Origin: Polyangia bacterium
GTDB lineage: Bacteria > Myxococcota_A > Polyangia > Fen-1088
DNA: 30,148 nucleotides
Direction of reading: 5' to 3'
NCBI GenBank assembly: GCA_035544435.1
Contig: DATKFB010000113.1
Coordinates: forward strand, 1-30,148
Notes under the pieces: generated by a model
Database searches by the model: none
What the model saw: the letters and a program-made list of their open reading frames with translations, nothing else
What the model was told of the DNA's origin: nothing
In this document: in pieces, positions 1 to 30,148 of the stretch
How the letters are laid out: the number at the start of each line of letters is the position of its first letter
How positions within the stretch are numbered: position 1 is the first letter of the stretch
Made by a program: the position numbers and the translations under genes

Positions 1-1575
1 CACGTGCATCCCATGCTCGATCCGACGTTCAACCCCGGGTTCAACGTCGCCGTCACCAACGTCCACGAGGCCGGCGCGTCGAACGGCAACGGCAAGCTCG
101 ACGTCGGCGAGAAGCTCGCGCTCACGCTCAACCTCGCGGACGACAGCGGCGGCGCGATCCCGACGGCGAGCGTCCCGTCGCTCAGCGTCGTCGTCACGGG
201 GCCGACGACGAACCGCAACCTCCTCTTGAGCGCGACGATCCCGGCGGCCGTGCTCGCGGGCGCGCCGCCGTGGAACGTCGACGTGCCCGACGTCGTCAAC
301 CTCGAGCCGCTCGGCGCCTCGACGGCGACGACGGGCGATGTCTTCACGACGGCACGCACGCCCGTGTGGAACGTCACGGGCGCCGTCCCCACGGTCTTCG
401 TGCGCACTGCGACGGGCGTCGCGACGACGCTCCTCGCGGCGGCGCCCGCGCTGCAGAACTTCGTCGACGTCGCGTCGTCGACAGGGTTCCTGCGCAACGA
501 CTACATCGTCGTCGACGACGGTGTCGCGGGCGCCGCGGAGTACCTGCGCGTCCAGCTGGTCGAGGGCAACCGCCTGTGGTTCGCGGCCGCGGCTACGGCG
601 GGCTACCAGCCAGGCTTGCGCGTCGCGCACGCCGCCGCGGCGGCGGTCACGAAGGTGATCCTCGCGGCGAAGGTGCTCAACACGGACTACACGCTCGCGG
701 CGGCGACAGGCACGATCTCGGAGGTCACCGAGTTCGGCGCGGGCGCCGCCGTGCTCGCGACCTACACGACCGACTTCGTCGTGCCGGCCGTCTACGGTCC
801 GCCGCTCAACGACTCGCCCGATCTCGGCCAGGACGTCGGCAAGTGGAAGGGTCTGCCGCTCGTGCCCGGCACGTACACCGTCGGGGTCTGGGGCTCGCGC
901 ACGCTCAGCCTCGCGCTCAACGGCGAGATGAACAGCTACCGCGCGACGTCGCCGCCCGCGACGGTCGACTTCCTCGTGGGGACGGCCACGACGATCGCGC
1001 CCGCCGCGATCGTCTCCTCGGGCGCGACCTGCCAGTCGTGCCACGTCGACGTCTACGCACACGGCGGCAGCCGGCGCGGCCTCGAGACGTGCCTGCTCTG
1101 CCACGGCGGCGCGGGCATGGAGGACCGCCCGCGCTACGTTGCCGCGGCCGCGCCCGCGACGCCGCGCCTGTCGGCGGAGTTCCGCTCGATGCTGCACAAG
1201 ATCCACCGCGGCAGCGACCTGCCCGACGCGGCCACCTACGGCGTCGTCGGCTTCGGCGCTGGCGCGTATCCCAACAACTTCGGCGTCGTGTCGTTCTCCG
1301 ACGTCGAGTTCCCCGCGATGCCCGCGGGCGTCAAGAGCTGCCGCGCCTGCCACGGCGCGAGCGACGCCTGGCAGTCGCCCGCGGATCGGAGCCACCCGAC
1401 GGCGGCCACGGTCCCTGCGCGCTCCTGGACGATGGCCTGCGGCAGCTGTCACGACTCGGTCGCCGAGAGCGCGCACATCGACATCATGACGAGCAGCGCC
1501 GGCGAGGAGTCGTGCGCCGTGTGTCACGGCCCGGGTACCGATCTTTCGACCGAGCTCGCGCACCGGGTCAGGTGA
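1..1575 (+). CDS. OmcA/MtrC-family multiheme c-type cytochrome, C-terminal part (5' end outside window)
   Basis: Frame is open from base 1. Five CxxCH motifs: CQSCH 1030, CLLCH 1090, CRACH 1339, CGSCH 1438, CAVCH 1513. Family-typical spacing and motifs HGGSRR..CLLCH and MLHKIHRG. Stop TGA 1573-1575. Confidence 0.88.
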
Positions 1576-1592
1576 GGAGGCCAGAGACTTCC

Positions 1593-4334
1593 ATGGCCGT
1601 CGACGGGCGCCCGGACTCCTCGCACGATCTGCTGCGCCAAGAGCGACAGCCGCTCGACGTCTTCTTCTCGCCCCAGATCGTGGCCGTCGTGGGCGCCACC
1701 GAGGTGGCAGGCAGCGTCGGGAGGACGATCCTCTGGAACCTCATCGGCAGCCCCTTCGGTGGCACGGTGTTCCCCGTCAATCCCAAGCGCGCCAGCGTCC
1801 TCGGCATCAAGGCCTACCCGACGCTGGCCGACGTCCCGGCCAAGATCGACCTCGCGGTGATCGTCACGCCCGCGACGGCGGTGCCCGGGATCGTCGGTCA
1901 GTGCGCCGATCTGGGCATCCCGGCCGCCGTCATCATATCGGCGGGCTTCCGCGAGGTCGGCGCCGCGGGGGCCGACCTCGAGCGGCGCGCGCTCGCCGAG
2001 GCGCGCCGGGGGCACATGAGGCTCATCGGCCCCAACTGCCTCGGCGTCATGAGCCCGACGAGCGGCCTCAACGCCACCTTCGCGGCCGGCATGGCCCGTC
2101 CCGGCGACGTGGCCTTCCTGAGCCAGAGCGGCGCGCTGCTCACGGCGATCCTCGACTGGAGCCTGAAGGTGCAGCTCGGCTTCTCGGCGTTCGTGTCGCT
2201 GGGGACGATGCTCGACGTAAGCTGGGGCGATCTCATCGATCACTTCGGCAACGATCCGCGCACGCGCTCGATCGTTCTTTACATGGAGTCGATCGGCGAC
2301 GACGCGCGCGGGTTCCTCTCGGCGGCGCGCGAGGTCGCGCTCTCGAAGCCGATCATCGTCATCAAGGCGGGACGGACGGCGGCCGCGGCGCGCGCGGCGG
2401 CCTCGCACACGGGCGCGCTCACGGGCTCCGACGAGGTCCTCGACGCCGCCTTCCGCCGCGTGGGCATCCTGCGCGTGACCCAGATCGGCGACGTCTTCGA
2501 CATGGCCGAGGTGCTCGGCAAGCAGCCACGGCCGCGCGGCCCGCGCCTGTGCGTCGTCACGAACGCGGGCGGTCCCGGCGTCCTCGCGACGGACGCGCTT
2601 ATCACCCACGGCGGCGAGCTCGCGCCGCTGTCGGAGGCGACGCGCGCCAAGCTCGACGCGCTCCTGCCCGCGGCCTGGAGCCACGGCAACCCCATCGACG
2701 TGCTCGGGGACGCCGATCCGGCGCGCTACGCGGGCGCGCTCGAGATCGCGGCCGGCGACCCCGACAACGACGGCCTGCTCGTCGTGCTGACGCCGCAGGA
2801 CATGACCGATCCGACGCTGACCGCGCAGGCGCTCACGCGCTACGCGAAGATCGAAGGCAAGCCGGTGCTCGCGAGCTGGATGGGCGGCGCGCAGGTCGCG
2901 GCGGGCGTCGACGTGCTCAACCGCGCCAACATCCCGACGTTCGAGTTCCCCGACTCGGCGGCGCGCGCGTTCTGCGACATGTGGCGCTCCTCGTACGCGC
3001 TGCGGGCGCTCTACGAGACGCCCACGGCCGGCCAGGAAGGGAAGACGGACGTCACGGTTGCCTCCGCCGTCATCGAGGAGGCGCGCGCCGCCGGCCGCAC
3101 GCTCCTCGACGAGGTCGAGTCGAAGCGCCTCCTCGCGGCGTACGGCATCCCGACGACCGACACGCGCGCCGCGGCGACGGCCGCCGAGGCGCGCGCCGCC
3201 GCCACAGCCATCGGCTTCCCGGTGGCCGTCAAGCTGTACTCGCGGACGCTCACGCACAAGACCGACGTCGGCGGCGTCAAGCTGGGCGTCGCGGACGAAG
3301 GCGCCGTCGAGCGCGCCTTCGACGCCATCCGCGCCGCCGTGACCGAGCGCGCCGGCGCACAGCACTTCCTCGGCGTCACCGTGCAGCCGATGGCGCGCGG
3401 AGGCGCGGGCGCCTTCGAATTGATCCTGGGCGCCTCGCTCGACGCGCAGTTCGGGCCCGTGCTGCTCTTCGGCGCGGGCGGTCAGCTCGTCGAGATCTTC
3501 CGCGATCGCGCCCTCGCGCTGCCGCCGCTCAACCGGACGCTCGCGCGCCGCTTGATGGAGCAGACGAAGATCCACCGCGCGCTCGCGGGCGTGCGCGGTC
3601 AGAAGCCCGTCCCGCTCGGCGCGCTCGAGGAGCTGCTCGTCCGCTTCTCCGATCTCGTCGTCGAGCAGCCGTGGATCAAGGAGCTCGACATCAACCCGCT
3701 GCTCGCCTCGCCCGACGGCCTGCTCGCCCTCGACGCGCGCGTCGTCCTGCACGACGCCTCGATGCGCCGCGAGGACCTGCCCCGCGCCGCCATTCGCCCC
3801 TACCCCACCCAGTACGTCGGCGCCCACCTCCTCGCCGACGGCACGAGCCTCGTCGTGCGCCCGATTCGTCCCGAGGACGAGGGCCTGCTCGTGGCCTTCC
3901 ATCGCTCCCTCGGGGAGAGCAGCGTGCGCCAGCGCTACCTCGCGCCCCTGCGCCTCGACCATCGCACGACGCACGAGCGCCTCATTCGCGTGTGCTTCTC
4001 CGACTACGACCGCGACATCGCGCTCGTCGTCGAGCACCGGCCGGCAGGCGGGACGGCGGAGATCGTGGCCGTCGGGCGTCTCGGCCGCCGCGCGCGGCAC
4101 GACGACGCCGAGTTCGCGCTCCTCGTGCGGGACGACTGGCAAGGCCGCGGCCTCGGTACCGAGGTCCTGCGACGCATCGTCGACGTCGCACGCCGCGAGG
4201 GGATGCGCCGCGTGATCGCCACGATGCTTCCCGACAACGGCGCCATGATCCACGTCGCCACCAAGCTGGGCTTCACCGTCCGCTGCGAGCCGGGCGCCGC
4301 GGAGGCCGCCGCAGAGATCGACCTCGGCGGCTGA
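1593..4334 (+). CDS. Bifunctional acetate--CoA ligase (ADP-forming) family / GNAT acetyltransferase (Pat/PatZ-type protein lysine acetyltransferase)
   Basis: ATG 1593 after GAGGAGG. CoA-binding domain ([25 protein letters not shown]), SHTG, ATP-grasp ([19 protein letters not shown]) and C-terminal GNAT motif A (WQGRGLG). The track start at 270 is a spurious extension. Confidence 0.93.
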
Positions 4335-4398
4335 TGGAGCGCCTCACCCTCCAAGTACACGCACCAGAGACCGTGGGCACCGCCGCTGCCCCGGGCCC

Positions 4399-4796
4399 CT
4401 ACGCCGCTGCCTTGCGCTTGCGAGCTGCCTTCGGTGCTGGCTCGACTGCCGCCGGCGCCTGCCTCCCGCACCCTTCCGCGATCAGGGAGAGCAACAGCGT
4501 ATTGAGCGAAACACCCTCAGCGGTCGCGAGCTGCGACACGCACTCGTGCAGCGACTTGGGCAGGCGCAAACGGAGCTGCCCGGAGTAATCCGCCGAGGCG
4601 TCTTCGGGCGGAAGGGACCGCCCGTCCTCGAGCATCACCTCCAGCATGAGCGCCGCAGCCGTTCGGCCTCGTGCGTGGCCTTCTCCGCCGTCGCGCCGTG
4701 CGCGGCACACCCAGGCAGCACGGGACCCCGGGCGACGAATGCCTGATCCTCCTCGCTCCACTCCACCACGATCCGATACCGAAATGGTTCCTTCAT
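4399..4796 (-). pseudogene. hicB: HicB-family antitoxin, frameshifted
   Basis: ATG 4796 gives MKEPFRYRIVVEWSEEDQAFVARGPVLPGCAAHGATAEKATHEA, which stops early. The rest (RTAAALMLEVM...SGQLRLRLPKSLHE...EGVSLN, RHH-type) is in another frame. Adding one base at about 4665 (GG to GGG on +) restores it. Confidence 0.82.
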
Positions 4797-5055
4797 GACT
4801 TCACCTCAAGGTTGTTCTCTTCGATGAGCCGCAACACCTGTCGAACTTGGTAGGGCTTGGCGGTCGCCCCGTCGCTCTGCAAGTTGATCATTTGCAGTGC
4901 GGGCCAAGCCGCGTGTGTGAACACGTGGTGCGATCCCTTCTGCCGTCTCTGCACGTACCCGACTGCTTCGAACAACCTGAGGTCGCAAACCGGACGTTCG
5001 CCGGACTTCGCCGCGCCTGCTCCAGGATCTCGGCTGCGGTACGTCCCATCGGCAT
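4793..5055 (-). pseudogene. hicA: HicA-family toxin, frameshifted
   Basis: ATG 5055/5049 gives M(PM)GRTAAEILEQARRSPANVRF. The C-terminal part DLRLFEAVGYVQRRQKGSHHVFTH...AKPYQVRQVL (GSH motif) is in a different frame, with the shift near 4985. The stop overlaps the hicB start (ATGA-type overlap). Confidence 0.82.
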
Positions 5056-5056
5056 G

Positions 5057-5086
5057 ACGGTACCGTATACGGCACCTTACGTAAGG
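5057..5086. promoter_or_regulatory. Palindrome cluster at the hicA start; candidate HicB operator and -10 element
   Basis: ACGGTACCGT 5057-5066 (perfect), GGTACCGTATACGGCACC 5059-5076 (one mismatched pair), CCTTACGTAAGG 5075-5086 (perfect). Minus-strand TACGGT lies 6 nt before ATG 5055. Confidence 0.55.
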
Positions 5087-5306
5087 GGGTGTTCGGAGCC
5101 AAAGGCCGATTGTGGCCCGAAGTACTCGTCGACCAACTGGACGACGAGCGATACACGCGCTCGCGTTTCATCGACGGCGTCGAGGCGGCGTCACGTGTCA
5201 GTGACGCTCGTGGCGCCGCGGGCGCGCTCTCGATTGGTACGGAGTTTGAACCCCTTCGCAGTGGCGCGATCGCGCAATGGCGCGACGCCGGACGGGAGCT
5301 GAAACG

Positions 5307-5645
5307 ATGAGAACCTTCGTAACAGCCGCGATCGTCACGCTTCTGGCGACTGGGAGTGCTTCTGCGCAATTCCGGGGGCCGGGCACGCCGCCCATTCCCT
5401 CGTCATCGAGCGCGCCGTCGAACGCGACGGGCAACCCAGCAGGTGGCAGCCCTGAAACCCCGCCGAGCCCTCCGGGCGCGCCTGGGTCGAGCAATCCGGC
5501 TGCGCGCGAGCGGATAGCCCAGACGGCGGCCGCCGGTCGGGCAGCGGACCGGGCCTCCGTCGGATCCCACGCGAATGATCATCTCGGCGGCCCTGCACCC
5601 CGCGCGGCCACGAAACGCGATCCAACCCGCGCGGAAGCATCCTGA
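5307..5645 (+). CDS. Small secreted Pro/Ser/Gly-rich hypothetical protein
   Basis: ATG 5307 after GGGAG. Signal peptide MRTFVTAAIVTLLATGSASA with an AxA site, then low-complexity sequence. Confidence 0.6.
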   Translation: MRTFVTAAIVTLLATGSASAQFRGPGTPPIPSSSSAPSNATGNPAGGSPETPPSPPGAPGSSNPAARERIAQTAAAGRAADRASVGSHANDHLGGPAPRAATKRDPTRAEAS

Positions 5646-5804
5646 GGCGAGTTGCCGGCGGGGGCGAGCCGCTCGCGCGGGTGCGGGAGCGGCTCCCATC
5701 GGTGACGCGCGCTGTTTCCGCCGCAGTTCCCGAAGCGTTAAGACCGACCGATCCGCCCCGCCGCAGGCAGACACGGATCCTGGCGGCCGTGGCCACTAAA
5801 GCCC

Positions 5805-6671
5805 ATGGCAATAGCGCGAATGCGGTTGGCCCCAGCCTTTATCCTCGCGAGCGCCTTGGCCTCGTGTGGCGGTCCGAATGCGAATCCCGCGACCGGTGAC
5901 GCCGGCACGAACCCACAGACCGGCAATGGCGGCACCGGGGGCAGCGCGACGACCGGCGCGGCGGGTTCGTCGATGACCGGCACCGCCGGGGCCTTCGGCG
6001 GCACGGGGACGGGCGGCACGACGGGCGCCGCCGGTACCGGCGCGGCGGGCACGGGCGCCGCCGGCACGGGCGCGGCAGGCATGGGCGCCGCCGGCGCCGC
6101 CGCCGGGAGCACCGGCCAGGCCGGCACGACGGGCGCCGCGGGCAGCGCCGGCGTGGGTGGTGATCCCACGACCTGCGCGGGCTGTCAGATCAGCATTCTC
6201 TACACGTGCCAAGACCCGAACACGGACCAGGCCACCTTCATCGTGGAAATCAAGAACGTCGGCCCGACGATCCTGCTCCTCAAGCCGTTCGTCCTTCGCT
6301 ACTGGTACACCATCGATCCCACCAAGGAGCAGGAGCTCGACTGCGACACGGCTCAGAAGTTCACGTGCGATTACATCGTCGCGAACAACAACCAGGTGAT
6401 GGGGCACCCGAACCCGACCTTCGTGCCCGTCGTGCCGCCGCGTGCGATGGCGAACGAGTACGTCGAGATCAAGATCATCCAGGGCGCGATCGACGTGGGC
6501 CGTTCGAGCGGGCCCATCCAGCTCCGGCTGCACAACAAGGACTTTACGCCCAGGCCGCAAACGAACGATTACTCGGCCGACTGCGCCCAGCCCGGGCAAC
6601 AGCACGTCGACTCGGGCAAGATCACTGCCTACTTCAACGGCAAGCTGATCGCCGGAACCGAGCCGCAGTAG
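5805..6671 (+). CDS. Lipoprotein with Gly/Thr/Ala linker and C-terminal cellulose-binding (CBM3-like) domain
   Basis: Lipobox ALASC. CBM3-like motifs IKNVG..LRYWYT..QELDCD and YVEI..IQLRLH..NDYS..ITAYFNGKLIAGTEP. Alternative start ATG 5820. Confidence 0.8.
   Translation: MAIARMRLAPAFILASALASCGGPNANPATGDAGTNPQTGNGGTGGSATTGAAGSSMTGTAGAFGGTGTGGTTGAAGTGAAGTGAAGTGAAGMGAAGAAAGSTGQAGTTGAAGSAGVGGDPTTCAGCQISILYTCQDPNTDQATFIVEIKNVGPTILLLKPFVLRYWYTIDPTKEQELDCDTAQKFTCDYIVANNNQVMGHPNPTFVPVVPPRAMANEYVEIKIIQGAIDVGRSSGPIQLRLHNKDFTPRPQTNDYSADCAQPGQQHVDSGKITAYFNGKLIAGTEPQ
6018..6092 (+). repeat. In-frame 15-nt tandem repeat, 5 imperfect units encoding (G/T)TGAA
   Basis: acgacgggcgccgcc / ggtaccggcgcggcg / ggcacgggcgccgcc / ggcacgggcgcggca / ggcatgggcgccgcc. 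Confidence 0.85.
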
Positions 6672-6753
6672 CCCGCGGCGGTCGGTGCTCCGCTCGACGC
6701 AGCGGAGCTCGAGGCCGACGCGATCGCGACACGGCTGTCCGACCCAGTCGCCC

Positions 6754-7456
6754 GAGCAGCGCGGCGGCAACTTCTACTTCGCCGAGAAGCCCGCGGCGGT
6801 GCGGGAGGTGTTCACGCAGGAGCTGGCGTTGTTCGTCGCGCCCATCGCCTACGACCTCAAGCTGACGTTCGACGAGCGTGCCCGCCTACTCCGTGAAGAA
6901 CGTCTACGGCACCAATCTGTGGAAGGCGACCGCGACGGGCGGCGCCGTGAGCATCCCGAGCGTATTCCTGGTGTCGCGCACGAGCTCGATGCCGGACACG
7001 ACGGGGGGGCGGCGGGGCGGCGGCTCCGCCAACATGGCCGAGCTCGGCCCAGACGCGACGCAGATCCCCGCCGCGGGGAGGTGCGACGTCGCGCGTCTGC
7101 ACCTCGAGTACCGCCTGCCGGGCTCGACGACGATTGAGACGCAGGACGCGACGATCTCGTACGACGTGGCGAACGTCGGCCTCGTGACGACGGGCGACGA
7201 CGCCGCCGCCTACTACTCGAGCCACGACGTCGAGAAGAACACGATCATCCTCGGTCTCTACGTCGCGCTGCGCGACGCGACGCCGCTCGCGCAGACCAAC
7301 CCCGCCGGCGCGCTCGCGGCGCTCGCCGCCTTCCAGCCGAAGTTCAAGGCCCGCATCGCGGGGTGGGCCGATGCGGACCTGATCGACGACGTCGCGATCG
7401 TTCAGCAGGACGTCGACGTCCTTCACGCGCACGCCCCCAACGCCATGGCGCCGTAG
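6754..7456 (+). pseudogene. 5'-truncated, frameshifted remnant resembling the C-terminal half of a myxobacterial vWA-domain protein
   Basis: GGNFYFAEKPAAVREVFTQELALFVAPIAYDLKLTF (frame of 6685) continues as PAYSVKNVYG...SRTS..GGRRGGGS in the frame of 6878. No convincing start and no vWA MIDAS region upstream. Confidence 0.6.
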
Positions 7457-7537
7457 CAGACGCGGTGCGCCCGCCACGGAGGGCCGCGCGGAGGGCTCGA
7501 TGGCGCGCGGCGCCGGAACGCGTCGACCCCTCCTTGA

Positions 7538-7567
7538 TTGACAGCCATGCGAAGGGCGACCTAGCGT
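7538..7567 (+). promoter_or_regulatory. Sigma70-like promoter, probably leaderless
   Basis: TTGACA 7538-7543, 18-nt spacer, TAGCGT 7562-7567, ATG 7 nt later with no Shine-Dalgarno. Confidence 0.55.
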
Positions 7568-7574
7568 CGTTGCG

Positions 7575-8789
7575 ATGGCCCCCAGCCCGAGCTTTCTGTC
7601 GTACCTATTCGGTGTCGTGATCGTGGGTGCCGGTTGTTCGACCGCTGCCTCTCGCCCGCCGGTGAATCCAATGGACGGCGCCGTGGATCCCGTCGGCGGC
7701 GCGGGGACGAGCGGAGCAGGTACCGCGGGCGGCGCGGTGACGGGGGGAGCCACGGGCACCGGCGGCGCCGGCACCGCCGGCGGCGGCAGCGGGGGCAGCG
7801 CGACGCCCGGGCCAGATGCTGCGGCCGAAATGTCCGGCAAGGATGCCGCGGCCGGCGAGGCCGGGAACGACGGCCCTGCGCCCCCTGCCCCGTTGGGACC
7901 GGCGGGCGGGGCGTGCCCGGGCGGGCCGTACGGCAATCCGCTGCCGGCGAATTTGAACGCGACGCTCGTCAAGAGCTTTCCGGGCGAGCTCGAAGGCCCG
8001 GCGTGGGTCGCCGCGCAGAAGGCGCTCTACTTCGCGCAGTCGGGCGGCGGCTCGAACAACGGTCTCATCAACAAGTACACGCCGGCCGATGGCAAGTTCA
8101 CCGTGTTCGCGAGCAACGTCGGCGTGGCCGGCCTGGCCGTCGATCCGGATGGAATGCTCGTGGCGGCGTCCTACGATTCCCGGTCCCTGACTCGGTTCGA
8201 TCCCGCGACCGGTAAGCGGACCGACGTTGCCGGCGGCTCGCGATACAACGGCCAGCCTTTCGACGAGGTGAACGACGTCGTCGTGCGCGCCGACGGCAAC
8301 ATGTACTTCTCCGACCCGAACTACGCGACGCCGCCTGGCACTCAGCCCCAGGCGTTCTATCGTTTGTCGCCGCCCCCCGAATCGAAGGTGTCGCTGGTGT
8401 TCATGGCAAAGAACGCCAACGGCATCGCCCTGTCGCCCGACGGGGCCTGGCTGTTCGTGGCCACCACCGACAACGGCGGGACGCCACTGCGGCGCATCCC
8501 GGTCGCCGCCGATGGCAGCGTGAGCGGGCAGGGAACCACCTGGAAAGAAGCCTCGAGCGACGGAATGGGCGTCGACTGCGCCGGCAACCTGTACCTCAGC
8601 GTCGCCACCGCCACGAACGTCATCGAAGTGATCTCCTCCTCGGACCAACCGCTGGGAAACATCGTGGGTCTGGGCGGCGGCTACGTCACCAACAGCGCGT
8701 TCGGCGACGACGATCGAAAGACGCTCTACATCACCACCAGCGAGGGGCTGTACAAGATTCAGATGAACGTCCCCGGATTCCCGAACTGA
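7575..8789 (+). CDS. Lipoprotein, SMP-30/gluconolactonase/LRE family beta-propeller
   Basis: Lipobox VGAGC, Gly-rich linker, then EGPAW, VNDVVVRADGNMYFSDP, NGIALSPDG, DGMGVDCAGNLY. Confidence 0.9.
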   Translation: MAPSPSFLSYLFGVVIVGAGCSTAASRPPVNPMDGAVDPVGGAGTSGAGTAGGAVTGGATGTGGAGTAGGGSGGSATPGPDAAAEMSGKDAAAGEAGNDGPAPPAPLGPAGGACPGGPYGNPLPANLNATLVKSFPGELEGPAWVAAQKALYFAQSGGGSNNGLINKYTPADGKFTVFASNVGVAGLAVDPDGMLVAASYDSRSLTRFDPATGKRTDVAGGSRYNGQPFDEVNDVVVRADGNMYFSDPNYATPPGTQPQAFYRLSPPPESKVSLVFMAKNANGIALSPDGAWLFVATTDNGGTPLRRIPVAADGSVSGQGTTWKEASSDGMGVDCAGNLYLSVATATNVIEVISSSDQPLGNIVGLGGGYVTNSAFGDDDRKTLYITTSEGLYKIQMNVPGFPN

Positions 8790-8838
8790 TTGACCGTTCA
8801 GGGAAGACCATTGGAGGCGTGCACGACGTGTAGACTAG

Positions 8839-9942
8839 ATGCTCCGTGTTGGAATGGCTTCGACGAAGAGCCCAGATCATCGCTCGGTCCTGAAGCTTGC
8901 CACTGCCCTGGCGCTCGTCGGCGCCTCCCTGCCCGCTTGCAGCGGCGGCCATGGGAACGCCGTAGACGACGGCGGGATGGCGGCCGGCGACGCGGCGCCG
9001 CCGAGCTGCAACGCGCCCGGCGACGGGCTGAGCAACTGCGGTGCGGACGGCGAGAGCTGCTGCACGAGCTTGGCGGTCGACGGCGGGACCTACAGCCGAA
9101 CGTACTCCGTCATGGATGCCGGGCTCACGGGGCTCGCGGACCCCGCGACGCTCAGCACGTTTCGCCTCGACAAGTACGAAGTGACCGTGGGCAGGTTCCG
9201 CCGGTTCGTCGCAGCGTGGAAAGGCGGCGCCGGCTTCACGCCGCCGCTGGGCTCCGGAAAGCACTCCCATCTGAACGCGGGCCTCGGCCTCGAGAACAGC
9301 GGGACGCCGGGGACCTACGAGATCGGGTGGTCGGTGTCGGACAACGGGCGCATCGCGCCGACGGACGCAAATCTCGGGTCGTGCGGAGCGTATGCGACGT
9401 GGACGCCGTCTCCTTCGTCACAGGAGAATCTCCCGATCAACTGCATGAATTGGTGGGAGGCATACGCGTTCTGCATCTGGGACGGGGGCTTCCTGGCGAC
9501 CGAGGCGGAGTGGAAGTACGCCGCGGCGGGTGGCGGCGAGCAGCGCAGATTCCCCTGGGGCTCGAACGAGCCCGGAACGACGAATCAATATGCGATCTAC
9601 GCGTGCTGCTACCCCGCGGGCGACGGCAGCTGCACGAATGATTGGTGCACGGGCGTGAGGAACATCGCGCCCGTGGGAACAGCGAGCTCGGGCGCCGGGC
9701 TGTGGGGCCAGCTCGATCTCGCCGGAAGTCTTTGGGAGTGGAACCTGGATTTTTATCCCGACGACGCCGCCTTCGTCGACCCTTGCACGAATTGCGCGTA
9801 CTTGACGCCGACGGCCACGCACGTCGTCAAGGTCGGCAACTTCGCCGAGGGCCCCTACTACCTGCCCACCTGGCTTCGTTACGACTACGACCCTTCGAAT
9901 CGGGAGATATACCTCGGGTTTCGGTGCGCGCGCGCGCCCTGA
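8839..9942 (+). CDS. Lipoprotein with formylglycine-generating enzyme (FGE-sulfatase, SUMF1/EgtB/PvdO family) domain
   Basis: Lipobox SLPAC. FRLDKYEVTV, PINCMNWWEAYAFC, TEAEWKYAA, RFPWG, DLAGSLWEW, LGFRCAR. Start may be ATG 8854. Confidence 0.9.
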   Translation: MLRVGMASTKSPDHRSVLKLATALALVGASLPACSGGHGNAVDDGGMAAGDAAPPSCNAPGDGLSNCGADGESCCTSLAVDGGTYSRTYSVMDAGLTGLADPATLSTFRLDKYEVTVGRFRRFVAAWKGGAGFTPPLGSGKHSHLNAGLGLENSGTPGTYEIGWSVSDNGRIAPTDANLGSCGAYATWTPSPSSQENLPINCMNWWEAYAFCIWDGGFLATEAEWKYAAAGGGEQRRFPWGSNEPGTTNQYAIYACCYPAGDGSCTNDWCTGVRNIAPVGTASSGAGLWGQLDLAGSLWEWNLDFYPDDAAFVDPCTNCAYLTPTATHVVKVGNFAEGPYYLPTWLRYDYDPSNREIYLGFRCARAP

Positions 9943-9967
9943 TCAAGACCTGAGACAAGGAGGCCCA

Positions 9968-11062
9968 TTGGCGGCGTTGGAGCAAACGATCGTATGTGCG
10001 CGTTGCGCGGGCGCGCTCGATTTCCCCGGACTGGAGATCGTCTGCGCGCGCTGCGGGCAAAAATACCCGCGTGTGGGGCGCATCGCCGTCCTGCTGCCGA
10101 GGCCCGACGATCACGTCAGCATCTGGCGACAGCAGCTCGCGCGCCTCATCGCGCAGGGCCAGCAGACGCTGGCGGGCCTCGGTGCGGAGGCGTCCAGCTC
10201 CAACATGCTCAAGGACGGCCAGAGGCGCCTGCGAACGCTCGCGAAGGCGGCGAACGACCAGATTCGGGAAATCGCCGACGTCGTTGGCCCGGCGCTCGGC
10301 GGTCCTCTGCCGCCCACGGAGAGCGCGGGGCTACCGCGCGGGGTCGTCGAGCACATCCATTTCCTCTACCGCGATTGGGGATGGGATGACGGAGCGAGTC
10401 CCGAGAACCAGCGGTCGCTCGATGCCGTCCGGGAGCTCGTGGGCGGCGACCCCCTCGGCCGCACGCTCGTCGTGGGCGCCGGTGGATGCCGGCTGGCGTA
10501 CGATCTTCACCGGCTTTGCGGAGCGAGTGACACCGTCGTCGTCGACATCGATCCGTACCTTTTTCTCGTCGCGGAGACGGTCGTTCGTGGAGGGTCAGTG
10601 CGGCTCACGGAGTCGAGCCCCACCGTGCAGCATATCGGGCGAATCGCCAAGCCTTGGACGCTCCGCGCGCCGGCCGGTCCGCTCGACGATGCTCACTTCC
10701 ATTTCTTCTTGGCGAACGGTCTCGCGCCGCCCTTCGTACCAGGCACGTTCGATACGATCGTGACGCCGTGGTTCATCGACCAGGTTCCGTCTGACTTGCC
10801 GGGATTTCTCGCGGCGGCGAATCGGATGCTGCGTCCCGGCGGACGCTGGATCAACCACGGCCCGCTGCTGTACCCGCCGGACGCACCGCTCTCGCGCAGG
10901 TTCTCGTGCGAAGAGCTGTTCGAGCTCGCGGCGCGGGCCGGGTTCGCCCTCGGGCGCAGGTCGGAAGCGTCGCACCCGCATTTCGTTTCGCCGCTCAACA
11001 GCCGCGGCAAAGTCGAATGGGTGCTCACCTTCGTGGCGTCGAAGGTCGGCGAGCCCGGCTGA
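9968..11062 (+). CDS. Class I SAM-dependent methyltransferase with N-terminal zinc ribbon; N2227/carnosine N-methyltransferase-like motifs
   Basis: TTG start after GGAGG. CxxC-x12-CxxC (CARC...CARC). YRDWG, LVVGAGGCRLAYDL, FDTIVTPWFIDQ, LRPGGRWINHGPLLY. Confidence 0.82.
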   Translation: MAALEQTIVCARCAGALDFPGLEIVCARCGQKYPRVGRIAVLLPRPDDHVSIWRQQLARLIAQGQQTLAGLGAEASSSNMLKDGQRRLRTLAKAANDQIREIADVVGPALGGPLPPTESAGLPRGVVEHIHFLYRDWGWDDGASPENQRSLDAVRELVGGDPLGRTLVVGAGGCRLAYDLHRLCGASDTVVVDIDPYLFLVAETVVRGGSVRLTESSPTVQHIGRIAKPWTLRAPAGPLDDAHFHFFLANGLAPPFVPGTFDTIVTPWFIDQVPSDLPGFLAAANRMLRPGGRWINHGPLLYPPDAPLSRRFSCEELFELAARAGFALGRRSEASHPHFVSPLNSRGKVEWVLTFVASKVGEPG

Positions 11063-11072
11063 ACGCGAGGGC

Positions 11073-12509
11073 TCAGACCAGCAGGTCGGGAAGGCCCGTG
11101 GTGGCCTGCGAAGCCCCCATTCCCCAGGGGCTCGGGGGCCTTCCCAATGCCGTCATCAACGTGTACGCGACCTTGGACTGGTTGTCGCCGTTGGGTGCCC
11201 CGGTGATTCCCGGGGGGCCACTGGCCAGCCGCAGGTGCTGGTCGGTCTTCAGCAGGCCGCCTGCCTTGCCCGCGACCAAGGTCGGGTAGTCGTTGCCGCT
11301 GTGGGTCTGCGACTCGCTCGTGCACGAGGTGGAGTAGACCACGGAGTTGTCGAGCAGGTTCCCGGCCCCGTCGGCGCAATTCATCATGGCCGTCAACGTG
11401 TTGTTGAAATTGGTCATGGCGTACGTCACGCCGGTCGCGAAACCCTGGGTTGCGTAGGCGAGCCCTTTGGGACTCTTGCGGTGCCCGTAGTCCTCGTGGA
11501 ACGTCACCGGATCCAACCCGGCGTCGGAGTAGTTGCCGTGGCAGGCCGAACACGTGAACATGAATGAGAAGACCCGCGTTATGTCCGTCGCCAGCGCGAA
11601 GACGATCAGGTCGGACATCGCCTTGCTGCGCAACGCCGTGATCGAGCCAACGGCCCCCATGTTGGGATAGGCCACCGCCGGATCGACGAGCTTCGCGCCC
11701 GACGTCGTCGGGGTCGTGGCCTTCATCGTCGACAGGATGGCGATCTGATTTTCGATCTGGCGCACCCCATCCAGGTGCTGGTCGAGCCGGAGCTGGTCCG
11801 CCTTGCCCAGGCGCAGGCGCAGCGACGCCGCGTCATCTAGGACGGCATCGAGAACCCGCTTGCGATGCGCGAGCTCGGGGTCGGGCCCCGCGGGCACCGT
11901 CGTGCCTCCGCCCGTCGTCGTGCCTCCCTTGTTGTACATGACCAGCGTCTTGAAGAGGTTCGCCGGGTCGTACTCCGGAGGATTCGACGCGTTCGGGCCT
12001 CTGAACGAGACCCTCAGATCCAGCGCCCCCGCCCCCGACGTGTTCGAGATCCCGACGTGAATTCCATTGGGTATGGCAGGCATGGACCCCGCGTTGAGGA
12101 TCGGCGCCAAAATTTGATCGATGGAAGGCAGCTGCACGTCCGCCCCACCGGCGTTCGCGCCCGTCAGCGCGGCGGCGGGGCGCCCTTTGTGCGCCGGGTC
12201 GGGTGGGATCTTGTTGGTCAGCCCCGTAATGACCTGCAGATACGACTTCACGGGCAGCAGGGGCATCAGCACCGAGCTCAGCGCCCACGCGCTGCCCACG
12301 CCCGTCGCGGCAGGTACCCACTCAGGCGGGTTGATGCCGTTGCCGAAAAACCAGGTTCCATAGCGCAGCGGCAGCGCCGCTCCGCTCGCGTACGCCGTGC
12401 CGTTTCCGTTCAGCATGCCGGCCATGCGCGGCAGGGGGATCGTGACACCTATGCCCCCGGCAATAACACCGCGGAGGACCGTTCGGCGTGGAAGAACAGC
12501 GCGCGACAT
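11073..12509 (-). CDS. DUF1552 domain-containing protein with Tat-like leader
   Basis: ATG 12509 after GAGGAG. RRTVLRG leader, LPLRYGTWFFGNG, PSIDQ, DQLRLDQHLDGVRQIE, DGAGNLLDNSVV, YPTLVAG. The track start at 12998 is an extension. Confidence 0.88.
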   Translation of the reverse strand: MSRAVLPRRTVLRGVIAGGIGVTIPLPRMAGMLNGNGTAYASGAALPLRYGTWFFGNGINPPEWVPAATGVGSAWALSSVLMPLLPVKSYLQVITGLTNKIPPDPAHKGRPAAALTGANAGGADVQLPSIDQILAPILNAGSMPAIPNGIHVGISNTSGAGALDLRVSFRGPNASNPPEYDPANLFKTLVMYNKGGTTTGGGTTVPAGPDPELAHRKRVLDAVLDDAASLRLRLGKADQLRLDQHLDGVRQIENQIAILSTMKATTPTTSGAKLVDPAVAYPNMGAVGSITALRSKAMSDLIVFALATDITRVFSFMFTCSACHGNYSDAGLDPVTFHEDYGHRKSPKGLAYATQGFATGVTYAMTNFNNTLTAMMNCADGAGNLLDNSVVYSTSCTSESQTHSGNDYPTLVAGKAGGLLKTDQHLRLASGPPGITGAPNGDNQSKVAYTLMTALGRPPSPWGMGASQATTGLPDLLV

Positions 12510-12523
12510 TGGCTCTCTCCTCG

Positions 12524-14254
12524 TTACTTGGTGGCAATTTCGACGAAGCGATACGCGTCGTTCGACGCGATGTCGAGCAGCAACTGGTCCGCCCGATGGC
12601 CGCTCGTCTCGAACTGCTTGCTCAAGCTCGCGACCACGGGCGCGTCGACCGGGAGCGGCTCCCGCCCCTGCGCTTGCTCGTACAGCTTGCCCACGAAGCA
12701 AGCCGCCGCCTGCGGGTGGTTTCGCAACACCTTCGCCAGCGACGCTTCGTCCTGGAACGGCACGCCGTCGAGCACCCCCGTCGCGTCGATCGGCAGGTTG
12801 TTGGCTGTCGTCCGGTACGCCCCCACGCTGTCGAAGTTCTCCAACCCAAGCCCCACCGGATCCATCAGCGCGTGACAAGCCGCGCACGCCGCGCTCTGCC
12901 GGTGCGCCTCGAGCGTCGCCTTCACCGACGAGCCCGCCGGCAACATGTCGAGCACGTTCGTGTTCACGTTCCCCGGCGGCGGCGGCACGACCTTGCACAA
13001 AAGCTGCTGCGCCACGAACCGCCCACGCAGCGTCGGCGACGACCGCTGCGGCAGACCATTCGACGCCAAGATCGCCCCAGCCCCCAAGAGCCCCACCCGC
13101 GGCGAGCCGGCCGGCAGCGTCGCCTTGCGGAACCCATCCGTCGCCGCCTGGGGAAGACCATAGATCTTCGCCAGCTCGTTGTTCACGAAGACCGTCGGCG
13201 AGTCGTACAGCGACAGGTAGTCACCCGCGAAGGCCACGTCGTCCACGCGCATGAGCAGCTCTTGCTGCATGGCGACCGGCAGCGTCTTGGTCCAGTTCGG
13301 GTAGAACGCCGGGTCCTTGAACGTCGTCGTCAAAGGCGTCCCCGAGCTCGGGTCCATGCCATAAAGATCGTTCGCGAAGTTCGCGATCGACTGATGCGCC
13401 TTCGGCGACGCCAGCATCGTCTTCGCCTGGGCCAGGACACCCGCCGACGTCGCCAGGCTGCCGCTCGCCGCCGCGGTCATCAGCGCATCGTCGGGGACCG
13501 AAACCCAAAGCAGCGACGCCAGCCGCGACGCCATCTCGAAGCTCGTGTACTTGTTGCGGCCGCCGTCCGCCGGACTCGGCGCCCCAAGCTCCACGCGGTA
13601 CAGGAACTCCGGCGACTGCAAGATCGCCGACACCGCGTACTTGAGCCCGACCAGGATGCTGCCGCCCGGCTCCTGGGCGATGTCCGTCGCGACGCTCACG
13701 TAGCGCGTAATGTCCGCGGCCGTCAGCGTTCGCCGGAACGCGCGCCGACCAAAGGCGCCCAGGACCTGGCCGAGCGGACACGCCGTATCGGTCGCGCTCG
13801 CGGGGACGCACGACAGAACCGTCGCGGCCTGCGCCGCGCTCGAGAACGCGTACTGCGCCGCGCCGTTGATGGCCGTCTCATATTGCGACACGCCCATCGG
13901 CGAGACCGCCACCACCGACGCCGACACCGAGCGAAATCCGTCGATCTGCTGATCCGGCTCGAGCTGCGACGGAACGGGGGCGTTGCTGCCCAGTAGATCG
14001 TGAATGCTATTCGTGAACTCCGCGATCGTCAGCTTGCGCAAGGACGGCACTGGCTGCGTCAGCGATCCGACCGTCCCCGTGCTCCCGCCGCCCGTCGCCG
14101 GCCCGCCCGTCCCCGCAGCTCCGCTCCCGGGCCCGCCCGGCGACGCGCCCGGCGAGCTCACGGTTCCCACGCAACCCGCGGCCACCAGCGCTGTGGCCAT
14201 GAGCGATGAGACGGCGACGCCAACCCAGGCAGCCTTCGTGGAGATCCTTGTCAA
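12524..14254 (-). CDS. DUF1592/DUF1588/DUF1585/DUF1587/DUF1595-type lipoprotein with one CxxCH
   Basis: TTG start after GGAGGTGA. Lipobox VAAGC. LRKLTIAEFTNSIHDL, ILQSPEFLYRVE, EMASRLASLLW, SSPTLRGRFV, CAACHALMDPVGLGLENFD. Typical partner of DUF1552. Confidence 0.9.
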   Translation of the reverse strand: MTRISTKAAWVGVAVSSLMATALVAAGCVGTVSSPGASPGGPGSGAAGTGGPATGGGSTGTVGSLTQPVPSLRKLTIAEFTNSIHDLLGSNAPVPSQLEPDQQIDGFRSVSASVVAVSPMGVSQYETAINGAAQYAFSSAAQAATVLSCVPASATDTACPLGQVLGAFGRRAFRRTLTAADITRYVSVATDIAQEPGGSILVGLKYAVSAILQSPEFLYRVELGAPSPADGGRNKYTSFEMASRLASLLWVSVPDDALMTAAASGSLATSAGVLAQAKTMLASPKAHQSIANFANDLYGMDPSSGTPLTTTFKDPAFYPNWTKTLPVAMQQELLMRVDDVAFAGDYLSLYDSPTVFVNNELAKIYGLPQAATDGFRKATLPAGSPRVGLLGAGAILASNGLPQRSSPTLRGRFVAQQLLCKVVPPPPGNVNTNVLDMLPAGSSVKATLEAHRQSAACAACHALMDPVGLGLENFDSVGAYRTTANNLPIDATGVLDGVPFQDEASLAKVLRNHPQAAACFVGKLYEQAQGREPLPVDAPVVASLSKQFETSGHRADQLLLDIASNDAYRFVEIATK

Positions 14255-14599
14255 CGCTCACCTCCGATTGTCACCGATGCCTCGAGCGCCCACTCGGCCT
14301 CGCAGCCGCGGATAGAACCCGCTTAGATCAGGTAGAGCGCGGCCCTCACAAAACAGCTCATCCCAGGAAGAAGCACGGTCAGGAGCCACCCTAAGGCCCG
14401 CCCGACACGATGGCCCATCGCGTTAGCTGTCAAGACTCTTCGGGGCGATGAGTCCAGATTGACTGTCTTGCCGCGTCAATTCGTTGATGCGCCACTCCGG
14501 TCAGGGACCAACCCCGGAAGTCGAATCATCTGCGGACGCTCAGCAAATTGGCGCGCCGCCAGGACGGCCGCGCACTCCGCGATGCGGTAACCTGCGCCG

Positions 14600-15607
14600 A
14601 TGCACGGCAGCACGGGCGCAGTCGTAATTTTGCTCGTGGCCGGATGCTCTGGGGGCATCATGGCGCCGGCAGGAAGTCCGGGTGGGCTCGCCGATGGGAC
14701 GGAGGTGATGACGTCACTCGAGATCCCCGCCGGGTCGACGATGACGATCCCCGCGGGCGCCACGATCGTCGCCGCGCCAGACGTCGTCATCACGGTGCGC
14801 GGCGTCCTGTCGATCGCCAGCGCACCCGTGCACGCGCGCATCGCGACCGCGGCGCCGCACCCCGACCAGGCTCACGCTTGGGCCGGCATCGTCGTCGAGA
14901 GCGGGGGCCGCCTCGACGCCGACGGTCTCGACCTCGCAGGCGCCACGACTGCGCTGACCGTCAACGCGGGCAGCCTGGGCGCGCGTTACGATGACGGCAC
15001 GATCACGGACGCGAGCGTGCCATTCCAGATCGCGGCGGGCGCGCGCCTCGACACGAAGCACGCTGCCGTCGTGAACGCGGGCGCCGCGAGCGGCATCGCC
15101 GGCGAGATCCACGCCTCCTACCTCGACTACGAGACCTCGGCCGACGTCGTGGGCGGCCTCATCACGACCGACCCGAAAGCCGTCTTCGACGCCACCGACT
15201 CGACTTTCCACGGCACGGCGAACGCCGGGAACGACTATCTCATCTCGTACGCGTCGAGCCTCTTTCACGTCGCCTACTCGACGATCACGGACGCGCACTG
15301 CGCCTTCCATTTCAACGACGTCGCGCGCTTCGAGATCGATCACGTCACGGCGGGTGCGTCGTCGCCGGCCGCTCCGGGCGACGGGGTCGTCTACGGCGCG
15401 ATGCTCTACGGCTCGGGCGCGGGGCCGAACGTCATCAGCAACTCGAGCTTCATGGGCAGCGCATTCGACCTCGATCAGCAGAACGACAACGGTCCGCTCA
15501 CGATCTCGAACACGTTCGCCAAGGGCCAGGTCTCTCTCCTGCCGACCTCGACCTGGCTCCCCGCGGACGTCGCGAAAATGCCCATCGCCGACGCCAAGCC
15601 GCGCTGA
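14600..15607 (+). CDS. Hypothetical lipoprotein, probable right-handed beta-helix-like fold
   Basis: Lipobox LVAGC. Beta-helix-like start (TMTIPAGATIV..VITVRGVLSI..WAGIVVESGG) and Asn/Ser-rich repeats. Confidence 0.72.
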   Translation: MHGSTGAVVILLVAGCSGGIMAPAGSPGGLADGTEVMTSLEIPAGSTMTIPAGATIVAAPDVVITVRGVLSIASAPVHARIATAAPHPDQAHAWAGIVVESGGRLDADGLDLAGATTALTVNAGSLGARYDDGTITDASVPFQIAAGARLDTKHAAVVNAGAASGIAGEIHASYLDYETSADVVGGLITTDPKAVFDATDSTFHGTANAGNDYLISYASSLFHVAYSTITDAHCAFHFNDVARFEIDHVTAGASSPAAPGDGVVYGAMLYGSGAGPNVISNSSFMGSAFDLDQQNDNGPLTISNTFAKGQVSLLPTSTWLPADVAKMPIADAKPR

Positions 15608-15660
15608 AGACCGGTCCGGTGGCTCGAGCTTGGCGCGCGCGGGGTCGTCGACCGCCACTT

Positions 15661-15688
15661 TTGCAATTATACAACCATATAGTAGTGT
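15661..15688 (+). promoter_or_regulatory. Promoter with overlapping ArsR-type operator
   Basis: AT-rich patch in GC-rich DNA. TTGCAA 15661-15666, 16-nt spacer, TAGTGT 15683-15688. Imperfect palindrome CAACC-ATAT-AGTAG 15672-15685 (10/14 symmetric). Confidence 0.55.
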
Positions 15689-15695
15689 ACTTTGC

Positions 15696-16064
15696 GTGCG
15701 CTCCCGCAACGCCACCTCCGAGCTCGATCACGTCTTCTACGCGCTGTCGGATCCGACGCGGCGGCAGATCCTCAGCACGCTCTCGCGCGGCGAGGCCAAC
15801 CTCACGCGCCTCGCCGCGCAGTCGCGCCTATCGTTCGCGGCCGTCGCGAAGCACGTGCGCGTGCTCGAGCGCGGCAAGCTCGTCCGCCGCCGCGCAGATC
15901 GCTCGGACGGACGGGCGGTCGTGCTCGAGCTGCGGCCACGGCCCCTGAAGACCGGCGCCGACTGGCTCGACCGCCACCGGCGTTTCGGGCAGGAGCGCCT
16001 GGCCGGGCTCGAGGAGTTCGTTCGCGACAACTACGTGCCGAGCGGCGGGGCGCCCCGTGGCTGA
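15696..16064 (+). CDS. ArsR/SmtB-family transcriptional regulator
   Basis: GTG 15696: MRSRNATSELDHVFYALSDPTRRQILSTL...SFAAVAKHVRVLERGKLVRR. The track start at 15354 is an extension. Confidence 0.88.
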   Translation: MRSRNATSELDHVFYALSDPTRRQILSTLSRGEANLTRLAAQSRLSFAAVAKHVRVLERGKLVRRRADRSDGRAVVLELRPRPLKTGADWLDRHRRFGQERLAGLEEFVRDNYVPSGGAPRG

Positions 16065-16165
16065 TGCCGACGGCGGCGCCGTGCTCGTCGTGCCGGAAGG
16101 TGCTGACCGCGAGCGCCGAGTTTCTGTTCGACGCGTGGACGCAACCGGCGCTCATGGCGCGCTGA
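16057..16165 (+). pseudogene. SRPBCC/AHSA1-family gene remnant
   Basis: GTG overlaps the ArsR stop. MADADGGAVLVV, +1 shift at about 16093, then RKVLTASAEFLFDAWTQPALMAR and TGA where the family has Trp. No recognisable intact continuation. Confidence 0.7.
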
Positions 16166-16258
16166 CGGGGCGCTCAACGCTCCGCGCCTGGTGGCCGCTC
16201 GACGGGCATCCGGTGCCGAGATCGACCGTGAGGCGAAATCCCGTGGTAATGCTTTGCC

Positions 16259-17632
16259 ATGCCACCTCGGCGTCGTCGACTGGCTTGGACCTTGGGATTC
16301 GCGGCCCTCGTGGGCTGCAGCTCGGCGACACCCGGCGACACGCCGCCCACGTTGTCACTCGACGACCTCGTCGGGGACCTGGCTGCGGCGGCGTGCGATT
16401 GGCAGGTGCGGTGTTGCTCGCCTCTCGAGCTCACTGCCTCGATGTCGGCGCACTTCACGACGAAGGAGCAGTGCCTGCCGTATGCGCGCCTCGAGCTCGA
16501 GAAGACCCTCGGCGTGGTGAGCCAGAGTCTCGTCGACGGCCGCGTCGTGATCGATCCATCGGAGGCGATGGCGTGTCTCGCCGCGCAGCGCGTACGCGTC
16601 TGCAACGCGCCCGGGACGAACGACGCGGCGTCGCTGTCGTTCGCGGCGTGGGTCGACGGTTGCGCGTCGGCCTTCGTGGGCCAGTTGGTTCCGGGACGAC
16701 CCTGCCAATTTTCAGCCGAATGCACCGCGGGCGCGCGCTGCGCCTTCGGAACCACCGTCAGCCACGCAGCCTCGGACGCCGGTGCGCCGAGCCCCTTCCC
16801 GACCGCCGCCGCTCCGCAGGCGGGCGTATGCCTGCTCTATCAAAAGCGCGGCGACGTCTGTCAGACCGATGGCGATTGCGCACCCGAAGATTATTGCCGC
16901 CCCGAGGATCTCCTGTGTACGGCGCGCGTCGCGGAGGGCGAGCCCTGCCCCGACGCCGCTCTGTTCGGCGTCGCGCGGGGGGGCTGCGCGGCCGGGCTCG
17001 TCTGTGACGGCGCCAAGGCGATCTGCCGCCGTCTGCCTCGCGACGGCGAGACCTGCGGCCAGTTCCCGACGCCATGCGATCCGGACCCCAAGCTCGCGCT
17101 CTTCTGCGTCGGCACCGGCTTCAACGGCGCGGGCGTGTGCAAGACCGCCGGCAAGAAGGACGACGCGTGCGGCGGCAGCGGCTTGCCGCCCTGTGGAGGT
17201 AACCTCGTGTGCGACGCGATCCCCGGCTTGATCGGCGCCTGCGTCGCGCCCCCCGCGGCGGGCAGCTCATGCACGACGGCCTGCGCGAGCCCGGCGATCT
17301 GCGACATGGCAACGATGCGCTGCACGCTCCCCGGCACGAAGCAGACGGGCGAGACGTGCGCGGTGGACGACGACTGTGCGTCCCTCAGCTGCCAAACGCT
17401 CCCAACCGGCATGGCGATGACCGTGTGCCAAGTGCCGCGTTCCTTCTCCGTCGCGTGCTCGGGCGCCGCCGTGACCTTCGGGTCGATCTTCACGCGCCCG
17501 TCGATCGTCGATGGCGGCACCACCTTCCCTGCCGATGCCAGGTCGTTCGACGTGTTTGGCGAGGGGCTGTCGCCCACGGGCTTCGATGGCGGCGGATTCG
17601 ACGCGCCCGCGGACGCTCTACCCTCGTTTTAG
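16259..17632 (+). CDS. Cys-rich repeat lipoprotein (myxobacterial Dickkopf-N-like type)
   Basis: Lipobox LVGC. N-terminal ACDWQVRCC helical module, then repeated G..C...C..GL.C...C units. Confidence 0.8.
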   Translation: MPPRRRRLAWTLGFAALVGCSSATPGDTPPTLSLDDLVGDLAAAACDWQVRCCSPLELTASMSAHFTTKEQCLPYARLELEKTLGVVSQSLVDGRVVIDPSEAMACLAAQRVRVCNAPGTNDAASLSFAAWVDGCASAFVGQLVPGRPCQFSAECTAGARCAFGTTVSHAASDAGAPSPFPTAAAPQAGVCLLYQKRGDVCQTDGDCAPEDYCRPEDLLCTARVAEGEPCPDAALFGVARGGCAAGLVCDGAKAICRRLPRDGETCGQFPTPCDPDPKLALFCVGTGFNGAGVCKTAGKKDDACGGSGLPPCGGNLVCDAIPGLIGACVAPPAAGSSCTTACASPAICDMATMRCTLPGTKQTGETCAVDDDCASLSCQTLPTGMAMTVCQVPRSFSVACSGAAVTFGSIFTRPSIVDGGTTFPADARSFDVFGEGLSPTGFDGGGFDAPADALPSF

Positions 17633-17814
17633 CTGTCCTTTTGGTTGGTCACGCTCGAGCGCGAGGGGAGCCCACCTGCACCCACCTCAGGACGGCGGCC
17701 TGACGGTAAAGAATCAATCGATACTGTAACGCCGTCGCCGATGGGGGAAGATCGTCGGGTAGTCAACCTCACTTGACGCGTTCGGGCGTTCGAACGCGCG
17801 GAGGGAAGCCCATC

Positions 17815-19578
17815 GTGAGATCTCGTCGACTTCTTTCCGCGCTCTTCGTCGTCTTCGTGGCCGCCGCCTGCGAAGTGGACACGGCGCCGGCCCCCGAGCT
17901 CGAGGCCGTGGCGCAGCCGCTTTCGATCCAGAAGGCGTACCCGCGCAAGATCTACGTCCACATGATGCCGTGGTTCCAGGTGGGCGGCCAGCACTGGTCG
18001 ATGAACTCCCGCAACAGCGCCACCGGCATCGCGTCTTGGTATGCGCCGATGATCGGCGAGTACAGCTCTAGTGACGCCAACGTCATCGAGTACCAGCTGT
18101 TGACGATGAAGTACGCGGGCATCGACGGCGTGCTCGTGGACTGGCCGGGCCTGAGCGGCGCGTTCGACCTGCCGATGAACAAGGCCGCCTCCGACGCCAT
18201 CATCAACCGCACAGCGGCCTTCGGCCTCGAGTTCGGCGTCGTCTACGAGGATCAGAACGCCGCCTCGGTCGACGCCGCGAAGAACGACATGTCCTACGTC
18301 CGCGACACCTTCTTCTCGAAGGCCAATCAGATGAAGGTCAACGGGCGGCCGGCGGTGCTGGTCTTCGGCCCGCAGAAGTTCACCAACGCGGGCGACTGGA
18401 CCAACATTCTGTCGGTCTTCCCGACGAAGCCCGCCTTCTTCACGCTTTGGTACAACAATTCCGCCGGAGGCAGCGCCGACGGCCAGTTTGCCTGGATTGC
18501 CCAGAACGGGCTCAAGGGCGTTTCCGATTTCGACAACGGGCTCGACGGCGGCAACCACGGGCTCATGATCCCCATCCTCTATCCCGGGTTCAATCCCTAC
18601 TACGCGGCCGGTGGTTGGCCGGGACCCACCTGGAAGATCTCGTACACCCTCAAGCAGGACAACACGGAAGGCGGGGACACGTTCCAGTCGACCTTCAAGC
18701 TCGGCGAATACGCTGGCGATCCACTGCAGATCGCCACCTGGAATGATTACGGCGAAGGGACGATGATCGAGCCGACCAATCAGTTCCAGTACCGGTTCCT
18801 CATGACGCTGCAACAGAGCGTCGGCGCGGTCTACACGGACGCGGAGCTCAAGATCGTGAAGATGCTCTTCGACCAGCGCAAGCAGTTCGGCGCGTCGAAG
18901 CAGGCCCAGCTCGATCAGGCGTCCGCGGCGCTGGCCAACCTAGACGTCGCCACCGCGTGCGGCATCCTCGGCTGCACGGTGCCCGTGCACGCGGGCGCCG
19001 GCGGCGCGAGCGGCTCGTCGGGCTCGACCGGCTCGTCAGGCTCGACCGGCGCGGCCGGCTCCAAGACGACGGGCACCGGCGGCTCGACGGGTGCCGCGGG
19101 CGCGGTCGGGGCGGGCGGGTCGACGACGGGCCCGGCCGGCCGCGGCGGTTCCTCGGGCGCCGGGGGCGTACCCGCGGGCACCGGCGGCACCTCTTTAGGC
19201 GCCGGCCAGGCCGGCACGGGCGGCGCCGGCCATGCCGGCCACGGCGCCACGGGCGGATGCAGCCTGGGCGGCGCCGACGGCACGCGCGCGGCCCCGCTGT
19301 TCTTCGTGGCCGGCGCGCTGGCCTTATCCTCGAGACGGCGCAGGCGGCACGCGCGCGCGCTGACGCTGACGCGCCCCTCGCTCGACCTCGCGCAGACCTC
19401 GTACACCGAAGACGCCCAGGTCCTGCTAGACGTATTGGTATGGAGCCAGCAGATGCTCTCGCCGAGCGTCTCTCATCGGACGCGGCCTTCGACCGCGTCT
19501 ACGACCGGAGGATCCGCGCGCTCTCGGGGCAGCACTGGACGCCCGTGGCCGTGGCGGCCCGAGCCGCCGACCTCCTGA
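17815..19578 (+). CDS. Glycoside hydrolase family 71/99-like protein with Gly-rich linker and MYXO-CTERM-like tail; true end probably about 19363
   Basis: GTG 17815 after GGAGGG. Lipobox VAAAC. IYVHMMPWF, MKYAGIDGVLVDW, TWNDYGEGTMIEP. Tail GGCS...hydrophobic...RRRRR, then read-through that overlaps the next gene by 139 nt. Confidence 0.82.
   Translation: MRSRRLLSALFVVFVAAACEVDTAPAPELEAVAQPLSIQKAYPRKIYVHMMPWFQVGGQHWSMNSRNSATGIASWYAPMIGEYSSSDANVIEYQLLTMKYAGIDGVLVDWPGLSGAFDLPMNKAASDAIINRTAAFGLEFGVVYEDQNAASVDAAKNDMSYVRDTFFSKANQMKVNGRPAVLVFGPQKFTNAGDWTNILSVFPTKPAFFTLWYNNSAGGSADGQFAWIAQNGLKGVSDFDNGLDGGNHGLMIPILYPGFNPYYAAGGWPGPTWKISYTLKQDNTEGGDTFQSTFKLGEYAGDPLQIATWNDYGEGTMIEPTNQFQYRFLMTLQQSVGAVYTDAELKIVKMLFDQRKQFGASKQAQLDQASAALANLDVATACGILGCTVPVHAGAGGASGSSGSTGSSGSTGAAGSKTTGTGGSTGAAGAVGAGGSTTGPAGRGGSSGAGGVPAGTGGTSLGAGQAGTGGAGHAGHGATGGCSLGGADGTRAAPLFFVAGALALSSRRRRRHARALTLTRPSLDLAQTSYTEDAQVLLDVLVWSQQMLSPSVSHRTRPSTASTTGGSARSRGSTGRPWPWRPEPPTS
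19012..19047 (+). repeat. In-frame 9-nt tandem repeat x4 (GSS/GST)
   Basis: ggctcgtcg ggctcgacc ggctcgtca ggctcgacc. Confidence 0.8.
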
Positions 19579-20042
19579 CGAGGGCGGGCGCCACCAGAAT
19601 CCTCGACGTCGGCGCCGGCGTCGGCAAGTTTTGCATCGTCGGCGCGCTCTCCACGGCGGCCGAGTTCGTGGGCGTCGAGCGGCGCGAGGGGCTGGTGCAG
19701 GTGGCGCGACGGGCGGCGGCGCAGTTGGGCTCGACGCGCGCAACCTTCGTCCACGCGAACATGGACTCCTTCTCCTTCGACGGCTTCGAGGGCGTCTACC
19801 TCTACAACCCGTTCTACGAACAGATCAGCAAGTTCCTCCCGCTCATCGATCGCGATGTCGGACGTTCGGTCGCCGCGCACAGATATTTCGTGCGCACGAC
19901 GATCGAGAAGCTGCTCGCCGCCTCGCCCCCGCTCCTGGTCACGGCCTATCACGGCTTCGGCGGAGCGATGCCGCCGGAATTCGAGCGCATGGGCGCCGAG
20001 CCGGCGGGCAACGATCAGTTGGAGATGTGGATCAAACGCTGA
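19440..20042 (+). CDS. Class I SAM-dependent methyltransferase
   Basis: ATG 19440 in the frame of track ORF 18957. FDRVY...HWTPVAVA, ILDVGAGVGKF, VGVERR, YLYNPF. Confidence 0.85.
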   Translation: MEPADALAERLSSDAAFDRVYDRRIRALSGQHWTPVAVAARAADLLTRAGATRILDVGAGVGKFCIVGALSTAAEFVGVERREGLVQVARRAAAQLGSTRATFVHANMDSFSFDGFEGVYLYNPFYEQISKFLPLIDRDVGRSVAAHRYFVRTTIEKLLAASPPLLVTAYHGFGGAMPPEFERMGAEPAGNDQLEMWIKR

Positions 20043-20072
20043 GCCGGCGCTTCGCCCCGGCGACCTGCCCGG

Positions 20073-21400
20073 TCAGACCGCGAGCGCCGCGATCTCGGCG
20101 ACGGTGCGATCGACCTCCTCGGGCGTGTTGAGCAGGCTCGGCGTCAAGCGCGCGTACGACGGAGCGTAGGGCGTGTCGCTCGCCACGATCTTGCGCGCCA
20201 GCAGACGCTTGACGACCTCTTCGGGCGCGAGGCCCGCGACCTCGAAGCACACGAGGCCGGCGGAGAGGGCCTGCGCGCGCGGCGTGCGCAGCTTGACCTT
20301 GGGCAGCTTCGCCAGGCCGTCCTTGCAGCGCTCGGCCAGCTCGTGGATGCGGGCGGTGATGCGCGCCCGACCGATGCGCTCGTGAAAACGGAACGCCTCG
20401 TGCAAGGCCCAGCGGTGATCGTAGGACTGAAGCCGCCGGGCGATGTGCGCGGCCCCGCGGGAACGGCGTCGGGTGGCTCGCCGCGCATCCACGCCTTGAG
20501 AGCGCCCCAGTCGAAGCACGGGATGATGCCGGCGTTGCCCTTCCAGGCTTCCGCGCGGCCCCACACGATGCCCGTGCCGCGAGGCCCGAAGATCCACTTG
20601 TGGCAGCCCGCGACGAGGAAGTCGCACCCGAGGTCGCCGACGGTCTCTCGTTCGACGCCGAAGGCGTGCACGCCGTCTACGCACAGGAGGACGCGATCGT
20701 CGGCGTCGCGGCGCCGATTGAGGTCGCCGAGCGCGTCGCTCATCTTGCGGATGGGCAGCTTCACGCCCGTCGACGAGTGCACCCAGGTCACGGCGACGGC
20801 GCGCGTGTGCGGGCGGACCGCCTTGACGAGGTTGCCGACGATCTCGTCCTCGGAGGCCTTCTCAGGCACGGCGTAGAGCGGAATCTTGCGAACGGCGGCG
20901 CCCGTGTGCAGCGCGCGCAGGCGCAGCGATTCGTGCGTCACGTAGTGATCGTGCGTCGTCGTCAGGATCTCCTGGTCCTTGCGGAGCGGCAGGCCGCCGT
21001 AGAGCAGGGCCAGCCCCGTCGTCGTGTTGCCGGTGAGCGCGATCTCGTCGGCGGCACCCCCCACGTAGGAGGCCGCCGCGGCGCGCGCCTCGCGCTCGCA
21101 GCGCTCCATGTTCTCGTGGAGGTAGAGCACGGGGTTCGCGTCGAACCCGCGACGGTGCTGCTCGATGGCGTCACGCACGGGCTTCGGATGCGAGGCGAAG
21201 AGCAACATCGCCATGTGGATGTGGTCGCGCGACAGCGAGAACTGATCGCGCACGGCCGCCCACGTCGAAAGAGAGACGTCCGTCTCCGCGACGCCCGGCT
21301 TGGCGGACGCCGGCGGGCTCGCCGCGGCCGTCCGCGCTGAGGTCGCGGCCCCGAGCACCGCACTTGCCCTCACGAGGAAATCGCGGCGCTGCATCGTCAT
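20073..21400 (-). pseudogene. Tat-exported class V PLP-dependent aminotransferase-fold enzyme (PvdN-like), one frameshift (real or sequencing error)
   Basis: ATG 21400 after AAAGGT. RRDFL Tat motif. SHPKPVRDAI, IALTGNTTTGL, TWVHSSTGVKLPI, VDGVHAFG, AGCHKWIFGPRGTG (PLP Lys). The C-terminus (SYDHRWAL...RLTPSLLNT) is in another frame; one added C at about 20429 (TTC CAG) joins them. Confidence 0.85.
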
Positions 21401-21427
21401 GAAGACCTTTCTACGATCGTCGGGGCT

Positions 21428-21456
21428 TTCGCACAAACGCGGAGGCGCAGTATGGT
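21428..21456 (+). promoter_or_regulatory. Sigma70-like promoter, probably leaderless
   Basis: TTCGCA 21428-21433, 17-nt spacer, TATGGT 21451-21456, ATG 6 nt later. Confidence 0.5.
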
Positions 21457-21462
21457 CGCGCC

Positions 21463-22614
21463 ATGCATCCTCCGGCGGCGCTGGCCTTGGGTCTCATCCT
21501 CTTGACGGCGCCCGTGCAGCCGGGGGCGAGCGACACGCCGCACCGGCGCGCCATCGTCGTCGACACGCACGCCGACACGACGCAAGCGATCGTCTACGGC
21601 GGCGTCGACATCACGCGCGCGCAACCGGACCTGCAGGTCGATCTGGTTAAGGCGGCGGCCGGCGGGCTCGACGCGCAGTTCTTCTCGATCTTCGTGCTGC
21701 CCATGAGGTTCCAGCGCGACGACTTCTACACCGAGGCCGTGCGCCAGCTCGACGGTCTCGCGCGCCTCGCGCAGGCGAATCCGGGGCGCCTGAGGCTCGC
21801 GCGCACCGCCGCCGACGTGCGCGCCAATGCCAAGGCTGGTGTCATGAGCATGTTGTGGGGCGTCGAGGGCGGCCACGCGTTGTGGCCGGGCGACGAGAAG
21901 GCCCAGCTCGGCCACCTCCGCGAGCTCGCCGCGCGCGGCGTGCGGTACATGACGCTGACCTGGTCCAACAGCAACGACATCGGCGGCTCGTCGGGCGACG
22001 ACGGCGAGATCCGTGGGCTGACCCCGTTCGGGCGGCAGGTGATCGCGGAGATGAACCGCCTCGGCGTGATCGTCGACGTCTCGCACGTCTCCGACGCAAC
22101 CTTTTGGGACGCCGTTCGGCTCAGCGACAAACCGGTGCTGGCCTCGCACTCCTCGTCGCGCGCTCTCGCCAACGTGCCGCGCAACATGACGGACGCCATG
22201 TTGAAGGCCGTGGCCAAGAACGGCGGCGCCGTGTGCGTGAACTACGGTTCGGCCTTCCTCGACGCCTCCTACGGCGAGAAGGAGGCGCCCATCTGGAAGA
22301 AGAAGCGCACGGGCGCCGACGTGGACATCTGGCGGCAGATCCGCGCCGACGCCGCCAAGGTCTCTCCGCCCGTCCCGCTCGCGCGCCTCGTCGACCACAT
22401 CGAGCACGTAGCCAAGATCGCGGGCGTCGACCACACCTGCCTCGGCAGCGACTTCGACGGCATGCCCTCGACGCCCGTCGGCATGGAGGATGCGAGCAAG
22501 CTGCCGGCCATCACTGCGGCGCTGCTGGCGCGCGGGTTCTCGGCGGGCGACGTCGAGAAGATCCTTGGCGAAAACGTCCTGCGCGTCATGGAGGCCAACG
22601 AGGCGCGGCGGTAG
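21463..22614 (+). CDS. Membrane dipeptidase family (peptidase M19), secreted
   Basis: Signal peptide. VDTHADT, GVEGGH, RYMTLTWS, MNRLGVIVDVSHVSD, SHSS, LGSDFDG, KILGENVLRV. Confidence 0.92.
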   Translation: MHPPAALALGLILLTAPVQPGASDTPHRRAIVVDTHADTTQAIVYGGVDITRAQPDLQVDLVKAAAGGLDAQFFSIFVLPMRFQRDDFYTEAVRQLDGLARLAQANPGRLRLARTAADVRANAKAGVMSMLWGVEGGHALWPGDEKAQLGHLRELAARGVRYMTLTWSNSNDIGGSSGDDGEIRGLTPFGRQVIAEMNRLGVIVDVSHVSDATFWDAVRLSDKPVLASHSSSRALANVPRNMTDAMLKAVAKNGGAVCVNYGSAFLDASYGEKEAPIWKKKRTGADVDIWRQIRADAAKVSPPVPLARLVDHIEHVAKIAGVDHTCLGSDFDGMPSTPVGMEDASKLPAITAALLARGFSAGDVEKILGENVLRVMEANEARR

Positions 22615-22622
22615 GACGAGCC

Positions 22623-22654
22623 CGGGCCGGGGCAGCCTGCGCCGCCCCGGCCCG
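22623..22654. terminator. GC-rich hairpin between convergent genes; possible bidirectional terminator
   Basis: CGGGCCGGGGC-N10-GCCCCGGCCCG, 11-bp stem. No U-tract. Confidence 0.45.
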
Positions 22655-22676
22655 ACATCGTCGCTCTGAGGTCGCG

Positions 22677-23597
22677 CTACCGCGAGGCGCTGTGCTCCCT
22701 CTTGGCGGCCGCGGCGGCGCCCTTGACGAGGCGGTCGATGTCCTTGCGGAACTGCGTCTCGTCGACCTGCATCCCGTTGAGCATCGTGCTGAGGTCGCGC
22801 GTCAGCGACGCCATCGCGATCGCCTCGGTGATCTCGGCGTCGGTCGCCCCATTGAGCTTGGCGAACTCGGTGTGCGCGATGATGCAGAAGCGGCACGGCA
22901 CCTGCGACGCGACGGCCAGGCCCATGAGCTCCTTGTACTTGCCCGAGACCGCCGTCGCGGGGCTGAGCTGGACGTCGCGCATCTGGCGCCACGCGCCGGC
23001 GCGGGCCACGTCGGGGAAGCGCTTGAGGAACTCGGGCGCGTAGCCCAGCATCTGCGTGGCCTCGGCGAGCGCCGACTGACCGTCGACGACGCTGATCGGC
23101 TTGCCCGCGGGCGTCTTGTTGGCGGCGGCCTGCTTGACGTTCGCGACGATCTTGGCGATCTCGCCGCGGAACTTCGTCTCGTCGGTCTGGATGCCGTTCA
23201 GAAACGTGCTCCAGTGACGGGTCATGGCCGCCATGGCGACCGCTTCGCCGATCTCCGTCTCGCTGGCGCCGTTGAGCTTGGCGAACTCCGTGTGCGCGTA
23301 GATGCAGTAGCGGCAGGGGATCTGCGCCGCGACGGCCAGGCCCGTGAGCTCCTTGGCGCGCCCCGGCAACGCCGTGCCCGGGTTGAGCTGCAGCGACTTC
23401 ATCTCGTCCCAGGCGCCCGGCAGCGCCTCCTCGGGAAATTTCAGGAAGAACTGAGGCACGAAGCCCAGCGTCTTCGCGATGTCGGCGCGCGCGGCGGCGG
23501 CGCCGCTGGCCTTGGCGCCCTCGGCGCGGGCGCTCGCCGAAACGCCCAGCAGCAAGAGAGCAACGGCGGCATTGAGGAGCTTGTTCTTGGTGTTCAT
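22677..23597 (-). CDS. Secreted tandem carboxymuconolactone decarboxylase/AhpD-like protein
   Basis: RBS AAGGA. Signal peptide ending ASARA. Two repeats 140 aa apart, each with KEL.GLAVA.Q.PCxxC..AH (CRYC, CRFC). Confidence 0.88.
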   Translation of the reverse strand: MNTKNKLLNAAVALLLLGVSASARAEGAKASGAAAARADIAKTLGFVPQFFLKFPEEALPGAWDEMKSLQLNPGTALPGRAKELTGLAVAAQIPCRYCIYAHTEFAKLNGASETEIGEAVAMAAMTRHWSTFLNGIQTDETKFRGEIAKIVANVKQAAANKTPAGKPISVVDGQSALAEATQMLGYAPEFLKRFPDVARAGAWRQMRDVQLSPATAVSGKYKELMGLAVASQVPCRFCIIAHTEFAKLNGATDAEITEAIAMASLTRDLSTMLNGMQVDETQFRKDIDRLVKGAAAAAKREHSASR

Positions 23598-23711
23598 GGT
23601 GATTTCCTTCCCTTGGGGTTGTCGTTCGCGCGTTACGGGAAGAAGATGAGCGCCGCCCGTTGAATCGAGCGTTTGAGTGAGCGTGGTAAATCAGCCCAGG
23701 AGGCAGCCGCC

Positions 23712-23966
23712 GTGGCCGAAGTCGTCATCGTCGAACAGAGCTTCGATCCGCCCCTGACCGACGAGGAGCACAGCCGTATCGGCAAGCTCATTGACCGCTG
23801 CGCCGGGATGCGCAACGCGACCTGGATGCGCAGCTACCTCTCGGCGGATCGCCGGCGCATGTTCTGCGAGTTCGAGGCGCCGGACGCCCAGTCGGTGCGG
23901 GAGTCTTACCGCAGCGCGGGCGTGCCGTTTCAGGCCGTTTGGAGCGCCTACCTCTACAAACGCTGA
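23712..23966 (+). CDS. DUF4242-family (nickel-binding protein-like) small protein
   Basis: GTG 23712 after AGGAGG. IVEQSF, WMRSYLSADRRRMFCEFEAPDAQSVRE...AGVPFQAVW. Confidence 0.8.
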   Translation: MAEVVIVEQSFDPPLTDEEHSRIGKLIDRCAGMRNATWMRSYLSADRRRMFCEFEAPDAQSVRESYRSAGVPFQAVWSAYLYKR

Positions 23967-24289
23967 GGGGGCTCTGCCGGCAGCGCCGCGAGCGCGCCCT
24001 CGAGCTCGCCGCGCGCGTGAGCGTCGCCCGCCTTCGCGCACGCGTCGAGGCCGCGCGCGTACACCGCCCTCGCCTCCTCCGTCCGCCCGAGAGCGAGGGC
24101 CGTATTGCCGGCGTGGAGGTACGCCGCCGTGTACGTCGGGTGCTTCTCCATGAGCGCCTCGAACGCCGCCCAGGCCTCCGCGAGCTGCCCCGCGTTCTTG
24201 TGCTCGAGCGCGAGCCCGTACTGCGGGAACGGATCGCTCGGACGGTTTGCGATGAACGCCCTCAGAAGCTCGATGCGCGACGGCGGCAC
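23954..24289 (-). CDS. Tetratricopeptide repeat protein
   Basis: GTG 24289: MPPSRIELLRAF..DPFPQYGLALEHK..YTAAYLHAGNTALALGRTEEARAVYARG. Confidence 0.85.
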   Translation of the reverse strand: MPPSRIELLRAFIANRPSDPFPQYGLALEHKNAGQLAEAWAAFEALMEKHPTYTAAYLHAGNTALALGRTEEARAVYARGLDACAKAGDAHARGELEGALAALPAEPPQRL

Positions 24290-24296
24290 GAAGTCG

Positions 24297-24698
24297 TCAG
24301 ACCGTATGCAGGCGGCGTTGCGGGCCCGGCACTTCGTCGTCGATGCCTGCCACGATGCGGTTCGCGGCGTCGACGTGGACGACGACCGGGCGCCAGGCGC
24401 GCGCCTCGGCCTCGTCGGCGGCCTCGGCGAACGTCGCAATGATGACGATGTCCCCGGGCCTGGCGTGATGAGCCGCGGCGCCGTTCACGCAGATGACCCC
24501 CGAGTCGGCCGGTCCCTCGAGCGCGTAGGTCTCGAGGCGGCTGCCGTTGCTCCGGTTCCAGATGTGGACCTTCTCGTAGGGCACGATGTCGGCCGCGCGC
24601 ATGAGCGTCGCGTCGATGGTGACCGAGCCTTCGTAGTCCAGATCCGCCTGCGTCACGGTCGCGCGGTGGATCTTCGAGCGGAAAAGGGTCCGGCGCAT
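24297..24698 (-). CDS. panD: Aspartate 1-decarboxylase
   Basis: ATG 24698 after [27 protein letters not shown] (Gly-Ser cleavage site), [24 protein letters not shown]. Confidence 0.97.
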
Positions 24699-24811
24699 TT
24701 GAGCCTCCGTCCCGGCCGAGGTCTTCGGTCCAGGCAGTTGCACCGAGAAGAATACGAACCCGCGCCGGCCAAGTCAAACCATCGCGCCAACAAGGCACGT
24801 CGCCGGTCGAC

Positions 24812-24858
24812 GGAGGTTGACGCCTCCCCTCGAATCCCGCACGCTGAGAAACAGCGTG
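24812..24858 (+). promoter_or_regulatory. Candidate DUF429 promoter framed by two inverted repeats
   Basis: GGAGG-TTGACG-CCTCC 24812-24827. CACGCTG-AGAAA-CAGCGTG 24840-24858, which includes a weak -10 (CACGCT, 17-nt spacer) and the GTG start. Confidence 0.4.
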
Positions 24859-25722
24859 AAACCGCGACATTTCAACCACGTCGTCGGCGTGGACCTGGGC
24901 GGAGGCAAGGGCAAGAAGACCGCCCTCGCCACTCTGCGCGTCGACTCCGCGGGCGCGACCGTCGTCGAGATCGCGCCGCGCGAGGGCGAGCGGCCGTTCT
25001 ACGATACGACCCTCGTAGAGACAATCCGCCAATTCGGCGACGGGACGCTGCTGTGCCTCGACGCGCCCCTGACGCTGCCGCCGTGCCTGCGCTGCACCGT
25101 GGCCGTGTGTCCCGGCCAGGAGGCGTGCGTCGATCCGGCCGTCATCGCCATGCGCGCGATCGTCGCCGAGGCCGGCGTCGCCGATCCGGATCTCGTGGGC
25201 GGCCGCAACGCCCGGCGCGGCAAGCCGTCGGTGACGCCGTACACGCAGCGGGCGACCGAGCTCTACCTCGCGCACCGCATCGGCATCGTGCCGCGCGAGG
25301 CGATGGGCCAGGGCACGGGTCCTCTCGCGGCGCGCGCCGCACACCTGGCCCGCGCCCTCGCGGATCGCTTCACGCTGAACGAGACGCTGCTCGAGGTCTA
25401 TCCAAAGGGCACGCTCGCAGCGCTGGGTTTTTCGCGTCCCTACAAAAAGCACCTTCACGAGCGCGAGACCCGCGCGCACATCCTCGAGGCGCTCGCGGGC
25501 GACCTGCGCTTCGGGCCCGGCGTGTGGCGCGAGCTCTGCGTGCAGAGCGACCACCTGTTCGAGGCCGTCATCTGCGCGTACACGGGCTATCTGTGGGCGC
25601 GCGACGCGTGGACCGCGCCGGCCGCGCACGAGGGGCTCGTCGCGGGCGGCTGGATCTGGACGCCACCGGCTCGCGAACCAGCGCTCGTCGAACCTTCCCT
25701 CGTCGCGACGGCCGAAGGCTAA
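24856..25722 (+). CDS. DUF429 domain protein (predicted RNase H-like nuclease)
   Basis: VGVDLGG, CLDAP, LEVYP, FEAVICAYTG, GWIW. GTG 24856 is preferred over TTG 24817. Confidence 0.85.
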   Translation: MKPRHFNHVVGVDLGGGKGKKTALATLRVDSAGATVVEIAPREGERPFYDTTLVETIRQFGDGTLLCLDAPLTLPPCLRCTVAVCPGQEACVDPAVIAMRAIVAEAGVADPDLVGGRNARRGKPSVTPYTQRATELYLAHRIGIVPREAMGQGTGPLAARAAHLARALADRFTLNETLLEVYPKGTLAALGFSRPYKKHLHERETRAHILEALAGDLRFGPGVWRELCVQSDHLFEAVICAYTGYLWARDAWTAPAAHEGLVAGGWIWTPPAREPALVEPSLVATAEG

Positions 25723-25747
25723 TGCGCGCCGGCTGACGCCGCGGCGT

Positions 25748-26410
25748 CTACACGCGCGAGTCGTCGTCGTCGTCGTCGAGACGCGAGCTTCCGCGCAAAA
25801 GGACGCTCGCGCCGCGATCGCGCAGGAACTCGAGGAACGCCAGAGCCGACGGCAGCTCGGCCGCCGGGATCTCGTCGAGGAGCTCGCGCGCTTGGCGCCG
25901 CAGGATCTCGCCCGGGGCCTCCCCTAAGATGAGCGTGCGCGGGATCTCCGCCGGCTCTGCCGGCTGCTCGACGTGACCCCAGGGCGGCGGATTCGCGACC
26001 TCGATCTTCATGTGATCGAGCCAGGTCTGAATGTGGAAGTGCAGCAGCTCCGAGCGATACGCGAACCAGCGCTCGCGCTCGGCCGGAAACGCCAGCAACA
26101 CATCCTTGAAGCGCCGGAACGCGCCCTTGCCGTCGATCGCTATGAGCAGGCGCTCGCGCAGGGGCGGATCGGACACCGAGCCGACGAAGCGCTCCATCCA
26201 GCGGTACTGCTCACGCGACGAGGCCGGGTCGACGCGCAGGTAACGCTCGGGCGTGTCCGAGACCTTGGTGCGGCGCGCGGCGGCGTCCGGCTCTCCGTCG
26301 GCGATCGACAGGAGGTCGCCGTTCTCCAGATCCAAAAAGCTCTCTTGATCCGGTGAGTTGCGTTCGAACGCGATCTCGAGATCGCTCCAGTTCACGGTAA
26401 TTGGTGGCAT
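25748..26410 (-). CDS. UPF0158 family protein
   Basis: DLEIAFE..SFLDLENG, SSREQYRWMERFV, LLIAIDGKGAFRRFKDVL, ERERWFAYR. Confidence 0.88.
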   Translation of the reverse strand: MPPITVNWSDLEIAFERNSPDQESFLDLENGDLLSIADGEPDAAARRTKVSDTPERYLRVDPASSREQYRWMERFVGSVSDPPLRERLLIAIDGKGAFRRFKDVLLAFPAERERWFAYRSELLHFHIQTWLDHMKIEVANPPPWGHVEQPAEPAEIPRTLILGEAPGEILRRQARELLDEIPAAELPSALAFLEFLRDRGASVLLRGSSRLDDDDDDSRV

Positions 26411-26569
26411 GACTACCCTTCTCCGAGCCCCTCCTCCCCAGAAGGCAGCGCGGCAATCTAGCTAGCGAAGGATTAGTCTAGGAGCGGCGAGCAGGCTTTG
26501 CAACCAGGAGCGTGCCCTGGGAGCCGGTGCCGATGTCGCGGTCGGACGGACCGACGGCGAGGGCGAGTT

Positions 26570-26599
26570 TTGACCGGCCGCCGCCGATTCGTCTAGACT
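26570..26599 (+). promoter_or_regulatory. Sigma70-like promoter for rpoZ
   Basis: TTGACC 26570-26575, 18-nt spacer, TAGACT 26594-26599. Confidence 0.5.
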
Positions 26600-26659
26600 G
26601 CGCCGCCGGCCGGCGGACCACGCGCGGCCGGCGCTCACGTCTCTCCCTCGGAGGTTCCC

Positions 26660-26929
26660 TTGGCACGCGTCACCGTCGAAGACTGTCTCGAGAAGGTCAC
26701 GAACCGCTTCGCGCTCGTCATCCTGGGCGCCGAGCGCGCGCGGCAGCTCGCCAACGGCGGTCGCGCGCTCGTCCGCTGCGCCAACAAGCCGGCGGTTACC
26801 GCGCTCCGCGAGATCGCCCAGGGACAAGTCCGCTACAACGAATCAGTGGAGACCACGGTGAACCAGTTCCTGGCCGAGAAGAAGGCCTACAACGAAACGA
26901 CGAAGCGCAAGCGCGGCCCGACGAACTAG
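26660..26929 (+). CDS. rpoZ: DNA-directed RNA polymerase subunit omega
   Basis: TTG start after [35 protein letters not shown]...[12 protein letters not shown]. Confidence 0.96.
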
Positions 26930-28248
26930 GCTCGAATACAGACGGCGAGCTTGAGGTAGTTGCCCTCGGGGAACCCGGGCGCGACGGGAAAGTCGACGGG
27001 CATGGGTACGCGCTCGATGACGCGCAGGTCCGCGCCCGCGAGCGCGCCGCCCTCTCCGAGCGCGCGATCGAAGTCGAGCGCCGAGACCTTCGTCGAGTTC
27101 GTCGCGAAGACGAGCAGGCCCCCGGCCTCGAGCACCGAGAGGCACGTCGCCGCGAGCGCCGCCAGATCGCGCGCCACCGAAAACTGCCCTGCGGGCCCGT
27201 GCGAGAACGTCGGCGGGTCGCAGATGACGATGTCGAAGCGGCGACCGCGCGACGCGAGCTTCTCGACCGTCTTCGTCGTGTCGCCCGTGATGGCCTCGAG
27301 GCGCGCCGGATCGAGCCCCGAGAGCTCGTAGTTGCGGCGCGCGCGCGCGTGCGCCTTGGCCGCGAGATCGACGGCCACCACCTCGCTGGCGCCCGCCTTG
27401 GCAGCGTGCACGGAGAACGCGCCCGAATAGGAGAAGAGGTTCAGGACGCGTCGATCGGCGGCCCGCGCCGCGACGGCCGCCCATGCGAGTCGCATGTCGG
27501 GGAAGAGTCCCACGCCGAGAGGCGCCGTGACGTCGACGCCGAACTTACACGGCCCGGCGCCCGCGTCGCTCTCGACGACGAGCTCGAGCGGCGCCTCGTC
27601 GCCCCGCGCGCGCACGGCCGGCTCGGCCACGGCCTGGCCGCCGAGCGGGCGCAGGCGGCGCTGCTCGTAGATGCCTCGGGGCGCGAGCGCCTTCTCGATG
27701 GCGTCGTAGAGCTCGTCGCGCCAGCCGAGCGCGCCGGCCGACAGCCACTGCACGACGACGAAGTCGCCGTAGCGATCGACGGTGACGCCCGGCAAGCCCT
27801 CGCTCTCCCCCGTGAACACGCGCATGGCCGCCGGCCGGGCGGAGCCGAAGAGGAACCAGCGCAGCTGTACGGCGCGCGCGAAGCGGGCCGCGACGACGCC
27901 GTTGCCCGGCACGACGCGCTCGTCGGCGCGGCGCGCGAGGATGCGCACGGCGATCGGATGCTCGCGGTCGACGTAGCCCCGTCCGACGAACTCACGGTTC
28001 CCGGAAATCAAGTCGACGAGCGCGCCCGTCGGCTCCGACACGCCGCGCGGTCCGAGCGCGTCGCGGAATATCCACGGGTGCCCGGCGCGCACGCGCGTCG
28101 CGACGTCGGGCGACACGCGATACTCGGCGACGCGCCTTCCCACGCCCGCCGCGCCAACTGGGCGATGACGCGGAACGCCCTGGGTTCTCAGGCGTGTACC
28201 CGTCCCGACACGCGAGCCGGATCGGCGGTCCTGGTCGTCTCTTTTCAC
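26926..28248 (-). CDS. COG1092 (RlmI/RlmK-like) class I SAM-dependent rRNA methyltransferase
   Basis: GHPWIFRD (PUA-like), [53 protein letters not shown]. Start GTG 28248 is supported by the promoter; GTG 28143 is an alternative. Confidence 0.9.
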
Positions 28249-28257
28249 GCCGGGCGG

Positions 28258-28286
28258 ACCATAGAGACCCGCCCGACCCGTGTCAA
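28258..28286 (-). promoter_or_regulatory. Near-consensus sigma70 promoter for the rRNA methyltransferase
   Basis: Minus strand TTGACA (28286-28281), 17-nt spacer, TATGGT (28263-28258), GTG 9 nt later. Confidence 0.7.
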
Positions 28287-28413
28287 AGGTCTTGCCGGCC
28301 CGCAGACGGAGTCCGTAAGTGAGGAGGGACGAAGCACCCGTGCTTTTTGGATTATTTGCGTCATGAGCTTGACATCGCCCCCGGAAAACGAGGAGGCTTC
28401 TCGGCCAAGGAGC

Positions 28414-30148
28414 GTGTCCGGTATGTCCACGAAACCTCCTTCCGGGACGGGATTGGCCGCGGTGGGGCCGGACCGAGAGGCCAGCGAGAATACTCTGTCG
28501 GGTGCGCCGTCCGATGCCTCGTCCAACGCTTCGTCCGCGCCAGCAGCCTCGACCGACTCCGAGCATTCGCATGACTCGATCGAGGATGCCATCGGGGACA
28601 TCCTGCTCGACGTCAGCGACAAACCGGCCCCGATCTCCTTGAGCCCCCTCACGCTTCCGGACCCTCTGTCCGTCGAGGCTTCGATCGAGACACCCGAGCC
28701 CATTGGCATCGAGACCCCGGAGCCCGTCGCCGCGCTGCCGACTCCCGGAGAGCCGCCCTCGAATGAGCCGCCTTCGATGAAGACCCCGGAACCGGAGGCC
28801 GTGTCGCTCTTCACGAAGACGCCGCCGCCCGTGACGAAGACGCCCATGCCGCTGTCGATCAAGACGCCCACGCCGATCCCGGCGCCGCTGCTCGCCGACG
28901 CTTCTTTCGCCGCTTCGTTCGACGCTTCGGCCATCGACCCCGCGGCGGCCGTGAAGACACCCCCGCCGGTCGCGGAGCGCGATCCGTCCAGCGCCCTGCC
29001 CTCGATCCCGCCCGCGAAGAAGGAGCCCTCGGGCGCATTTCCGCTGCCCGGAATGGCTCCGGAGGCGGCCAAGAGCTCGGACGAGGATGCGACGCTCATC
29101 GCGCGGTTGTCGTTGCTCGACGAGGTCGGCGACGAGTCCACGAAGGTCGAGCCCATCGAGACGGCGCTGCGGGCGGCGGCCAGCAAGGAGGAGCCGATCG
29201 CGCTCATCGACCAGGCGCTCGCCGAGCGCGGCAAGGCGCTGGGCGTTTCCCCCGAAGACCGGATCGCGGCGGCGGCGTTCGAGGTTCCCGAGAACGACGA
29301 CGAGCCCACGGTGAGCGCGACGCCCGGGATCATCTCGATCTCGGATGACGACGATGAGGACGAGACCACGGCTTCACAGCGGCCTCAGGGCGCGCGCAAG
29401 ACGCCGACGCCTACGACAGTCGGGCCGCACCTGCAAACGCCCCAGCCCCTGCTCGGCGGCGGGCAGCGCATCCCGACGCCCGTGCGTACGTCGCACCTTC
29501 CGGCGCCGGGCAGTGACTTTGCACCGGTTCCCACGCCGCTCGTCTCGCCCCCTTCGGTGTCGCATCGCTCGCTCACGCCGGCGTTGCCGATCTCGGCGCC
29601 CCAAGGCTTCCCGACGTCGGTGGGCGCTGCTCGTTCGGCGATCTTCAACAAGGTGCAGCTGCCGCTCGGCGGCCTCGTCGCATTCTTCGTCGCGATGTTC
29701 GGGCTCGGGTTGCTCTTTGGCGCGTGGCTCTGGCGCGGCCAGGGCCCGATCACCGCCGAGGCGCCCGCCCCCACGCCAACGTCGCCGTCCGCCGTGGCGA
29801 TGCCGCCTCGTGCTGCCGTGCCGCCTCCCGCTGTCGCGGCCGAACCGACCCCGGCGGCCGCGGCGCCCGCTGAGCCCAAGCCCCCGGAGCCGAGCCCAGC
29901 GCCCGCCCCGGAGAAGGCCGCCACCGTCGAACCGGTCCACGCGATGCCAGCGCCCGTCGTCGAAGCGCATCCGGCGCGTCGGGTCGCGATCGCTCGCCCG
30001 AAGCTCGCGATCCGTAAGCCGGCGACCGGCACGACGACGCCGACGGCCGGGACCGCGGTCGTCGCGCCGAAGCCGCCCGCCAAACCGGCCGCGGCGGCCG
30101 CGGTCAATCCACCCGCGAAACCGCTGACGGCGAGCGCATCGAAGCCCG
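28414..30148 (+). CDS. Long Pro/Ala/Thr-rich single-pass membrane protein, 3' end outside window
   Basis: GTG 28414 (or ATG 28423) after AAGGAG. No stop seen to the window end, which explains its absence from the track. One hydrophobic segment LGGLVAFFVAMFGLGLLFGAWLW at 29665-29733. Confidence 0.8.
   Translation, partial: MSGMSTKPPSGTGLAAVGPDREASENTLSGAPSDASSNASSAPAASTDSEHSHDSIEDAIGDILLDVSDKPAPISLSPLTLPDPLSVEASIETPEPIGIETPEPVAALPTPGEPPSNEPPSMKTPEPEAVSLFTKTPPPVTKTPMPLSIKTPTPIPAPLLADASFAASFDASAIDPAAAVKTPPPVAERDPSSALPSIPPAKKEPSGAFPLPGMAPEAAKSSDEDATLIARLSLLDEVGDESTKVEPIETALRAAASKEEPIALIDQALAERGKALGVSPEDRIAAAAFEVPENDDEPTVSATPGIISISDDDDEDETTASQRPQGARKTPTPTTVGPHLQTPQPLLGGGQRIPTPVRTSHLPAPGSDFAPVPTPLVSPPSVSHRSLTPALPISAPQGFPTSVGAARSAIFNKVQLPLGGLVAFFVAMFGLGLLFGAWLWRGQGPITAEAPAPTPTSPSAVAMPPRAAVPPPAVAAEPTPAAAAPAEPKPPEPSPAPAPEKAATVEPVHAMPAPVVEAHPARRVAIARPKLAIRKPATGTTTPTAGTAVVAPKPPAKPAAAAAVNPPAKPLTASASKP

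Follow-up and report, generated by a model that had tools for sequence, protein, structure and literature searches.

OmcA/MtrC cytochromes are the model for electron hand-over from cells to minerals and electrodes, and how these proteins recognise and hold solid or polymeric partners is still debated. The DNA analysed here, a stretch of 30,148 nucleotides referred to as the window, raises the question of whether such a cytochrome carries a nested, phage-type module in one of its beta domains and what this module may do at the cell surface. No stop codon interrupts frame +1 between base 1 and the terminator at 1573-1575, and this frame contains the motifs quoted in an earlier note on this DNA in the order given there. 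The 3' part of a decahaem OmcA/MtrC-family lipoprotein cytochrome gene thus occupies 1..1575 on the plus strand, with 524 codons plus the stop. The window begins at base 1 of its own contig, which encodes only the C-terminal 524 amino acids of the protein, while the reading frame and a junction alignment place the N-terminal 511 amino acids on contig C462 of the same MAG (locus L061, 2005-3537), with about seven codons absent at the junction. The complete protein has about 1,042 amino acids and ten haems; it is a lipoprotein cytochrome of the cell surface, from an uncultured myxobacterium. The source MAG consists of 664 contigs and is 80.6% complete, and the gene is split over two of them. This division could be cited for an error of assembly or gene calling (a chimeric contig, for instance, or a frame read wrongly), but the colinear architecture recurs in 53 independent genomes, several of them with contigs of 0.1-8 Mb, and in 88 protein clusters, and the frame is open. 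The probability of an artefact is negligible, as this reading is already refuted by the recurrence in genomes and clusters together with the confident fold of the insert.

The membership in the OmcA/MtrC family was assessed using haem motifs, profile models and structure matches. Five CXXCH motifs are located within amino acids 344-509 of the window part (1030-1044, 1090-1104, 1339-1353, 1438-1452 and 1513-1527, plus strand) and five more in the N-terminal part on C462, giving ten. PF22113 matches amino acids 338-521 with an E-value of 1.1e-22, corresponding to the pentahaem domain IV (1012..1563, plus strand), and the N-terminal part with 8.1e-17. Against TIGR03507, the curated whole-protein model of OmcA/MtrC with a cut-off of 209.3 bits, the window fragment, which is half of the protein, reaches 95.8 bits, and the full-length homologue P0010 (47% identical) reaches 238.9 bits and lies above the cut-off. 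The beta-domain core matches MtrC domain I, OmcA, UndA and MtrF domain III with Z 7.8-8.3 over 100-138 aligned residues (model residues 9..340); a sequence search of the PDB returned MtrF alone, via the haem motifs. As alignment A1 and the structure matches place a beta domain ahead of each pentahaem domain, the protein follows the OmcA/MtrC plan of beta domain I, pentahaem domain II, beta domain III and pentahaem domain IV. The N-terminal part on C462 starts, by eye, with a hydrophobic leader ending in the lipobox L-A-A-C, and the homologues P0025 and P0027 likewise carry lipoboxes. The classification as an MtrC/OmcA-type cytochrome in the earlier note is supported by PF22113, the 5+5 CXXCH motifs, the TIGR03507 score of P0010 and the structure matches. 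A redox-active CX8-15C disulfide in domain III is conserved in the Shewanella MtrC, OmcA, MtrF and UndA clades (PMC4486940). No disulfide of this type was found in the 524-amino-acid part, in which all ten cysteines belong to the five CXXCH motifs, none lies outside such motifs, and amino acids 1-343 contain none at all.

The core of domain III is interrupted. Its first half, consisting of the strands before the insertion (amino acids 10-93; 28..279, plus strand), is alignable to compact relatives and covered by the structure matches, and its second half (amino acids 259-337; 775..1011, plus strand) is delimited by alignment A1. The second half includes a family-specific loop of about 25 amino acids (263-288; 787-864, plus strand), which is poorly modelled, with pLDDT <50 at amino acids 271-278. 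In alignment A1, amino acids 78-256 of the window part amount to 179 residues as opposed to 17 and 29 in the compact relatives P0032 and P0033, whereby the segment of about 180 extra amino acids reported previously is real, but the measured excess is smaller, about 150-160 residues. The insertion is independently supported by TIGR03507, which aligns to the window only from amino acid 293 on (profile position 440), and in P0010 the preceding match to this model stops at profile position 372. The cassette was also considered as a replacement of the MtrC disulfide loop, which is probably not the case, as profile position 440 corresponds to amino acid 293, downstream of the cassette.

Two AlphaFold models were used, a 340-amino-acid three-layer model (pLDDT 88.7, pTM 0.86) and an insert-only model (pLDDT 94.3, pTM 0.87), the pTM values of which suggest that the relative domain positions are fixed. 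Together with the structure searches, the models resolve three nested layers, namely the domain III core, an outer beta-sandwich and an inner beta-barrel. With Foldseek, the 340-amino-acid model gave a best E-value of 9.6e-4 and low TM scores because the domains are nested, and the ranges per domain were taken from an exhaustive structure aligner. The outer module spans amino acids 94/96-257/258, yet only 64-82 residues align, whereas the inner module spans 135/139-220/222 with 70-83 aligned; on the two models, the ranges of the outer module are 96/97..257/258 (340 amino acids) and 17/19..181/182 (insert only). According to these ranges, the first half of the small outer sandwich (amino acids 94-138) is encoded at 280..414, the inner barrel (amino acids 139-221) at 415..663 and the second outer half (amino acids 222-258), which returns into the core strand, at 664..774, all on the plus strand. 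The boundaries drawn from the sequence beforehand (295-410, 424-657 and 670-777) come close to these structure-based ones, and only the outer end at 830 lies about 55 nucleotides too far, a minor overshoot that takes in part of the core strand and of the loop after it. In the models, the cassette is a conserved unit of about 165 amino acids between two core strands of domain III, formed by a beta-sandwich whose loop holds a beta-barrel, and the architecture as a whole is assigned with high confidence. The nested two-domain insertion in domain III was thus recognised correctly, as borne out by the alignment to compact relatives and the structure-search ranges; the segment neither aligned colinearly with known domain III sequences nor appeared as a single domain devoid of likeness to phage or adhesin modules.

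Both modules have their best structural matches among phage tail, baseplate, neck and tailspike proteins, in agreement with the phage-structural character noted earlier. For the inner barrel, which contains the invariant Glu180 and His210, the best match is 9n71 (Z 12.2, rmsd 1.3, 76 of about 83 residues), followed by 8rk3_U (Z 10.9), 8vjh_B (10.5) and 7w1c_A (10.4). By type, its best matches are insertion domains of phage tail tubes, baseplates and tailspikes with Z 10-12, and the coat I-domain of P22 is found at Z 7.5-7.6. Further phage matches (Z 8.4-10.9) exceed the barrels of ATPase and EF-Tu type, which reach about 6-6.8. At the sequence level, the tail-fibre-like protein P0113 was found by phmmer (E 1.3e-4 against 1.8 billion proteins) and aligned to the inner barrel by hhalign with 89% probability (E 2e-6, 34% identity over 82 columns); it matches PHROG tail and tail-fibre families and is a metagenomic protein of presumed phage origin. 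The outer module is matched best by 9gtp (Z 10.0, rmsd 1.5, 80 aligned, 25% identity) and with Z 7.4-8.7 by phage neck, baseplate and TSP4 domains (8gtc_G, 8hqo_R, CBA120 TSP4), a Z of 7-8 alone being at the level of a common fold. A faint match to the NCBIfam model tail_tube_6XGR at amino acids 213-257 is treated as a lead, far below the cut-off at E 0.022.

The nested unit as a whole also has counterparts. In BFVD, 25 matches were obtained at E <= 1e-3, the best being a 197-amino-acid Caudovirales protein over the whole unit (E 1.7e-7), and in AFDB proteins of about 200 amino acids, one of them named "Phage protein", align to cassette residues 15-182. The Atlas matches include Phage_tube_2 and a viral 209-amino-acid cluster with 123-124 aligned residues. 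Pfam gave no match in amino acids 1-337, and the PHROG search of the cassette returned only phrog_14306 (E 0.19), which is counted as no hit. The 4,550-amino-acid DUF11 protein P0076, of which 23 stretches weakly resemble cassette residues 21-74, was judged to be a case of beta-sandwich and compositional resemblance, and P0109 with its three fn3 repeats was treated likewise. On the basis of the models, the modules and their nested pairing are of the type of accessory or insertion domains known from phage tail tubes, baseplates, tailspikes and P22-type capsids. Z values of 10-12 for domains as small as these (about 80 residues) indicate a common fold and probable homology and say nothing of a common function.

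The genome scan with alignment A2 located the cassette in all 53 related loci found, in species-level genomes of Planctomycetota and Myxococcota, and the cassette segment is conserved in 88 clusters at 50% identity. The family bearing it is widespread in uncultured members of these two phyla from soils, lakes and groundwater. The nearest loci belong to Polyangia/Myxococcales MAGs with 67-75% identity, and the window falls inside their clade with 100% support, which fits the myxobacterial host proposed in the earlier note. Pairwise identities average 50% in the inner and 46% in the outer module, compared with 43% in the domain III core and 52% in haem domain IV; dN/dS lies at 0.23-0.26 in all four regions. 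The cassette is under selection and about as conserved as the haem domain. No description of this cassette was found in the literature, and searches with Planctomycetota and Myxococcota gave survey papers only.

The insert-bearing clade is separated with 100% support from the compact outgroup of two long-branched relatives. As these two alone root the tree and the direction of change rests on parsimony, the long domain III could also be ancestral, in which case the compact forms, i.e., the Shewanella type and P0032/P0033, would have lost the cassette. However, domain I, which is an internal repeat of domain III, is compact in the same proteins (alignment A1), the solved structures of OmcA, MtrC, MtrF and UndA all align to the core only, and in phage proteins of about 200 amino acids the cassette stands on its own, all of which together make an ancestral long form very improbable. 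In the proposed scenario of an insertion, a single acquisition would have brought in the cassette ready-made, and the spread of the family through Planctomycetota and Myxococcota would have come afterwards.

Upstream of the decahaem gene lie a Pfam-less putative outer-membrane barrel of about 425 amino acids and a cytochrome with 13 CXXCH motifs, and this synteny of barrel, 13-haem and decahaem genes is retained in six Polyangia loci. The layout is that of a porin-cytochrome conduit. MtrB/PioB-family porins (PF11854) have no match in the genome itself as far as it is complete (80.6%). Upstream, where the earlier note advised looking for mtrAB-type genes, lies a gene set of porin-cytochrome type that is not mtrAB itself. 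The only two PF22113 matches in this genome are the two halves of the present gene, whereas at the related locus L007, which encodes a complete orthologue of 1,052 amino acids, the gene is directly followed by a second one of OmcA/MtrC type.

In Shewanella, domains III and IV of MtrC hold the sites that reduce OmcA, FMN and Fe(III) citrate (PMC12304082). On this electron-output half, the cassette would form a rigid projection and could provide a platform for binding by which the output haems are kept against a polymeric or solid acceptor or donor of electrons outside the cell, with mineral, humic or particulate organic matter, or a polysaccharide matrix as candidates. Polymer binding is plausible because structure searches found related cassettes in tailspike depolymerases, GH110 enzymes, secreted pectate-lyase-fold proteins and a multicopper oxidase cluster. 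We propose the binding platform tentatively and give it somewhat less than an even chance; the coupling of adhesion or polymer binding to electron transfer is plausible as one of three live options, and contact or docking is the probable role of the cassette. Taken as a package, architecture, acquisition and function as a binding platform are the interpretation towards which we lean on balance.

The best-studied phage equivalents would, by analogy, speak against docking, as they serve mainly subunit contact and folding stability and not receptor binding: "domain2" of the YSD1 tail tube embraces the adjacent subunit and accounts for the largest interface (PMC8718954), while the P22 I-domain is an accessory domain with multiple roles according to the title of PDB entry 2m5s. 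That neither Pfam nor PHROG yields a hit for the cassette also counts against the main reading. A constant protein partner would account for the even conservation in both phyla no less well than an environmental surface would. The cassette may thus be a protein-protein contact module that docks a partner cytochrome, as between MtrC and OmcA, or links copies into surface arrays, echoing the inter-subunit clamp of phage tail tubes and capsids seen in the YSD1 domain and in the match to the P22 I-domain. Uniform purifying selection and conservation at the level of the haem domain suit such a partner, as do the second gene at L007 and the need for MtrC domains III/IV in OmcA reduction by Shewanella (PMC12304082), but the genome itself, as far as it is complete, contains no partner paralogue, and we consider this reading rather unlikely.

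A cassette without any ligand, acting as a folding or stability aid, spacer or shield, is still less probable. It might, for example, cover and protect haems or the surface of domain III, or carry the output domain outwards across a surface layer. The multiple roles ascribed to the P22 I-domain would be in keeping with this, and the invariant Glu180, His210, Gly and Pro positions resemble fold-determining positions common to the phage homologues. The disulfide acting as redox switch in Shewanella (PMC4486940) is absent in the family, from which a different organisation of domain III can be concluded. However, the retention of 165 amino acids at a dN/dS of about 0.25 in two phyla and in every member found suggests more than neutral decoration, although a stabilising role would be compatible with it. 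That the nested cassette was captured from a phage structural gene of the tail-tube or capsid accessory type and now mediates cytochrome self-association in arrays or docking to particulate acceptors is a doubtful extension. If true, phage structural domains would have been recruited into respiratory machinery, and engineered MtrC-adhesin fusions would have a counterpart in nature.

What is new here is a rigid two-domain module grafted on domain III, in the substrate-facing half of a naturally occurring cytochrome, which has dropped the flavin-gating disulfide of the Shewanella proteins. Phage-type accessory domains were known from virions, injection systems and glycan-degrading enzymes, and the cytochrome adds a further setting. 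Binding of surfaces or partners by the cassette, if it occurs, would make specificity in extracellular electron transfer accessible to experiment and would provide a site of natural insertion, and a scaffold, for the design of cytochrome-material interfaces. In metagenome surveys, "MtrC" calls based on HMMs only lump cassette proteins with the Shewanella type; the differences from this type, described below, argue for a separate subfamily.

Among phage proteins, the tail-tube insertion domains of Mystique (9n71), Chi/YSD1 (6xgr), T1 (9l0f) and FCWL1 (9jlf) are small beta-barrels set in a host beta domain that resemble the inner module with Z 11.5-12.2 and rmsd 1.3 over 76 residues; projection from the host domain is counted as common to both. 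The tail proteins of YSD1 and FCWL1 align to the nested unit over 97-122 residues. In contrast to them, the host here is a cytochrome beta domain without tube-forming elements, and the identity is only 13-16%. The P22 I-domain (2m5s) and residues 62-151 of the phage VP1 capsid protein 9in6 have the same barrel topology class (Z 7.5-8.4, 21% identity), and the I-domain is likewise spliced in as an accessory domain, but its host has the HK97 fold, it is single and not a nested pair, and nothing in the cytochrome obviously corresponds to its roles in capsid assembly. The outer sandwich is shared with the contractile-injection baseplate protein 9gtp of Streptomyces (Z 10.0) and, down to Z about 7, with phage neck, baseplate and tailspike connectors (8gtc_G, 8hqo_R, CBA120 TSP4 7rfv/7rej), in all of which the domain is continuous, whereas the version in the cytochrome is split by the inner barrel.

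With Shewanella MtrC, OmcA and MtrF and the undecahaem UndA (4lmh, 8qbq/9eov, 3pmq, 3ucp), the protein has in common the lipoprotein nature, the four-domain plan, the PF22113 domains, the ten CXXCH motifs and a core that superposes with Z 7.8-8.3; the position as surface terminal component of a trans-outer-membrane conduit is also counted as a common feature. It differs from them in the nested cassette of about 165 amino acids in domain III, in an extra conserved loop of about 25 amino acids in both beta domains, in the absence of the CX8-15C disulfide of domain III, which is a flavin/oxygen switch, and in its hosts, which are Myxococcota and Planctomycetota. As opposed to MtrCAB, no MtrB-family porin was found, and the upstream genes are instead those for a putative barrel lacking Pfam matches and for a 13-haem cytochrome. 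MtrC has been engineered with attachment modules for selective binding of cells to materials (PMC12915252), and this follows the same concept of a binding module on a surface-exposed decahaem cytochrome, except that the engineered version is man-made and the binding by the natural cassette is putative.

The gene at the start of the window is open in frame +1 from base 1, where its 5' end runs off the contig, to a stop codon at 1573-1575. Its 524-residue product ends in a pentahaem domain (aa 338-521) that matches PF22113 (MtrC/MtrF domains II/IV; E 1.1e-22), and all ten cysteines are contained in five CXXCH motifs, while a Pfam search of aa 1-337 matched no family. In the source assembly (664 contigs, 4.0 Mb, estimated completeness 80.6%), of which the window forms the first 30,148 bases of contig C113, PF22113 matched only one other place, the 3' end of contig C462, where an open frame from base 2005 encodes 511 residues before running off the contig end. 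This part begins with a leader that ends in a lipobox (L-A-A-C), followed by three short cysteine-containing repeats, a beta domain and another pentahaem domain, again with five CXXCH motifs. In an alignment with three complete orthologues, it stops 7 residues short of the window start, so that the two frames together encode one decahaem lipoprotein of ~1,042 aa, interrupted by an assembly gap. The contig break (window 1-3; 3537-3539 of L061, the C462 locus) lies in the linker from haem domain II to domain III, which is rich in Gly and of high GC content, and the missing ~7 codons are an assembly gap rather than a biological truncation.

Domain III of this protein holds an insertion of ~150-165 residues, named here the cassette, in which an inner module (aa 139-221) is nested within an outer module (aa 94-138 and 222-258). 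The insertion follows from compact relatives, a compact domain I, a gap in the curated OmcA/MtrC model TIGR03507 and the solved cytochrome structures. A homology search yielded 33 proteins, most of which come from Planctomycetota MAGs, reach up to 917 aa and span the full length of the query. Two more distant OmcA/MtrC-family proteins, P0032 and P0033 (30-32% identical), can be aligned through the haem domain and the domain III flanks, and these compact sequences contain only 17 and 29 residues, respectively, opposite window aa 78-256. Domain I of this family, which serves as an internal control, is likewise compact at the corresponding position. The TIGR03507 match of P0010, a full-length homologue, ends at profile position 372 and that of the window starts at position 440 (aa 293), thus ~68 profile positions correspond to ~227 residues. 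The structures of MtrC, OmcA, UndA and MtrF align with 120-138 residues of an AlphaFold2 model of aa 1-340 (24 homologues; pLDDT 88.7, pTM 0.86), spread over residues 4-340, so they skip the middle of the model.

A second AlphaFold2 model was computed for aa 78-262 (55 homologues; pLDDT 94.3, pTM 0.87), and an exhaustive structural comparison with 48,161 PDB representatives resulted in three match sets with nested ranges. The earlier note had divided the extra sequence into two outer halves enclosing an inner module, and its three segments agree with these ranges to within ~5 residues. The core layer (residues 9-340, ~100-138 aligned) matches macroglobulin, FN3 and Ig-type sandwiches with Z 8-9, together with the cytochromes MtrC domain I (9eov, Z 8.3), UndA, OmcA and MtrC (7.9 each) and MtrF domain III (7.8). 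For the outer module (94/96 to 257/258, 64-82 aligned), the best match is the Streptomyces contractile-injection baseplate protein 9gtp (Z 10.0, rmsd 1.5, 25% identity), followed by siphophage R4C baseplate-tail (Z 8.7), DT57C neck (8.6), LME-1 and Carin-1 portal-tail proteins and the connector domains of CBA120 tailspike 4 (~7.4). The inner module (135/139 to 220/222, 70-83 aligned) is closest to the tail tube of phage Mystique (Z 12.2, rmsd 1.3 over 76 residues), and further phage matches are JBD30 baseplate (Z 10.9), Chi tail tip (10.5), a phage-type K1 capsule lyase (10.4), VP1 capsid (8.4) and the P22 coat I-domain (7.6); non-phage barrels of the ATP-synthase N-terminal and EF-Tu domain-2 types reach Z ~6-6.8. 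Judged by this ranking, the modelled inner module belongs to a very common barrel class whose closest versions are found, by a clear margin, in phage structural proteins.

The nested pair was also recovered as a unit. In a Foldseek search of the PDB with the insert-only model, phage proteins rank first (probabilities 0.95-1.00, E 2e-4 to 2.4e-2), the top set comprising the tail tubes of Mystique, FCWL1 and T1, the tailspikes of AP22, LKA1, K64-1 and P560, and baseplate or tip proteins of JBD30, phi812 and Chi. Among the viral predicted structures of BFVD, 25 matches were obtained at E <= 1e-3, led by a 197-aa uncultured Caudovirales protein (214 columns aligned, E 1.7e-7) and followed by a 'major tail protein', tail fibres and receptor-binding proteins. 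The AFDB clusters returned the family's own member first (TM 0.90) and then proteins of ~200 aa over cassette residues 9-182, one of them named 'Phage protein'. In the ESM Atlas, 105-124 residues aligned to a 209-aa viral cluster (TM 0.52/0.47) and to clusters carrying Phage_tube_2, Phage_capsid_3 and SU10_adaptor; secreted bacterial proteins with a pectate-lyase fold and a multicopper-oxidase cluster of Nitrospirota were matched as well. Over the whole unit, TM scores reach a modest 0.45-0.52, which differing inter-domain angles would account for. We take these model-based matches as evidence that the nested pair occurs as a mobile unit both in phage proteins and in secreted proteins, which does not in itself prove a phage donor.

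At the sequence level, an exhaustive phmmer search with aa 78-256 against 1.84 billion representatives (E <= 1e-3) found 88 proteins, nearly all of which belong to the same cytochrome family or are fragments of it. One exception is P0113 (321 aa), the C-terminal part of which matches PHROG tail/tail-fibre families and a C1q domain; its residues 13-96 align with the inner barrel at 34% identity (hhalign probability 89%, E 2e-6), and the invariant Glu and His positions of the family are common to both. Additionally, the metagenomic protein P0076 (4,550 aa), a giant surface protein of planctomycete type with 24 DUF11 repeats and dockerin, FG-GAP and SdrD_B domains, matched cassette residues 21-74 weakly but repeatedly (23 times), which suggests a distant resemblance between outer sandwich and DUF11, or shared composition.

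When one genome per prokaryotic species was scanned, 53 loci were found; apart from two truncated by contig ends, each spans at least aa 1-330. Six Polyangia/Myxococcales MAGs show identities of 67-75%, and the remainder, mainly Planctomycetota, 39-57%. In the phylogenetic tree, the cassette-bearing proteins form one clade against the compact outgroup (100% SH-aLRT), with the window inside a Polyangia clade (100%) and a second, separate Myxococcota group. The Myxococcota-labelled loci L027, L046 and L037 on the one hand and L006-L011 on the other occupy at least two separate positions among planctomycete sequences. Backbone support is weak; transfer between Planctomycetota and Myxococcota is likely, in either direction, and there are hints of more than one such event, although MAG labels may be unreliable. 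Mean pairwise identity is 50% in the inner module, 46% in the outer module, 43% in the domain III core and 52% in haem domain IV. For each of these four regions, dN/dS among seven Polyangia orthologues lies within 0.23-0.26, which marks the cassette as a constrained, integral component and not a fast-evolving tip.

Upstream of the decahaem gene, C462 encodes the C-terminal end of a putative barrel protein without Pfam match (L061 3-905) and a 359-aa cytochrome with 13 CXXCH motifs (902-1981), whose orthologues in L007, a related Myxococcales locus, are located at 6005-7285 and 7282-8400. The full-length barrel orthologue in L007 (426 aa, 64% identical) falls in unannotated Myxococcota and Thermodesulfobacteriota clusters, and, in a comparison of language-model features from the Atlas, the named clusters closest to it are outer-membrane beta-barrel/porin families (scores 0.91-0.92, lead level only). 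This Pfam-less protein of ~425 aa is probably an outer-membrane beta-barrel. In all six closest (Polyangia) loci, the barrel gene comes first, then the 13-haem and then the decahaem cytochrome; two more loci show this order in divergent orientation, and most planctomycete loci carry a distantly related multihaem gene just upstream. A PF11854 (MtrB/PioB) profile search of the 80.6% complete genome gave no match, and the three genes look like a porin-cytochrome conduit other than MtrAB. Downstream of the cytochrome gene in the window, the first open frame of equal orientation ends at 4334, and its translation contains no CXXCH motif. In L007, the cassette-bearing gene (8423-11581) is followed by a second, different OmcA/MtrC-like multihaem lipoprotein of 1,026 aa (11642-14722). 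Both contain repeats similar to the three tandem ~30-aa repeats that separate the lipobox from domain I in myxobacterial proteins (L061 ~2090-2350; aa ~30-115 of the N-terminal part). Each repeat has two cysteines and a D-G-T-S-V-T-V-like core; they are absent from planctomycete homologues and may form a disulfide-stabilised stalk.

What has been observed is the architecture and its conservation, together with folds of phage type and a gene context that resembles a conduit; a function of the cassette can be added as an interpretation. In S. oneidensis, MtrC reduces OmcA, FMN and Fe(III) citrate less well once its domains III/IV are removed (PMC12304082), which places the cassette in the substrate-facing half. 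We tentatively propose that it could dock the cytochrome to a solid or polymeric acceptor, because it would be surface-exposed on this output half and because cassettes of a similar kind are found again in tailspike depolymerases and in glycan-active enzymes that are secreted; the surface-carbohydrate binding proposed for phage Ig-like tail decorations (PMC8718954) also speaks for docking. A contact with a partner cytochrome or with further copies of itself in an array is somewhat less likely: the inserted domain2 of YSD1 clasps the neighbouring subunit (PMC8718954), the even conservation fits a constant partner and a paralogue lies downstream in L007, whereas the PF22113 search of the window's own genome revealed no paralogue. 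It is improbable that the cassette acts solely as a stabiliser or shield without a ligand.

Surveys of MtrC-like genes were found for both phyla, none of which, in literature coverage mostly outside subscription journals, reports that domain III carries an insertion or that any multihaem cytochrome contains a phage-like module; an mBio survey of Mtr distribution mentions neither Planctomycetota nor Myxococcota. Like the Shewanella outer cytochromes, the protein is a lipoprotein with four domains and ten haems, and its beta-domain core matches theirs in structure, whereas the cassette is absent from the Shewanella proteins. The CX8-15C disulfide in domain III, which gates flavin binding and is conserved in all Shewanella clades (PMC4486940), is absent here, as aa 1-343 contain no cysteine. 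In addition, both beta domains carry a conserved extra loop of ~25 aa (window 787-864, aa 263-288; columns ~183-200 of homologue alignment A1 in domain I), which compact relatives also lack. Its pattern is P-L-N-D-S-P-D-L ... G-K-W-x-G with nearly invariant Ser, Gly and Trp, pLDDT is below 50 at aa 271-278, and it may contact a haem or a partner. Instead of an MtrB-family porin, which was not found, the Pfam-less putative barrel and the 13-haem cytochrome lie upstream. We therefore rate these proteins as a distinct OmcA/MtrC subfamily, characterised by a phage-type nested cassette, a domain III without disulfide and non-Mtr conduit partners.
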